Source: Treponema sp. UBA3870 (GTDB lineage Bacteria > Spirochaetota > Spirochaetia > Treponematales > Treponemataceae). From it: 64,000 bases of DNA. The notes under the pieces are model-generated. The model was not told the DNA's origin, ran no database searches, and saw only the letters and a program-made list of their open reading frames with translations. Positions 1 through 64,000 of the stretch are shown piece by piece (position 1 is the stretch's first letter; every line of letters starts with the position of its first letter). Position numbers and translations under genes: made by a program. The stretch is from contig DGGQ01000107.1 of NCBI GenBank assembly GCA_002392275.1, positions 3,781-67,780 of the forward strand, in the 5' to 3' direction.

Positions 1-209
1 CCCTCCTGTTCCATCCTGAATTTAATTGCAGAAACCGGGTCTGGGGCTTCAATCGGGAAATGTTCTTTTTCGTACAGCTCAACAAGAGCCACAAGAAGTT
101 CCAGTTCATCGGCCTCGCTCGTTCCCTGTTCGGCATCAAAGAGTTCATCTATTCTTTTGAGGGCATCATTATATTCCGCCTCAGTTTTGATAAGTTTGTT
201 GTAGGACAT
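1..209 (-). CDS. higA: HigA-like HTH antitoxin / transcriptional regulator (3' end outside window)
   Basis: Manual translation from ATG at 209 (GGAGG RBS upstream): MSYNKLIKTEAEYNDALKRIDELFDAEQGTSEADELELLVALVELYEKEHFPIEAPDPVSAIKFRMEQEG, typical HigA N-terminus; absent from the ORF track because it is truncated. Confidence 0.75.
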   Translation of the reverse strand, partial: MSYNKLIKTEAEYNDALKRIDELFDAEQGTSEADELELLVALVELYEKEHFPIEAPDPVSAIKFRMEQE

Positions 210-230
210 TATATTTCCTCCGCATACAGC

Positions 231-1331
231 TCAGCCAAGCAGCTTTTTGATTTTCTTCACATTTTGCTTTGTAAAATCGGAAAGCTCATACGACCGAATT
301 CGTTCTTTTACCATGTTGGGAACAACGAATCCGTTTTTTACAAGGACGGCCAAGCGGTTAATAATTGTCTTGTTCGTCACTCCAAATTCTTTGCTTACTT
401 CAATCGGTGTAAACTCTCTCTTATAATTTTCAATCAAAAACAAAAGCAGCTCTTTTTCTTTTCCCTTCAAGTATGACAAACTGCCTTCCAATTCCTTGCC
501 ACTTGAACTCTCCGAAAGCTCACACAGCTTGCTTGAATATAACAGAACCATCCGAAGAAAATAATGAAACCATATTTCAGGATGCGGCGGATTATCCCGG
601 CCTGAGTAATACAATGACGGTAAGCCCATTTGTATGGAATCATAGTATTCTTCTACGTCGTAAGCAAAGTATTCTTCCAATGAGCCAATGCCATTAAATC
701 CATAGCCGTTAACATCAAGGATATAGCCGGAAAGCAAACGCGCTGTTCTTCCGTTGCCATCTTCAAAAGGATGAATCGTAACCAATTGGTAATGGACGAC
801 TGCCGCTATAATCAGGGGATGGTCGTCCGTTGTGTTTACATATTCCACCAGTTCATCCAACAATTTTGGTATGTCAGTATACTCCGGCGGTATGTAATCA
901 GGGCTGCCTGTTTGAGAGTCGTACACCGCAAACAACACACCCGGCGGCATAGGTCCGCGTAGTCCAATCTTCTCTTTGGAAGCTCCTTTTTCTACGTATT
1001 TTTGGACATCCAGAATCAGCTTTTTTGAAAACTTTTCATTACGTTTTGCCATTTCCTCAAGATAGTTTAACGCAAGAAAATAGTTGCGCACTTCCTGTTC
1101 CGGCTTTAGATAATGCTTCCGTTCATCGCTTTCTATAACTTCATCCACCTGTTTTTCCGAAAGTGGATTTCCTTCTATTTTTGTCGAGGCATAGGAACTT
1201 TTTTTCTTTGAGTTCTTTCGGAGTTTGTTCACCGCAGCCCCCGAAAGTTTCACCGAAGACACTGCATATCTGTTTTTATCAATCTCCGTAATGTACTTCA
1301 ATATCTCATTTGTCAACGTTACTTTAATCAC
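231..1331 (-). CDS. Fic-family protein (AMPylase) with C-terminal HTH
   Basis: HPFEDGNGRTAR Fic motif; N-terminal STKIEGN autoinhibitory-type motif; C-terminal HTH (TPIEVSKEFGVTNKTIINRL). Confidence 0.92.
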   Translation of the reverse strand: MIKVTLTNEILKYITEIDKNRYAVSSVKLSGAAVNKLRKNSKKKSSYASTKIEGNPLSEKQVDEVIESDERKHYLKPEQEVRNYFLALNYLEEMAKRNEKFSKKLILDVQKYVEKGASKEKIGLRGPMPPGVLFAVYDSQTGSPDYIPPEYTDIPKLLDELVEYVNTTDDHPLIIAAVVHYQLVTIHPFEDGNGRTARLLSGYILDVNGYGFNGIGSLEEYFAYDVEEYYDSIQMGLPSLYYSGRDNPPHPEIWFHYFLRMVLLYSSKLCELSESSSGKELEGSLSYLKGKEKELLLFLIENYKREFTPIEVSKEFGVTNKTIINRLAVLVKNGFVVPNMVKERIRSYELSDFTKQNVKKIKKLLG

Positions 1332-1385
1332 AACATGCGTCTCCCGGCTCTAGTAATTATACCAAGCAAGGATTTTAGCGTCCAT

Positions 1386-1418
1386 TATTTTTACACTATT
1401 TTTACACTATTTTTACAC
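1386..1418. repeat. 11-bp tandem repeat TATTTTTACAC x3
   Basis: Three exact copies directly upstream of the fic gene. Confidence 0.9.
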
Positions 1419-1443
1419 TATTTTTTTCGATGAGGGTGTTTTT

Positions 1444-1731
1444 TTACGGATGATTTTTCATATAACCGTCTATGCTGTCCAGAATATAGTTTTTTCCTTG
1501 CGTATGAAGGATGTCGGCGTTGTCTGCAAGATAGGCTTGTTCTTCCAGATAATACTGATACACATACGCCGCCCCTTCGCGGTAAAGATAGGTTTCTTTA
1601 TCAATAATTTTTTCAAAGATGTTGGATGTATATAGTTTTCTCAATACCTCATCATATTCCACATTTTCGTCTTCCATTATGAATGCGGCAATTTCTTTTG
1701 TAGCGGAACGGCTTGCAGATTGAAAGGTCAA
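1444..1731 (-). pseudogene. Small hypothetical protein of the type found with DUF3791/DUF3990 cassettes, probably 5'-truncated
   Basis: IMEDENVEYDEVLRKLYTSNIFEKI...LYREGAAYVY pattern; no good start or RBS. Confidence 0.45.
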
Positions 1732-1736
1732 TTTCT

Positions 1737-1868
1737 TTAATCAATGACTTTGTTTTTATACAGATAGGAGAATGCTTCCTTTTTTGATATGTTATGGACA
1801 AAAGCAAAGCTGCTCACACATGCGACAGTGTAAGCAATTTTGTTATCCACAGCTTGATTCTGAACCAT
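1737..1868 (-). pseudogene. Truncated DUF3791-like protein
   Basis: GGGAGGA RBS then MVQNQAVDNKIAYTVACVSSFAFVHNISKKEAFSYLYKNKVID, stopping at 43 aa. Confidence 0.5.
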
Positions 1869-2038
1869 AACATCCTCCCGTTTGAGATCCGCTTCTATTA
1901 TATCACATCTCCCAATATGCTGACACCATAATTTATTGAATTGTTTCTGCTCGATGCCCTCAGCGTTTACCGAACAGTTCATTTCCCAGATGCGGTGGGA
2001 GTATCTTTGCAATCTGCTGGAAAGACATTTAAAAAATT

Positions 2039-2149
2039 AAACCCGCACACCATCTTGTAAGGGAAAGACGCTGTGCGGATTTAAAGACAAAAAAACGCCC
2101 GCCTCTGAAAATCTTATGCGGAGGGCACAATATTCCCAAAGGCAGACGT
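2039..2149 (-). ncRNA. Candidate structured RNA: two tandem G-U-rich hairpins
   Basis: Stems at 2095-2149 and 2039-2082 pair well on the minus strand using G-U wobbles; weak TTGCCA-17-TAATAA promoter at 2164-2192. Confidence 0.35.
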
Positions 2150-2300
2150 CTTCGTCAAAAATATTATTAGCAGAAAACTTGGATTTTGGCAAGTGCAGAA
2201 AACGGCGGATTATAAATTTTTGTTAAATTTTTTCAAAACCTTCCATATATATAGAATAATTAGTTATATTCTTAATGTCAAAAATAATTTGGAGGAAGCC

Positions 2301-3137
2301 ATGTCAGTTATTACACTTTCACATCTGCATAAAATCTATCCGCTGGGGAAACAGGATGTTGTCGCCGTCAAGGATGTTTCGTTTTCGGTAGAGAAGGGCG
2401 AGTTTGCTGCAATCTCCGGTCCATCCGGTTCAGGAAAATCTACTATATTAAACATGCTGGGGCTTATCGATGTTCCGTCTGGTGGTTCGATTAATATTGA
2501 TGGAATCGATGTGTACGCTGGTGTGAATCTTGCTGACGCGCAGATTAAAAATACACGCTGGGCCACGGATTCAAAGCAGAAAAAGCTTCGGTCCACCATT
2601 CCCGCCAAGCTGGACAAAAGGATAACCGGCCTCCGTCGCTCGCACCTTGGTTTTATCTTCCAGACCTTCAATCTGATTCCAGTTCTGAATGTGTATGAGA
2701 ATATCGAGTTTCCCCTCCTGATTAAATCCAAGAACAAGGAAGGCAAAAGTCCTGTCGATGATTTTTCAAAGGCGCAGAAAAAGGAATGGATTGACTATCT
2801 GATTGAAAAGGTTGGGCTTACTGAATGGAAGGACCACAAGTCAACCGAGCTTTCCGGTGGACAGAGACAGCGTGTTGCTATTGCGCGTGCCCTTGTGACA
2901 AAGGCTCCTGTTATTCTTGCGGACGAACCTACCGCCAACCTTGATTCCAAAAACAGCGCGCAGATTCTCTCCCTGATGAAGTCCCTGAACAAAGATCCGG
3001 AGCTTCAGACCACGTTCATTTTCTCGACACACGATTCAAGAATTGTTACTATGTGCGACCATGTTGTTCATCTTTTGGATGGCGAAATCACGCAGGACGA
3101 ACACAAGGCAGGTTCCGACATTTACGGGGAGGCTTGA
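2301..3137 (+). CDS. ABC transporter ATP-binding protein (LolD/MacB-like)
   Basis: GPSGSGKS Walker [27 protein letters not shown]; GGAGG RBS before ATG 2301. Confidence 0.93.
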
Positions 3138-3143
3138 CGGAAA

Positions 3144-4691
3144 ATGAAAGTAATTTTTCAGCTTGCGCTCCGCAATCTGAAGGAGCATAAGGCAAAATCC
3201 ATAATCGTTTCGCTGTTCATTATTTTTGGCGTGGCGATTGTCATTCTGGGAAACTCATTTCTTGAATCAATAAACCGTGGACTGGAAAAAGATTTCCGTG
3301 CGAACTACACTGGCGACATAACAATTTCTGCTAACATGCCCGATGGAATGAAGGCGGACATATTTATGGCGACCAGCGGAACTTTTGATGGAACCCTTCC
3401 CCAGACACCCGCGCTTCTCGATATTGACGAGGTTGAAAAAGTCCTTGACGAAAGCGGTCTTATTTCTGGACGCACAAGAATGATTTCCACACGCGGAATT
3501 ATGATGAAGGGTGAGGAAATCGATTTGGCGGTCCTCATGTCGGATGATTCGGTCAACATTGCGGACATTCCGGTTTTTATGATGTTTGCCGGCGAGGAGG
3601 ATTCGTATTTCTCATTGTTCAGCGGACAGCACATTGTCGAGGGAAGCGCGATTGACTATTCGTCATCGGAAAACCAGCTTTTGATTGACACAAGAATCAA
3701 GAGCAGCTTTGAAAACTTTTTCAAAAAGACGCTGAATGTCGGCGACTCCGTTTTGGTCATGGGAGCAAACACTGATGGCGTAATTCGTGAGGCGAAGGTT
3801 GTCGGTTTCTATACCCCAGCCAATGAGTACAGCGCGATGTTCCAGACAATCTACTGCAATCCGTCTTTTGCACGTGCGTTTGCCGATTTGACTTATGGCG
3901 CAATTTTGGACAGCGAGAGCGCAAAAAACTTTGATGAAGAAATCTGGAGCGCGGACGAGTCTGATTTGTTTGGCGACGAGTTTTTTGATGACATGATTAG
4001 CGACGAGACGGACTCCTTTGTTTCTGGCGGCGATATTGATTTCAACAACATTCTTGGCGACATCACTTTGCGTGACGAACTTAACAGGACGGACAACGGT
4101 TCATGGCATTTTGTCCAGGCAAAATTTAAGAACGGTGTTGATGCGGACAAGGCAATCAAGGAACTCAATGCGAAGTTCAAGGAGCTTGGTATTGATGCGA
4201 ATGCGATGGGATGGGAAACTGCCGCTGCCTCATATACAAAGACGGTTGCCGGAATCAATGTTTTCTTCAATATACTTGTGGTGGTTCTTGCGATTGTTGT
4301 TTTCATAATCATAATGAACACGATGACCATTTCCATTATCGAACGTACATCCGAGATTGGAACCATGCGTGCTCTGGGTGCGGAAAAATCTTTTGTAAGG
4401 ACTCTGTTTTTTACCGAGGCTTCGTCCATAACAATTGTGTCGGCATTCATTGGAATTGTTCTCGGATTTGTGATTATGGGAATATTCAACAGTCTCAACC
4501 TGAGTGTGGGCGACAACATGATTGCCAAAGTAATTTTGGGTGGAGGACAGCTGCACTTTAGTCCGACCCCCGCAATCATTTTTATTTCATTCTTCGGTGT
4601 GGCGATTGGAAGTCTTTTGAGCAATATCTATCCGGTTTCTTCCGCACTCAGGATTACACCTTTAAAAGCGTTGTCAAAGGGGGGTGAGTAG
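3144..4691 (+). CDS. FtsX/LolE-type ABC permease
   Basis: LALRNL N-terminus, ERTSEIGTMRALG motif, C-terminal TM helices. Confidence 0.9.
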   Translation: MKVIFQLALRNLKEHKAKSIIVSLFIIFGVAIVILGNSFLESINRGLEKDFRANYTGDITISANMPDGMKADIFMATSGTFDGTLPQTPALLDIDEVEKVLDESGLISGRTRMISTRGIMMKGEEIDLAVLMSDDSVNIADIPVFMMFAGEEDSYFSLFSGQHIVEGSAIDYSSSENQLLIDTRIKSSFENFFKKTLNVGDSVLVMGANTDGVIREAKVVGFYTPANEYSAMFQTIYCNPSFARAFADLTYGAILDSESAKNFDEEIWSADESDLFGDEFFDDMISDETDSFVSGGDIDFNNILGDITLRDELNRTDNGSWHFVQAKFKNGVDADKAIKELNAKFKELGIDANAMGWETAAASYTKTVAGINVFFNILVVVLAIVVFIIIMNTMTISIIERTSEIGTMRALGAEKSFVRTLFFTEASSITIVSAFIGIVLGFVIMGIFNSLNLSVGDNMIAKVILGGGQLHFSPTPAIIFISFFGVAIGSLLSNIYPVSSALRITPLKALSKGGE

Positions 4692-6045
4692 AATGCAGCT
4701 TTTTAAATTGGCTTTGAGAAATCTTTCACGCAGCAAAAGACGAAACGTCATTCTTGGGATTGCCGTGGCGTTTGGATTTTTTGTTGTGACTGCCGTTGAC
4801 GGATTGACAAGCGGTGCGGTTTCAAATCTTGAGGACCAGATTACGCAGATGCTTGGCGGAACGGTTCTCGCATCCGGCTATGAAAAAATCACCGAAAAAA
4901 ATGACGAGGGCGGTCTCATTGCTGGAAACGATGTTGTCCCAATCATCCGCGACCATGACTATCTGATTAAAAAAGTTGAGTCGCTCGGAATCAATTACAA
5001 ATATATCTCGCACTACACGAACTCCACCGGGCAGGTCATTTTTAACGGGAAAAAAGTTTTGACCACAACCCTTGGACGTGATTTTGAGACGGACAAAAGT
5101 TTTCTTGATTCGCTCCAGATTGTTGAGGGCGATTTGGAAAATCTCAAGGATCCGGCATCCTTGATTATTGGAAAAAACATGGCCGACGCGCTCAAGGTCC
5201 ACGTTGGAGACACGGTTCTTTATCTGACAAGCACAATTTATGGACAGAACGAGGTTGGAGAATTCAAGGTTGCTCTAATCAACAGGGACTCAAGTTTTAT
5301 CAGCGGAATGATGACTTACACTAACATCGAGACACTGAACAAGCTGATTGAAATCCCCGAGGGCGGGTACAACTTTTTTTCAATCTATCTGAAGGACAAA
5401 AACCAGCAGAACAGGGTCGCTCTTCTTTTGCAGGACGCAATCAAAAAGGACGGACAGAATGTTGCGGACCTCAGGCTTGCGCGTCAGACCAATCCTTCAA
5501 ATGTGGAGCGTGGACTGAACAAGCAGCTTCTTGGGGAAGAAAATTCGTGGGAGGGCGTGAAGTACGTCGTCGAAAGTCTTGACGATGGTGCGCCCGCATT
5601 GAAGACGGCCATGAACATTGTGCATCTTGTGACAACAATTATTTTGATTGTGATTCTGCTGATTGTAATGGTCGGTGTGTCGAACACATACAGGATGGTG
5701 CTTTACGAAAGAATCCGCGAAATTGGAACCATGCGTGCTTTGGGCATGACAGGAAAGGACACCGGAAAGACATTTACTCTGGAGGCAATCGCGCTGTGCG
5801 TAATCGGTGCGTTCGCGGGATTTGTCTTTGCAATAATATTTATGTCGTTTCTTGGAATCCCAAAATTTTCCAAGGAGTCGGTACAGTTCTTCCTGCACAA
5901 CGGTCACATGAGTTTCACGCTTTCGCCGTTCTCGATTTTGGTCCAGTACATATTGATGATAATTCTTACATCGCTCGCTGTACGTGGAACCGCCAAAAAG
6001 GCTGCAAGAATGAGTCCCGCCGAGGCTTTGCGGTCAGTAAAATAA
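4684..6045 (+). CDS. FtsX/LolE-type ABC permease (second subunit)
   Basis: LALRNLSRSKRR, ERIREIGTMRALG, SPAEALR end; start may be 4693. Confidence 0.9.
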   Translation: MSRMQLFKLALRNLSRSKRRNVILGIAVAFGFFVVTAVDGLTSGAVSNLEDQITQMLGGTVLASGYEKITEKNDEGGLIAGNDVVPIIRDHDYLIKKVESLGINYKYISHYTNSTGQVIFNGKKVLTTTLGRDFETDKSFLDSLQIVEGDLENLKDPASLIIGKNMADALKVHVGDTVLYLTSTIYGQNEVGEFKVALINRDSSFISGMMTYTNIETLNKLIEIPEGGYNFFSIYLKDKNQQNRVALLLQDAIKKDGQNVADLRLARQTNPSNVERGLNKQLLGEENSWEGVKYVVESLDDGAPALKTAMNIVHLVTTIILIVILLIVMVGVSNTYRMVLYERIREIGTMRALGMTGKDTGKTFTLEAIALCVIGAFAGFVFAIIFMSFLGIPKFSKESVQFFLHNGHMSFTLSPFSILVQYILMIILTSLAVRGTAKKAARMSPAEALRSVK

Positions 6046-6117
6046 AATGTCGGAATGTAACTAAAAGGTGGCGGAAACTGTTTAATTTTTGTCGAACTAT
6101 TTTTTGGAGGAACTGAT

Positions 6118-6900
6118 ATGAAATCTTCTATTAATTACAGATTTTTTTTGGCTTCTGTGATTGTCGCAATTTTTTCAACGGTGGCTCTGTTTGCGCAGGT
6201 TGATTCAAAGACTGCCGAAAAGGCGTACAAGCTGATGGAACAGACGAGCGACATCCTTGTTTACCACGGCGACTATTCCGCTACGATTACTCTTACAATT
6301 CAAAAACCGGGCAAGGCCGTCCAGAATTTGAAGTACAAGGTCTTCCAGCGCACCGAAAAGGATTTGATGACAATCGTTCAGCTTTACCCTGAGGCGGACA
6401 AGGGTACTGGCTATCTGCGTGATGGTGACAATATTTGGGCTTACGACCCAATCAGTAGAAAATACACTCATTCGTCATTGAAGGACGCACTTGGTGAATC
6501 TGATTTGAACATTGACGACGTGGACCAGACCAAAGAGGACTGGAGAAAAAACTATGCCGTTGAAAAATTTGAGGAAAGCACTCTCGGAAAATATCCTGTC
6601 TATGTTGTGACTTTGACAGCAAAAACCTCCAAGCCTGCCTATGCGAAAAGTGTCTTCTATATCCGCAAAGACATTCCGCTCACGTTGAAGGAGGAAGACT
6701 ATTCCGGCTCCGGCAGATTGATGCGCACTGTGCTTATTCCAAAATACACAAAGGTTCCGGCTGGCTATGTCCCAACCCAGATGACTTTGCGTGACGAGCT
6801 TAACAAGGGCGAGCAGACATCGGAGGAGATTTCCGATTTGAATTTCAACAAACTGCCTGACTCGATTTTTACAAAGGCATATCTTGAAGGATTGAATTGA
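6118..6900 (+). CDS. Outer-membrane lipoprotein-sorting protein (LolA-like fold)
   Basis: Signal peptide, DKGTGYLRDGDNIW motif, F...IFTKAYLE C-terminus; follows the permeases. Confidence 0.8.
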   Translation: MKSSINYRFFLASVIVAIFSTVALFAQVDSKTAEKAYKLMEQTSDILVYHGDYSATITLTIQKPGKAVQNLKYKVFQRTEKDLMTIVQLYPEADKGTGYLRDGDNIWAYDPISRKYTHSSLKDALGESDLNIDDVDQTKEDWRKNYAVEKFEESTLGKYPVYVVTLTAKTSKPAYAKSVFYIRKDIPLTLKEEDYSGSGRLMRTVLIPKYTKVPAGYVPTQMTLRDELNKGEQTSEEISDLNFNKLPDSIFTKAYLEGLN

Positions 6901-8546
6901 TGAAAAAAAGATTTCCTTGTGTTTTGGTTCTTTGTCTGGCTGTGGCCACTGCATTTTCCCAGGACATGGATTTTTCTGGTGAGGATTTTTCTGAAGAAGA
7001 TTTTTTTTCGCTCGATGAATCCACCGGGTCCACCGAATCTACATGGGAAGATGATTTTGCCTACTCCGATGAGGACTTTTTTGGCAGCTCCGATGACGAT
7101 TTTTTTCAGGACGACGGTATTGAGGAGCTTGTTGTCCTTGATGAAAAGTCTTCCGCCATGGCACAGGGAACTCTTTTTGAAATTGGCAGCGTTAGGGTCG
7201 GTGGAAGTTTTGACACTGGACTTTCGTTTTTTGTTCCGCTTTTCCGTGAGGATGATAATAAAAATTTTGGCGAGCGGCTTGGTGACAGCAGACTGAAACC
7301 ATCCGCAGGTGCGAGTCTTTTTATTGATGCCCGACCGACTTCGACTTTGCGTCTCTACACAAAATTTGGAATCAACTATCCGTACAAGGACAGCGTTGGG
7401 GTCTCGATGTCCACGCAGAATCTGGATATAAACACGGAGCTGCCGGAAGGAACTACGCCAACAGTTCCCGATGGTGTGCCTGATGAATGGAGGGACTGGA
7501 TTGAAAATCTTACGAACGGTGCAAGCCTTTCAAATCTTCCGTCGTCTTTGGCCATGCCGAATTTTTCAATCACGAACTGGCTTTATCTGAAAGAACTTTT
7601 CACTGATTTTTCAATCGCCGACAGAGTGTTTTTTAGATTCGGACTGCACACTGTTTCATGGGGCGCAGGTTTTTTCTTTAGCCCTGTTTCCGATATGATT
7701 AACACATCCTCAATCGACCCTGAGCATACCGACTTGCAGGTTGATGGAAGTCTGAATCTGAGGACACAGATTACTTTTCCCGACTCGCAGAACTGTCTTT
7801 GGCTTTACGTTGTTCCATCGACCAAAACCTATATGCCGGAATTCTCGTCGCCGGAGGATGCTCAGAACGGAAGCCTCAACGAATACATGGACGACGCACT
7901 CTATCCAAATCTTATGAAGGAGATTGCTTTCGCCGGAAAAATGGATGTGGTGGTCTCCAACTGGGAACTTGGATTTGGCGGCGTATTTAAATATCAGAGC
8001 GCACCAAAACTTATGGCAACTGCGAGCGGAAGCATTATAAATGGAAAGGTCGGTGTCTTTGGCGAATTGGTTTTGGACTACGGAAGCCAGACCCAGTGGA
8101 ATGAAAATCCTGAGTGGGGTTCAAAGGATTTGATTTTCCAGGGAACGGTCGGCGCAATGTACATGTGGGCAAAACCTCAGATTACATTCATGGGGCAATA
8201 CTATTTTGACAGCAACAAGGACGACCATGAGTTTTCAACTTACGGAAACAATCTTGCTTTGACCGTGAACTTTGCGAAACTTGGCGAAACAAATTTAAAT
8301 CTCGCTCTCTTTGGTCTGTTCTATTTTGGAAAAACAAATATGACAAGTTTCTCCGATGCCATGGAAAAAATGGGAAGCGGAAAAGCGTTCATGCCCTACG
8401 CTGGTATACTTTCTGCCACGCTCACATGGAATCCAATTTCTGTTTTGAACATTTCGGCGGGACCATATATCACCTGGCTGGACATGGGAAAAGCTCCGGA
8501 CGTTTCGTTTAGATTTGGAATAACATTGGGCGGAGGAAAATTCTAA
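6897..8546 (+). CDS. Exported protein, probable outer-membrane beta-barrel of the ABC operon
   Basis: Signal peptide, acidic N-terminal stretch, amphipathic beta strands, terminal Phe. Confidence 0.65.
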   Translation: MMKKRFPCVLVLCLAVATAFSQDMDFSGEDFSEEDFFSLDESTGSTESTWEDDFAYSDEDFFGSSDDDFFQDDGIEELVVLDEKSSAMAQGTLFEIGSVRVGGSFDTGLSFFVPLFREDDNKNFGERLGDSRLKPSAGASLFIDARPTSTLRLYTKFGINYPYKDSVGVSMSTQNLDINTELPEGTTPTVPDGVPDEWRDWIENLTNGASLSNLPSSLAMPNFSITNWLYLKELFTDFSIADRVFFRFGLHTVSWGAGFFFSPVSDMINTSSIDPEHTDLQVDGSLNLRTQITFPDSQNCLWLYVVPSTKTYMPEFSSPEDAQNGSLNEYMDDALYPNLMKEIAFAGKMDVVVSNWELGFGGVFKYQSAPKLMATASGSIINGKVGVFGELVLDYGSQTQWNENPEWGSKDLIFQGTVGAMYMWAKPQITFMGQYYFDSNKDDHEFSTYGNNLALTVNFAKLGETNLNLALFGLFYFGKTNMTSFSDAMEKMGSGKAFMPYAGILSATLTWNPISVLNISAGPYITWLDMGKAPDVSFRFGITLGGGKF

Positions 8547-8569
8547 ACGTCAAAATCCACATTCAAGTC

Positions 8570-8598
8570 TTGAAATATAATTTTGGTTGTTCTATAAT
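8570..8598 (+). promoter_or_regulatory. Sigma70 promoter of the lipoprotein/rSAM operon
   Basis: TTGAAA-17 nt-TATAAT. Confidence 0.65.
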
Positions 8599-8630
8599 TA
8601 AATTAGACTTAATGAATTTGAGGAAGGACT

Positions 8631-9035
8631 ATGAAAGTTTTGAAGGACAAGATTTTTAGAACCGTCGCTACTTTTCTTGCTGCCTGCGGTGTCTCGACTT
8701 ATTTTACTGCCTGCTATGGAATGCCTGTCAATTTTGATACTTCCACTGATTTTAAATTCCACGTTGTAGGCGATGCCAATGGTGATGGAGCAAAAACAAA
8801 TCTTGGTGGAATTGAAATCTCTTCGTCCGTTGCCATGGAAAAATCACACACGCGTGCAGATGGAAAGGCCCTTTTGTCAACACAGTATTCCGGTCCGAAT
8901 ATTTCATTTGAAATCAAGGATGTCGATGGCCCTGAAAATGGAAGCTTCAAAACAAAGACCTATACTTTGCCCGATGGATTTTGCCTTGATGATACAATTG
9001 AAATAGAGCTTGAACCAGGGACGGACGAAAATTAA
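8631..9035 (+). CDS. Radical-SAM-associated putative lipoprotein (TIGR04134-like)
   Basis: Lipobox FTAC followed by YGMP; DVDGPENGSF motif; directly upstream of the rSAM gene. Confidence 0.8.
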   Translation: MKVLKDKIFRTVATFLAACGVSTYFTACYGMPVNFDTSTDFKFHVVGDANGDGAKTNLGGIEISSSVAMEKSHTRADGKALLSTQYSGPNISFEIKDVDGPENGSFKTKTYTLPDGFCLDDTIEIELEPGTDEN

Positions 9036-9048
9036 AAGGGACACCAAA

Positions 9049-10155
9049 ATGGATTTTCCCGTTTGGTTCAAAAGATTTATTTTTCTTCGATACAGAAAAC
9101 ATGCAATAAAAAATCACCGTCTGGACTATCTTTTTTGGGAATGTACTCTCCGATGTAATCTCTCGTGTCTGCATTGCGGGAGCGACTGTACAAAAAAAGG
9201 TGGCGTAAAAGAAATGTCTGTTGAGGATTTTTCAAAAGTCCTCGATGACATAAAGGAGCGCAATCCTGTAAAAAATTTGGCGGTCTGCATAACGGGCGGC
9301 GAACCTCTTGTCCGAATCGATTTGGAAGATGCCGGAAGAGAAATTGTGAAAAGGGGATTCCGCTGGGGCATTGTCACAAACGGACTTTTGTTCACCGCTG
9401 AACGATTTGTTTCACTTCTCAACGCAGGTTTAACATCATTGAGTTTTAGTCTGGATGGATTTGAAAAGGAACACAATCATCTTAGGCAAAACTCCGCGTC
9501 ATTTGGAAAAGTGGTTTTTGCAATCAACACAGTTTTGGACTTTCAAAAAAAATATCCTCGGCGTGTCGTGTTTGATATAATCACCTGTGTGCATAAAGGA
9601 AATCTTGAATCATTGCGTGAGTTCAGGGATTTTTTGATTGATTTGGGTGTCGAGCGTTGGAGGATATTTTCAATTTTTCCAGAAGGCCGCGCACGTGAAA
9701 ATGATTTGTCGTTGAATCCGAAAGAGTACAGGCAGCTGATGGATTTTATTGTCGAGACCCGTGGATATAAAAATCAAGATGGAAAATCAATACACCTGAA
9801 TTATTCGTGCGAAGGATATCTTGGAAAATATGAATTAAAAGCCAGGGACCATTTTTTCTTTTGTCGTGGAGGAATCAGCATTGGTTCTGTCTGGTGCAAT
9901 GGAAATGTCGGGGCATGTCTGAGTGTCCGCTCCCCGGATTTGATTCAGGGAAATATTTACGAAGAAAAATTCATGGACATCTGGAACAACAAATTTCAAA
10001 ACATGCGCGACCGTGGATGGGCTAAAATTGGAAAGTGTGCGGAATGCAAAAAATGGAAACTCTGCATGGGAAATGGAATGCACCTTCATCAAAATCTGAC
10101 TGGCGATGTTGACCGCTGCAATTATGGAATCCTGTGTTCCGCGAAGGAGGAATAA
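9049..10155 (+). CDS. Radical SAM/SPASM enzyme (TIGR04133-like, rSAM/lipoprotein system)
   Basis: LFWECTLRCNLSCLHCGSDC CxxxCxxC motif, ITGGEP, SPASM cysteines including CAECKKWKLCMGNG. Confidence 0.88.
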   Translation: MDFPVWFKRFIFLRYRKHAIKNHRLDYLFWECTLRCNLSCLHCGSDCTKKGGVKEMSVEDFSKVLDDIKERNPVKNLAVCITGGEPLVRIDLEDAGREIVKRGFRWGIVTNGLLFTAERFVSLLNAGLTSLSFSLDGFEKEHNHLRQNSASFGKVVFAINTVLDFQKKYPRRVVFDIITCVHKGNLESLREFRDFLIDLGVERWRIFSIFPEGRARENDLSLNPKEYRQLMDFIVETRGYKNQDGKSIHLNYSCEGYLGKYELKARDHFFFCRGGISIGSVWCNGNVGACLSVRSPDLIQGNIYEEKFMDIWNNKFQNMRDRGWAKIGKCAECKKWKLCMGNGMHLHQNLTGDVDRCNYGILCSAKEE

Positions 10156-10156
10156 A

Positions 10157-10606
10157 ATGTTGCGCATGGTAAAAAAATTTGTTTTTATTTTTGGATTGAT
10201 TTTTGTGGCATCCATTTTTGGTTCATGTATCTCACCAGAGGCTGCACACCTTTTGTTTATTGCGACTGCGCCCGAACATGAAGTTTCGATTGAAGTTAAA
10301 AAAGGTTCTGCATACATTTCTGGAATCAAAAACTACAATCACGAAGTTGAAAATCTATACTCCCATGATATTCCGTCCCAGAGTGAATTACATTCCAATT
10401 ATGTCGAGCCGCGTCTTTTGATTTCCGGGCAAAAGTTTTCGGAGAGTTTGAAATACGGCTACCAGTTGATTTTGACCGTGCAGTCTTCCGCTGGCGATGA
10501 ACTTGAAATTGAAGTTACAGACACCGACGGAAAAAAGAAAAACCACAAGATAAAAGCACCAATGAATTCAATGACTCTGTGTTTTGAAAATCATTTTAGG
10601 CCATAG
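10157..10606 (+). CDS. Putative lipoprotein
   Basis: AGGAGG RBS, hydrophobic signal ending FGSC. Confidence 0.65.
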   Translation: MLRMVKKFVFIFGLIFVASIFGSCISPEAAHLLFIATAPEHEVSIEVKKGSAYISGIKNYNHEVENLYSHDIPSQSELHSNYVEPRLLISGQKFSESLKYGYQLILTVQSSAGDELEIEVTDTDGKKKNHKIKAPMNSMTLCFENHFRP

Positions 10607-10612
10607 AATACC

Positions 10613-11143
10613 TTACCAGCAGTATGAAATGCCAAGCGTCAAATCCACCGGTGAATGGGTTTTAAATGGATTTTGATTTTCAATGAAAAGCATGGAAAGT
10701 CCGGCCCCGACATTCAGCTGAAGGTTTTGTGTCATCTGTCTTATGTAGTAAATCTTTGCGCCCGCCACAAAACCTACGACACATGATTTTGGATGCAAAT
10801 CTGCACAGACTATCCCAAGCCCCGCGAAAATAGATGGACGGAAAAAATCATTTTGTGTAATTGCAAAACTGTTGTCCAGTCCCAGCGAGATTTCGTTTAC
10901 CAACAAAAGTTTTCCAGAATTTTTGATTGAGGCAAAATCTTGGCCCGCCTTTACAAAAACATCCAGCGACTTGTAAATTGGATATGAAAACTGCAAGTCA
11001 TATTTGAAACTTGGTTTGTCACAAAAAGCATCCTGCGAAAAATCCGGCATGGCAGCCCCCAAATCAAGCTGAAGCCGAGGACCCGCAAATCCAAGACCCA
11101 CAAGCAAAATAAAAAGCGTGGGAAAGAGAATTATTTTTTTCAT
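10613..11143 (-). CDS. Putative small outer-membrane beta-barrel protein
   Basis: Signal peptide, alternating beta strands, LGISYCW C-terminus; GGAGG RBS. Confidence 0.65.
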   Translation of the reverse strand: MKKIILFPTLFILLVGLGFAGPRLQLDLGAAMPDFSQDAFCDKPSFKYDLQFSYPIYKSLDVFVKAGQDFASIKNSGKLLLVNEISLGLDNSFAITQNDFFRPSIFAGLGIVCADLHPKSCVVGFVAGAKIYYIRQMTQNLQLNVGAGLSMLFIENQNPFKTHSPVDLTLGISYCW

Positions 11144-11380
11144 AACTAATGCCTCCTTTTTTTATAGATTTTGTAAATATAAAAAATATGCACATTAAGG
11201 GAATACTCTATTTTTTGAGGATTTCCTTATGTTTTTTTAATGTGAAAAGCGTATTGTTGCTTTGCCATTTTCTAGCAAAGCATCATCATTTCCATACAAA
11301 TTGTACAGATAGATAAGATTAAAAAACTTATTTTTTTCATTTTTGCCTCTAAAATAATTTTACCACATGGAATTTTCAGT

Positions 11381-11560
11381 CCAAGATTCCAACTAGAAGA
11401 CAGCGCGCTTTGTCTATGTCAAGGATTGTCGCCCCATTTTTTGAATTTCGCAAGGCCTTGGAGGGCAAATATTACGTAGATCACTCTTCGCTCGGGCGGA
11501 CTGTTACGAACATCACTGCTATGATGTATGTAATATTACATATGTAATATTGAGATAATG
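11381..11560. repeat. 180-bp direct repeat, copy 1
   Basis: Matches 12921-13100 with 4 mismatches by eye; contains palindrome AATATTACATATGTAATATT. Confidence 0.95.
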
Positions 11561-11666
11561 GAGGTTTCATTTGTATTTTATCATTTGTCCAAATCTGCCC
11601 CCGGTGCTTATTTGCGCTGCGAGATTTGATATTTTTGATGTGCTATACTCAAAGATGGACCACATT

Positions 11667-12221
11667 TTATCCAAAAAGGCCCGGGTGGATTTCTTTTTCC
11701 GTTGGGGTGCAGGAATTGATAAAACCGTCAACATCGTCAAGGGCTGGCAGGTTTTCCACTTTTTCATCAAAATAATCTTTTACAATGTATGTGTAGGAAT
11801 CATAAATTCTGAAAATGTCCATGTAAAGATAATTTAGGTTGATATAGATGTCGCCTATATAGTTTCTTTTTCCCGCCTCAATTTTAAATTCATAGCGGCA
11901 CATGAAGTCAGAAAAGTTTCCTATCCTGTAAAGATAATATTTCCCCGCATCCAGTAAAACGTCAAAGGTCTGTTCCTTTTCAGTCGGGCTTATTTTGAAT
12001 GAGGAAGAATTGTCCCCTACAAAATACAAATCCTGCTTTAATGGAAATCCTTTGTATTTGCCGGATTTATCGAGATTGAATTCTTCGCCTACCCAATCAC
12101 AGTAAACGGTAAAAGTTGCATATCCAGTCGAAGAACTTTCGTACTTTGTTGGCAATGATTTGCAACTAAATAGCGTTACTGCAATCGCAAGGGACAGGAA
12201 AATAAGGGAAAACTTTTTCAT
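11667..12221 (-). CDS. Putative lipoprotein
   Basis: MKKFSLIFLSLAIAVTLFSC spirochaetal lipobox. Confidence 0.7.
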   Translation of the reverse strand: MKKFSLIFLSLAIAVTLFSCKSLPTKYESSSTGYATFTVYCDWVGEEFNLDKSGKYKGFPLKQDLYFVGDNSSSFKISPTEKEQTFDVLLDAGKYYLYRIGNFSDFMCRYEFKIEAGKRNYIGDIYINLNYLYMDIFRIYDSYTYIVKDYFDEKVENLPALDDVDGFINSCTPTEKEIHPGLFG

Positions 12222-12272
12222 AATCTTAATGCTGCCGCTACGTTGACACCTATTTTCCATCATTGAGTTGCC

Positions 12273-12752
12273 TTAGTTTACAGGTACTCCCATGACACGG
12301 ATTCGGACATTGTAATTGTCAACAGCCCTCATCTGGTTCCATGAGCCAAGGTCAAGTGCGAGCAGGGAAAGTATGGACGTTCCGATTGTTGCATAGCCCG
12401 CCACAGGTCTAACAGTGTCCGCAGCCGGAAGGCCATCTGCAAAAGTGTAGACAAGGTTTGTCCCCAACGTTACGACAGCGACACCAATAAGAGTGTAGCC
12501 CGCAATCCTCCAGCCTTTTGCATTTTTTAGAAGAACCTCGTTTTCTGGAATCTGGGAAACAAGGGCTGTAAGTTCTTTCTGGCTAAGACGGGTTCCGTCC
12601 TCCAGAGAATAGTTGACAAAAGAAAATTTGTCGCTGTGGACTATTAGCTGTCCGTCACTATTCTGAACCGTTGCAGCAGAAAAAGTCTGTGCTGTTGCTG
12701 GAACCATAAAAAGTGCGAGCAGGGCGATTATTGTTAAATAAATTTTTTTCAT
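12273..12752 (-). CDS. Hypothetical exported/membrane protein
   Basis: Signal peptide plus two C-terminal hydrophobic segments; AGGAG RBS. Confidence 0.7.
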   Translation of the reverse strand: MKKIYLTIIALLALFMVPATAQTFSAATVQNSDGQLIVHSDKFSFVNYSLEDGTRLSQKELTALVSQIPENEVLLKNAKGWRIAGYTLIGVAVVTLGTNLVYTFADGLPAADTVRPVAGYATIGTSILSLLALDLGSWNQMRAVDNYNVRIRVMGVPVN

Positions 12753-12920
12753 TTTGAATCTCCTTGTAATTTATATTTATTAAAAAATGGTAATCCCATT
12801 TTCATTTTAAATTTGTTTTTTTCATAATAATTCTCCTATAAATTTTTCTCATATACTATGAGAAGATTAAAATATTTTCGCTTTTTAAAGCGATTTTTTT
12901 TACCCCATGGGATTTTTATT

Positions 12921-13100
12921 CCAAGATTCCAACTGCAAGACAGCGCGTTTTGTCTATGTCAAGGATTGTCGCCCCATTTTTTGAATTTCGCAAGGCCTTG
13001 GAGGGCAAATATTACGTAGATCACTCTTCGCTCGGGCGGACTGTTACGAACATCACTGCTATGATGTATGTAATATTACATATGTAATATTGAGAAAATG
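12921..13100. repeat. 180-bp direct repeat, copy 2
   Basis: Matches 11381-11560. Confidence 0.95.
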
Positions 13101-13203
13101 AAGATTTTTGGATGGTAAAATATTACCAGCTTTGCACTTGGTCTGACAATTTTCTTTTAAAAAACTGGTGGCAAAATCATTTAATTTGATATAAAATAGA
13201 ATT

Positions 13204-13968
13204 ATGAAAAATTTTTTGTACAACAAGAAGACGATTCTCGGACTGAGAATTTTCTCTGCGATTGCCATTTTCATTTTGATTGTCGTCAATGTTTTGACTT
13301 TTGTGAGTGGCGAGATTTTTTTGGATGGCGCAATCAACATCAACCGACTGAACACTGTTGTAATCAATTTTTTTACTATCGTGATAGCGGTATTTGTTTT
13401 GTTTTTTCCGCAAAAATTCGGACTCATTGCCGTGGCGTGTTTTTTGTACATGATTAAAATTTTTGTTTGGGACAAGGGAAATCCAATGGGCATAATGATG
13501 GCCTCCCTGCAAATCTGCATACTGTATGTCCGTGGATTTTTTATGAAGCACAAGGGACCAAAAATTGCAATCCTCTCCATCATACTGATTGCGCTACAAT
13601 GTTCCCGCCTAAGATTTGGTGCGGAAGTTTTGTTTCGGGATTTGGTCATGGACATGGGTTATTCGTTTGTCTTTTTCTTTGCGGTGTTTTTTATTGTCGG
13701 GTTTGAATCAAGAAACAGAAGTACGGAAAAAATTTTGAATCTTGCACTGTATGATGGTCTGAAGGAAAGCGATGTGGACCTGCTGAACTGTGTTCTCAAC
13801 AATCAACAGTACAAGGTGATTGCAATCAACATGAACAAAAGCGAGGGTGCGGTAAGAAACCGTCTGAATAAAATCTATGACGCTATTGGAGTTTTGGACC
13901 GCATCGGTTTTTTGACAACATTTACAGGTTTTGATGTAATCTTTAAGCCTGTCGAGCAACCCGCCTGA
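13204..13968 (+). CDS. Membrane-anchored LuxR-like HTH regulator
   Basis: Several TM segments followed by YKVIAINMNKSEGAVRNRLNKIYDAIGV LuxR-type HTH. Confidence 0.7.
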   Translation: MKNFLYNKKTILGLRIFSAIAIFILIVVNVLTFVSGEIFLDGAININRLNTVVINFFTIVIAVFVLFFPQKFGLIAVACFLYMIKIFVWDKGNPMGIMMASLQICILYVRGFFMKHKGPKIAILSIILIALQCSRLRFGAEVLFRDLVMDMGYSFVFFFAVFFIVGFESRNRSTEKILNLALYDGLKESDVDLLNCVLNNQQYKVIAINMNKSEGAVRNRLNKIYDAIGVLDRIGFLTTFTGFDVIFKPVEQPA

Positions 13969-14007
13969 TGTTCCCCTTTTTTATAAAAACGTTTATAATG
14001 AATTATT

Positions 14008-15819
14008 ATGATAGACGAAGCTCTTGTTGATTCTGATGGAAACGGAATACAGTTTTTTGGTGACGGTCTGGTTTGCGAACTGAAAAAAATTGACGGTCAG
14101 ACCAATGTTTTTCTTTTGCGGACGGTGATTGAACTGGAGCGCGAAACCCAAGTTGCCCCGGAGCCGGGACAGTTTTACATGCTACGCAGCAAAAAAAGTG
14201 CCGCATATTTTGGTCGGCCAATTTCGGTCTACCGCTCAAAAGTTTTTTCGGAAAATGGAAAGCGTAAAATCGAATTGCAGTTTATGATTTTGGAAAAGGG
14301 AACGGGGACAAAGGAATTGTGCCAGATGCTTCCCGGAGAAAAAGTCGTTTTGTCAGGCCCCATGGGAAACGTTTTTCATGCCCCGGACTGTTCGGACGGA
14401 AAGGTTGAAACCTGTATTGTGGGCGGTGGAATCGGTGTTGCCCCTGTAGCAAACTTTGCGTCGTCATTAAAAAATGGAAGTTATGATTTTTTTGCGAGTT
14501 TCCGCTCCGGTTCTTACGGTCTTGATTATGTGAATCCACGAGAGCTTTTTATTACAACGGATGACGGAAGCCAGGGAATCCACGGTATGCTGAGTGCCGC
14601 GCTGACTGTTGATAAGATTAGGGATGCCGGGTATAAGTATATTTTTGCCTGCGGTCCCGAACCGATGCTTGCTTATGTCCAAAATGTTGCGCGCGAGGCT
14701 GGTGTCAAAGCGTACCTAAGTCTGGAGCACAGAATGTTGTGCGGAGCGGGTGCGTGTCTTGGTTGTACGATTCAAACCGATGAGGGAACTTTGCGTGTGT
14801 GCAAGGACGGGCCTGTTTTTGATTCCGACATAATCCATTTTGCAAAACCGTCGCCCAGAAAAAATCCTCTGCCGGAAAATGTTGAGCCTGACTTGAGTGT
14901 GTCAATCTGTGGGGTGCGTTTTAAGAATCCTGTAATTGCCGCGTCTGGAACCTTTGGTTATGGCCAGAACTTCCGTGGACTTTCCGATGTGGGCGCGTGG
15001 GGCGGAATCTCGTCAAAGGGAACGACCCTTGAACCTCGTCAGGGAAATCCGGGAGAACGGAGCATAGAAGTTGCAAGCGGCGACATAAACTCAATCGGTC
15101 TGCAAAATCCTGGCATGAAAGAGGTTGTCGAAAAAATTGTTCCCGAAATGATGAAGCTGGATTCTGTCATAATTTTGAATGTGGCCGGGCATGATTTGTC
15201 GTCCTATGTCGAAGCCGTTCGCATGGCAGATTCAACTGATGTAAAAATGATAGAGCTGAACATAAGCTGTCCTAACGTGAAGGCCGGTGGACAGGCATGG
15301 GGAATGGTCCCGGAGGCTGCGTCCGAATGTGTGTCTGCGGTGCGTGCGGTGACAAAAAAGCCGCTGATTGTAAAGCTGACTCCCAATGCTCCTGATTTGC
15401 GTGCGGTTGCAAGGGCATGTATTGATGCCGGTGCCGATGCGTTGAGTCTTGTGAACACATTTTTGGCGACCGCAATCGACATTGAAAAGGGGAAACCTTT
15501 TTTTGAAAACATTCGTGCCGGATTGTGTGGACCTGCAATCAAACCAATAGCCCTTCGCATGGTCTATGATGTGGTCGAAGAAATCAACAAAATGCCGGAG
15601 GAAAAAAGGGTCCCGGTGATTGGCATTGGTGGAATCGAAAAGTGGCAGGACGCGGTTGAGTTCATAATGGCTGGAGCAAGTGCCGTGCAGATTGGGAGCG
15701 CTGTTTTTGCAAATCCGAATGTTGCCCGGGATGTGTGCGATGGACTGAAATCCTTTATGAAGCGGAAGGGCTACAATAATATAGAAGATTTTAGGGGAAT
15801 TGCGCAGGTCGGAAATTAA
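14008..15819 (+). CDS. pyrD: Fused dihydroorotate dehydrogenase electron-transfer subunit (PyrK) and catalytic subunit (PyrD, family 1B)
   Basis: RPISV, GGGIGVAP, CGPEPM, MLCGAGACLGC...VCKDGPVF (PyrK); NPVIAASGTFG, ELNISCPN, VKLTPN (PyrD). Confidence 0.93.
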   Translation: MIDEALVDSDGNGIQFFGDGLVCELKKIDGQTNVFLLRTVIELERETQVAPEPGQFYMLRSKKSAAYFGRPISVYRSKVFSENGKRKIELQFMILEKGTGTKELCQMLPGEKVVLSGPMGNVFHAPDCSDGKVETCIVGGGIGVAPVANFASSLKNGSYDFFASFRSGSYGLDYVNPRELFITTDDGSQGIHGMLSAALTVDKIRDAGYKYIFACGPEPMLAYVQNVAREAGVKAYLSLEHRMLCGAGACLGCTIQTDEGTLRVCKDGPVFDSDIIHFAKPSPRKNPLPENVEPDLSVSICGVRFKNPVIAASGTFGYGQNFRGLSDVGAWGGISSKGTTLEPRQGNPGERSIEVASGDINSIGLQNPGMKEVVEKIVPEMMKLDSVIILNVAGHDLSSYVEAVRMADSTDVKMIELNISCPNVKAGGQAWGMVPEAASECVSAVRAVTKKPLIVKLTPNAPDLRAVARACIDAGADALSLVNTFLATAIDIEKGKPFFENIRAGLCGPAIKPIALRMVYDVVEEINKMPEEKRVPVIGIGGIEKWQDAVEFIMAGASAVQIGSAVFANPNVARDVCDGLKSFMKRKGYNNIEDFRGIAQVGN

Positions 15820-15870
15820 ATTTCTTCTAATCTCTTGTTTATTATGACAAAATTAGATAAAATGTCATTT

Positions 15871-17025
15871 ATGAATAAGTATGTGGCTTTGTGCGCCGTG
15901 GGTGCGGAACGGATTCTGGGAAACGAAATCAAGCAACTGGGATACAAACTGGCGGGAAATGCTCCGGGGCGCGTGTGTTTTTTGGGCGATTCGGACGCTC
16001 TGTACAGGGCGAACCTTTGTCTGAGGACCAGCGACCGGGTTTATATTTTGATGGCGGAATATACTGCCTCAAATTTTGATGAGCTTTTTGATGGATGCTA
16101 CGACGTTAACTGGCAGGACTTTTTTTTCAAGGACAGCAGGGTTGTGGTGGACAAGGTTAGAATCCACAAAAGCAGAATCAACAGCGAGCATACAGTCCAG
16201 TCAATGATTCAGAAAGCCGTATACAAAAAACTGGGTGACATCTGGCGAATGACGACCTTTCCAGAGACTGGCGAGCGTTCGGATATACGCATATATATAG
16301 AAGAAAATAATGTGATGGTGCTGCTCGATACCAGTGGCGAGGCTCTGCACAAGCGTGGGTACAGGACCGACGGTGGTGTTGCCCCATTGCGTGAGACTAC
16401 CGCTGCGATTTTGTTACAGGAAATGCTCTGGCGGCGGAAGATTCCATTGCACGACCCATTTTGCGGGAGCGGAACGATTGTCACCGAGGCTACGCTCTAT
16501 GCCTACAATGTTGCGCCTGGATTGGGAAGGCATTTTGCTTTTGAGAATCTGTCGATATTCAATCAGCAGAGTTTTGTTGAAATCAAAAAACAGGAGGCCG
16601 CGAAAATCCGTACCGATGTTGAATGTCGGATTACTGGAAGCGACATTGATCCTGCGGCTGTGTCACGTGCAAAAATCAATGCGGAACATGCCTGTGTGAC
16701 TGCCGGTCGCGCGCTCCAGATGATTGGAAGCGACATGAAAATCCAGCGTCCAGATTTTATTGTCAGTGATTTTTCGGATTTGAAGGCTCCATACGACGAG
16801 GGAATGATAATCACAAATCCTCCATACGGTGAAAGAATTGGAGATGTGGAGCAGGCTGAGGAAATCTACAGGAAGATGGCTTCTATGTTCGAGGATTTTC
16901 CCGGCTGGCAGATTGGTGTAATCACAAACCAAAAGAGTTTCCAGAGCTGTGTCGGAAAATATGCTTCCGCGCTGAAATCAATCAAGACAGGAAATCTGGA
17001 TACGACCCTCTACATCTACAAATAG
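15871..17025 (+). CDS. THUMP-domain class I SAM-dependent RNA methyltransferase (RlmL-like)
   Basis: LHKRGYR, APLRET, DPFCGSGT, TNPPYGERI; start codon uncertain. Confidence 0.9.
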   Translation: MNKYVALCAVGAERILGNEIKQLGYKLAGNAPGRVCFLGDSDALYRANLCLRTSDRVYILMAEYTASNFDELFDGCYDVNWQDFFFKDSRVVVDKVRIHKSRINSEHTVQSMIQKAVYKKLGDIWRMTTFPETGERSDIRIYIEENNVMVLLDTSGEALHKRGYRTDGGVAPLRETTAAILLQEMLWRRKIPLHDPFCGSGTIVTEATLYAYNVAPGLGRHFAFENLSIFNQQSFVEIKKQEAAKIRTDVECRITGSDIDPAAVSRAKINAEHACVTAGRALQMIGSDMKIQRPDFIVSDFSDLKAPYDEGMIITNPPYGERIGDVEQAEEIYRKMASMFEDFPGWQIGVITNQKSFQSCVGKYASALKSIKTGNLDTTLYIYK

Positions 17026-17038
17026 GGACAGATTTTTT

Positions 17039-17635
17039 ATGGCAATCATTGTTGAACACGAAAAACGCAGGCACGAAATCCTTGGAAAATCACTCGACCT
17101 TTTTATCGAGGAGGGCTACGAGAATGTGACTTTCCAGAAAATTGCCGACCGTTGCGGAATCACAAGGACCACGCTTTATATCTATTTCAAAAACAAGCAG
17201 GAGATTTTTGTTTCCAGCATAAAGGAGCTTACGGACAAACTGGAGGAGCAGCTCAAGGAAATAATTTTCCAGAAAGATTTGTCTGCGGCGGACTGTCTTA
17301 AAAAATTTGTCTGCCACATTCTTGACCAGTGTGAGAGCTACAAAAGATTTTTCAAAATACTTCTGGTCTACCTGATCCAGATTCAGAAGACCGGTGTGGA
17401 TGCGGGAAAGCGTGTGGACCGTCGTGTGCTAAAGTTGCGGCACATGCTCAACATAATTATAATCAGGGGAAAGGAGACCGGGGAGTTCAAGGATGTTCCA
17501 ATCAAGCAGACCACCGACATTCTGTACACTCTTTTGGAAAGCGGTGTATTCAGGCTGGCGGTTGAGGGGCGCAAGGATATTGAGGACACTAGGCGGATTG
17601 TGAATCTGATGGTGGATTCGCTCCGTGTTGATTGA
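17039..17635 (+). CDS. TetR/AcrR family regulator
   Basis: EGYENVTFQKIADRCGITRTTLYIYFKNK HTH. Confidence 0.92.
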   Translation: MAIIVEHEKRRHEILGKSLDLFIEEGYENVTFQKIADRCGITRTTLYIYFKNKQEIFVSSIKELTDKLEEQLKEIIFQKDLSAADCLKKFVCHILDQCESYKRFFKILLVYLIQIQKTGVDAGKRVDRRVLKLRHMLNIIIIRGKETGEFKDVPIKQTTDILYTLLESGVFRLAVEGRKDIEDTRRIVNLMVDSLRVD

Positions 17636-17677
17636 AATATACTTGCATAATGCAAGAATTTTTATTATTCTTTAGGC

Positions 17678-19237
17678 ATGATTATTCCAATTGCGCTTAG
17701 TTTTATTCCGTTAGTGGCTGTCTATCTGTGTTTTGCGCTTTTGGTGAAGGATTTCAAAAAGCTAGTTGGAATTTTGTCCTGTCTGCTTGGGCTGCTTGCT
17801 TTTATTCCCATTATGGGGATTGATCTTATCAAGGACAAGATTATTGATGGTTCACAGTTTTCCCAGCTTGTAAAATTTTTAGGACTGGCGCTTGTGGAAG
17901 AGGGCGTGAAGATGCTTCTGCTCTTTTTTATACCATCAAAAAAAACTGCTCAGGGGGCTTTTTTTGCTTATTCCGTGCTGCTGGGAATGACGCTCGGATG
18001 TTTTGAAACGCTTCTTTATATCGCCGTGCTGCATGCGAAGCTTCGTTGGCCTGCAATCCTTGTCCATGCAATCTGTGCGGGACTTTCGGGGATATTTGTT
18101 TATTCTGTGAAGAAAAAAAATGTCCTGATAACGTCCTTTATATTTGCAGTTTTATTCCATGGGGTGTATAATTATCTTGCAGATTTTAAGGACTTCCGAA
18201 ATTATTTTGCGTATGTAGTTATTTTAATAGCAATGGTCGAATGCAAGCTTCGCTATGAGGTTTTGAAGGCTGACCTTGCTGATAAAACAACTAATAATTT
18301 TAGGAAAAATAAATTTTCAAAAGGAGATTCTAAAAATATGGGTTTCAAAGATTTATTGGGCAAAGTGGGCAAATTTTTCAAAAAGGATGAGGACACTGAA
18401 AAAGATTTGCCGGAGCAGACAGTGTTTAGCTCAAGCAGCGAGACAGTAAGTTCATCGGACTTTAGCAGCGACAAGACTGACGAAGCCACTGTTTTGCCGG
18501 AAACAAAGGAAGAGGAAATCAGTTCCCCACTTTCCGTTTCAAGTTCGCCGACACCTATGGAAGAAAAGAGCAGCAGTCTTGGTTTCAGTAAGTATCCGCC
18601 GATTGACAAACTCTTTAATGAGGAAGATGTGCCGGAGCCTGTAAAAGCGGAGCCAAAAATTGAGATTGAGCCGGTAAAGGTGGACGAGCCTGTTAAAAAG
18701 ACAAGAACCAGAACCTCCACAATCAAGGTTGATTCCGAAGAAACCGAGCCTGTAAAGAAGACTACACGCACCAGAACCACATCCAAGGCTTCCGCAACTA
18801 TTGACTCAGAGAAGACTCCAGCCAAGCGTGGAAGAAAAACTGCCGCAGAAAAAACTGCTGATGATGCAGAAAAGAAGCCTGCGACACGCGGAAGAAAGCC
18901 AGCCGCAGCAAAGACAGCCGAGACCGCTGAAAAGAAGCCTGCGACACGCGGAAGGAAGCCTGCCGCAGCGAAGACAAGCGAGACCGCCGAAAAGAAACCG
19001 GCAACCCGTGGAAGAAAGTCAGCCGCAGCCAAGGCAACCGATACAGCCGAAAAGAAGCCAGCGACACGTGGAAGAAAACCGGCAGCGTCAAAAGCAACAG
19101 AAACTGTAGCGGCAAAGACCACCGGCGCAGCCAAGAAAACTACAAAGACCACCGCCAAAAAGACTTCCGAAACAAAGCCTACGGCGGCAAAAAAGACCAC
19201 CGCAAAGAAAACCACAACCAAGAAAACTACAAAATAG
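17678..19237 (+). CDS. PrsW-family intramembrane metalloprotease fused to a basic histone-H1-like tail
   Basis: ALVEEGVK, GCFET, HAICAG, FHGVYN PrsW motifs; K/T/A-rich C-terminal repeats. Confidence 0.8.
   Translation: MIIPIALSFIPLVAVYLCFALLVKDFKKLVGILSCLLGLLAFIPIMGIDLIKDKIIDGSQFSQLVKFLGLALVEEGVKMLLLFFIPSKKTAQGAFFAYSVLLGMTLGCFETLLYIAVLHAKLRWPAILVHAICAGLSGIFVYSVKKKNVLITSFIFAVLFHGVYNYLADFKDFRNYFAYVVILIAMVECKLRYEVLKADLADKTTNNFRKNKFSKGDSKNMGFKDLLGKVGKFFKKDEDTEKDLPEQTVFSSSSETVSSSDFSSDKTDEATVLPETKEEEISSPLSVSSSPTPMEEKSSSLGFSKYPPIDKLFNEEDVPEPVKAEPKIEIEPVKVDEPVKKTRTRTSTIKVDSEETEPVKKTTRTRTTSKASATIDSEKTPAKRGRKTAAEKTADDAEKKPATRGRKPAAAKTAETAEKKPATRGRKPAAAKTSETAEKKPATRGRKSAAAKATDTAEKKPATRGRKPAASKATETVAAKTTGAAKKTTKTTAKKTSETKPTAAKKTTAKKTTTKKTTK
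18810..19110 (+). repeat. 60-bp coding tandem repeat (AEKKPATRGRKPAAAKTAET-like, ~5 units)
   Basis: Visible in both DNA and protein; boundaries approximate. Confidence 0.85.
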
Positions 19238-19254
19238 TTGCTTGCAATAAAAAT

Positions 19255-19276
19255 GGGGCTGTCAAATGGCAGCCCC
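19255..19276. terminator. Probable bidirectional intrinsic terminator
   Basis: GGGGCTGTCA-aa-TGGCAGCCCC between convergent genes. Confidence 0.7.
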
Positions 19277-19319
19277 TTGTTTTTAGAATCCAATAATCAA
19301 ATCAACAGCAACAGCCGGA

Positions 19320-20345
19320 TTATTGTATTTCAAGCCAGTCCCAGAAACTGACATCTTCCTGTCCAATCCTCCAGAATCCAATCTTGTCTATGTTGTTGTC
19401 GGCATACATTCTGCATCGCTTGACGAGCGAGTATGCGTCATCGTAGTAGGCCGTCACATGGATGTTTTTGTCGAATTCAAAAAAAGGTATGGAATCATCG
19501 CGCCTGACTGATGAAATATTGTTTTCGTTCATTATCCTTTCCATGCTTGTGAAAATCCATGCTGTTCCGTAGCTGTCGTTCTGCCATGAGCGTCCATAGA
19601 ACGGGAGACCAAGCACAAGTTTTTCCTTGGGAATTACGGATGTAGTATATTTTGCGACCCTCCTGCACCATTCCATGCTTGCGACCGGACCTGGACTTCC
19701 TCCGGACCAGTGCTCGTCGTAGGCCATAATCAAAATCCTGTCAACAATTGGAGCGATTGTCCTGTAGTCGTAGATTTCATCACTGTAGCTTCGTGTTCTT
19801 GCTGCGAGTGCCACCGAAAATATTTTTCCTTCGGGGAGAGCCTTTTTTACATCCTTCAGGAACAGAATAAAATTGTCCCTGTCCCTTGCGCCGACATTTT
19901 CAAAATCAATCTGGATGCCGTCGTAGCTTTTTGATGCCGCGACTATTGCGTTTATTATTCCCTGCCTGCATTTTCCGTTCGGGTCTATGCTGAAATGTGT
20001 GAGCGCCTTTCCAGTGCATGTGACTACAAGATGGATGCGTCCATTGAATCCAGAGAACCTGCGTGGATTTGGAATGTAAGTGATTTCTCCATAGCTGTTG
20101 ACATCCGCGCTAAAATAACAGAGGTCGGTGATTGGCATGTCGTTGGTAAAGTATTTTTCCCGGTCCGTCATAACATAGCCCCAGGATTCCTTGAACTTGA
20201 GTTTTTCTCCGTCAATCTCTGGCCGCCTTGAGCTTCCGTTGTTTGCGGATGTTCCCGAAGCCGCATTTCCTCCCGCAGCGAACATTGGAGCAGAAACCAC
20301 AAGTCCCAGTACCAGCGCGATTGTTCTTCTAATCACTTTTTTCAT
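19320..20345 (-). CDS. Secreted glycoside hydrolase family 18
   Basis: DGIQIDFE catalytic motif, MAYDEHW, LGLPFYG, WRIGQED. Confidence 0.88.
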   Translation of the reverse strand: MKKVIRRTIALVLGLVVSAPMFAAGGNAASGTSANNGSSRRPEIDGEKLKFKESWGYVMTDREKYFTNDMPITDLCYFSADVNSYGEITYIPNPRRFSGFNGRIHLVVTCTGKALTHFSIDPNGKCRQGIINAIVAASKSYDGIQIDFENVGARDRDNFILFLKDVKKALPEGKIFSVALAARTRSYSDEIYDYRTIAPIVDRILIMAYDEHWSGGSPGPVASMEWCRRVAKYTTSVIPKEKLVLGLPFYGRSWQNDSYGTAWIFTSMERIMNENNISSVRRDDSIPFFEFDKNIHVTAYYDDAYSLVKRCRMYADNNIDKIGFWRIGQEDVSFWDWLEIQ

Positions 20346-20360
20346 TTGACCCTCCCTCCA

Positions 20361-23300
20361 TTATGGCATGTGTATTATCTCTCTAGGTTTGCTTCCGTTT
20401 GCAGGTCCTACAATTCCCCGCTCCTCCATTTCTTCAACAAGACGGGCCGCCCTGTTGTATCCAATTTTCAGTCTGCGCTGAATGTATGACGCGGATGCTT
20501 TTCCCGCCTGGACGACAATATCCAGAGCTTTTTCGTAAAGCGGGTCCTCCGCATCTGGATTGAAGAGAGACTCGTCGTCCGAATCCTCATCCTCGTCGTC
20601 GTCAATAAAAATCTCGTCGTCGATATACTCTGGTTCGCCCCATGCCTTTACTGCGTTAACTATGTTCTCAACTTCCTGGTCGCTGACAAAAGTACCCTGT
20701 ATTCGGATGGGGAAGGGGTCCGTGGCTGATGTGTAGAGCATGTCTCCTTTGCCCAAAAGTTTTTCCGCACCCGGCAGGTCCAGAATGATGCGGCTGTCGA
20801 TTTTGCTCGCAACCATAAATGCTATGCGGCTTGGAATGTTCGCCTTGATTAGACCGGTGATTACATCGATTGAAGGTCGCTGTGTCGCCAGGACAAGGTG
20901 GATTCCGACCGCTCGGCTCATTGCTGCAAGTCTGCTGACAATCCCCTCAAGCTGTTTTCCGGTGGTCGCCATCAAATCCGCGAACTCGTCGATTATTACA
21001 ATCAGATATGGCAGCTTTTCAGTTGCAATGTGCTTTGCGACAATCTTTTCGTTGTAGGAGGAGATGTCCCTTACAGACATTCCATCAAGAAGCGCGTACC
21101 GCCTTTCCATTTCGCAGAGACAATACTGGAGCGCCTGCATTGCCCTTTTTGGCTCGGTGATTACCGGGGTCAACAGATGCGGGATGTCATTGTAGAGTTT
21201 AAGCTCGACAATCTTTGGGTCGATTAAAATCATTTTAACATCGCGCGGGCTTCGTTTATAGAGCATGCTCACAATCATGCTGTTGACGCAGACAGATTTT
21301 CCGGCTCCGGTCGCTCCCGCAATCAAAAGATGTGGTGTCTTTACCAAATCAATAATCTGGGAATTTCCCTGGATGTCCTTTCCAAGAACCACCGGCACAC
21401 CCATTTTGCTCCACTCGGGTCTGTCAGTTTCAAGGCACTCCCTTATGGAGATTATTGCCCTTGACGAATTTGGAACCTCGATTCCGACTGCATGTTTCCC
21501 CGGAATTGGCGCGACGATGCGGACCGAATTTGCCGCAAGGCGTAGGGCAATATTGTCTGCCAGTGCCGCAATCCTGTTGAGCTTGATTCCTGGTGCCGGA
21601 AGGATTTCAAACATGGTGATGACCGGTCCCTTTTGGATGCCTGTCACCTCCGCGTCAATTTTGAATTCGGCGAGAGTGTTTTTTAGGTTCTCCGCCGCCG
21701 CTTTTGTTTCGTCATCGATAATCCAGTACGGATTGTCCTCGTATACGGTCAGAAGGTCGTATGGAATGTTGTAGACCGATTTCCATTCCGCCGATTTTGG
21801 GGGCTGTTTTTTTTCTTCACGGAAAACATAGTCCACTGGCGCTCCACCATTTTCTTCTTCGGAAAAATCCTCCGGGTCATCCGTGTCGTCCTGATACGAG
21901 TCCTCGGCCTCAACTTCAACGGAAAGCTCCTCGTCCTCGGCTGCATCGGAAAGAAGAGGCTGGGCTTCATCCTGGTCCGAATCAACCCCGGAAATTACTT
22001 CGTCGTCAATAAAATTGCTGCCCGCGAGAGGGTCCAGATCCTGCTCCAGATTGATGCTTGAGTCTGTGACAATTTCATGCTCAAAATCCTGTTCCGAATC
22101 AATGAACGAATCTGAATCAACATCTGGCTCTGGATTTCCAAAGACATAATCAAGCTTCGGGGATTGCTTTGGCTCCTCGGCTTTGGACTGTTTTTCAGCT
22201 TCCCTGGCTGCCTTCAATGCTTCCGCGCGTGCGATGAATGACTTGTGGCGTTGCTGGATTTCCGACAGATTTTCATCAACATTCAAAATGCCCTGGTGGA
22301 CTGGGTTCTGGACATTCGTATTTTGCTCCGATGTATGTGAATCTTCAGTCGCTTTGTTCTCGGGCTGCGTGTCTTCAATCTGTGTGGAGAAGCGAGACTT
22401 GTACTGCGGGTCGTTTTCAATATTTTCCCTAACGTCGCGGTCCATCTTTGCGAACACATCGTTCAGGTCTGCTCCGGCTGTGGACACTTCGGATTTTAGG
22501 TCGGGAACAAAATTGAATTCGCTGGGCTTGCGTGTTTTTGCTTTAAGCTCCTCGCGGATTTGGGCATAGAGTTTTTCTTCGCGTAGTTTTTTCTGATGCT
22601 CGGCTTCCGCTTTTTCCGCTTCGATTTTGGCAAGTCTTTCCTCTTCGTATTCTGCCATGCGCTGGGCCGGGGTCTTCTGATTTTCGTTTCCGTTTATTCT
22701 GTTGCGGATTTGCGTAAGGAAGGATTCTGTGTTTTCCTCCTGATACTCATCCTCGTTTTCATAATCATTCTGTTTTTCAGCTTCGATTGGTTCCGGGGCC
22801 TCATCCTCAAAATCTTGGTCATCGTCAATGAAGGAGCCAAGGGAATCATCCTGCGCGGAATCCTCCGGGTACTTGAATTTTTCGAGAAAGTCATTTTCGT
22901 CGCGTGTCTGGTTCTGTCTCTCGAACATCCCGATTATGTCTTCTTCATCGGCCTCGTTGGTTTCGAACTCGGAGTTTTCGAACTCGGATATGTCGATTTC
23001 CTCTGTGTTCTGGTCCAGCTCTTCCTGCTGATGTTCGTCTTTGTCATCCCTTTCGTCAACAATGATGGTCGGATTTTTCTGGCTGTACTCCAGGGTGCTC
23101 TGCGGCTCATAGGGTGCGCCCGGAACAATTGTGTTCTGTACTTTCTGTCGTGGTGGCAAATCAAGGTCGGAATAGTCGTCTTCCTTGAGGACAACCCTTT
23201 CGGCAGGCTTTTTGAAAAAGTCGTTGATGTCCACGGCCTCGGTTTCCACGGTGGACTCGGGAGTGCCTGTGGATGCAGAATTTTCTTTATCCTGCATCTC

Positions 23301-24224
23301 CCCGTAGTCCATTATGTCCTTGTACTTGCTCTGCGCCTTTTTGAAAAGATTTTTGAACGGACGCACAATCTTTTGCCCCACGGTGGTAGGTTCATCTTCC
23401 TCTTCAATCTGGGAAATGTCGTCGTCCCCGGAATCTACAAGAAGAGTTTTCTTTTCCTCAAAAAAGTCATCCGAGACGGTTGGAGCCTGGAACTCATCGT
23501 TGTCATCATCTTCGTCGGACTCGTCGCCGTAGTTTTCTCTGTTTTCCTCTTCAAGAACGATTTCGACTGTGCTTGATGGATTTTCAAACGAGCGTCCCGG
23601 TGCTGCGGTCAGTCCGGATTCTTTTTTTGTGAAGGACTTGAATTTTTCTGCAACGCTGTTTATGAATCTTGTCAGGGCGTTCTCTTTTTCTTCCCCATCT
23701 GCGGACGGATTTTCGGTGGACCGGCGTTCAAAGACTGGCGCGCTTGTCACGTTGGAGCTTTTGTTTGTGGCCATCCGTTTTTTCATCTTGCCCGCGATTA
23801 TTATCGTTATCAGGTACTCCACCGCAATCAGGAGTATTGCGACCACGGAAAGCAGGGTGATTTTTACAAAGGCGATAGCATGTGACTCTCCTGTTAGGGA
23901 CGAGCGAATCAGTTTTTCCACCAAAACCAGAGTCATAAATGGCAGTGGGGAGACAATCAGACACATGGCCCTCTGCACCGACCATCTTGAATCAAAACAG
24001 AATGCTCCCGCAACGATGAAGAAAAGCGGAATCAGCAGACTGCAAAATCCATAGGCGGAATAAAGCATGTGCCCAAGATTGAGGAACGCACCCCTTTCGG
24101 AGGATTCCGTGCCGTAGTCAAAAATCCGAAGAAAAATTGCTATTGTGAAAATAGCTGCGAGAATAAAAAGAAGTGAGCCGGCCACGATAGACGCGATCCG
24201 CTCTTTTTTGATTCGTTTTGTCAT
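20361..24224 (-). CDS. ftsK: DNA translocase FtsK
   Basis: N-terminal TMs, long acidic linker, AGATGAGKS, IIDEFADL, LATQRPS, gamma domain QRRLKIGYNRAARL. Confidence 0.96.
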   Translation of the reverse strand: MTKRIKKERIASIVAGSLLFILAAIFTIAIFLRIFDYGTESSERGAFLNLGHMLYSAYGFCSLLIPLFFIVAGAFCFDSRWSVQRAMCLIVSPLPFMTLVLVEKLIRSSLTGESHAIAFVKITLLSVVAILLIAVEYLITIIIAGKMKKRMATNKSSNVTSAPVFERRSTENPSADGEEKENALTRFINSVAEKFKSFTKKESGLTAAPGRSFENPSSTVEIVLEEENRENYGDESDEDDDNDEFQAPTVSDDFFEEKKTLLVDSGDDDISQIEEEDEPTTVGQKIVRPFKNLFKKAQSKYKDIMDYGEMQDKENSASTGTPESTVETEAVDINDFFKKPAERVVLKEDDYSDLDLPPRQKVQNTIVPGAPYEPQSTLEYSQKNPTIIVDERDDKDEHQQEELDQNTEEIDISEFENSEFETNEADEEDIIGMFERQNQTRDENDFLEKFKYPEDSAQDDSLGSFIDDDQDFEDEAPEPIEAEKQNDYENEDEYQEENTESFLTQIRNRINGNENQKTPAQRMAEYEEERLAKIEAEKAEAEHQKKLREEKLYAQIREELKAKTRKPSEFNFVPDLKSEVSTAGADLNDVFAKMDRDVRENIENDPQYKSRFSTQIEDTQPENKATEDSHTSEQNTNVQNPVHQGILNVDENLSEIQQRHKSFIARAEALKAAREAEKQSKAEEPKQSPKLDYVFGNPEPDVDSDSFIDSEQDFEHEIVTDSSINLEQDLDPLAGSNFIDDEVISGVDSDQDEAQPLLSDAAEDEELSVEVEAEDSYQDDTDDPEDFSEEENGGAPVDYVFREEKKQPPKSAEWKSVYNIPYDLLTVYEDNPYWIIDDETKAAAENLKNTLAEFKIDAEVTGIQKGPVITMFEILPAPGIKLNRIAALADNIALRLAANSVRIVAPIPGKHAVGIEVPNSSRAIISIRECLETDRPEWSKMGVPVVLGKDIQGNSQIIDLVKTPHLLIAGATGAGKSVCVNSMIVSMLYKRSPRDVKMILIDPKIVELKLYNDIPHLLTPVITEPKRAMQALQYCLCEMERRYALLDGMSVRDISSYNEKIVAKHIATEKLPYLIVIIDEFADLMATTGKQLEGIVSRLAAMSRAVGIHLVLATQRPSIDVITGLIKANIPSRIAFMVASKIDSRIILDLPGAEKLLGKGDMLYTSATDPFPIRIQGTFVSDQEVENIVNAVKAWGEPEYIDDEIFIDDDEDEDSDDESLFNPDAEDPLYEKALDIVVQAGKASASYIQRRLKIGYNRAARLVEEMEERGIVGPANGSKPREIIHMP

Positions 24225-24444
24225 ATCCCACCCATTTTTTATTTTGAATGCGGAAGTCCCCACTTCCGTGCGGCAAAGAATTTTTGGTCCCTGCCACAAA
24301 TTCAAAATTATCCCCTTGTTGCGCAATGAGATTTTATGTCCATTGTCGGCAAAAAAAGTGAATTCCAAAAGACCATGGCCTTTGAGGAACCCACTCGTTT
24401 TATATTATATAAAGATTCCAAAAAAATGGAAGGGGTTGAAGGAC

Positions 24445-24473
24445 TTGAAAATAAAATAATCTGGATTTATAAT
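24445..24473 (+). promoter_or_regulatory. Sigma70 promoter of rsmI (probably leaderless)
   Basis: TTGAAA-17-TATAAT, 6 nt before the GTG. Confidence 0.65.
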
Positions 24474-24479
24474 ATCTGC

Positions 24480-25235
24480 GTGTCGGAACTATACATTGTA
24501 GGAACGCCAATTGGGAATCTGGGGGACATCACGTTCAGGGCCTTGGAAACACTAAAGTCCGTGGATGTTGTTGCGGCGGAGGACACCAGGCACACTCTTG
24601 AACTTCTAAGCCATTTTGAAATCCGCAAACCCATGCTCAGCTGTCGATCCCAAAACGAAAAGACTGCCTCTGAAAAAATAATTGCCCTTCTGGACGAGGG
24701 TAAGACCGTTGCGTATGCCAGCGATGCCGGGGAGCCTGGAATTTCGGACCCTGGGGCTGTTCTGGCGGGAGAGGTTCGCAAGGCCGGGCACAAGGTTGTT
24801 CCAATTCCGGGACCGAGCGCGTTTGCGACCCTTGTTTCTGTGGCGGGATGTGGTGGCAAGACCCTTGTTTTTGAGGGATTCCTTTCTCCAAAACCCGGCA
24901 GAAGGCGAAAGAGGCTGCGCGAGCTTATGGCAATGGATGCCGCCGTGGTGGTCTACGAAAGTCCGTTCAGGGTGGTAAAACTTTTGACCGACATTGCTGA
25001 AATTGACCCAGACAGGCGTATTGTTGTGGGTCGTGAGCTGACAAAACTCCACGAGGAGATAAACGACGGAACTGCCAGCGAGATTCTTGCGGATTATTCA
25101 GGCAGGACTAAAGTTTTGGGAGAATTTGCAATATTTATTTCCGAATCTTTTGATGCGCAATCTTCTAATAAAAATGTTAAACTTTTAGATAGTGACTCCG
25201 ATAATAATAGGGAGGAAGGTTACTATGATGATTGA
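24480..25235 (+). CDS. rsmI: 16S rRNA C1402 2'-O-methyltransferase
   Basis: LYIVGTPIGNLGDIT, AEDTR, SDAGEPGISDPG, RELTKLHEE. Confidence 0.95.
   Translation: MSELYIVGTPIGNLGDITFRALETLKSVDVVAAEDTRHTLELLSHFEIRKPMLSCRSQNEKTASEKIIALLDEGKTVAYASDAGEPGISDPGAVLAGEVRKAGHKVVPIPGPSAFATLVSVAGCGGKTLVFEGFLSPKPGRRRKRLRELMAMDAAVVVYESPFRVVKLLTDIAEIDPDRRIVVGRELTKLHEEINDGTASEILADYSGRTKVLGEFAIFISESFDAQSSNKNVKLLDSDSDNNREEGYYDD
25178..25204 (+). promoter_or_regulatory. Sigma28 (FliA) promoter of flgM
   Basis: TAAA-15 nt-TCCGATAA within the 3' end of rsmI. Confidence 0.75.
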
Positions 25236-25512
25236 CAAGATTTCAAGAGTAGAATCTCTAAACAACCTCCAGAACGTAAAACGCTCTAACAACGTTTCAA
25301 GTCTGAAGGCCGGGTCTGACGAAATCAATGTATCCGACGAAGCAAGGGAACTCGCGACCGAATACTACATGGGAAAGGTTGCCGATGAGACACCGGATGT
25401 TCGCCAGAACTTGATTGAGCAGATAAAAATCAAGATCCAGGATCCTAACTACCTGAACGCGGAGACAATTGCGGCTACGGCTGACCGCATCATGGATGCT
25501 TACGGATTGTAA
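25225..25512 (+). CDS. flgM: Anti-sigma28 factor FlgM
   Basis: DEINVSDEA...PDVRQNLIEQIKIKIQDPNY...ADRI pattern, GGAGG RBS, sigma28 promoter. Confidence 0.85.
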   Translation: MMIDKISRVESLNNLQNVKRSNNVSSLKAGSDEINVSDEARELATEYYMGKVADETPDVRQNLIEQIKIKIQDPNYLNAETIAATADRIMDAYGL

Positions 25513-25543
25513 GAACGGTCTGTGGACGCAGTTTTTGCGGATT

Positions 25544-25660
25544 AAGGGGTTGGCTCTAAAGTAACGGGTGGAGTGTTAAAACTAAATCTTGAGCGTAAAT
25601 CACACAAGGTTTAGCTTCAGAACAGCGTGGGGTTTACGGATTTGTAGTTTTAAACTTCTT
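25544..25660 (+). ncRNA. Candidate rod-shaped structured RNA downstream of flgM
   Basis: Nested pairings AAGGGGTT/AACTTCTT, GGCTCTAAA/TTTGTAGTT, GTAA/TTAC, CTAAATCTTG/CAAGGTTTAG. Confidence 0.4.
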
Positions 25661-25662
25661 GG

Positions 25663-25694
25663 AAAGGGCGGATTTTTTTCCGTCCTTTTTTTTT
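25663..25694 (+). terminator. Intrinsic terminator
   Basis: AAAGGGCGGA...TCCGTCCTTT followed by a T-run. Confidence 0.8.
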
Positions 25695-25811
25695 GCTCTT
25701 CCTTTTTGTTCGGGGGATTAAGAATCGGCTCGGATTTTCCGTTAATAGATTAAGGGAATGTTGGTTAACCAGCACTTCTTTTGGGCAGTGTCGCGCTGTC
25801 GGGAGTTTTAA

Positions 25812-26960
25812 ATGTCTGATTTTATATTCAAGATTCAGCCCAACATTGTTTTGGGTTCGTATACCACAAGCCGTCTGGGGCAGTACGTAAAGGATTTTGG
25901 CAGCAAGTTCATGGTTGTGATGGACCCTGTGCTGAAGCAGGTTGGCAACGCGGAAAAGGTCATCAAATCTTTAGAGGACAGGAAGATTGATTTTTTTGTT
26001 TTTGATGAAATTCCCGGAGTAGCCGACACTCAGGTTATAGAGAATGCACTGAACCTTGCGCGCGAGGCCCACATCCATGGTGTGATTGCGGTCGGTGGTT
26101 CCAAGACTCTGAATGTCGCGAAGGCTGTCTGTGTGCTTTACCACGAGACCCACGAGGTATACGATTTTATCGACGGGGCGAATCCATCAACAGCTCCACT
26201 GCCATTGATTGCGCTTCCTACGACAATACGAGAGCCTTTTATTTTTACGGACAGAACTCCAATTGTGGATGCGCGCTCCTCAAAAATCCGTCTTCTGAAG
26301 GGACAGTTTGGACTCTGCAAGATTGCTCTGTTCGATCCGAACCTTACTGTATCGCTTACCGAAAACCAGATGGCCTCCATGGCGATTGAGTGTCTGTGTA
26401 TTGCGACCGAGGCATATTTGAGCCAGAAGGCAACATTCTTTAGCGACATGATTGCGGAGAAGGCCGTGGAGCTTTTGAGCTACGCAATGGACGGTTCCCC
26501 GACTTTGACAATCACCACACCGCAGGAAGTCCTTTTCAGCCAGGCGGGTTGTATGGCATCCCTTGCAGCTGCTTCAAGTTCCATAGGCGCGGGTTCGTTG
26601 ATTTCCATGTGCGTGAATTCAAGATACAAGATTACAAAGTCACTTACATCTCTGATTCTGTTCCCATACATCATTGAGGATGCGGCGAAGTTCAGGAAGG
26701 ACCGTCTCGCACATCTTGCCAGAATACTCAGGGCCACCCCGATGGATTCCACCGATGACGACGCTGTTACGGCACTTGTCGAGTATGTCCGCCAGCACAT
26801 TGCCAAGGCAAATCTTCCTGCACGCCTTAAGGATTTGAACGTCACAATCGAGCAGCTGGCGCTTTGCGCGGAGGATGCACAGGATGTTGACTTAATCAAC
26901 ACTCTCCAGAGAAGCATGACCAGCGACGACTTGTTCGACCTGATTAAGCAGGCGTTCTAG
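25812..26960 (+). CDS. Iron-containing alcohol dehydrogenase family protein
   Basis: IAVGGS, IALPTT, FDPNLT motifs; metal-ligand His residues not evident. Confidence 0.8.
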   Translation: MSDFIFKIQPNIVLGSYTTSRLGQYVKDFGSKFMVVMDPVLKQVGNAEKVIKSLEDRKIDFFVFDEIPGVADTQVIENALNLAREAHIHGVIAVGGSKTLNVAKAVCVLYHETHEVYDFIDGANPSTAPLPLIALPTTIREPFIFTDRTPIVDARSSKIRLLKGQFGLCKIALFDPNLTVSLTENQMASMAIECLCIATEAYLSQKATFFSDMIAEKAVELLSYAMDGSPTLTITTPQEVLFSQAGCMASLAAASSSIGAGSLISMCVNSRYKITKSLTSLILFPYIIEDAAKFRKDRLAHLARILRATPMDSTDDDAVTALVEYVRQHIAKANLPARLKDLNVTIEQLALCAEDAQDVDLINTLQRSMTSDDLFDLIKQAF

Positions 26961-26975
26961 TTTTCGGGACAGAAG

Positions 26976-27791
26976 ATGATAGCACCCGACCGTCTTTCGG
27001 AGCTTTCTGCCGGACAAAAAAGACGCAAACTGGCACTGACTTTTGGGGAGCTTGAGCGTGACATTGCTGGTATTGCGGAGAAGGGTACAGAATACAATTT
27101 TCCGTCCATGACACGCAGGGAGTACACCAAGGCCGTGACTCAGGTTGTTCTTGGAGACCCAAAGCTTCCTGCCGACTGTGCCGAAGAACTTGCGGGGCTG
27201 CTTTCCGATGAAAATTTTGATGAAAGGCGTGTGTGCAATCTTGCAAGGAACGCACTTCTTTCTATAATAGGGACATTTCCGGCTGAATGGGATTTGGTTG
27301 TTGCCCCCCACTCAAACGGAGGGACCACCGTTGAAAAGCGAAAGTTCTTTCCAGGTGTGTCTGTCTATGCGGAGGACATCCGCTCGCCGTTCAATCTGGG
27401 GTCAATTTTTAGGACAGCAGAGGCCATGGGCTGCGAGAGTGTTTTTATATCGCCGCACTGCACGGATCCTTCCCAGTCAAAGGCGGTCAGAAGTTCCATG
27501 GGATGCATAGAGACTTTGGGCTACACCAGATGCTCTCTTGATGAAATCCCGGGTGGCTCGGAGATTTTTGTTCTGGAGACAGGCGGAATCCCAATCCAGG
27601 AATTCAAGTTTCCGGAGAGGGGTACGGTTGTTATCGGTTCGGAGGAGCTTGGGGTAAGTCCGGAGGCTCTTTCCAGGGCCGGGAGAAGAATTGTGACAAT
27701 CCCCATGACAGGACTGAAGGCCTCCCTGAATGTTGGGGTGGCGTTTGGAATCCTGATGCAGTATTGGACTGACTATCTCAGGTCAATCTAA
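26976..27791 (+). CDS. TrmH/SpoU family RNA methyltransferase
   Basis: IRSPFNLGSIFRTA, IGSEELGV, IPMTG..SLNVGVA. Confidence 0.9.
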   Translation: MIAPDRLSELSAGQKRRKLALTFGELERDIAGIAEKGTEYNFPSMTRREYTKAVTQVVLGDPKLPADCAEELAGLLSDENFDERRVCNLARNALLSIIGTFPAEWDLVVAPHSNGGTTVEKRKFFPGVSVYAEDIRSPFNLGSIFRTAEAMGCESVFISPHCTDPSQSKAVRSSMGCIETLGYTRCSLDEIPGGSEIFVLETGGIPIQEFKFPERGTVVIGSEELGVSPEALSRAGRRIVTIPMTGLKASLNVGVAFGILMQYWTDYLRSI

Positions 27792-27901
27792 TTTTTGGTT
27801 TTGCTTTAAAAAATGGGGAAAATATGGTAGAATGATGGAATCCGGGAGCGAATGTTTCCCTGGTCCATAAAAATAATAAAAAAGTTTTGAGGAAGAAGGA
27901 T

Positions 27902-29422
27902 ATGGCTCAGGCGGAAAGAATAGAGGTGGACGTATCGAAAATCCGAAAGGCGATTCAGTCGGGGATACCTCTTACAATCACTACATATACTCTCCCGCAC
28001 GAGATGGAGGACTACATAGCCGACGTGCTGAAGGTCTTCCTGACGGAGGTTAGGCAGGACCAGATGGTTGAGAGTCTGTCCTACTGTCTTAAGGAGCTTG
28101 TCAACAACGCCAAAAAAGCCAACACCAAGCGAATCTATTTTGAAGAAAAGGGTCTGGACATCAACAAGCGCAGCGACTACGTGAAGGGGATGCAGACTTT
28201 CAAGCAGGACACCATAGACGACATCGACCATTATTTGCAGGCGCAGAAGGACAGGGGACTCTACATCAAGACGATAATGCAGACTCGCAACAATAAAATC
28301 CGTGTGGAGGTCCGCAACAAGGCTGTCCTTACCTACTATGAGTACAAGAGGGTCCATGACAAAATAACCAGGGCACAGCAGTACAAGTCTGTGGAGGACG
28401 GTCTTGCCCAGCTTCTTGATGATTCCGAGGGCGCGGGTCTTGGTCTGGTGATTATGATTCTGGTCCTCAAAAAAATTGGGCTTGGAGAAGATTCTTACCA
28501 GATTTTCACCGAAGGCGGGGAGACTGTCACAAGGCTGACACTTCCTTTCAACGACAAGATGTGCACCGACATATCGGAGCTTTCCAGCAGGTTTGTCGCT
28601 TTTATCGATGGATTGCCAGAGTTTCCGGAGAATATAAACGAAATCAACAAGGTTATCAACAATCCTGACAGCAAGATGAGCGACATTGCCATGAAGATTT
28701 CGACAGACGTTTCTCTTACGGCGGAGCTTCTCAAGCTGGTCAACTCGGCGACTTTTGCGCTTGCGTCTCCATGCCATTCGATTGGCGATGCTGTAAAACT
28801 GGTTGGAATCCGCGGAATCAAAAATCTGCTTTACTCCATTGGTTCGGTGAAAATTCTTTCCAGCGACGACGACACGGAGCATATCAAGGAACTTTGGGAC
28901 CATTCCTACCAGGTTGCATTCTATTCGTACAATCTTGCCAGAAGTTTTTGCCGGGAGGCTGGCGAAAAGGCTTTTGTTGATGACAGCTATGTCTGTGGAC
29001 TTCTGCACGACATGGGGAAAATCATTTTTGAGACTGCGCATCCCGATATTATGGAAAAGGTTGACGGAATCTGCGTGGAGTATGGTCTTTCGACGGACCT
29101 TTTTGAACGGCTTGTGGCTGGAGTGAACCACGGTGAGATTGGAGCCAAGGTTGCCCGCAAGTGGAATTTCCCGGACATGATAGTAAACACAATCCGCTAT
29201 CACCATTCGCCCGAGACTGCTCCGCTTGAAAACCGTATGCTGGTCGAGATAGTCTGCATTGCCGATTCTTTGGCGCACTACCAGAGCGGGGACATAGAGT
29301 ATGACCAGATGGAAATCCAGCTCATGCGCCGCTATGGAATACAGTCTGAGGATGATGTGAAGGCTATTGTCGAAAAACTGGACAAGGCTATGTGGCGTGA
29401 CAGGGCAAAGGCTGGAATTTAA
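27902..29422 (+). CDS. HDOD-domain protein with N-terminal HATPase-like domain
   Basis: LKELVNNA and GAGLGL motifs; LLKLVNSA, GLLHDMGK, HGEIG, WNFP, IRYHH. Confidence 0.88.
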   Translation: MAQAERIEVDVSKIRKAIQSGIPLTITTYTLPHEMEDYIADVLKVFLTEVRQDQMVESLSYCLKELVNNAKKANTKRIYFEEKGLDINKRSDYVKGMQTFKQDTIDDIDHYLQAQKDRGLYIKTIMQTRNNKIRVEVRNKAVLTYYEYKRVHDKITRAQQYKSVEDGLAQLLDDSEGAGLGLVIMILVLKKIGLGEDSYQIFTEGGETVTRLTLPFNDKMCTDISELSSRFVAFIDGLPEFPENINEINKVINNPDSKMSDIAMKISTDVSLTAELLKLVNSATFALASPCHSIGDAVKLVGIRGIKNLLYSIGSVKILSSDDDTEHIKELWDHSYQVAFYSYNLARSFCREAGEKAFVDDSYVCGLLHDMGKIIFETAHPDIMEKVDGICVEYGLSTDLFERLVAGVNHGEIGAKVARKWNFPDMIVNTIRYHHSPETAPLENRMLVEIVCIADSLAHYQSGDIEYDQMEIQLMRRYGIQSEDDVKAIVEKLDKAMWRDRAKAGI

Positions 29423-29552
29423 ATTTCCTTCCACGGTCAAACTTATGTGGACTGAATGTAAATAAGGTATTATAATAGAAGGACACTGAAATTTACTTAG
29501 TCAGTGGTTCCCCCAAAAAAAAGGAAAGCTCAAAAAACTTTGGTTTTTCGAG

Positions 29553-31286
29553 ATGCCCAATATTCAAAATCAAGAGACGGGAGTGGTTATGAGTGCTATG
29601 GATGATATGGACCCAGAGATTGCGGCCCTTTTGAATGAGACGGAAAACAATCTGCCAAGTGCCGGTGGTGATGGTTCTGGCGCGGGAGATGATGAAGGCT
29701 ATACTTTCGGTGTGGAGGGTAGCGGTCGCTACAGTGATGATGACAGCGAATCGGAGACTGAAAAAAATCCTCTCGCCGTTGATTTGAGTGTCAGCAAGTT
29801 CAAGCCAATCGAAAAGTTCTGGGAGGAGGAGCCGAATCCTGTTTTCGATGACCCGAAGTATTACAAGACATGTTTCACGGGAGAAGACGAAAGTGCGCCA
29901 AGACTGCACCAGCTTCTTTCAAAATATTTGACATCACAGGACAGAAACGACCGTTCTGCATACCGCCAGCAGATTATTCCGGCTTACTGGAATTTTTTGC
30001 GCTCCATGGCTCCGAAGATGGCAAACGCACGGACACCTCTGTGCAAGCGTCTTGCCATGAGATATGGACTGGTTCTTCCGTCGCTATTTGCCCCGGACCA
30101 AAAGGATTTCTTCTCACGCGCGATTCTTGAGAACACTACAGGTGAGCCTGTCCTCTACATGGACGAGTGGATTAAGGAGATTGCGCTTGGACATCTTACG
30201 CCTAGCTTGACGGACGAGCTTCCTGCAAAAAAGAAGGCCGGACCTGCCGCGGACCAACAGAGAATCCAGCAGCTCAAGAGCAAGAACGACGGAAAGATGC
30301 AGAGCGCCGAAAATCTTTTGACTTCACGCGAGGCCGAGAGAGCGCGTCTGGAGCTTCAGGTTCAGGACAAGGTTAAGATGCTGACAGAGCACAACCCTGT
30401 TATTGGTCTGGACAACCACACTCAGCCATACAGCGATACACAGAGAAGGCTTTTTGCCGAAATCAACACGCTTTTCCATTCTTTGCAGAAGGTCGACAAG
30501 GAGCTTGCGGGCTACCTGAGGGAACTTCAGGAGGCAAAGGAAGTAAACTACAGTCTGGAATCAAAGGCTTCCGAATTTTCTGATGAGACAGTCTCAATCG
30601 GTCTTGAGGAAATCCTTGGTGAAATGACGACGGTCCGCCAGATGGCAAAGATGACTTGCGGTCGCCAGGGAAACCAGTTCCCGATTTTGAGCAAAGAGTT
30701 TTTCCATTGTCTTGGAAAGGAAACAGGATTCCGCGAGAACGTTATCAGGGAGCTTGAGGAGATTGAGTCCATCGATCCGGGCTGCTTCCAGAGAATACAC
30801 CGCAACGTGCCGAACAGAATTGTTCCCTATGTTCTTCTGGTCCCGACCTACGGAGACTCTGGTTTCTGCTGGGAGCCTTTTGAAAGACTGAACCGCATCA
30901 CAAGCCGTGGACGCATTGTAATTCCGATGTATCCGCGCAATCTGAAAATTGCATGTCTGACAGCCGTTGCAGATTTGAGATGGCAGGTCGCAAAGGAAAA
31001 GGCTTCGTTCGACTGGATGTCCGAGGGATTGACCGGACAGTATTACCAGTATATCGAAGGCAAAAAACTCAGGGGCGATGTGAAGCAGTTCTTCATAGAG
31101 GATTACATTCTCTGGATGACAAAGGAGTGCAACGGAACCCAGAAACTTGACAAAGAGGTTCGCGCAATCTTCTGGCGTTACATACCGTTCCCACAGGAGC
31201 GCAAGGATGAACTCAAAAAGCGCAGCATGGTCTATCAGGAGCTCTACCAGCGTGACATCAACCGCAGCATGAGCGACGGATATTGA
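29553..31286 (+). CDS. Hypothetical protein with central coiled coil
   Basis: 577-aa ORF with codon usage like its neighbours; start may be 29589; no family recognised. Confidence 0.75.
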   Translation: MPNIQNQETGVVMSAMDDMDPEIAALLNETENNLPSAGGDGSGAGDDEGYTFGVEGSGRYSDDDSESETEKNPLAVDLSVSKFKPIEKFWEEEPNPVFDDPKYYKTCFTGEDESAPRLHQLLSKYLTSQDRNDRSAYRQQIIPAYWNFLRSMAPKMANARTPLCKRLAMRYGLVLPSLFAPDQKDFFSRAILENTTGEPVLYMDEWIKEIALGHLTPSLTDELPAKKKAGPAADQQRIQQLKSKNDGKMQSAENLLTSREAERARLELQVQDKVKMLTEHNPVIGLDNHTQPYSDTQRRLFAEINTLFHSLQKVDKELAGYLRELQEAKEVNYSLESKASEFSDETVSIGLEEILGEMTTVRQMAKMTCGRQGNQFPILSKEFFHCLGKETGFRENVIRELEEIESIDPGCFQRIHRNVPNRIVPYVLLVPTYGDSGFCWEPFERLNRITSRGRIVIPMYPRNLKIACLTAVADLRWQVAKEKASFDWMSEGLTGQYYQYIEGKKLRGDVKQFFIEDYILWMTKECNGTQKLDKEVRAIFWRYIPFPQERKDELKKRSMVYQELYQRDINRSMSDGY

Positions 31287-31404
31287 TTTTCCGATAGAAA
31301 TGTTTTGAAGCCCTGGATTTTGTTCCGGGGCTTTTTTGTGTCCTTGGACGCGGATTTCTGTGTGACACTTGAAAAAAACTGGGTTTAAAATCTATAATAT
31401 AAGA

Positions 31405-32766
31405 ATGAAAGTTATTGTTGTTGGAAGCGGCGGTCGAGAGCACGCCATTGCATGGAAACTTGCCCAGAGTGTGGCTGTTTCTGAAGTTATCTGTGTACCT
31501 GGAAATGGTGGTACTGGTCAGGAAGCTAAATGCAGGAACATCAATCCTGTGGACTGCGATTATCTTGGCGGTGTGACCGGCAATGATGTCTATGTCCAGA
31601 TTGCGAGGCACGAGGGGTGTACTCTGGCTGTGATCGGTCCAGAGAATCCATTGGCGGATGGACTTGCCGATTCGTTCTGGGCTGCTGACATTTTGACTGT
31701 CGGTCCAAAGAAGGCTGCTGCACAACTTGAGGCCAGCAAGGATTTGGCAAAATCCTTTATGAAGAAATACGGCGTGGCCTGTGCGAAGAGCGAAACTTTT
31801 ACGGACAAGGACAAGGCTCTTGAGTATATTGAAAAAATAGGTGCGCCAATTGTTGTAAAGGCTGACGGTCTTGCTGCGGGAAAGGGCGTTGTTGTTGCAA
31901 AAACTCTTGAGGAAGCCCGCGATGCCGTTGTCTCAATGATGGAGCACAATTCGCTTGGCAATGCCGGTTCAAAGCTTGTGATTGAGGAATACCTTCGTGG
32001 AACAGAGATTTCGGTTTTGGCGGCGGTTTCTTCGACCCCTGATTTTGCAAAGTCGGGGAAGTCATGCATTGTGCCGTTTGTTTCTGCACGCGACCACAAG
32101 CGTCTTCAGGATGGTGCCAAGGGACCAAACACTGGCGGAATGGGTGCGGTTGCTCCTGTTGATGATTTTACGGACGAGCTCAGGCAGAAGTTTGTGAAGG
32201 ACATTTTGGAGCCGACTTTGAATGGTATTATCGCAGAAGGATTTGACTACCGTGGATTCATTTTCTTTGGAATTATGCTGACTGCCGATGGACCTAAATG
32301 TCTTGAATACAATGTGCGTCTTGGCGATCCAGAGACCCAGGCCGTTCTTCCGCTTATGGATTTTGATTTTGAGCATCTGTGCGAGGCAATTGTTGATGGC
32401 GACCTGAAGACTTTCAAAATGTCATGGAGACCGGGATATGTGGTTGCACCTGTGGCCGTGAGCGGAGGTTATCCTCATGGATATAAAAAGGGCCTCCCGA
32501 TTTTCTGTGGAAAGGATTCGCTCATCTCGACCGGAGCAAAAGTGTTTATAGCTGGAGCCATACTGGACAGACGTTCGGACAGAGTTACAAGTCCTGACCG
32601 CACGGGGCTTGTTACAAGTGGCGGAAGGGTTTTGGCCTGCTCCGGCTATGGAACAAGTTTTGACGAAGCATGGAACAAGGCATACAACGCTCTGAACGCA
32701 ATTTCTTTTGAGGGAATATTCTACCGCAAGGACATTGGACTTCCGGGTGCCGCTGAATCGAATTAG
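31405..32766 (+). CDS. purD: Phosphoribosylamine-glycine ligase
   Basis: VGSGGREHA, KADGLAAGKGV, GPNTGGMG, EYNVRLGDPE, TSGGRV. Confidence 0.97.
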   Translation: MKVIVVGSGGREHAIAWKLAQSVAVSEVICVPGNGGTGQEAKCRNINPVDCDYLGGVTGNDVYVQIARHEGCTLAVIGPENPLADGLADSFWAADILTVGPKKAAAQLEASKDLAKSFMKKYGVACAKSETFTDKDKALEYIEKIGAPIVVKADGLAAGKGVVVAKTLEEARDAVVSMMEHNSLGNAGSKLVIEEYLRGTEISVLAAVSSTPDFAKSGKSCIVPFVSARDHKRLQDGAKGPNTGGMGAVAPVDDFTDELRQKFVKDILEPTLNGIIAEGFDYRGFIFFGIMLTADGPKCLEYNVRLGDPETQAVLPLMDFDFEHLCEAIVDGDLKTFKMSWRPGYVVAPVAVSGGYPHGYKKGLPIFCGKDSLISTGAKVFIAGAILDRRSDRVTSPDRTGLVTSGGRVLACSGYGTSFDEAWNKAYNALNAISFEGIFYRKDIGLPGAAESN

Positions 32767-32790
32767 TCTGTAAGGCTTTTCTAAAAGATT

Positions 32791-32823
32791 AGTCCTCCGT
32801 CATGTGGCGGAGGATTTTTTTTT
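32791..32823 (+). terminator. Intrinsic terminator after purD
   Basis: GTCCTCCGTCA..TGGCGGAGGAT followed by a T-run. Confidence 0.75.
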
Positions 32824-32897
32824 GCTGATTCGCTCAATAAAACTCAATAAAAGGCTAAAACTTGAGTTTTCTAGAACTTTTTTTGTCTATTAGTCCG

Positions 32898-33090
32898 AAT
32901 TTCGAGTTTTCTGTCACGAGGCTTGAACACAGTACTGTCATGCTGAACGTGGTTGCTTACAACCCAATTCAGAATCTATACCCACTGCAACGTTGGAAGA
33001 GATTCCGAAACGAGTTCGGAATGACGGGCTTTGTAAAAACTCGAATTTGAACCTACTAAAAAATTCCGGGACAAGCCCTAGGATGACATG
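32898..33090. repeat. REP-like palindromic element cluster
   Basis: TTCGAGTTTT...AAAACTCGAA outer stem enclosing GTCATGCTGAAC...TTCGGAATGAC; further GGGACAAGCCC..GGATGAC half element. Confidence 0.55.
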
Positions 33091-33123
33091 TGTTTATAGA
33101 ACGTTAAATTGAACCCTATAAAA

Positions 33124-33158
33124 AATCCCCCGTCTCAAAATAAATGAGATGGGGGATT
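33124..33158 (-). terminator. Intrinsic terminator of the left Msp-like gene
   Basis: AATCCCCCATCTCA/TGAGACGGGGGATT stem followed by a T-run on the minus strand. Confidence 0.8.
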
Positions 33159-33184
33159 AGTTCAACAGACTGAATCAGCTAAGA

Positions 33185-34651
33185 TTACAGAGCAATCTTG
33201 CATGTCAGGTTGATTGTACCAATCTGTCCGTTGTCCTTGTTTCCGCTAAGAAGGTTGCGTGATGTCCAGTCAAGAGAGAATGTTGTGTTGTTGATGAGTC
33301 CAGAAACATCAGCTCCAACCTTTACGTTCATAAGAGTGTTGTCAGCGTTGGTTCCAACGATGTCACTATTGAATTTACCGTTGTCACCATAGCACTTGTC
33401 CTTAAGGTTTGGCAATGTTGCACCATTTGCAAAGCGCATACCAGCCTGTGGTGTGATTGTGATGGCATCGGTTGCCTTCAATGCATACTTAACTCCACCA
33501 GCGACTCCGAATCCAACTTTAGAATTAGGAGCTGTCGGTGCGTTGATTTCTGCAAGCACACCCGCTGTAAGTCCAGGAATGATGTCTCCTGTGTAGAGGG
33601 AAGGAACAATCTGAATTACAGGGTCCTTTGTGAGACTTGTAATTTTTGCAGCAACACCAACTCCTGGCGTAACCTTCTTTGCATTGTCATTGTCAAGATA
33701 GTAGACTCCCGCGTTTGCATCAACTGTGGCACCCCATCCAAGCAGGACTCCAGCTCCAAGTTCCATTGTTGGGTCGGCATTGTCAATCTTTGCCATTGTG
33801 AACGCCACGCTTGGCTGCAGGTAGAACTTATCTCCCATGCTCAGCTTGTAGCTGGCATTTGCACCAAGTCCAAGAGCCTTTGCATCAAACTGATAGTCAA
33901 CACCGACACCAATTGAGAGTCCTGGAACAAACTTCAATGTTGTCTCTGCCGCAAGACCGTAGTCGTTAGCGTAAGGCGTTGAAGATGTTGATGTACTAGT
34001 AGTAGTAGAAGTATCAATTAGCACAAGACTATTATCAGTATCCCATGCTGCAGTATACTCCTCAGATGTTCCACTCTTTACATCCGTGTATTCATCAGTT
34101 GTTCCAACGCGATGTCCCCATGTATAAGTTGTTTTTTGGGTGGCGGTTTTGGTTTCTACTGGCTTTGAACGGAAATCAACTGCTACATCGAAAAGACTGC
34201 TGTTATATCCGGCAACAATACCCTGTGTGTGGCTTGGATCCGCAACATCGGCAACAGTCAAGGCGTTGTCGTGGTCTGCAGAACGAATGGCGTTCACTAA
34301 CTTGTACTTTCCGTAAACTGTGTCGCCAGACTTGATTCCAACATAGACAGGTCCGAAATGGAGCTGAGCCTTCTCTACAGAAGCGGTTCCATCCTTAATT
34401 GCACCGTTCTCAGCATACAGAGACTTACCTTTTAGCTCGATCTCTGCCCAGATTCCTTCACCTTCAGTTTTCTTGGTTCCCTCGTTGGTAAAGTTTACCT
34501 TGAGCTTTGCTTCCTCAGTATTCTTGAAGCCGGTCTTGCCAGTGTCAAGATCTACGCCCCAAGTAACTGATGCGTTTCCAGAAAGCTCTGCAACCTTCAA
34601 GTCCGCTACAGGCTCATCTGCAAATGTAAGTGCAGCCGCCGCGGCTGCCAT
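33185..34651 (-). CDS. Msp/Tpr-family major outer sheath protein, silent 5'-incomplete cassette (copy A)
   Basis: LSGNASVTWGVDLDTGKTGFKN N-terminal block; paralog of 40413-41786; intact frame but signal peptide begins at MAAAAAALTFA with no basic n-region and no RBS. Confidence 0.8.
   Translation of the reverse strand: MAAAAAALTFADEPVADLKVAELSGNASVTWGVDLDTGKTGFKNTEEAKLKVNFTNEGTKKTEGEGIWAEIELKGKSLYAENGAIKDGTASVEKAQLHFGPVYVGIKSGDTVYGKYKLVNAIRSADHDNALTVADVADPSHTQGIVAGYNSSLFDVAVDFRSKPVETKTATQKTTYTWGHRVGTTDEYTDVKSGTSEEYTAAWDTDNSLVLIDTSTTTSTSTSSTPYANDYGLAAETTLKFVPGLSIGVGVDYQFDAKALGLGANASYKLSMGDKFYLQPSVAFTMAKIDNADPTMELGAGVLLGWGATVDANAGVYYLDNDNAKKVTPGVGVAAKITSLTKDPVIQIVPSLYTGDIIPGLTAGVLAEINAPTAPNSKVGFGVAGGVKYALKATDAITITPQAGMRFANGATLPNLKDKCYGDNGKFNSDIVGTNADNTLMNVKVGADVSGLINNTTFSLDWTSRNLLSGNKDNGQIGTINLTCKIAL
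34631..34651 (-). repeat. Left inverted repeat, candidate recombination site (ATGGCAGCCGCGGCGGCTGCA)
   Basis: Exact reverse complement of 40440-40460; internal dyad GCAGCCGC-G-GCGGCTGC. Confidence 0.9.
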
Positions 34652-34795
34652 ATTACAATACAGGTGTATTGGGTGATTGCGATTTATGGGCGTTGGTCGC
34701 AAGCTATGCTTGCTAACGAGTTTTTACTTGCTCGCGAAGGTTCGCATTTTTCGCTTTGCGAAAAACCGTAAAAACTCGCGAATACTATGAGTGAT

Positions 34796-34953
34796 GCCAG
34801 AAATTGACGTAGGCAATTTCTGGGTAGTGAGGGACCTAAGGCCCGAACGCCGGGAAGACTTTCCCCTCAAAAATAAGATGCGCCAGAAATTGACGCAGAC
34901 AGTTTCTGGGTAGTGAGGGACTTAAGGCCCGAACGTCGGGAAGACTTTCCCCT
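34796..34953. repeat. Tandem pair of ~72-bp hairpin-rich REP-like units
   Basis: 34796-34867 and 34882-34953 nearly identical; stems CCAGAAATTG/CAATTTCTGG and GGGAAG/TTTCCC. Confidence 0.85.
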
Positions 34954-34961
34954 TCAGCATT

Positions 34962-36116
34962 TTAAATCTCCTGTTCCAGAGTCCTTAGTTGGGAGGCGGC
35001 GATGGGGTCTTTTGGGTCGATTTCAAGGACGGTCATAAAATACTTTCGGGCCTCGCTTTCGTTTCCCATTTTTAAAAAAAGATAACCCAGGTTGCTTATG
35101 ATTTTTGTGTTGTCGGGGTCCATGTTCAATGCTTCAACCAGACTTTCCTTTGCGCCGGCAAAATCACCGGTCTCCATCTGGCAGATTGCAAGTTCGTTCA
35201 GGGTGTCCGAATTCTCGTCTCCACCTTCGCACTCCCTTGCCTTTTCAAAAGCCTGTTTGGCATCGGCAAAGCGTTCTAGACGACGCAGACCCCATCCAAG
35301 CAAAAACCATGCGTTCCAGACTGCCGGATTGTTCTGAAGAAAAATGCGCACCTCGTTGATTCCCTTTTCCTCCTGCCCGGACGAAATCAGTTCGTATGCG
35401 TTGTGGTAATGCTCGTCCTCCAGATTGCGTGCGGAAATCTTGTTCAAAAAATCCTGTGCGGTTTCACGCTTTTCTTCTCCACGTGGTCCAAGCTCTTCTT
35501 CGCTGGCATCGGTGGTTAGTGCAAGAAAACTTTCAAATGCCCACTTTGCCTCGGAAAAATTGCGCTTCTTCATGTAAAAATATCCGGCGTTGAAAAATGC
35601 GTCGGGGATTTCGGGTTCGCTGTTCATTGCGTCCTTGTAGTAGGTCAGGGCAAAATCATCGTAGGCATCGGCATCTTCGTGGAGATTGTTTTTTCTGTAG
35701 CTGTCAGCCGCCTGGTCAAAAAACAGTGCCATGTTCAGGATTATGTTTTTGTTTTCCGGGTCCAAGCCGTGCAGAGCGGACCACATTTCTTCCGCCAAAT
35801 CCCAGTCCTCGTTGCGGGTCTTTAGGATTGCCGCCTCCTGTAGCTCCACCTTGATGTTCGGCCGGATATTTTCAATCAACTGTCTATAATATGGAAGATT
35901 TTCGTTGTCTCGGTCATAGGCAAGAACGGTCAGTATGCCTGCGAGTATTTGTTCCTGAGAAAGTTCCGAAAGATTTAGGGAGCCAGTCTCGTCTCCATCC
36001 TTTTTTTGGACGGGAATCATGATTGACGGGTCGAGCTTGAAATTTGGGTCCGCAAATTTGTAGCCGTCGGGAAGTTTTATAAAATAGACCGATTCTAGGT
36101 GGTTTGCTGGGTTCAT
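34962..36116 (-). CDS. Tetratricopeptide-repeat protein
   Basis: Multiple TPR patterns (AFFNAGYFY, AWFLLGW, IISNLGYLF..ALNMDP). Confidence 0.88.
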   Translation of the reverse strand: MNPANHLESVYFIKLPDGYKFADPNFKLDPSIMIPVQKKDGDETGSLNLSELSQEQILAGILTVLAYDRDNENLPYYRQLIENIRPNIKVELQEAAILKTRNEDWDLAEEMWSALHGLDPENKNIILNMALFFDQAADSYRKNNLHEDADAYDDFALTYYKDAMNSEPEIPDAFFNAGYFYMKKRNFSEAKWAFESFLALTTDASEEELGPRGEEKRETAQDFLNKISARNLEDEHYHNAYELISSGQEEKGINEVRIFLQNNPAVWNAWFLLGWGLRRLERFADAKQAFEKARECEGGDENSDTLNELAICQMETGDFAGAKESLVEALNMDPDNTKIISNLGYLFLKMGNESEARKYFMTVLEIDPKDPIAASQLRTLEQEI

Positions 36117-37105
36117 GCTTTTCCTTCCGCTGGACTTGCCGGGTTTGCTGGATTTTGCTGCTGGGACGGTTGCAGTTTGGGCGCATTCTGCTGGGCCTTT
36201 TGAATGTTCTGCTGTATAATCTGCGCGCGCTGCTCCTTGATTTTCTGCTCGACAAGTGCCCGTTGTTTTTCAATCTCTTCCTGTCTCGCCTGATTTTCAA
36301 GCTCGTTTTTACGAAGGGAAGAAAGATAGCCGTTGATTCGGAGCTTGTATGCCATGGAGATTGAATCCTCGTTGAATCTTATGCCGGCTGCGTAGATGTC
36401 GTTTCGTCCGTCAGCGGGGGTTGCTTTCAGAATGATTCCCTTCAGAGAGATTGTCTCATCGGGATCAAGAAACTGTAGGTTAAGCTCTATCTCCTTGTTC
36501 ACAAGAAACTTTGCCAACCCCAAAACCATGACCTTTGCGCCACCAAAAGAAAGGTCCCTCAGGATGCACCGTCTTGGAACGCCCTGGATTGTGATGACGG
36601 TTTCCTCTCCCGGAATGCCAAGTCTGCGGCATGTGTCCTTATTTAATAGAATTCTTTCGTCAAAACGTCGGATGGCATTTTCGTTTGCGTCAATAAGGTG
36701 GCCCACCATCTCGATAAAGGCATCCGGTGGACGCTGGTTGAAAACTATGGTAACAATTGCAAGGTCCGTGCTGTTTGCGTAGGACTCCATCCCGCTGATT
36801 TTGCCCGCAACAAAGAAACTGAGCTGTTCGCCAGACGGACGGTTGAAGAAAAACCGAATGTTTACAGCTCCCGACATTTTTTCCACGAGCTGCTGGAAAA
36901 TTCCGCCTCTTGTTCCAACGATGACCTTGACCTGCTGAAAGGACGTGGAGTTGATGATGCAGGGCCACTGAAGTCCGTTGCACTTAAGAAATATTTGCTT
37001 CGGATCCATGCCAAAGATTTTGATTACATCCTTGGTAAATTTTATCTCGGTCGTCCTGTAATAGTCATAATAATGATTCAACTGTTGAGCGGTAACTATA
37101 GCCAT
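36113..37105 (-). CDS. PilZ-domain c-di-GMP receptor (spirochaete PlzA-like)
   Basis: RRFDERI (RxxxR) and DLSFGG (DxSxxG) motifs. Confidence 0.85.
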   Translation of the reverse strand: MAIVTAQQLNHYYDYYRTTEIKFTKDVIKIFGMDPKQIFLKCNGLQWPCIINSTSFQQVKVIVGTRGGIFQQLVEKMSGAVNIRFFFNRPSGEQLSFFVAGKISGMESYANSTDLAIVTIVFNQRPPDAFIEMVGHLIDANENAIRRFDERILLNKDTCRRLGIPGEETVITIQGVPRRCILRDLSFGGAKVMVLGLAKFLVNKEIELNLQFLDPDETISLKGIILKATPADGRNDIYAAGIRFNEDSISMAYKLRINGYLSSLRKNELENQARQEEIEKQRALVEQKIKEQRAQIIQQNIQKAQQNAPKLQPSQQQNPANPASPAEGKA

Positions 37106-37171
37106 ATAGGCATTTTAGTTTATAAAGCATCAATTGTAAAGTAGAAAAATCTGGCATAACAGCGGGTTATT

Positions 37172-38011
37172 TTATTTGGGGCTTGAGTTGTCCTTCTCCA
37201 GCTCAAAAAGAACATCTTCCAAGGGTGCTCCCATTTTTTCGGCGGCGGTCTTTGGGTTTACACCAAAATCATTTACAAGAACCAGCGCATTCTCGACGGC
37301 CTTTCTGTGTTCGCCATTTTCAAACCCAGCTTCAAGACCTGCCTCATAGTCGTAGGTCCTCTGTCTTTCCCATTCCATGTACTGCATCCTCCATTGTGTG
37401 TTCTTCTTCGCGTCATCGGCAAGCTTCGCAATCCTGTCGGTGAAATCCGAGGAGCTTTCGTTTGTCAGTATGAATTTTAGAAACGACCGCTGCTCCCCGT
37501 CAAGAAGTTTATCACAGTTTCTAGCAATGAAAAAGTATTTGTGTGTCCTGTCGCCCAAAGGAAGGGTGTTGTCCTGCCTGCAGAGGTTCTCGAATGTGTA
37601 TACCGGCAGCCCCCGAGAGAAGACATCGCCTATGCAGATGAAAATAATGTAAGACTCCTTCAGCTCGGAGTATTTCTGTCCGGCGCCCAGAGTGTCAATA
37701 TCTATCACGCTCTGGTAGTAGCGCGCCCGCTCCGGAAGCTCCTTGGTGTCCACCGCCTGCATCTCGATGTCGAAGGCCCTGGAGCTGTTCCTTGCGTACA
37801 CATCAAGGCGTATGCACTTGCTTCCGTAGTCAACCATGATTTCGTCCTCCGAGTGCGTCTCTATTCGCTCGATGTCCATTCCGAGCAGAATCTCCAGAAG
37901 CCTCCGGCAGATTTCGGGATTGTTGTGCATGACCTTGTAGAACAGGAAGTTGTTTGCGAGTGTGGCCCGCTCCCATTTTTCTTCCGGAGTCAGTTTTTCT
38001 TTTGTTTCCAT
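37172..38011 (-). CDS. Rpn-family PD-(D/E)XK nuclease / putative transposase, copy 1
   Basis: NNFLFYKVM, IRLDVY, FDIEMQ, RARYYQS, YIIFIC. Confidence 0.9.
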   Translation of the reverse strand: METKEKLTPEEKWERATLANNFLFYKVMHNNPEICRRLLEILLGMDIERIETHSEDEIMVDYGSKCIRLDVYARNSSRAFDIEMQAVDTKELPERARYYQSVIDIDTLGAGQKYSELKESYIIFICIGDVFSRGLPVYTFENLCRQDNTLPLGDRTHKYFFIARNCDKLLDGEQRSFLKFILTNESSSDFTDRIAKLADDAKKNTQWRMQYMEWERQRTYDYEAGLEAGFENGEHRKAVENALVLVNDFGVNPKTAAEKMGAPLEDVLFELEKDNSSPK

Positions 38012-38244
38012 GCTATATATATATTCCATGAAATTCAGAAATGTAAAAAAATTGCAAAATTTTTCTATAAAATATGACTTTCTCGCTTCTCGCAATCCAT
38101 TGGTACAAGCCACAAGCCAAAATCTTGCAACAAAATCTTGACTAAATCAGTTTTTTCTACGACACTTTAGGTTGTATGGGGAATCTCTGGAGGAAATCTT
38201 TTTGGGAGTCCCATATACATATCTTTATTCGATGGGAGAAGAAT

Positions 38245-38940
38245 ATGAAGAAAATTTTAGCACTCGCCGCGGTGGCTGTAACTGCCGTAGCTTTGGCATC
38301 TGCCGATCCACTTTTCGTTGGTCACGCATACTTTGGTGTTGGTCTGGGTTCTGCTGTACAGGATTGGAACAAAGATAACAGTACCCGTACAGATTTAGGC
38401 AATAACTACAAATGGAATTTCGGCTCAAATCTGGACTTCGGTGCGGGAGTTGCAATCAACATTCCGTTCGGCGACTATTTCGGTTTCCAGCCGGGCGTGG
38501 ATTTCTACGTGAACAATGTCGGTTATCATTATGAGACTAGCAACGGTTACGACAAAAGAGACCAGACTTTCACATACCTTTCACTGGATATTCCGCTTTT
38601 GTTTACGGCAAAAATCAACAAATGGAATTTTGCGATAGGTCCTTATGTGTCCATTCCTCTTGGCGATGTAACTTCTACACGCAATATTATTTCATCCAGC
38701 TCTTTAACTTCTTACAAGTACTCGCATTCATGGGGTTCCATCGGTGCTCTGGTGGGCGTAGGATATGAGATGAGGATAGGTCTCGGCAGACTCGTGTTTG
38801 GCGGACGCTATTTCCACGATTTCATGCCTATTGATGTTGAGTACAAGGACTACATCAACAGTTGGCCAGATGGTACGCTGAGTCTCTGGCGTGGTGCATT
38901 GGAAATCGATGTTGCCTACAAGATTCCGCTCTCATTCTAA
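38245..38940 (+). CDS. Outer-membrane beta-barrel protein
   Basis: Signal peptide, YLSLDIPLL and GPYVSIPL strands, terminal Phe. Confidence 0.75.
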   Translation: MKKILALAAVAVTAVALASADPLFVGHAYFGVGLGSAVQDWNKDNSTRTDLGNNYKWNFGSNLDFGAGVAINIPFGDYFGFQPGVDFYVNNVGYHYETSNGYDKRDQTFTYLSLDIPLLFTAKINKWNFAIGPYVSIPLGDVTSTRNIISSSSLTSYKYSHSWGSIGALVGVGYEMRIGLGRLVFGGRYFHDFMPIDVEYKDYINSWPDGTLSLWRGALEIDVAYKIPLSF

Positions 38941-39014
38941 TCTGACGGAAACATTCGGCTAGACGAAAACCGCATCTTTTATAGGGTGCGGTTTTTTTAT
39001 GGATTTGTGCAGTT

Positions 39015-39233
39015 TTAGGTTCTGTTCTCCAGCTCAAAAAGAACGTCCTCCAGGGGGGCTCCCATTTTTTCGGCGGCGGTCTTTGGGTTTACACCAAAAT
39101 CATTTACAAGAACCAACGCATTCTCGACGGCCTTTCTGTGTTCGCCATTTTCAAATCCGTTTTCAAATCCGTTTTCAAATCCAGCATTAAGTCCGGCCTC
39201 ATAGTCATAGGTCCTCTGTCTTTCCCATTCCAT
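39015..39233 (-). CDS. Stand-alone Rpn C-terminal module (putative small antitoxin)
   Basis: GGAGG RBS 9 nt before ATG; near-identical to the C-termini of both full Rpn copies. Confidence 0.6.
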   Translation of the reverse strand: MEWERQRTYDYEAGLNAGFENGFENGFENGEHRKAVENALVLVNDFGVNPKTAAEKMGAPLEDVLFELENRT

Positions 39234-39296
39234 GTACTGCATCCTCCATTGTGTGTCCTTCTTCTGCAAATTAGAAAAATCTGGCATAACAGCGGG

Positions 39297-40130
39297 TTAT
39301 TTTATTTGTTTTTTTGCATTGTCCTTCTCCAGCTCAAAAAGGACGTCCTCCAGGGGTGCTCCCATTTTTTCGGCGGCGGTCCCTGGGATGACACCAAAAT
39401 CATTTACAAGAACCAGCGCAGCTTCGACGGCCTTTCTGTGTTCGCCATTTTCAAGACCTGCCTCATAGTCGTAGGTCCTCTGTCTTTCCCATTCCATGTA
39501 CTGCATCCTCCATTGTGTGTTCTTCTTCGCGTCGTCGGCAAGTTTCGCAATCCTGTCCGTGAAATCCGAGGAGCTTTCGTTTGTCAGTATGAATTTTAGA
39601 AACGACCGCTGCTCCCCGTCAAGAAGTTTATCACAGTTTCTGGCAATGAAAAAGTATTTGTGCGTCCTGTCGCCCAGAGGAAGGGTGTTGTCCTGCCTGC
39701 AGAGGTTCTCGAATGTGTATACCGGCAGCCCCCGAGAGAAGACATCGCCTATGCAGATGAAAATAATGTAAGACTCCTTCAGCTCGGAGTATTTCTGCCC
39801 GGCGCCCAGGGTGTCAACATCTATCACGCTCTGGTAGTAGCGCGCCCGCTCCGGAAGCTCCTTGGTGTCCACCGCCTGAATCTCTATGTCGAAGGCCCTG
39901 GAGCTGTTCCTTGCGTACACATCAAGGCGTATGCACTTGCTTCCGTAGTCAACCATGATTTCGTCCTCCGAGTGCGTCTCTATTCGCTCGATGTCCATTC
40001 CGAGCAGAATCTCCAGAAGCCGCCGGCAGATTTCGGGATTGTTGTGCATGACCTTGTAGAACAGGAAGTTGTTTGCGAGTGTGGCCCGCTCCCATTTTTC
40101 TTCCGGTGTCAGTTTTTCTTTTGTTTCCAT
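39297..40130 (-). CDS. Rpn-family PD-(D/E)XK nuclease / putative transposase, copy 2
   Basis: Near-identical to 37172-38011 except the C-terminus. Confidence 0.9.
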   Translation of the reverse strand: METKEKLTPEEKWERATLANNFLFYKVMHNNPEICRRLLEILLGMDIERIETHSEDEIMVDYGSKCIRLDVYARNSSRAFDIEIQAVDTKELPERARYYQSVIDVDTLGAGQKYSELKESYIIFICIGDVFSRGLPVYTFENLCRQDNTLPLGDRTHKYFFIARNCDKLLDGEQRSFLKFILTNESSSDFTDRIAKLADDAKKNTQWRMQYMEWERQRTYDYEAGLENGEHRKAVEAALVLVNDFGVIPGTAAEKMGAPLEDVLFELEKDNAKKQIK

Positions 40131-40332
40131 GCTATATATATATGCCATGGAATTCAGAAATGTAAAAAAATTGCGCTTTTTTAATGCTTGATTTTTTCTC
40201 AAAACATGTCGAATTTAAAAACACAAGGTTTGATGGGCTTTGTCCAGAGTTAAAATAATGCCAAAGGAGGGGCAATAGAGAAAATTTTGGTTACAAATTT
40301 CCATTAAACATAACAAAATATTAAAAAAATGT

Positions 40333-40361
40333 TTGACGGCACAAAAAAAATGTGCTATTGT
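40333..40361 (+). promoter_or_regulatory. Sigma70 promoter of the Msp expression site
   Basis: TTGACG-17 nt-TATTGT with extended TG; AGGAGG RBS at 40400-40405. Confidence 0.65.
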
Positions 40362-40412
40362 TAGATTATAAAGTGCTTATAAAAGCATTTAAGAAAAATA
40401 GGAGGAATTCTT

Positions 40413-41786
40413 ATGAAAAAGATTATTGCTATAACAGCAATGGCAGCCGCGGCGGCTGCAATTTCATTTGCGGCTGAACCAGCGGTGAACCAGAGCGTAA
40501 GCCTTTCTGGCGATGCTTCAGTGACATGGGGTGTTGACCTTGATACAGGCAAGACTGGTTTCAAGAATGAGGCGAATGCAACCCTCGAAGTTGTGTTCAC
40601 CGGTGAAGGAACCAAGGAAACAACTGGTGAAGGCATCTGGGCAGAGATTCAGGCAAAGGGAACTGCCCTGTCTGTGAAGGACACACTTACAACTACCCCA
40701 ACTTTGACGAATGGTGCTGCATCTATTGAAAAGGCAAAGCTTCACTTCGGACCTGTTTACCTTGGAATTACAACTGGCGACACAGTGCTTGGAGAGTTTA
40801 ACGGTGCAAATGCTGTGAACTCATCAAAGCTTGGCGTAAGCAATACATATGATGATGCAGAGGGCCACAAGCAGGGTATCGTCGCAGGATTCAGCAATGA
40901 TATGTTTGCTATCGATGTAGACTTCCGCTCACATCCAATTGGAGGAAATTACTACACCAACGACTACGGTGTGGCTGGAGAGGCAACACTGAAGTTCATC
41001 CCTGGTCTGGAAATCAAGGCAGGTGCAGACTATCAGATTAGGTACAACGATGCCGAGTCAAACAAGCTCGGAGTTGGAGCCAGCGAGAAGTACACACTTG
41101 CACTTGGCGACAAGTTCAAGCTCATCGAGGGTGTCGGATTCAACATGGGAAAGGTCGTCACCAATTCTGACGCTCCTGTAATGAACCTTGCCGCAGGTGT
41201 TGTATTTGCATGGGGAGACGAGGCAGACGCAAACGCCGGAGTTCCTTACCTTGATGGAGACTATGCAAAGAAGGTAACACCTGGAGTTGGTGTCGCCGCC
41301 GCAATCAACAAAATAACAAACGATGACAGAACTATCGTCATTCAGCCATCATTCTACAGCGGAGACATCATCCCGAACCTGAAGGTTGGTGTTTTGGGAC
41401 AGATTGGCATTTCAACAACAAGTGGAAACGACGCTGTTTTCGGAGTTGCCGGTGGACTTAAGTATGACCTGAAGGCAACAGATGCCCTCACAATCAGCCC
41501 TTATGCCGGTGCTCGCTTTGTCAAGAATGCCGCTTGGGCAACTACTGCAAATCTGTTCGACGACACATTCACAACCGAGACTACTGACAACGGAAACAAG
41601 AAGGATTTGCAGGGAGCTGGAAACAACAAGCTGAACGTAAAGGTTGGAGCTGATGTTTCTGGACTCATCAACAACACAACATTCAGTGCTTGGTGGCAGT
41701 CACGCAACCTCCTGAATGAGGATGCAGACAAGAAGACCAACGGACAGGTTGGTACAATCAACCTCAAGTGCAAGATTGCTCTGTAA
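40413..41786 (+). CDS. Msp/Tpr-family major outer sheath protein, complete expression-site copy (copy B)
   Basis: Full signal peptide MKKIIAITAMAAAAAAISFA, SLSGDASVTWGVDLD block, beta-rich body ending CKIAL. Confidence 0.85.
   Translation: MKKIIAITAMAAAAAAISFAAEPAVNQSVSLSGDASVTWGVDLDTGKTGFKNEANATLEVVFTGEGTKETTGEGIWAEIQAKGTALSVKDTLTTTPTLTNGAASIEKAKLHFGPVYLGITTGDTVLGEFNGANAVNSSKLGVSNTYDDAEGHKQGIVAGFSNDMFAIDVDFRSHPIGGNYYTNDYGVAGEATLKFIPGLEIKAGADYQIRYNDAESNKLGVGASEKYTLALGDKFKLIEGVGFNMGKVVTNSDAPVMNLAAGVVFAWGDEADANAGVPYLDGDYAKKVTPGVGVAAAINKITNDDRTIVIQPSFYSGDIIPNLKVGVLGQIGISTTSGNDAVFGVAGGLKYDLKATDALTISPYAGARFVKNAAWATTANLFDDTFTTETTDNGNKKDLQGAGNNKLNVKVGADVSGLINNTTFSAWWQSRNLLNEDADKKTNGQVGTINLKCKIAL
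40440..40460 (+). repeat. Right inverted repeat, candidate recombination site
   Basis: ATGGCAGCCGCGGCGGCTGCA, codons 10-16 of the signal peptide. Confidence 0.9.
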
Positions 41787-41812
41787 TCTTAACTAGTTCA
41801 GTCTGTTGACTA

Positions 41813-41850
41813 AATGCCCTCGGACCAAACGGTTCGGGGGTGTTTTTTTT
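41813..41850 (+). terminator. Intrinsic terminator of the right Msp-like gene
   Basis: ATGCCCTCGGACC-aaac-GGTTCGGGGGTGT followed by a T-run. Confidence 0.75.
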
Positions 41851-43018
41851 AGCAGATTCCCAAAATCGGGGCGAAAATTTTTGAGGAAGTTTGGGCAAGT
41901 TCCATCAAGGTCTGCTCCGACTGGTGTGCCGCGTAGTGCTCTAGCATTGCAATCGACTTGTGGCCCGTCGCCAGCTGCAATTTTCTTAAATCCACACTGT
42001 CAGCCATGGTTGTAGAAAAAAAATGCCTCCAGCAGTGGAATGTAATTTTTTCCCCATCCTTTATGTTCAATTTTTTTACAATCTCGTGCAGCTCCCTGTT
42101 CCATTTTGAGTAGGAGCTTGGTTTTTCTTTTGTCTGACCCCAGAACAAAAAATTTGATGGTCGCGGTCCAAACGGATTTTTTTCCGCCTGTTTTTTTATC
42201 AGCGACAAAAGTTTTTGGTCCACGATTATTTCCCGCTGGCATCCATTTTTGGGAGACTTAAGGCCATCCCTTCTTGTCCAGTTGTGCCGGACAAAAATTC
42301 TGTCACGACCAATATCCCTCAGCTGCAAAGCCTGGACCTCTCCAATCCTCATTCCAGTGCAAATGGAAATCAAGTGCGCGAGCCGGATTGATTCATCATT
42401 CCATTTTTTTGAGAAAATCTGCTCCACCTCCGACATTGTTGGAACCACACGTTTTTCTGGAACAACGTGGCACCAGATGATTCCGCTAAAACAGTCATTA
42501 GCTGTCAGTTTGTTGTGGTATGCCCATTTGAGAGCGAGAGTTGCGCAACGGACAATCTGGTTCACAGTCTCAGGTCTAAGTTTTCTTTTTACAAAAATCT
42601 GATTTCCGAGACCATCTTTTTTTGCGGTTCCAACTTTTTGTGCCGTGGTCGCGAGTGACAAAAGTTTTTTTTTGATTTCAAACACAGTGATTTCTCCAAG
42701 AGGAATTTTTCCGTGGGTCGGAATCCAGTATGCCCTTGCCCGTTTCAGCATTATATCCGCGTAACGCCTGTGGGCCGACTGTCCGACTATTTTCTTTTCA
42801 GCAAAATATGGGGACCTGTCAAAATCCCAAAAGCGTTCCAAAAAATGTCCAAACGTTTCGCTCTGTGGACTGTCCGCAAATGTCGCCGACACAATATATT
42901 TTTTCATCTGCAGCGCCCGTACAATTTTTTTTACACCGTCCTCACTGATTTCCGTTGTCAAAATTTTTTCGTAGATTTCATCTTCAATTTCTTTTGAATC
43001 CACCCGTTCCATTTTCAT
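41849..43018 (-). CDS. Tyrosine recombinase / site-specific integrase
   Basis: TGMRIGE (R), PKNG (K), FHCWRH (HxxR), GHKSIAMLEHY (H, Y) all intact; GAGG RBS before ATG 43018. Confidence 0.92.
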   Translation of the reverse strand: MKMERVDSKEIEDEIYEKILTTEISEDGVKKIVRALQMKKYIVSATFADSPQSETFGHFLERFWDFDRSPYFAEKKIVGQSAHRRYADIMLKRARAYWIPTHGKIPLGEITVFEIKKKLLSLATTAQKVGTAKKDGLGNQIFVKRKLRPETVNQIVRCATLALKWAYHNKLTANDCFSGIIWCHVVPEKRVVPTMSEVEQIFSKKWNDESIRLAHLISICTGMRIGEVQALQLRDIGRDRIFVRHNWTRRDGLKSPKNGCQREIIVDQKLLSLIKKQAEKNPFGPRPSNFLFWGQTKEKPSSYSKWNRELHEIVKKLNIKDGEKITFHCWRHFFSTTMADSVDLRKLQLATGHKSIAMLEHYAAHQSEQTLMELAQTSSKIFAPILGIC

Positions 43019-43339
43019 ATTTGATTTCCTCTGTCTTTTTTTTGCTCCCCACAAAATTATTGCAACATTGGGAAACAAAATCCAAGACATCTGCAAACAA
43101 ATTGTGTCAAATTTACCCAGTACGATGGACAAAAATATTCAGTCTGGTCCAATTTTTAATAGTATTCTGAAAAAAACTGTGGCATGGGCCCCGATGGGGA
43201 ACGTGCCATGAGAGATTGAAGATTAGGGAAGTGTGTCTGAAGGGTAGAAAACATTGGATTGCCCTGAATTTCCCCTGTTTCCGACAGATTTGCAATCTTT
43301 CCAGGCATGAATCAGTCCAATTGAGCAACCTTTAAAACT

Positions 43340-43355
43340 TGGCACGCAATTTGCT
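43340..43355 (+). promoter_or_regulatory. Sigma54 (-24/-12) promoter upstream of the Hsp20 gene
   Basis: TGGCACG-CAAT-TTGCT matches the TGGCACG-N4-TTGCW consensus. Confidence 0.8.
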
Positions 43356-43465
43356 TAATATATAAGTGAAAGGAAAAGGATTTTAGGACATCTCCAAAAA
43401 CTTTGGTTCGTAGAGAGGTCCCGGGTCCAGAACCTAAAAAATCAAATCGCTTGGAGGTATTCATT

Positions 43466-43909
43466 ATGAACGAACTTTCACTTTTTAACACACTTTTCGA
43501 TGACAACTGCGTTGGTTTTCCTGTCTTCAAGACATCCACGAACTTTGTTCCAAAAGTTGATGTCAAGGAAACAAAAAATGCCTATGTTCTTGACATGGAT
43601 TTGCCTGGACTTTCCGAAAAGGATGTTGAAATCGATTTGAAGGACAACATTCTTACGGTCGCATCAAAAGACGAGACTCCCGCCGAAAATGAAAAGGAGC
43701 ATAAATCTGAAGAAACGAGCGAGGTCGAGGAAGACTGGCAGTGGCTCATCCACGAAAGAAGGGCAACAAAATTTGAACGCCGCTTCTCTTTGCCACAGGA
43801 CATTGATTCCGAAACAATCAGCGCTGTTTTCAAAAACGGAGTGCTCACGGTGACAATCCCACGCAAGGCTCAGGCCAACGCAAGACGGATTAACATCTCC
43901 GTAGCATAA
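43466..43909 (+). CDS. Hsp20/alpha-crystallin small heat-shock protein
   Basis: PKVDVKE, DLPG, FERRFSLP, FKNGVLTVTIP; GGAGG RBS. Confidence 0.95.
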   Translation: MNELSLFNTLFDDNCVGFPVFKTSTNFVPKVDVKETKNAYVLDMDLPGLSEKDVEIDLKDNILTVASKDETPAENEKEHKSEETSEVEEDWQWLIHERRATKFERRFSLPQDIDSETISAVFKNGVLTVTIPRKAQANARRINISVA

Positions 43910-43982
43910 AAAAACGGCCCCTTTGATTGTTAATTCAACCAGAGGGGTCGCAGTATTTTAAATTGATTCGCGCGGAGAGTGT

Positions 43983-44630
43983 TTACTTTTGTTTTACCTT
44001 CGCCCGTTCGCGCACAAAATATTCAAATCCTTTTTTGTCAAGAAGATTTAAAAATCCCTGCACATCGTTTGTCGCTATGTCTTTTATCACAACCCTTGTT
44101 ATGTTTCCTGCTGTCTGGTATGCAAGGTATTTGTTGATTCCGGCGGCCTGTAATTTTTTGACAAAAGCTTCTGCATTTTTTCGCACCGAGAATGCGCCAA
44201 GCTGAATGTCCCAGGTCTTGCTTTTGTTTTCCTGTTTCAAATATGGAGATGAGGAACTGTTTTGAATTTTCGCATCGATTATAGTGATTTTGACTTTCGC
44301 CGTCCCGGATTTTATCATGTCAAGCTTTTCTGCAGCTGCCTTTGACAAATCAATTTCACGGCCAGCAATAAATGGTCCCCTGTCATTGATTCGGACTGTT
44401 ACGTTTTTTCCATTTGAAAGATTTGTGACTACAACCTTCGTGTTGAATGGAAGTGTTTTGTGGGCAGCTGTAAGAGCGTACATGTTGAACGTCTCACCGT
44501 TGGATGTTTTTCTTCCGTGAAACTTGTCCGCATAGTAGGAAGCGACGGCCTCCGACTTGTAAACATAGTCTGCAAAAACTGGAACCACCGAAATCAGCAG
44601 GGCTGCGACCAAAAGGATTCTTCTTTTCAT
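43983..44630 (-). CDS. rlpA: RlpA-family septal lytic transglycosylase with SPOR domain
   Basis: [36 protein letters not shown]; IQLGAF SPOR motif. Confidence 0.93.
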
Positions 44631-44807
44631 ATTGTCCTCTTTTTTTTAAAAATTTACAACCATAGATTCCCCCTCAAATTTTTGGTCGAAAAAAAAGGGA
44701 CCCGCCAAATGCAGATCCCCTTCTCGCACTTTTATCAATCCATCTGGAAAAGCCCCACTTGCAATTCCCAGACAGTTATTATTAAATTAGCAAAGCATTT
44801 TCAAAAA

Positions 44808-45530
44808 CTATTGCTCAATAGAAAGACTCGCAACCTCCACGCCGGTCTCCGTTACTGAACCAAGTTTTCTCTGTCTGACCAAGTAATGATCAAAACCATG
44901 CTGCTTCAACGCATCAACAATATAATCCAAATCGGACGCGGCAACATCGCGGATTACAACTCTGGTGATTCCGTCCTCGGATTGGTATGCAATATTTTTG
45001 AATCCCTGACTGTTGAGTTTGTCCGCAAGAATTTTTGCGTTTGAAAAATCGGAGTACGCTCCCAGCTGAATGTCGTAATGCTTTTCCTCCTGATGGTAGA
45101 TTTTGGATTCCTCCTCGTAAGGTGTTTCCACAACTCCACTGACATCGGTCGTTGGACCATTGTTTGTTCCCCACTGGATTATCTCCATGGAAACTCTTGC
45201 GGTCCCGGCTTTTAGCATACCCAAATCAGATGCGGCGGCTTTTGAAACATCAATTTCGCGACCCGGTGCGCTAGGTCCCCTGTCATTGATTCTTACAACA
45301 ACAGACTTTGAGGTGACAAGGCTTGTCACTTTGACCAGAGTATTGAAAGGCAATGTATTGTGGGCCGCAGTGTAGTCGTTCATATTGAAGATTTCACCGC
45401 TGGCAGTTTTATTGCCGTTCAGTTCCTCACCATAATAAGAGGCGATGACATTTGTTTTGTACAGTTCCTCCGCAGAAGCAAAGGATGCAATGGCCATAAG
45501 TGCCGTCAAAAAAATACCATGTACTTTCAT
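44808..45530 (-). CDS. rlpA: RlpA-family lytic transglycosylase with SPOR domain (second paralog)
   Basis: [28 protein letters not shown]; IQLGAY. Confidence 0.92.
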   Translation of the reverse strand: MKVHGIFLTALMAIASFASAEELYKTNVIASYYGEELNGNKTASGEIFNMNDYTAAHNTLPFNTLVKVTSLVTSKSVVVRINDRGPSAPGREIDVSKAAASDLGMLKAGTARVSMEIIQWGTNNGPTTDVSGVVETPYEEESKIYHQEEKHYDIQLGAYSDFSNAKILADKLNSQGFKNIAYQSEDGITRVVIRDVAASDLDYIVDALKQHGFDHYLVRQRKLGSVTETGVEVASLSIEQ

Positions 45531-45537
45531 ACATTTA

Positions 45538-45564
45538 TTATCGGAGGCGAAAAAAATTAGTTTA
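45538..45564 (-). promoter_or_regulatory. Sigma28 promoter of the second rlpA paralog
   Basis: TAAA-15 nt-TCCGATAA on the minus strand, 7 nt before the ATG. Confidence 0.65.
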
Positions 45565-45601
45565 GGATTTTAAAAACAAAATGCCATCCAAAAAATGTGT
45601 A

Positions 45602-47683
45602 CTAGATTCCAACTATTTTTTTAATAACATCGATTGGCGACTTGTTGTAATAAAGATATGCGTAGATTGCGGCAGCTGCGGAAACACTTTTTCCATAATT
45701 TCTTGTCTCCGTTATGTTGAGCATTTCCAAAAAAATGTCGTTGGGGATTTCGCTTCGCTTTACAATTGAAAGGCAGTTCCGTAATGTGCTTCTGATTTTT
45801 CCTGCACCAGCATTGTAGGAGCATACCGCAAGCAGACTGTTTTTTTCCATACGGGAAATAAGTTCCGCAAGATAATATGTCCCCAGGTGGATGTTCGTTT
45901 CCGGGTCGGTGAGTTCATAATCACTAAGCCCAATTTTTTTTGCGACCTCGGCAGCTGTTGTTTCCATCAGTTGACACAGCCCGGTCGCACCAGCATGGCT
46001 TATCGCCTCTGGGGAATAAAAACTTTCCATACGAATCAACGCGTAGATTAAATATTCATCGGTTTTGTATTTTTCGGAAAACTTTTCAACATGGTCGCTG
46101 AATCCTCGTGGAAAAGAAAGCTCCATGATTTTTTTTGTCAAATCTTTTTCGCTGTAGTTTAATTTTTTTGCGGCAACCCTTAGACTGATGTAATTAAAAT
46201 ATGGGTCGTCATCAATTTTTCCATGGAGATATTCGGCCACAGCCTCAGCACATTCAAGACCAATCTCATTGCTGTGCTCAAGCCAAAAAGGGTAGACCAA
46301 ATCAACAAAATCAAATTCGATATATCCGTAGAAGATTTTTTCAACATCCTCATCAGCCTGGAAATCTTCAAGTTTTTGCCAGAACGAAAAATACTTCCAT
46401 GTCTCTTCGTCGCTCAGACCAAGTTTTGCTGCGGCCATCAATTTGTGGTAGGAATCGGCCCCACCGTCCAAAGCCTTTGTGTAAAGATTTTTTATCTCTT
46501 CCTCTTTTGTTTTGTCCGCTGGTTGATAAAAATTATTTTCAATCAGGCTGCCGCTTGTGTAAAAAAATGCGGACCTTGTTTCAGGGCTTGCGTAATTTTC
46601 AAGACAGTAAGACAAGGAATAATATTCTTCCCATTTTTTTTCATCCATAAGTTTAACCGAAAGTGATTCAAGGATGTCGTCAAAATATGAAGGGTCGTGC
46701 CATGTCGAACAATACTTTTTAAACTCGTCCACCGCCTGTGTCAAATCTTTTTGCAGCGCGGAATTAAGATAGTACCAGAGAGCGTTGTCATAATCGGCAT
46801 CGATTGTTGCACATGCCATTGCTTTTTTGAAAAAATCCTGCGACATATCAAAAGCTGAATCAATTTTTGAATAGAGCCGGGCGGCGTAAAAGTTTAGATA
46901 AAAATCAACATCATTGCTTCCGCCCAAAAGAGACTCAAGAAAAGTTGCGTTTGTTTCATAATTTGCTGAGCCATAGAAAAGGGATTTGCCGGCAGCACTT
47001 ACGACCTGCGGAGAAAGATTTGTTTTTTCGTTTAAAATCCTTCGGGCATAGACCGCTGCCTGTCCCCAATCTTTTTTGCTTGCAGCATCCTGCATTTTTG
47101 CTGTGTCCGATGCAAACGCAAAAGAGTTTTTTGGGTAGTCCTTTATCATCGAAAGAATTTTTTTATGCCAGTCGGACCAATTTTTTTCGGCGCACCACAA
47201 ATTGTAAATTCCCGGGAAGGATGAATCATCGGTTGCAAGAAGAGCCGCGCATTGATAAAAAACAATTTCATCACCAGCAGATTTGTAGTCCAGATTTTTT
47301 GTGAGTGAAATGATTTTGTCGTAGCGTTCCTGATTAAAAAGCTGCTGGAGATAGAGAGCGAGAGAATCCTCGTCATTAAAATTTTTATAAAAATTTGCCG
47401 CACAGCTTGTCGCGTCTTTTTCCGGAAGAATTGAAACAAGTTTTCTTGCGGAAAGAGATGCGAACAGTTTTGATTTTGACGACACAGTTTTCCGCAAATA
47501 TTTTATTGCAGATTTTGTGTCGCCCTCGTTTATTGCTTGGAGTCCCAAAAAATAGTACACGTCGTTTCCATATTTTTTCAGCATTTCATCTGAAACCAGA
47601 TTTTGTTTTGCATTTGCGCATCCAGTAAAAATCAATGAGAAAATCAATATGAAAAAAATCAGCGGTCCAAATTTTTTTTGCAT
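45602..47683 (-). CDS. SLT-domain lytic transglycosylase lipoprotein
   Basis: Lipobox FTGC; IRMES, GATGLCQLM, YNAG, ETRNY. Confidence 0.9.
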   Translation of the reverse strand: MQKKFGPLIFFILIFSLIFTGCANAKQNLVSDEMLKKYGNDVYYFLGLQAINEGDTKSAIKYLRKTVSSKSKLFASLSARKLVSILPEKDATSCAANFYKNFNDEDSLALYLQQLFNQERYDKIISLTKNLDYKSAGDEIVFYQCAALLATDDSSFPGIYNLWCAEKNWSDWHKKILSMIKDYPKNSFAFASDTAKMQDAASKKDWGQAAVYARRILNEKTNLSPQVVSAAGKSLFYGSANYETNATFLESLLGGSNDVDFYLNFYAARLYSKIDSAFDMSQDFFKKAMACATIDADYDNALWYYLNSALQKDLTQAVDEFKKYCSTWHDPSYFDDILESLSVKLMDEKKWEEYYSLSYCLENYASPETRSAFFYTSGSLIENNFYQPADKTKEEEIKNLYTKALDGGADSYHKLMAAAKLGLSDEETWKYFSFWQKLEDFQADEDVEKIFYGYIEFDFVDLVYPFWLEHSNEIGLECAEAVAEYLHGKIDDDPYFNYISLRVAAKKLNYSEKDLTKKIMELSFPRGFSDHVEKFSEKYKTDEYLIYALIRMESFYSPEAISHAGATGLCQLMETTAAEVAKKIGLSDYELTDPETNIHLGTYYLAELISRMEKNSLLAVCSYNAGAGKIRSTLRNCLSIVKRSEIPNDIFLEMLNITETRNYGKSVSAAAAIYAYLYYNKSPIDVIKKIVGI

Positions 47684-47686
47684 AAA

Positions 47687-50600
47687 TCACTCTGCCGGAA
47701 TCAGTAGCACCTGCCCGGATCTAATTTTGTTTGCATCGCTAATTCCATTGTGTTCTGCAATCCTGTTGTAGCGGTATGGAGTTTTGTAGTAAGCGGTGGA
47801 AATGTCCCAGAGTGTGTCGCCCCAGACCACAGTGTATTTTATGTCCTCAGTGTTCGCTGGTGTCGGATTTTTTTTTACAGGAACAACAGTCTCAGGATTG
47901 GACGCAACAATAATTGTGTCTTCCTTTGCCGGAATTACAAGCTGTGCATGAGGTTCAACTTTTGTTGCAGTTTCAAAAACCTTTGGCCGCTTAACGACTT
48001 CCTCTTCCTCGACCGGTTTTGATTCGTCAGTCTTGGGTTCGGTGGTTTTTGATTCAGTGGTCTTGGTCTCGCTCTCGCTCTCAGTTTTTTCTTGAGCAAC
48101 ATTTTCGGCTGCAATTTCCGATTTTATTGTTTCAGCATCTGTTTTTCCAGTTTCGCTTGTTACTGTCCCAGGAAGTTCTTTCTGTTCAATCAATATTTCA
48201 TCCTGCTCAACAGCTTTTTCCGAAGAACGTGGCTCTCCCATTGAAGAAACAATTTCCGTTGATTTTTTTGTGGAAATATTTTCTTCGGCATTTGTGTTTG
48301 TGCTTGCAATCTCCGGTCCGTTTTTCTTTCCACCCTTTGTGCCACGCGACTGGAAAACAAGTACAAAGATAACGATGAGACAGGCTGCGAGTGCAACAAG
48401 CAAGAATATGATAGGCTTTTTGCTGTTGTCCTTTTCCTCCTCCGCACCATATTCCACGGACTTGGAAACTTTTTTTGCCTTCTTGATTTTTTTCTTTTTT
48501 CCGGCATTTGGATCGACAAATCCATCGGTTTCGCCTTCAAAAACAGCGTCAGTGTCATCAAAGTCACCGAATATTGCTCTTGTTTCGGAATCCTCCATTT
48601 TGGTTGGGGAGTCGTCAAAGTCTGGAAAATCAAAATCAGTGTCGGCGGTGGCACTTGAAACTGAGTCGAACGGATCTCCAAAGTCAGGGAAATCTGACGG
48701 AATTGTTGATTCGCTGGACTTCGCAGCGTTGCCTGCTTCCGTTGATTCAATTGATTTTGTGGACTCTGGTTCGCCTGTCGCATCCAGATTGTCAAAGTCC
48801 GGCATGTCCATGTCGTCGATGTCAAACGAAGAGTCTTCTTTTGTTTCTATCTCTGCGGCCGGTTCGGAATCGGAGGTTTCTGGTGCGGCAAAACTTTCTG
48901 TCGAAGCAAAACTGTCGGTATCCGCGGTTCCATCTTCTCCAAAATCCGGAAGGTCGAGTGAAAAATCGTCCGCCGGTTTTTCTTCTGGAGCAGGTTCCTC
49001 GGTGGATGTCAAATCAACATCGCCAAAGTCGGGGAGGTCAAGGCTGTCAACTGAAAAATCGGATGCGGAATCTGTTTCCGGTGCAGTGTCGATTTCTGTT
49101 GTGGCTCTGTCCTCGGGAGGTTCCGTTTTTGCTGGCTCTGTGTCGGCGGTATCTACAATTGTGGAATCGTCATCACCAAAGTCCGGCAAATCAAGGTCAG
49201 AGGAATCAATCTGCTCGTCAACACTGAAATCTGGAATTGCAATTTCATCGGAATCTTCCGCCGCGGCAGTGTCTACAGTTTCTTCGGTTGTGGCTGTGTC
49301 GTTTTCATCAAGGTCGGGGAGGTCCAAATCTTTTGAAACATCCTCGGGCTGTGGCTCGACAATCTCATTTTCGCTTTCGCTCGGGATTGTGAAATCACCA
49401 AGAGTTGAGGCGCTGTCAAAATCGTCCACGGAAGATGTGTCAAGTTCGTCAAAAGTTGGAAGTGAAAAATCAGCTTCAGGCTCAACGTTTTCTTCTTCGT
49501 TCTTGGTTTCTGGAATTTCAGTTTCCGCAGCTGCTTCAGGTTTGGTCTCTTTGTCGGTGTCGGTAACGAGCTCTTCAAAATCAGGTAGGTCGTAAGGATT
49601 TTTTTCGTCCGCGTCCTGTGGGGCTTCATCAAGATTTCCATCAATACTTTCATTTGCAAAATCATCATCCGGCAAATCCTGTGCGGCAAGATTTTCGTCA
49701 GGAAGATTTTCATCAAGAGCAAATGTTGCCCCGTTAGATTTTTCGGTGCTGCTTTCCTCGGGTGTGTCTGCAAAAATTGTTTCGCCCAGAGTGTCATCAA
49801 AGTCGCCCATGTCGTCAAGTTCCAAATCGGAAAAATCAGGCGGAGCTATGTCAGTGTCAACCGGTTCGTCATATTTTTCTTCGGGAACGCTATTGCCGGG
49901 CGGGATTTCATCAAAAAGGCTTGAGTCCAAAAGTGACGACGGAATCTGGAATTCATTTTCGTCAGTGGCAGGCTTAATTTTTTCACTGGCAGCTGGCTCG
50001 GTTTTTTCTTCGGCGGCAGGTTCTGGTCCGGGTTTTGATTCGGAATCATCAACAAAAGAAAATCCAGTGCCGTCGTTGTCAACAAAGACATCACGTTTTT
50101 TATTGTCCGCGTCATCAACAAAGAGGTCATCGGGGCTGAGCATGTCTTCGTCGGTAAGCGGCTTGTCAGAAACCATGTCGTCATCAATAACCTGCGCGTC
50201 GGTCATAAAATCATCGGACACAGGGGCTTCCTCGATTGAATCAATGTCAAGGGAGGTCAAATCTATTGTAGTGTCATCGTCGTCGTCAAAACCGCCTGAT
50301 GAGGAATTGTCCAAATCGGAGATGGGGTCAAAAGAAAACTCCTCGTCGTTCGCGTTCCCAAGAATCGAACTGACAGCAGAGACTCCCGGAAGAATTCCAG
50401 AGTCGGAATCGTTGAGCGCGAAGTTGGCAGGCTCCTGTCTTTCGGCTTCGGTGCGGGAGACCAAATCAACTTTGAATGCGGATGATTTTCCTGTCTCCGG
50501 GTCCTTCATCTGCGCGTGGAGATGGTTGTCCGAATCAAGGTTAAGCTCCAGATTGAAAGTTGGTTCCCCGTTCGGATGCGGTTTAAGATGGGTGATTTCC

Positions 50601-50779
50601 AAACTGTCCACGTATTCGGCATCGTCCATGGAATTTGTTTCGGAACGGTATAAATCGATTTGTACTTTTGTCTGGTTGTCTTTGACCGTGGTAACTTCCA
50701 GGTCTTTTTTTTCAACGCTGCCTTCTTCCAGAATCGGATAAAAAGAGCCGTCCGCAAGTTTAATTCCGATAGATTTCAT
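47687..50779 (-). CDS. LysM-domain membrane protein with long acidic linker
   Basis: MKSIGIKLADGSFYPIL N-terminal domain, D/E-rich LPDF repeats, one TM, YTVVWGDTLWDIS LysM. Confidence 0.85.
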   Translation of the reverse strand: MKSIGIKLADGSFYPILEEGSVEKKDLEVTTVKDNQTKVQIDLYRSETNSMDDAEYVDSLEITHLKPHPNGEPTFNLELNLDSDNHLHAQMKDPETGKSSAFKVDLVSRTEAERQEPANFALNDSDSGILPGVSAVSSILGNANDEEFSFDPISDLDNSSSGGFDDDDDTTIDLTSLDIDSIEEAPVSDDFMTDAQVIDDDMVSDKPLTDEDMLSPDDLFVDDADNKKRDVFVDNDGTGFSFVDDSESKPGPEPAAEEKTEPAASEKIKPATDENEFQIPSSLLDSSLFDEIPPGNSVPEEKYDEPVDTDIAPPDFSDLELDDMGDFDDTLGETIFADTPEESSTEKSNGATFALDENLPDENLAAQDLPDDDFANESIDGNLDEAPQDADEKNPYDLPDFEELVTDTDKETKPEAAAETEIPETKNEEENVEPEADFSLPTFDELDTSSVDDFDSASTLGDFTIPSESENEIVEPQPEDVSKDLDLPDLDENDTATTEETVDTAAAEDSDEIAIPDFSVDEQIDSSDLDLPDFGDDDSTIVDTADTEPAKTEPPEDRATTEIDTAPETDSASDFSVDSLDLPDFGDVDLTSTEEPAPEEKPADDFSLDLPDFGEDGTADTDSFASTESFAAPETSDSEPAAEIETKEDSSFDIDDMDMPDFDNLDATGEPESTKSIESTEAGNAAKSSESTIPSDFPDFGDPFDSVSSATADTDFDFPDFDDSPTKMEDSETRAIFGDFDDTDAVFEGETDGFVDPNAGKKKKIKKAKKVSKSVEYGAEEEKDNSKKPIIFLLVALAACLIVIFVLVFQSRGTKGGKKNGPEIASTNTNAEENISTKKSTEIVSSMGEPRSSEKAVEQDEILIEQKELPGTVTSETGKTDAETIKSEIAAENVAQEKTESESETKTTESKTTEPKTDESKPVEEEEVVKRPKVFETATKVEPHAQLVIPAKEDTIIVASNPETVVPVKKNPTPANTEDIKYTVVWGDTLWDISTAYYKTPYRYNRIAEHNGISDANKIRSGQVLLIPAE

Positions 50780-50963
50780 ACATACCCCTCTTTTAAATAC
50801 TATCTTAATTCTAAATGTCGGCATTATTGGAATCAAGGTTTAGGGAAAGAGTTTTTGTTTTAGGCTAACAGCTTAGAGATGCCCTTCAATTCTTGGTGAA
50901 ACACCGTTTGGCTGGCAAAAACAAAACCGGGGCAAAAAACCCCGGCTCATTGAAAAGAAATTT

Positions 50964-51800
50964 TTACTTATAGGAGTAGGTCACTGCTGACTGTGTTTGA
51001 AGCTCGTTGACCGTGCCACCAAATTTTTCGGCAACAAGGTATACGGAAATTTTTGTTGGGTTTCCGTTGGAGTCGTTCTGGTAGATTTCACGCTCGTAAA
51101 GCACATTCTTGCTGTTGTATGTCTGGATTTCGGTCAGCACGTTCTTTGCGTCGTAGCGGTAGACCAGCTTTGATGTGAGCTGTCCAGAGGCATCTGTGTA
51201 GTCGATTGTTGAAAGAAGTCCAGCGTCGTTGTATGAGTATGTCTCGTGCCTGTCAAGTGAACCGTCTCCATAGTAGCGGAAGATTTCGGCTGGCTTTCCG
51301 ACATTGTTGTTCGTTGTGATTGATCTTACCAAAAGTTTTCCGCTTCCGTCGTAGTAGGACTCGGTGACTTTGTTTGTCTTCTGGTTGTACTCGTAGATTG
51401 TCTTTCCTGTAAGATTGTCTTCGCCATCGTACTCATTTTCAACGGTGACTCTTCCGGTGGTGTCGTACTCGTATGTCGTCTTCCAGATTACCGCGTTCTG
51501 GGCGTTGTAGAATGTGGATGACGTGAGATGGTATTTCGCATCGTAGTCGTAGGTCACTTTGTCAACCATGACATCCTTTGCGCTGTAGCCTGTACATTCG
51601 GTTTCCAGACCGATGTTGTTGTAGAGGTGGACATACTTAACCGCGACAGACCTGTATGTTGAACCAAATTTTGAGACAATGGTGTAGTTTGTCTTTGTGT
51701 AGTTGGATATGTTCCCCTTTGGTGAGATTGAGTGTGTGTCATAGGCTGAGACGCTGGCTGCAACCAAGGCGGCAGCAATGAACAACAAAATCTTTTTCAT
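50964..51800 (-). CDS. Secreted YD-repeat-like protein
   Basis: Signal peptide, repeated YxYD..G motifs. Confidence 0.7.
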   Translation of the reverse strand: MKKILLFIAAALVAASVSAYDTHSISPKGNISNYTKTNYTIVSKFGSTYRSVAVKYVHLYNNIGLETECTGYSAKDVMVDKVTYDYDAKYHLTSSTFYNAQNAVIWKTTYEYDTTGRVTVENEYDGEDNLTGKTIYEYNQKTNKVTESYYDGSGKLLVRSITTNNNVGKPAEIFRYYGDGSLDRHETYSYNDAGLLSTIDYTDASGQLTSKLVYRYDAKNVLTEIQTYNSKNVLYEREIYQNDSNGNPTKISVYLVAEKFGGTVNELQTQSAVTYSYK

Positions 51801-52014
51801 AAGTTTCCTCCAAAAAATGAGAGATTTCCTTGCTTTTACTATTGGGAGCCTCTAAAAGTTTTAGTTTTTAGAGTTACATCGCGTTTTCAAGGATACCCCG
51901 AAAAGCAGAAGTCTTTCGAGATTCTCCATATTATACACTATTTTTCGGCAGAAAAAAAGGGACTGGACAGAAAAAATTGAGTTTTTTGGAAGCCTTGTTT
52001 TTAGGGAAATGCTG

Positions 52015-53076
52015 TCAGTCGAAACTCAAATCCTCCAGATCTACAATGTTGTTTCTAGCGAAAGTACATGCCCTTACGACTATGTTTCTGAGCTGGCGTA
52101 TGTTTCCGGTCCACCGGTGGGTCTCAAGTTTTCTTAGCACGGCCTTTGTGAGCGACTTGTGTTTTTCGGACGCATACATCATGGCGAACCTTGCAATGTC
52201 TTCGGCGCGTTCGTTCAGGTCGGGAACATTCAGACGCAGCACGTTGATTCGGTTGTACAAATCCTCGCGGAACTTGTTTTCCATAACCATCTGGTCTATG
52301 TCGGCGTTGGTCGCAAAAATGAATCTGCCGGAAAAATATTCTTCGGTGTCGCTTCCCTTTGGTCTAAATTTTCGTTCGGAGATTACAGTCAAAAGTTTTG
52401 CCTGCATGTCCATGGGGATTTCGGTTATCTCGTCAAAAAAGAGAGTCCCGTCCTGTGCCAGCTTTAGAACGCCATCCTTTGCGGAGACTCCTGTGAATGT
52501 GTTTTTCGCCACACCAAAAAGGTCGCCCTCGATGGAGTTGGGATTTGACTCGGCCATTGTAAAACTTACAAAAGGACCTTCCCTTCTTTTTGAATTCTGG
52601 TGGATTATCTTTGCATCGTGGGTTTTTCCGGCACCAGTCTTTCCAAGCAAAAGCACGTTCTCGTCCGATTCCGCCGCACACTTTAGTCTTCTGAAATATT
52701 CTGTCGGAGAAAAACGGTCATTCTGCTGGACCGAAAGCTGGTATTCATAGCTCACAGAAAATTTTAGCAAAAATGAACTGTCCATTTTGATAAACTTTGC
52801 TTTGGGAAAACGCCGATGCTCGCCAGTGGGGAAAAATTTGTCAGAGGAAACACAGAAGCAGCGAATCTGCAGCTTTTGACAGAAATCATACACTTCGCCA
52901 AATCTGTCGGGGGTAAAATCTGAGACCGCCGCCACCGGGGACAAGTTAAAGGAAAACTCATCCGCGCCCTGAATCCATATTATTGGAAAATCCGCACCAA
53001 GCACAAGATTGCTCCATGCGGCCAGGGATGCGGATTCACTGAATACGACTATCGCCTTAGTTTTCAGACTTTGCAT
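52015..53076 (-). CDS. Sigma54-interaction-type AAA+ protein (degenerate bEBP)
   Basis: GKTGAGKT, GTLFFDEI, QAKLL, FREDLYNR, WTGNIRQLRN. Confidence 0.85.
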   Translation of the reverse strand: MQSLKTKAIVVFSESASLAAWSNLVLGADFPIIWIQGADEFSFNLSPVAAVSDFTPDRFGEVYDFCQKLQIRCFCVSSDKFFPTGEHRRFPKAKFIKMDSSFLLKFSVSYEYQLSVQQNDRFSPTEYFRRLKCAAESDENVLLLGKTGAGKTHDAKIIHQNSKRREGPFVSFTMAESNPNSIEGDLFGVAKNTFTGVSAKDGVLKLAQDGTLFFDEITEIPMDMQAKLLTVISERKFRPKGSDTEEYFSGRFIFATNADIDQMVMENKFREDLYNRINVLRLNVPDLNERAEDIARFAMMYASEKHKSLTKAVLRKLETHRWTGNIRQLRNIVVRACTFARNNIVDLEDLSFD

Positions 53077-53824
53077 TTTGCTTGCTGTCTTTTTTGAAAA
53101 GCCTGTACCAAATCAATAGGATTCTGTATTTCATGTAGGGGAAAATCAGGAAGATTTTGAGCGGGTTGTGCTTGATTTCGTCCAAGATTTCCAGGCCCTT
53201 GTCAAATTTTTTTTCAGAAATCCTTGTGATTCGCTCACCGAAGATTCCGATTATGTCCTTCTGGTAAAGGAAGATGCTTGAAGAAAAACTGTTCCTGCGG
53301 TTGTATGCCCATCCGTCCTTTTCCTTGATTCCCTCGCTGACCAAAACCAATGAGGGGGAGGCCTTGTAGATTGCCTGGACAATATCGTTTTCGACCTGCT
53401 TTGGATAGAAGCCGACGTAGCGTCCAACAATCTGGAGGTCCTTGAATGTCGCGCGGACATTTTTTTCTGCCGCCATCAATGTTTTTTTGCGGCCACCAAG
53501 CATGTACAGAGATTTATAGTGCGATTCCAGCACGCTGAGTATGCTGATTATGGCATTGAACGGATTGTAGCGGACCGGGATTGGCTGCTTGAGTTTTTTT
53601 GCTCCCTTCAGAATGCTTTTGGAGATTGGAAGAATCAGGTCGGCGTTCTGCACACACCTTGCGTAGTCGCCCTTCCGTCTTGCCCTGAGCAAATCCCACA
53701 CGGAAAGAAAAACAATCTGCTTGGTTCCGGGCTGGGCCTCCATTTCCAGAATCTTTTCCTCAATGTCCTGAGCCTCGCAGATGTCCACGGGCACGTCCAA
53801 AACCTTTATTCTCTGAATTGCCAT
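53057..53824 (-). CDS. WecB/TagA/CpsF family glycosyltransferase
   Basis: VLDVPVD, ADLILP, LYMLGG, LQIVGRYVGFY. Confidence 0.82.
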   Translation of the reverse strand: MAIQRIKVLDVPVDICEAQDIEEKILEMEAQPGTKQIVFLSVWDLLRARRKGDYARCVQNADLILPISKSILKGAKKLKQPIPVRYNPFNAIISILSVLESHYKSLYMLGGRKKTLMAAEKNVRATFKDLQIVGRYVGFYPKQVENDIVQAIYKASPSLVLVSEGIKEKDGWAYNRRNSFSSSIFLYQKDIIGIFGERITRISEKKFDKGLEILDEIKHNPLKIFLIFPYMKYRILLIWYRLFKKDSKQNAKSEN

Positions 53825-54624
53825 AGTTCCTTCTCCCTTAGTGTATTCTGCACAACGGCCAAACCGTATAACGCCGCAGTCTCGCAGCGCAGTATGTTTG
53901 TCATAAAATGCACGGGAAGTATTTCATATTTTTTCATAACCGCTATTTCGTTTGGGGAAATGCCTCCTTCGGCACCCACAAAAACAGCGATTTTTTCTGC
54001 TTTGGTATTATCGGCAAAAGCTTCGTGGATTGTTATGGTTCCCTCGCTCTGTTCGTAAAGGACAACAGCCCTGCCTTGATTTTTGCTCTCCGTTTTCCAG
54101 ATTTCCAGCGCATTTTCCAGGGACACGCATGGCATGACCCTCGTTTCAACAGGCGAACCGCTTTGCTCCCGGGCCTCGGTGATTATGCGCTGCCAACGAT
54201 TGTCCTTGCCGTCGCTCTTTTTTTGTGCCGAATCGACCGGACCGCTTTGGCAGAACTCTCCAACCACCGGGACAACGACCGAAACTCCACATTCGGTAGC
54301 CTGTCTTATAATCAAGTCCATCTTTGGTGGCTTTGCGACAAACTGGAAAAGCCAGATTTCCTGTGGCGTGGGTGAGTTTTTTTTGTCCACCGCCATGTCA
54401 GATTTTTTGTCCGACCTTTTTCCCGCGCACTGGAGCACAAGGCTTTTTTCCGTCTGGTTGATTCTGGCGACCGTCATCTGCTGCATGGAACCATCGGGAA
54501 GACGCACATCAATCATGTCGCCCGGCTCCACACGCAGCACCTGAACAATGTGCCGGTATTTTTTTCCCGACACTTCAAGGCAGCCAGAACTGTCCAGACC
54601 GGAATCCGCTATGAACTGCCTCAT
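53806..54624 (-). CDS. rsmE: 16S rRNA U1498 methyltransferase
   Basis: HIVQVLR, QATECGV, EAREQS, VGAEGG, ILRCETA. Confidence 0.92.
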   Translation of the reverse strand: MRQFIADSGLDSSGCLEVSGKKYRHIVQVLRVEPGDMIDVRLPDGSMQQMTVARINQTEKSLVLQCAGKRSDKKSDMAVDKKNSPTPQEIWLFQFVAKPPKMDLIIRQATECGVSVVVPVVGEFCQSGPVDSAQKKSDGKDNRWQRIITEAREQSGSPVETRVMPCVSLENALEIWKTESKNQGRAVVLYEQSEGTITIHEAFADNTKAEKIAVFVGAEGGISPNEIAVMKKYEILPVHFMTNILRCETAALYGLAVVQNTLREKELWQFRE

Positions 54625-54628
54625 CAGC

Positions 54629-56122
54629 TTACTTTTCTGATTTTTCCGACTGTTCTGCTTTGACCTCAGCCTGTAGCTGCTTCAAAGTCTTGGTTGACTT
54701 CATCAGAGCCTTCATGTCCTCGGTTTTGAGAATCTTGATTGCCTCGTTGAGCTGGAGATCGTAGTCCAAATCATAAAGGCGGGCTGGCTTGGTCCTGTCA
54801 ACCTCGTTGCGGATAATCTTTCTGATTACACGATTTTCCACTGGATACGCAAGATGAAGCACGTTTGCATAGGCCGCAATATCTTCCTCGCTCATGTTTG
54901 GGTGGTTCTCGACGTATGTTTCGATTTCGTTGGACTCCACCAGACTTACGTATGCCTTCTCCTCATCCTCGCTGAATTCCGGGAACTTAACTTCCCTGTC
55001 CGGCGGAATACCAATCTTGTCTATGTTTGTGTCGCTCGGTGAATAGTAGCGCGCCACGGTGATTTTAAATCCGTCGTTGTTGATAAGCTCGCTCGGAATC
55101 TGGACGCTGCCTTTTCCGTAGGTCTTTTCGCCAACCAGATATGCGACATGGGCATCTTTCAACGCTCCAGCAAGAATTTCAGATGCAGATGCCGACGCTC
55201 CGTTAATCAGCACGACCACCGGTAGATTGCGGACCGTTGTTCTTGCCCTGTGCGCCGTGTAGACAGAGTTTTCGTAGGAAATGCGGCTCTTTGTCGAGAC
55301 AATCACACCTGAATCAATAAATTTTTCAGCAATATCAACTGAGGATGAAAGTAGTCCGCCCCCGTTGTTGCGAAGGTCAAGAATCAGCCCGGTGTATTTT
55401 TCCTTGCTGAACTTGTCTATGGCCTCCTGGACTCTCTGTGCCGTGGTTGATGAGAATTCGGTAATCTTTATGTATCCAATTTTTGAGTCCTCAATCATGC
55501 CGGATTTTACAGTTGGATTTTCAATGATTGCCCGGGTAAGCACACGCTCAAACTCCATTGTCTTTCCGCGACGGATTCTGACAGTGACATTTGTTCCAAC
55601 AGTTCCGCGAAGCATGTCCAGGACCTCGTTCATCGTTATGGTGGATGTGTCGGTTCCATCGATTGCGACAATCAAATCACCGGACTGGATTCCCGCTTTG
55701 TATCCTGGTGAATCTTCGATTGGCTGGGACACTTCTACATAGGCCGGCTTGTCTGGTTTGTTTTCGGTTGGCTTGGTGATTGAAAGACCAACCCCTCCAA
55801 AGCTGCCAACTGTAGTGTCCTTCAGGCTCCTCCATTCATCCTTTGGCATGTAGACTGAATACGGGTCGTCCAGTGCTTCGAGCATACCTTTGAGTGCACC
55901 GGCATACAGGATTTCCGGGTCAACATCATCAACATAGTTCTGCTGTATATAATAGTAGAGAGTGTTGATTATATCGAGATAGCGCTTTTCCTGTTCAGGA
56001 TTGATATTTGCGGATTTTGATTGAGACTGCGCAAAACATTGTGAAGTGGCTATGGTCATAAAAAATATGGCCGCGGCCTTGGCTATGTGGCGACGCATTG
56101 TCGCATGAATATTCTTTCCCAT
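54629..56122 (-). CDS. S41 C-terminal processing peptidase (CtpA-like)
   Basis: DPYS, FGGVG PDZ motif, DLRNNGGG, SASASEI, TYGKGSVQ. Confidence 0.93.
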   Translation of the reverse strand: MGKNIHATMRRHIAKAAAIFFMTIATSQCFAQSQSKSANINPEQEKRYLDIINTLYYYIQQNYVDDVDPEILYAGALKGMLEALDDPYSVYMPKDEWRSLKDTTVGSFGGVGLSITKPTENKPDKPAYVEVSQPIEDSPGYKAGIQSGDLIVAIDGTDTSTITMNEVLDMLRGTVGTNVTVRIRRGKTMEFERVLTRAIIENPTVKSGMIEDSKIGYIKITEFSSTTAQRVQEAIDKFSKEKYTGLILDLRNNGGGLLSSSVDIAEKFIDSGVIVSTKSRISYENSVYTAHRARTTVRNLPVVVLINGASASASEILAGALKDAHVAYLVGEKTYGKGSVQIPSELINNDGFKITVARYYSPSDTNIDKIGIPPDREVKFPEFSEDEEKAYVSLVESNEIETYVENHPNMSEEDIAAYANVLHLAYPVENRVIRKIIRNEVDRTKPARLYDLDYDLQLNEAIKILKTEDMKALMKSTKTLKQLQAEVKAEQSEKSEK

Positions 56123-56315
56123 ATCTATATTTTACGGTGTTTTTTACCAATTGTTCAAGAGCAAATTCTTTAAAAAACAAATGGAGAGCTTTTTACTCCC
56201 CATTTGTCTTGATTTGCGCTTTTTCCTACATCCCCCCGCGACTATACGAAGAGATATATTGATTATACCGTAGCATCAATTGGTACCGGTATAAATCTAC
56301 TGTCGCCGTCCATAT

Positions 56316-58136
56316 CTATCTAGCACTGGCACTTGCGCTTGCACTGGCTCCACCAGCACTAGCACTGGCACTGGCACTTGCACTAGCTCCACCAGCACTG
56401 GCACTTGCGCTTGCACTAGACTGGGACTGTGACTGATACTGGTATTGATACTGGTCCTGTGACTGGTACTGGTACTGGACGTTACTATAGTCGTCGTAAC
56501 CATCATCGTCGTCGTAATAATCATCATCGTCGTCATAATAATCATCGTCGTCGTCGTAATAATCATCATCGTCGTCGTCGTAATAATCATCATCGTCATC
56601 GTAATAATCATCATCGTCATCGTAGTAGTAGTCATCGTCGTCGTAATAATCATCATCGTAATAATAATCATCCCAGTCTTCGTCGTCGTAGTAATCGTAG
56701 TAGTCATCGTCCTCGTCGTAGTCTTCAAGCCAGTCAGAGAAATACTCTTCTACGAGATCTTCATTGAGCCAGTCGCCAACAAGTCCTGCAATCAACAGAC
56801 GCTCGTCATCAGCAAGGTCGTCATCTGCTTCCGCAATCTCGAACATGTCCGCCGCAATTGTCGCAAGAGCACCCTCGGAAATGTATTTGGAAAGGATTTC
56901 AACTGTGTCCTCAAGGAAGTTGTCTTTGTCAATCCAAAGGTTCTCACAGTTCTTTAGGACCTTTTTCGGCGAATACTCAAGTTCGAACATCTGGAGGATT
57001 CTCTTCAGCTTGTCCTGTGCAAGTTTTTTCTCTTCGGATGAAACTTCAATGTCTCCCCAATATGCAACATTGTACAGCGCGCCCAAACGGTAAACAATGT
57101 CGTATTCACCAAGTTCGTCACACATGTCTTCCCAATCCTCGTCGGACATTTCAGAGAACTCGTCTTCCATATCAACAAAAATGGACTCGTCATCATACGA
57201 CCAGGCCTCTTTCGCCGCCTGCGAGCTGATAGGATTCACGTCGTATATAACCCACGAGTCATCGCAGTTGAGGCTGGGGTCCATCATGTATTCGTAAGGA
57301 ATGTAGCAGTAGCCGCCGTCTCCCCACTGGTGTCCCCATGAGTTTCGCACTATGAAGCACTCGTCCGGATCCGAATATCCAACACAGCACATTGCGTGTC
57401 CGCCTTCATCCCTCTCGCCTCTTCTTGGCATGGGAATGAATCCCTTGCGCGGATTTTCAAATGAGGAGTATGTATTCACGGCAAAAATAATTGGATATCC
57501 CTCCGCAAGAACGCTCTTCCATGTGTCAAGCTCCAGAGGAACAAACTCGTATTTTGAAATCCTGTTTTCCTGTGCCTCGGAGTATGATTCGCTGCTTGGT
57601 TTCTGGGCGAATTTTTTTACAACATAAGGCCATGTATCTTCGCTGCACACACCCGTTTCATTGAGCGACTGAAGGATTGAACTGTTGAATGTACCCTCGT
57701 CACGACTTGTATTGTTGTCGATTGCGCGTGCGTTGTAGTACAAAAACAGACGGCTCACGTTGTAGTCGGAAATGCCCTGATTGCGGTTAATCAGATACTC
57801 ATAGGCTCCGGCGGTCGCATTGGCCGTACATGAACCGAGTTCCCCCTGATTCTCCACTGCTGTCATGAATTTTCTAAGGTCAACCTTTGATGGAAGGTCC
57901 TTGGATGATTTTGCCGCCTTATATTTTGGTGCGGATGCACGGGCCGCGGGGTTTGCTCTTTTGTAACCGCCCGTCTTGATTATACTTCCATCCGCACGCT
58001 TGATAATACCGCCACTTGATGTAGTGGATACTACGCCTCTGTCATCGGACGATCTGTTTGAACTTCCTCCACCGGAACATGAAGAAATCAGCATTGCACA
58101 AGTGATGGCCATTATAATGCCGGCTATTTTTTTCAT
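56316..58136 (-). CDS. Papain-like C1 cysteine peptidase lipoprotein with acidic helical domain and low-complexity tail
   Basis: Lipobox ISSC; QGELGSCTAN (Cys), GGHAM (His), RNSWG (Asn). Confidence 0.88.
   Translation of the reverse strand: MKKIAGIIMAITCAMLISSCSGGGSSNRSSDDRGVVSTTSSGGIIKRADGSIIKTGGYKRANPAARASAPKYKAAKSSKDLPSKVDLRKFMTAVENQGELGSCTANATAGAYEYLINRNQGISDYNVSRLFLYYNARAIDNNTSRDEGTFNSSILQSLNETGVCSEDTWPYVVKKFAQKPSSESYSEAQENRISKYEFVPLELDTWKSVLAEGYPIIFAVNTYSSFENPRKGFIPMPRRGERDEGGHAMCCVGYSDPDECFIVRNSWGHQWGDGGYCYIPYEYMMDPSLNCDDSWVIYDVNPISSQAAKEAWSYDDESIFVDMEDEFSEMSDEDWEDMCDELGEYDIVYRLGALYNVAYWGDIEVSSEEKKLAQDKLKRILQMFELEYSPKKVLKNCENLWIDKDNFLEDTVEILSKYISEGALATIAADMFEIAEADDDLADDERLLIAGLVGDWLNEDLVEEYFSDWLEDYDEDDDYYDYYDDEDWDDYYYDDDYYDDDDYYYDDDDDYYDDDDDYYDDDDDDYYDDDDDYYDDDDDYYDDDDGYDDYSNVQYQYQSQDQYQYQYQSQSQSSASASASAGGASASASASASAGGASASASASAR
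56320..56725 (-). repeat. Coding low-complexity repeats: (D)nYY, QY/QS, ASASASAGG
   Basis: Visible in DNA and protein; boundaries approximate. Confidence 0.9.
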
Positions 58137-58304
58137 AATGTCTCCTTCCGAGTTTTCTCGCTTGTTAGATAGTATACAAGGCAAATAAAAAAGTGACTAC
58201 CCAATTAGGTGGTATTTTTTGCAAAACTGTCCGCCCGTATGTTGATGTATGTTGATTGCCGAAAATAGATTGCCCTAGCCATGGTTTTGGTATACAATAG
58301 ATGT

Positions 58305-59450
58305 ATGCAGATAATACCAGTTGCGAGTGGCAAGGGTGGTGTTGGTAAATCACTTCTCAGCGCGAATCTTGCCATAGCTTTAGGACAGGCGGGTAAAAAA
58401 GTTCTCTTGGTTGACCTTGATTTGGGTGCGTCGAACCTTCATCTGGTCATAGGACAGACTTCGCCAAAAACAGGAATAGGAACATATCTCACAGGCCAGA
58501 CACCTTTTGAACAAATCATAAGTCCCACGGATTATGAGAACGTTTATTTCATAGCGGGTGACTCGGAGATTCCTGGACTCACATCGCTCAGGGCAAGCAA
58601 AAAAAATGATCTGGTCAAAAATTTTCAGGCGCTTGATTTTGACTACCTTGTTCTTGATTTAGGAGCGGGAACCCATCTGACAATTCTTGACATGTTCCTT
58701 CTTTCACCGCAGGGAATAATCGTCACAGCCCCGACAGTCACGGCCACGCTCAACGGCTATCTCTTTTTGAAGAGCATAGTCTTCCGCATGATGTACAACA
58801 CATTCAGAAGGGGGACACCCGCGCACGACTATCTTGAGAACCTGAAAAAAGATTCCGCGTCGCTCCAGCGTCTTTACATACCAAAACTGGTCGAAGCACT
58901 GGAATCTGTAGATCCAGAGAACACGGCCCTTTTCAAGTCACGCATGCAGGAATTCCGTCCACGCCTTGTGCTGAACATGATTGAGGACCCCAAGGATGCC
59001 GACCGTGCGAACAAAATCCGTCGTTCCTGCCAGCAGTTCCTTGGTCTGAATCTGGAGCATCTTGGCGTAATCTACCGTGACACATTGCAGGACAAGGCTC
59101 TAGCGTCCAGACTTCCGATTATAATCTACAAGCCCCAGTCCCTTGTTGCCCAGGGAATCTACCGTGTGGCGGACAAAATCATCCACTCGGAGACACTTGC
59201 TTTTGATTCCGGCTACGACATCACACAGGCAAGCGAAACTTCCTTCCAGATTGCTGCGGAGGAGGCGGGCGAGGATTACTACCAGAAAATGTCCTACGTG
59301 GAGGAGCTTATCGGAAGTGGCACATTGACCACAGGCGAACTTGCGGAAGCAATCAAGCAGCAGCAGTTTGAAATCACCCAGCTCAAAAAGGAAAACATCC
59401 TGCTGAAAAAAAAGCTGGTTGACGCAGCCCGAAAAGGATATAAAGTTTAA
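58305..59450 (+). CDS. MinD/FlhG-like P-loop ATPase
   Basis: ASGKGGVGKS, VDLDLGASN, LDLGAG. Confidence 0.88.
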   Translation: MQIIPVASGKGGVGKSLLSANLAIALGQAGKKVLLVDLDLGASNLHLVIGQTSPKTGIGTYLTGQTPFEQIISPTDYENVYFIAGDSEIPGLTSLRASKKNDLVKNFQALDFDYLVLDLGAGTHLTILDMFLLSPQGIIVTAPTVTATLNGYLFLKSIVFRMMYNTFRRGTPAHDYLENLKKDSASLQRLYIPKLVEALESVDPENTALFKSRMQEFRPRLVLNMIEDPKDADRANKIRRSCQQFLGLNLEHLGVIYRDTLQDKALASRLPIIIYKPQSLVAQGIYRVADKIIHSETLAFDSGYDITQASETSFQIAAEEAGEDYYQKMSYVEELIGSGTLTTGELAEAIKQQQFEITQLKKENILLKKKLVDAARKGYKV

Positions 59451-59474
59451 ACAACATTATAGAAGGAAAAAGTA

Positions 59475-60506
59475 ATGCCTCTTTACATTGAATATCCGTC
59501 ATGGATTCACCCGGAGATTATACCGAACGTGCCAGTGCTGAGTCTTATCCGCTGGTACGGTCTGATGTATGTATTTGCTTTTGGAACCGCTTTTTTGGTT
59601 TTGAAAAAAGAACGGAAGGAAGGACTTCTTGACACACCCGACCACAAGGCAACGGAGGATGAGCTTTTCAGTTTCCTTGCATGGGGAATTGTTGCGCTTC
59701 TTTTGGGAGCGAGGATTTTTTCAACACTTGTCTATGACACAAGCGGAACCTACTGGAAAAAACCGTGGCTCATTTTCTGGCCATTCGACCCTGTTACAAA
59801 AAAATTCACAGGCCTCGCTGGAATGTCCTACCACGGCGGATTCATCGGTGGACTGATTGGAATGTTGGTCTGGTGCAGGGTTCACAAAAAGCCCACATGG
59901 AAATGGATTGACGTTATGAGCGTTGCGATTCCGATTGGATACACGTTCGGTCGCCTTGGTAATTTTATGAACGGAGAACTCTACGGTCGTGTCACCACAA
60001 TGCCATGGGGAATGGTTTTCCCTGCGGCGGAAAAATTCCCGGTGTCTCAGGACTGGGTTCAGGACATAATGACAAAAATCGGCATGACGGCACCCGATGG
60101 AGCAACTTTGGTAAATCTTCCGCGCCATCCAAGCCAGCTCTACGAAGCCTTGTTCGAGGGTGTCTTCCTTGGAACACTGCTCTGGAACCTGCGCAAGAAA
60201 AAGCCTTTCGACGGATTCATCGGATCTTTGTACTGCACGGGTTACGGTGTCGTCCGCTTTGTGATTGAATATTTCCGTGAACCGGATGCAGATTTGGGAT
60301 TCAGAATCAGCAAAGACGGAAGCAAAGAGATTGCAAGAAACACATCGTTGATGAACATAAGCACAGGCCAGATTTTCTGCTTCATAATGATTGTCGGAGG
60401 ACTTGGACTTATGTTTGCTCTCTGGCTCAGGGATAAAAAAATGAAAGAAAAGACAGCGGAAGTAAAAAACAAACCCGCAAAAAAAGAAAACTCCGAAAAT
60501 GCATAG
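59475..60506 (+). CDS. lgt: Prolipoprotein diacylglyceryl transferase
   Basis: IRWYG, GMSYHGG, GRLGNFMNGELYG, HPSQLYE. Confidence 0.96.
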   Translation: MPLYIEYPSWIHPEIIPNVPVLSLIRWYGLMYVFAFGTAFLVLKKERKEGLLDTPDHKATEDELFSFLAWGIVALLLGARIFSTLVYDTSGTYWKKPWLIFWPFDPVTKKFTGLAGMSYHGGFIGGLIGMLVWCRVHKKPTWKWIDVMSVAIPIGYTFGRLGNFMNGELYGRVTTMPWGMVFPAAEKFPVSQDWVQDIMTKIGMTAPDGATLVNLPRHPSQLYEALFEGVFLGTLLWNLRKKKPFDGFIGSLYCTGYGVVRFVIEYFREPDADLGFRISKDGSKEIARNTSLMNISTGQIFCFIMIVGGLGLMFALWLRDKKMKEKTAEVKNKPAKKENSENA

Positions 60507-60531
60507 CGGCCACCTCTGACCGCCTAAAAAC

Positions 60532-60579
60532 TAAGGAAACACTGAACAGTCCGAAAGCGGATTATTCAGTGTCTCCTTA
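60532..60579. terminator. Long hairpin between convergent lgt and MCP genes
   Basis: TAAGGAAACACTGAA...TTCAGTGTCTCCTTA. Confidence 0.55.
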
Positions 60580-60604
60580 TTAGAGATTCCCTCAACAGTA
60601 ACAC

Positions 60605-62668
60605 CTAGACCGTGAACTGGCTCATCTGGTTTCCAATTTCAGCGATAGAATCCTTCATGCGTGAAGAAATATCGGAAAGCTCCGAACCTGTCTCGCTGAT
60701 TCTACGCGCACCCAAAGTCATCTCGTCCATGCTGTTTTTCATGGAGCCGGACACATCCTGAAGACCCTGTATGTTTTTGAGAATGAGCCTGTTTCCTTCT
60801 GTCATCTCGTGTGCGGCATCCCGGACTTCCAACGTACTGTTGTTCATTGTGCGCAGCGTCTCTATCACCTGTTTTGAACCTTCGTTCTGCTCGTCCATGG
60901 CCAGCTTGATTTCCCTGACCAGCTGATTCGTCTGGACAATTTCCGATGACACCACCGTAAATGCCTTGCTTGCTTCTTCGGAACCACCGACAACCTCCAG
61001 AATTGAAGACTGGATTCCGCTCAGCTGTTCACCAATCGTCTTTGACTGTGCGGACGAAGTTTCTGACAGCTTCCTGATTTCATCCGCGACCACCGCAAAT
61101 CCCTTTCCTGCCTCTCCCGCATGTGCCGCCTCGATTGCCGCGTTCATTGCAAGAAGATTTGTCTGGCTGGCAATGTTTGCTATTGCCTGGTTTGCATCCT
61201 GGAGCATCTTGGACTTTTCTTCAATCTGCCGGATTTTTTCGTTGACCGCCCGCTGCTTGTCCTGTCCCGCGTTGGACTGTTCTTCAAGTGACGAGAATGA
61301 GCTGTTCATCTTGTCCACGGAATGATTGACTGACTGAATGTTTCCAATCATCTGCTCAACCGCCGCCGAAGCCTGGGAAACACCGTCCGACTGGTGCTGA
61401 ATCATCTGCTCAAGCGATTCTATGTTTGAGGCAATCTCGTTTACTGCCCCGGCCGTATCCTGCACACTTCTGGACTGGTCCGTAATCTGCGAGTGGACGC
61501 TCTGGATGTTTGCAAGAATCTGTGAAATTGCGCTCGCTGTATTCTCCGTACTTGCGGCCATGGATTTTCCTACCGAAGTCAGATTTTTGTCCGCCGTCTT
61601 CACGTTCCCGATGATTTCCTGCAACTTCTGGATAAAAAGATTCAGGTTGTCCACCAGTTGGTACACAATGCCCAGAGTATTTTTTGTAAGGACGACACGC
61701 TTTGTCAAATCCGCATTTCCAGACGAAAGCTCCTCAACCGCGCGGTTCAGAATTTTCAGACTAACAATCAGGTTCAGACCCAGCCCCGTCACGACAAAGA
61801 TAATCAAAATGACAAGGCACACGGAAATTGGAGTCAGAGCGTTTTTAAAAAATTCCGCGACCGTAAATGGAATAGCCATTGCCATGTGCCAGTTGACCAA
61901 ATCAAGAGGCGCAAGGGCGAACTGGCTTTTCGGTCCGTTGAAAAGTGTTATCGACTTTGGAACGACATTTGTTCCCTTCAGTTCGGGCATACGCGAATAG
62001 ATTTCCAGATGTTCGGCAAGAATGCTTCGGTCCTTGCTTCCGGTGATTTCCAGATTGTCGTTGTAAAGGTACATCTCAATTTCCTTAGGAAGATTGCTAT
62101 ACATGGAATCTATAAAATCAGTCAGAGGGATTCCCGTACCCGCAATTCCAACCGGAGTTCCTGCCTTGTTCCTTATGACGGCGTTGACCCAGAGCATCGT
62201 TGTGTCCAAATCCGGATTGTAGTTTATGTTGAAGTTGTATTCCTCGGTCTCGTACATGGTCATCTTGTACCAGTAAGTCGCAGGGTCTTCGGGATCCAGC
62301 AGATACTTCATCTCCATATCCTGCCAGAATTTGTGGTCGGCATCGGAAACCCAGAAAAGCGATTTGCTCAAAAAAGAATTCTGGAAGGCGGAGAATTCCT
62401 GCATGGCCATTCCCTGTAGAACTTCATCGGAGGGATTTTCCATAAACGAAGCGATTGACGGGGACTTTATCATCTGTCGGACAAGGGTCAGCTGCTCACT
62501 AAGGCTTGCCGAAAACTCCAGAACCTTCAGCTCGGACGCATGCCTAAGCGTCTCGTTGGACTTGTTCCTAAACGAAATCCTTCCCCAGAAAAAAACAATG
62601 GTCATTATAGCCACAAAAACACCAATAGCGGTCAGAATCAGACCTGTACGATATTTTTTCCTATCCAT
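60605..62668 (-). CDS. Methyl-accepting chemotaxis protein
   Basis: Two TMs, HAMP-like region, [36 protein letters not shown]. Confidence 0.96.
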
Positions 62669-62965
62669 CGCAAAAATCCTCCATAAAAGATGCGAATAGA
62701 AATTCAGATAAACTCAAACGATAAAAAGCGTTTTTCAAATTATAACGATTTTTTTTGTGGAACCAGAAAAACTTGGGTGGACTCGAATGTTCTCTGAAAA
62801 GGAAACTCCAAAATGCACAATGTAGATTGGAACGCCTTTGTATTCCAATTTTACGATAAAATTGAAAATTTTGCAAGGAAACTAAAAGAATTTCGTAATA
62901 CAAATCAGAATGTCAAAAAATTTCTGGACGACATGCAAAGACTGTCCGGCTGTCCCTTTTTAATG

Positions 62966-63063
62966 CCCGGCGCAAACAAGTGAAACCGGCTTTCCGGGGT
63001 TCCGTTCGCAAAGCTCACTCCATTGCTCGCGCAAGCCGCCAGCGGCCCCCTACAATCCGGCGT
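62966..63063. repeat. Treponema-type REP-like GC-rich element
   Basis: GGCTTTCCGGGG...GCGGCCCCCTACAATCC pattern with nested stems; single copy in this window. Confidence 0.45.
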
Positions 63064-63191
63064 AGAGACCGATAAAAATCACTTAGCCATTTGCCGCAAC
63101 CGTTTCATTGCATTAAAGTTTCATTTTTTGGGACCACATGCCTTGGTGCCGAACACGATGATTTTTCATGCGGCATGTAATCCCAGTCCGA

Positions 63192-64000
63192 TTAGTGGTG
63201 GAAAAGCCTGATTCCGTTGAAGCACATGGTCATGTTGTAGCTGTCCGCCTCTTCGATGACCAAATCATCACGGACTGATCCGCCCGGCTGAACCACGGCA
63301 GTCACACCCGATTTGTGCGCGCGGTCGATGTTGTCTCCGAACGGGAAGAAAGCATCGCTTCCAAGGGCAACATCGGTGTTCTTTGAAATCCACTCGGCTT
63401 TTTCTTCTTTTGTGAAGACTTCCGGCTTGGTCTTGAAAATCCTCTGCCACTTTCCTTCGCCAAGGACATCCATGTATTCGTCTCCGATATACACGTCGAT
63501 TGCATTGTCCCTGTCCGCACGTTTGATTCCGTCAACAAATTCAAGTCCAAGGACTTTCGGGCACTGACGGAGCCACCAGTTGTCGGCCTTCTGTCCTGCA
63601 AGTCTTGTACAGTGAACGCGGCTCTGCTGTCCTGCACCAATCCCGATAGCCTGTCCGTCCTTAACATAGCACACGCTGTTTGACTGTGTGTATTTCAGCA
63701 CAATCAGTGAGATGATGAGATTGCGCCTGTCATTTTCCGAGAGCGTCTTGTTTTTGGTGACAATGTTTGAAAGGCATGACTCGTCGATTTTGAGGAAGTT
63801 GTGTCCCTGCTCGAAAGTCACTCCGAAGACCTGCTTTTTTTCAAGCTTCGCCGGAACATAATCCGGGTCAATCTGAATCACAAGATAGTTTCCGTTTTTC
63901 TTTGCCTTGAGGATTTCCAAAGCCTTTGGTGTGTATGAAGGTGCGAGAACTCCGTCGCTTACTTCCTTTTTAATGAGGAGCGCGGTTGCCTCGTCACATT
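63192..64000 (-). CDS. purH: AICAR formyltransferase (PurH-like), 5' end outside window
   Basis: KYTQSNSV, GAGQQSR, SDAFFPF, QPGGSVRD, RLFHH. Confidence 0.9.
   Translation of the reverse strand, partial: CDEATALLIKKEVSDGVLAPSYTPKALEILKAKKNGNYLVIQIDPDYVPAKLEKKQVFGVTFEQGHNFLKIDESCLSNIVTKNKTLSENDRRNLIISLIVLKYTQSNSVCYVKDGQAIGIGAGQQSRVHCTRLAGQKADNWWLRQCPKVLGLEFVDGIKRADRDNAIDVYIGDEYMDVLGEGKWQRIFKTKPEVFTKEEKAEWISKNTDVALGSDAFFPFGDNIDRAHKSGVTAVVQPGGSVRDDLVIEEADSYNMTMCFNGIRLFHH

What the first reader, a model, noticed from the sequence alone, without database searches (positions are those of the whole stretch)
33185..43018. Candidate recombinase-driven inversion switch that swaps the expressed major outer sheath protein
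Seen: two Msp/Tpr-like paralogs point away from each other. Copy B (40413+) has a promoter, AGGAGG and a complete signal peptide. Copy A (34651-) is an intact 488-aa frame with its own terminator, but its similarity to B stops abruptly at the ATG of MAAAAAA, and it has no RBS or basic n-region. The two share a perfect 21-bp inverted repeat (34631-34651 / 40440-40460) at the same codon position, and a catalytically intact tyrosine recombinase abuts copy B. Inference: flipping 34652-40439 (~5.8 kb) would fuse promoter, RBS and MKKIIAITA in frame to copy A and silence B. Known analogies are Campylobacter fetus sap promoter inversion and Bacteroides invertons. Treponemal antigenic variation is known through TprK gene conversion; I am not aware of an inversion-based Msp switch.
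Basis: partly seen in the sequence, partly recalled or inferred. Interest (0 to 1): 0.93.

Follow-up and report, generated by a model that had tools for sequence, protein, structure and literature searches.

The report
Treponeme porin shufflon inside signal peptides
An animal-gut Treponema has one promoter-plus-signal-peptide 'head' and several headless genes for predicted outer-membrane barrel proteins that share a short DNA site with it; a neighbouring recombinase likely flips DNA at that site so the cell switches which surface protein it makes, and the same layout recurs in many related species.

Summary
Besides headed copy B and headless copy A, the genome holds a third headless copy C, about 35 kb away, with the same 21-bp site and A's 44-bp upstream flank. 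Other assemblies carry the A-type and C-type bodies with the head. Of 23 genomes with the close recombinase ortholog, 16 show headless cassettes cut at the same codon. These span several dissimilar barrel families, and some cassettes share only a 20–23-bp site with the head. The site core is YAGC-N7-GCTG; the spacer is the same within a genome and differs between lineages. In a sister clade the head segment lies in opposite orientation relative to the same neighbour genes, with breakpoints at the sites, which fits inversion and not copying into a fixed locus. Not shown: flipping within this population (no head–A joint listed in 8 runs of contigs) and recombinase activity. The proteins are predicted porin-like barrels but fail Pfam Msp membership. 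Bodies are also mosaic, so homologous exchange acts as well. Verdict: a likely tyrosine-recombinase shufflon of the Vpma/Omp1 kind, not found in print for spirochete surface proteins in my searches.

The parts
33124..33158 (-). Hairpin followed by a T-run after copy A, likely its terminator; shared with copy C
   Evidence: Read from the sequence; not called by the scan, probably because the loop is 9 nt; lies in an 84-bp A/C identity
33185..34651 (-). Cassette A: headless 488-aa predicted beta-barrel outer-membrane protein body
   Evidence: a 93%-identical body carries the head in another assembly (P0016)
33278..33330 (-). 53-bp perfect repeat shared with B's 3' region; possible substrate for homologous exchange
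34631..34651 (-). Site a (21 bp; core YAGC-CGCGGCG-GCTG), predicted crossover site
34652..34695 (-). 44-bp silent-cassette flank, identical upstream of A and of C; no RBS
34652..40439 (.). Predicted invertible head segment (5.8 kb) between sites a and b
   Evidence: In sister genome G247 the equivalent segment is one contig bounded exactly by the 21-mer at both ends
34796..34953 (.). Two 72-bp copies of a dispersed REP-like repeat (passenger)
34962..36116 (-). TPR protein (passenger on the segment)
36113..37105 (-). PilZN3-PilZ protein, PlzA-like below cut-off (passenger)
37172..38113 (-). Rpn-family nuclease/putative transposase, copy 1
38245..38940 (+). Small OMP beta-barrel (PF13568; TDE1717-like below cut-off), passenger
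39297..40202 (-). Rpn-family nuclease/putative transposase, copy 2
40333..40439 (+). Expression head: promoter-like site 40333-40361, AGGAGG 40400-40405, MKKIIAITA 40413-40439; single copy in the assembly
40440..40460 (+). Site b (21 bp; 32 bp identical to copy C)
40413..41786 (+). Cassette B joined to the head: 457-aa predicted porin-like barrel
   Evidence: head and B lie on one RNA contig in runs X14, X16, X17
41632..41684 (+). B copy of the 53-bp perfect 3' repeat
41812..41845 (+). Terminator-like hairpin between B and the recombinase
41849..43018 (-). Tyrosine recombinase (389 aa), single copy in the assembly; predicted invertase

Best explanation
This is likely a shufflon: a single expression head (promoter, RBS and the first nine codons of a signal peptide) and at least three predicted porin-like barrel cassettes share a short site inside the signal-peptide coding sequence, and the adjacent tyrosine recombinase would invert DNA between oppositely oriented sites to put a different cassette under the head. 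Shown: one head; headless copies A (here) and C (C46:9074-10519); identical sites in opposite orientation to the head's; head+B on one RNA contig; the same architecture in relatives; opposite orientation of the head segment between sister species. Inferred: inversion a×b (5.8 kb) expresses A; inversion b×c (about 35 kb, carrying the recombinase) expresses C; the crossover lies in the 7-bp spacer of YAGC-N7-GCTG, whose arms are the Ala codons of the h-region; slower homologous exchange between cassettes makes them mosaic and moves bodies between slots. The purpose is inferred to be surface variation, most likely against phage or to change pore specificity.
For: Third site and cassette C with A's 44-bp flank. 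C's slot is linked to B's slot: G247:C49 spans both, and C6/C46 overlap by 21 nt. Same body with and without head: P0122 vs P0007 100%; C-type body headed in P0123/P0128 (97-98%); A-type headed in P0016 and in DNA L031. The head pattern matched 10 of 338 genomes, once in each; 9 of the 10 have the close recombinase. Headless cassettes seen in 16 of 23 genomes with that recombinase. The recombinase lies between convergent headed/headless pairs of other barrel families in G227, G134 and G074. The head segment faces the MoxR slot with its head in G154 and with its other end in G194, G079 and G134. G091 and G016 hold a headless cassette of a barrel with no detectable similarity beyond the signal peptide (hhalign probability 19%), sharing only 20-23 bp. 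Silent copies in G097/G009 begin TTG CCA, and in G016 TTG, so they lack the ATG. G247 contig C68 ends at the 21-mer on both sides, although converging contigs there share 87 terminal bases. Catalytic residues are invariant in 30 of 30 aligned homologs.
Against: No head-A or flank-B joint is listed in any of 8 runs laid (contigs only, rare forms dropped, 2 joints not shown). A head-C joint could not be told apart there because B and C share 32 bp. The recombinase is next to a cassette in only 7 of 23 genomes; in G242, G275, G097, G009, G016, G091, G153 and G076 it is on another contig. In 6 of 23 (61-85% complete) no cassette was found, and G117 shows only a headed copy. G068 (77% complete) has the head but no recombinase match. 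In G247 the A body sits next to the recombinase, which 5' inversion alone cannot produce. Headed C proteins come from 1.5-1.7-kb contigs and could be assembly chimeras; 'headless' protein records may be start mis-calls. Genomes are kin, so the counts are not independent, and on the recombinase tree the cassette label was not clustered more than shuffles (62 of 500 as low; quick tree; label incomplete at that point).
Confidence: 0.8

Rival explanations
1. Cassette switching is real but runs by RecA-type homologous recombination or gene conversion between paralogs; the recombinase is a linked bystander.
For: Perfect 53-, 59- and 84-bp repeats near the 3' ends. The A body is in the recombinase-side slot in G247. 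Mosaic A/B contigs in runs X3, X10 and X15, including an A-type 3' end joined to the recombinase side. 5' identity reaches 68-86 bp in some genomes.
Against: Non-homologous cassettes share only 20-23 bp. The head's downstream neighbours change while its upstream context stays, which copying into a fixed locus does not predict. The recombinase clade accompanies different barrel families. The site has a constant palindromic core with a lineage-specific spacer.
Confidence: 0.12
2. The headless copies are static relics of old duplications or of a now inactive switch; different states are fixed strain differences.
For: Only head+B is seen in this strain's DNA and RNA contigs. State differences are seen between assemblies and species, not within a clone. 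The G247 contig ends could reflect co-existing strains.
Against: All silent frames examined are open and full length and are cut at the same codon in 16 genomes. A body identical over its length occurs in both states. The recombinase is intact.
Confidence: 0.05
3. Copy A is an ordinary gene translated from its own ATG by read-through from the PilZ-TPR operon, with a short signal peptide.
For: A has an in-frame ATG and lies downstream of co-oriented genes; one 161-nt RNA contig covers part of it in X14.
Against: No RBS and no basic n-region. Equivalent copies in G016, G097 and G009 lack the ATG. C has the same flank without that operon.
Confidence: 0.03

Closest known systems
Mycoplasma agalactiae vpma / M. 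bovis vsp / M. pulmonis vsa loci with Xer1, Mbr, HvsR (PMC2268961, passages read)
   Same: Site-specific rearrangements place silent surface-protein genes behind a single promoter; a tyrosine recombinase lies nearby; the vpma sites share an identical 21-bp stretch.
   Different: vpma sites lie in the 5' untranslated region and each gene keeps its start. Here the site is inside the signal-peptide coding sequence, the silent copies lack RBS and n-region, the cargo is beta-barrel proteins, and cassettes lie up to about 35 kb apart among housekeeping genes.
Dichelobacter nodosus omp1 locus (PMC4196234, passage read; the original 1995 paper seen only as a reference title)
   Same: Several genes for forms of a major outer-membrane protein, proposed to vary by multiple site-specific inversions.
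   Different: Gammaproteobacterial, four linked genes of one protein. Here a spirochete clade, a dedicated recombinase lineage and cassettes from dissimilar barrel families. Relationship of sites and enzymes not tested.
Treponema denticola hsdS epigenetic invertons (PMC7672463, passages read) and the T. brennaborense restriction-modification inversion (PMC5903667, supplement row)
   Same: Programmed inversions fusing coding segments in Treponema.
   Different: They shuffle type I restriction specificity domains, not surface proteins.
Campylobacter fetus sap inversion, Lactobacillus acidophilus slpA/slpB, R64 pilV shufflon (recalled; one search gave no usable passage)
   Same: One promoter or constant 5' part is moved between variable surface-protein genes by nested inversions.
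   Different: As recalled, sap uses long 5' homology and RecA with complete silent genes, and the shufflon swaps C-terminal tips. Here identity is often 20-32 bp and almost the whole mature protein is swapped.
Treponema pallidum tprK and Borrelia vmp/vls gene conversion (recalled)
   Same: Spirochete surface variation from silent donors; mosaic cassettes are seen here too.
   Different: Those copy into a fixed expression locus. Here the head moves reciprocally to different slots and can join non-homologous bodies.

Membership tests
Msp/Tpr (Pfam MOSP_N PF02707, MOSP_C PF02722) | MOSP domain match above cut-off | tested here: not met
   No Pfam hit for A or B; MOSP_C in 1 of 45 family members at E 0.0015; 0 in the genome; 0 of 39 more distant members at E 0.01
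Msp/Tpr (Pfam MOSP_N PF02707, MOSP_C PF02722) | Remote relationship to Msp | tested here: inconclusive
   ESM Atlas top cluster (score 0.97) has MOSP domains in 22% of members and an Msp cluster scores 0.96, level with porin clusters
Msp/Tpr (Pfam MOSP_N PF02707, MOSP_C PF02722) | Large beta-barrel with cleavable signal peptide | tested here: met
   Model mean pLDDT 81.5, mostly strands; best matches are porins, Z 14.4, rmsd 6.7, 282 aligned
Msp/Tpr (Pfam MOSP_N PF02707, MOSP_C PF02722) | Most abundant outer-sheath protein | not testable with these tools
   RNA contigs cover head+B whole, but contig depth cannot rank genes
Tyrosine recombinases (PF00589) | Domain and catalytic R-K-H-R-H/W-Y | tested here: met
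Tyrosine recombinases (PF00589) | Recombines these sites | not testable with these tools
   Only linkage and co-occurrence
Shufflon / Vpma-type multi-gene inversion locus | Single expression unit and several silent genes with one short shared site | tested here: met
Shufflon / Vpma-type multi-gene inversion locus | Head site and silent sites in opposite orientation | tested here: met
   A and C are opposite to B; same where linked on one contig in G227, G134, G074, G091, G097, G009
Shufflon / Vpma-type multi-gene inversion locus | Alternative orientations exist with breakpoints at the sites | tested here: met
   Between sister species G154 vs G194/G079/G134; each segment was reconstructed from two overlapping contigs in G154 and G194
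Shufflon / Vpma-type multi-gene inversion locus | High-frequency reversible switching within a clone | tested here: inconclusive
   No joint listed in 8 contig-only runs; G247 contig ends are suggestive
Shufflon / Vpma-type multi-gene inversion locus | Recombinase loss locks the phase | not testable with these tools
   Needs genetics
Gene-conversion cassette system (tprK/vmp type, features recalled) | Fixed expression locus with constant downstream neighbours | tested here: not met
   Headed gene is followed by Rpn-recombinase in G134 and by MoxR in G154
Gene-conversion cassette system (tprK/vmp type, features recalled) | Donors homologous to the expressed gene along the body | tested here: not met
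   Holds for A/B/C (61-67%) but fails for the unrelated cassette in G091
C. fetus sap type (features recalled) | Long 5' homology and complete silent genes | tested here: not met
   Identity 20-32 bp in several genomes; silent copies lack the head

The most novel reading that the evidence does not exclude
A dedicated tyrosine-recombinase lineage in gut treponemes uses the naturally palindromic Ala codons of a signal peptide as its crossover site. One head thereby becomes a universal, actively flipping expression-and-export plug for non-homologous porins spread over tens of kilobases, and in some species the same core read in reverse runs a second, lipoprotein switch.
Probability: 0.5. Interest if true: 0.88.

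Novelty: new variant of a known kind. Interest (0 to 1): 0.78.

Why it matters
Spirochete surface variation is known to me through gene conversion, and the Treponema inversions I found in print concern restriction genes only. This would be an inversion switch for large outer-membrane barrels, present across a clade of commensal gut treponemes. It also shows a compact design: a site hidden in signal-peptide codons makes silent copies both untranslatable and unexportable until joined, and lets unrelated barrels share one head. It gives a testable recombinase-site pair, a candidate phage-receptor switch in the ruminant-type gut, and a warning for annotation, since headless cassettes are called as ordinary genes and the sites break assemblies.

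Tried and rejected
Reads: only Logan contigs were available. No A/B 5' joint was listed in X1, X2, X14, X16 or X3, X10, X15, X17; this shows neither presence nor absence of rare flips. The recombinase gene had no RNA cover in X14 and X16, and its 3' end (the stretch laid ended at 42300) had none in X17; absence of cover is no finding. Loose ends at 40457/40458 in X16/X17 looked like extra cassettes, but one matches the headed gene of another species, G009, so I rejected them as evidence for this strain. The metagenome scan gave 8 loci, mostly short. The genus-wide site pattern was over-specified, missed G000 itself and was not used for counts; its single hits in G219, G010, G316 and G325 are ordinary headed genes, so the MAA codon motif alone does not imply a switch. 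Profile A1 found nothing in G097, G009, G083, G243, G224 because the cassettes of G097/G009 belong to another family. No PDB sequence match. No Msp structure appeared among the fold hits, which excludes nothing. The careful recombinase tree did not finish; the quick tree is quoted. Island or integrase reading (att sites): rejected because the repeats are inverted, lie in barrel genes, and the recombinase tracks cassettes across different loci. No complex prediction was run. Literature: searches gave 0 papers; searches listed nothing on a treponemal surface-protein inversion. Only CC-licensed PMC and bioRxiv texts were searched, and bioRxiv supplements (for example inverton catalogues) could not be seen and may list such loci.
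Full report
Observation. The 21-mer at 34631-34651 is the exact reverse complement of 40440-40460. A (488 aa) and B (457 aa) are open frames, 61% identical. Identity begins at the ATG of MAAAAAA and is nil upstream. B has a sigma-70-like promoter, AGGAGG and MKKIIAITA; A has none. The recombinase is single-copy in the assembly and keeps all six catalytic residues. One caution: A and B also share a perfect 53-bp block near their 3' ends, so a shared 21-mer between paralogs is not by itself evidence of a recombination site. Earlier scan notes on other genomes made the same point about gene conversion (not tested by me). A close homolog is named Treponema sp., and the runs holding the stretch are gut and sheep metagenomes.

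A third cassette. The 21-mer occurs exactly three times in the 2.26-Mb, 69%-complete assembly. The third copy starts a headless 481-aa paralog C on contig C46, whose 44 upstream bases are identical to A's. In sister genome G247 one 33.3-kb contig runs from B's slot to C's slot and maps to the end of C6 and the start of C46; these two contigs overlap by 21 nt. The layout is therefore purD, A(-), head segment, B(+), recombinase(-), about 33 kb, C(-). Both silent sites are opposite to the head's site, as inversion requires.

Bodies change state. Among 46 homologs with the MAAAAAA motif, 17 start with the head and 29 start at MAAAAAA. The same bodies occur in both sets: P0122 and P0007 are 100% identical, the C-type body is headed in P0123 and P0128, and the A-type body in P0016. 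P0016 without its head equals G247's body exactly, and DNA contig L031 shows the head running into an A-type start. Headless protein records can be start mis-calls and short contigs can be chimeric, so DNA-level cases carry the weight. In G247 the head segment is a contig that ends on the 21-mer at both sides, while two converging contigs of that assembly share 87 terminal bases. I infer a word length above 21 and hence two continuations at each end; mixed strains could also explain this.

A clade-wide design. Of 338 genomes of the genus, 23 have a recombinase at least 50% identical. In 16 of them I saw headless cassettes at DNA level (G000, G247, G016, G091, G153, G076, G242, G275, G227, G134, G074, G154, G194, G079, G097, G009). 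G117 showed only a headed copy, and six fragmented genomes showed none with the queries used. The head pattern matched 10 of 338 genomes, once each, 9 of them in this set. The cargo differs: G227, G134 and G074 carry other barrel families, with the recombinase between a convergent headed/headless pair. G154 has one headed and three headless copies. Pairs in G213 and G043, which lack the close recombinase, are both headed. These genomes are related, so the counts are not independent tests, and the recombinase adjoins a cassette in only 7 of the 23.

Inversion rather than copying. In the G134 clade the head lies at one end of a 7-9-kb segment. In G194 and G079 the segment's silent end precedes the cassette upstream of the MoxR operon, and G134 has the same orientation with that cassette lost. 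In G154 the head precedes that cassette and the silent flank faces the other way (the segment spans two overlapping contigs in G154 and G194). Upstream context travels with the head while downstream context changes. In G091 and G016 a headless 359-363-aa barrel shares 20-23 bp with the headed gene and nothing detectable beyond the signal peptide; I judge that too little for ordinary homologous exchange.

The site. Aligning heads and silent copies narrows the shared part. It starts at +1 in G000, at +2 in G016 and at +6 in G097/G009, whose silent copies read TTG CCA GCC. The common core is YAGC, seven bases, GCTG. The seven bases are identical within a genome and differ between lineages. Inverted arms around a 6-8-bp spacer that must match between partners is the established anatomy of tyrosine-recombinase sites (own knowledge). 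Here the arms are Ala codons of the h-region. The motif also occurs in ordinary single headed genes, so it is necessary at most, not sufficient.

Reads. All 8 runs laid are contigs. Head and B lie on one RNA contig in X14, X16 and X17 (two studies), and among listed pieces A is touched only by a 161-nt contig in X14. No 5' joint between A and the head is listed. Other strains show mosaics: an A-type 3' end joined to the recombinase side in X15, and A/C-type 5' parts on B-type bodies in X3 and X10 (likeness 88). With the A body beside the recombinase in G247, this shows a second process, homologous exchange among cassettes, that 5' inversion cannot account for.

The protein. AlphaFold2 gives a mostly beta model (mean pLDDT 81.5) whose best matches are porins. 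MOSP domains are not met, though a language-model search places it near Msp clusters. 'Msp-like barrel' is fair; 'Msp/Tpr member' is not shown.

Comparison and verdict. It works like the Mycoplasma vpma/vsp/vsa loci (PMC2268961, passages) and the proposed D. nodosus omp1 inversions (PMC4196234, passage). The Treponema inversions I found in print are in restriction genes (PMC7672463, passages; PMC5903667, passages and supplement rows). A 2025 review gave no such system in the passages found by my terms (PMC11868660). Searches found no treponemal surface-protein shufflon, within an open-access library only. I rate it a new variant of a known kind: recombinase-driven inversion 0.8, homologous-recombination switch 0.12, static relic 0.05, self-expressed A 0.03; interest 0.78.

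Noticed in passing
L260 (G097:C23), L253 (G009:C58 end), L256 (G009:C60 start): A lipoprotein-type head (MKKT...AAAA...GC) carries the same core with the spacer reversed; G009 has one headed and one headless version, both at contig ends. Possibly a second, lipoprotein switch.
   Followed up: partly
L276 (G097:C63:1-5350) with L278 (C66 end): Compact three-cassette version: silent, headed, 1.6-kb head segment with an Rpn gene, silent. Best candidate for bench work.
   Followed up: partly
window 37172-38113, 39015-39287, 39297-40202 and many related loci: Rpn-family genes lie beside heads or cassettes in many genomes (G091, G134, G154, G194, G079, G097, G213, G158); here two near-identical copies and a fragment flank a small OMP gene whose middle differs between strains.
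   Followed up: no
window 36113-37105 and 34962-36116: A PlzA-like PilZ gene and a TPR gene ride on the predicted invertible segment; their promoter-like site (37112-37140) would read toward whichever cassette is silent.
   Followed up: no
L135:14275-14439 (G134:C2): The cassette at the MoxR slot, present in G194, G079 and G154, is missing in G134; cassette number varies between species.
   Followed up: partly
window 32880-33060 and 34680-34953: Dispersed REP-like repeats with many copies in the genome flank cassette A.
   Followed up: no
L059 (G213:C23), L062 (G043:C23): Convergent pairs of the same barrel family in which both copies are headed; these genomes lack the close recombinase. A useful negative control.
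   Followed up: partly
window 43983-45530: Two tandem RlpA-like genes sharing a 71-bp block; family name recalled, not scanned.
   Followed up: no
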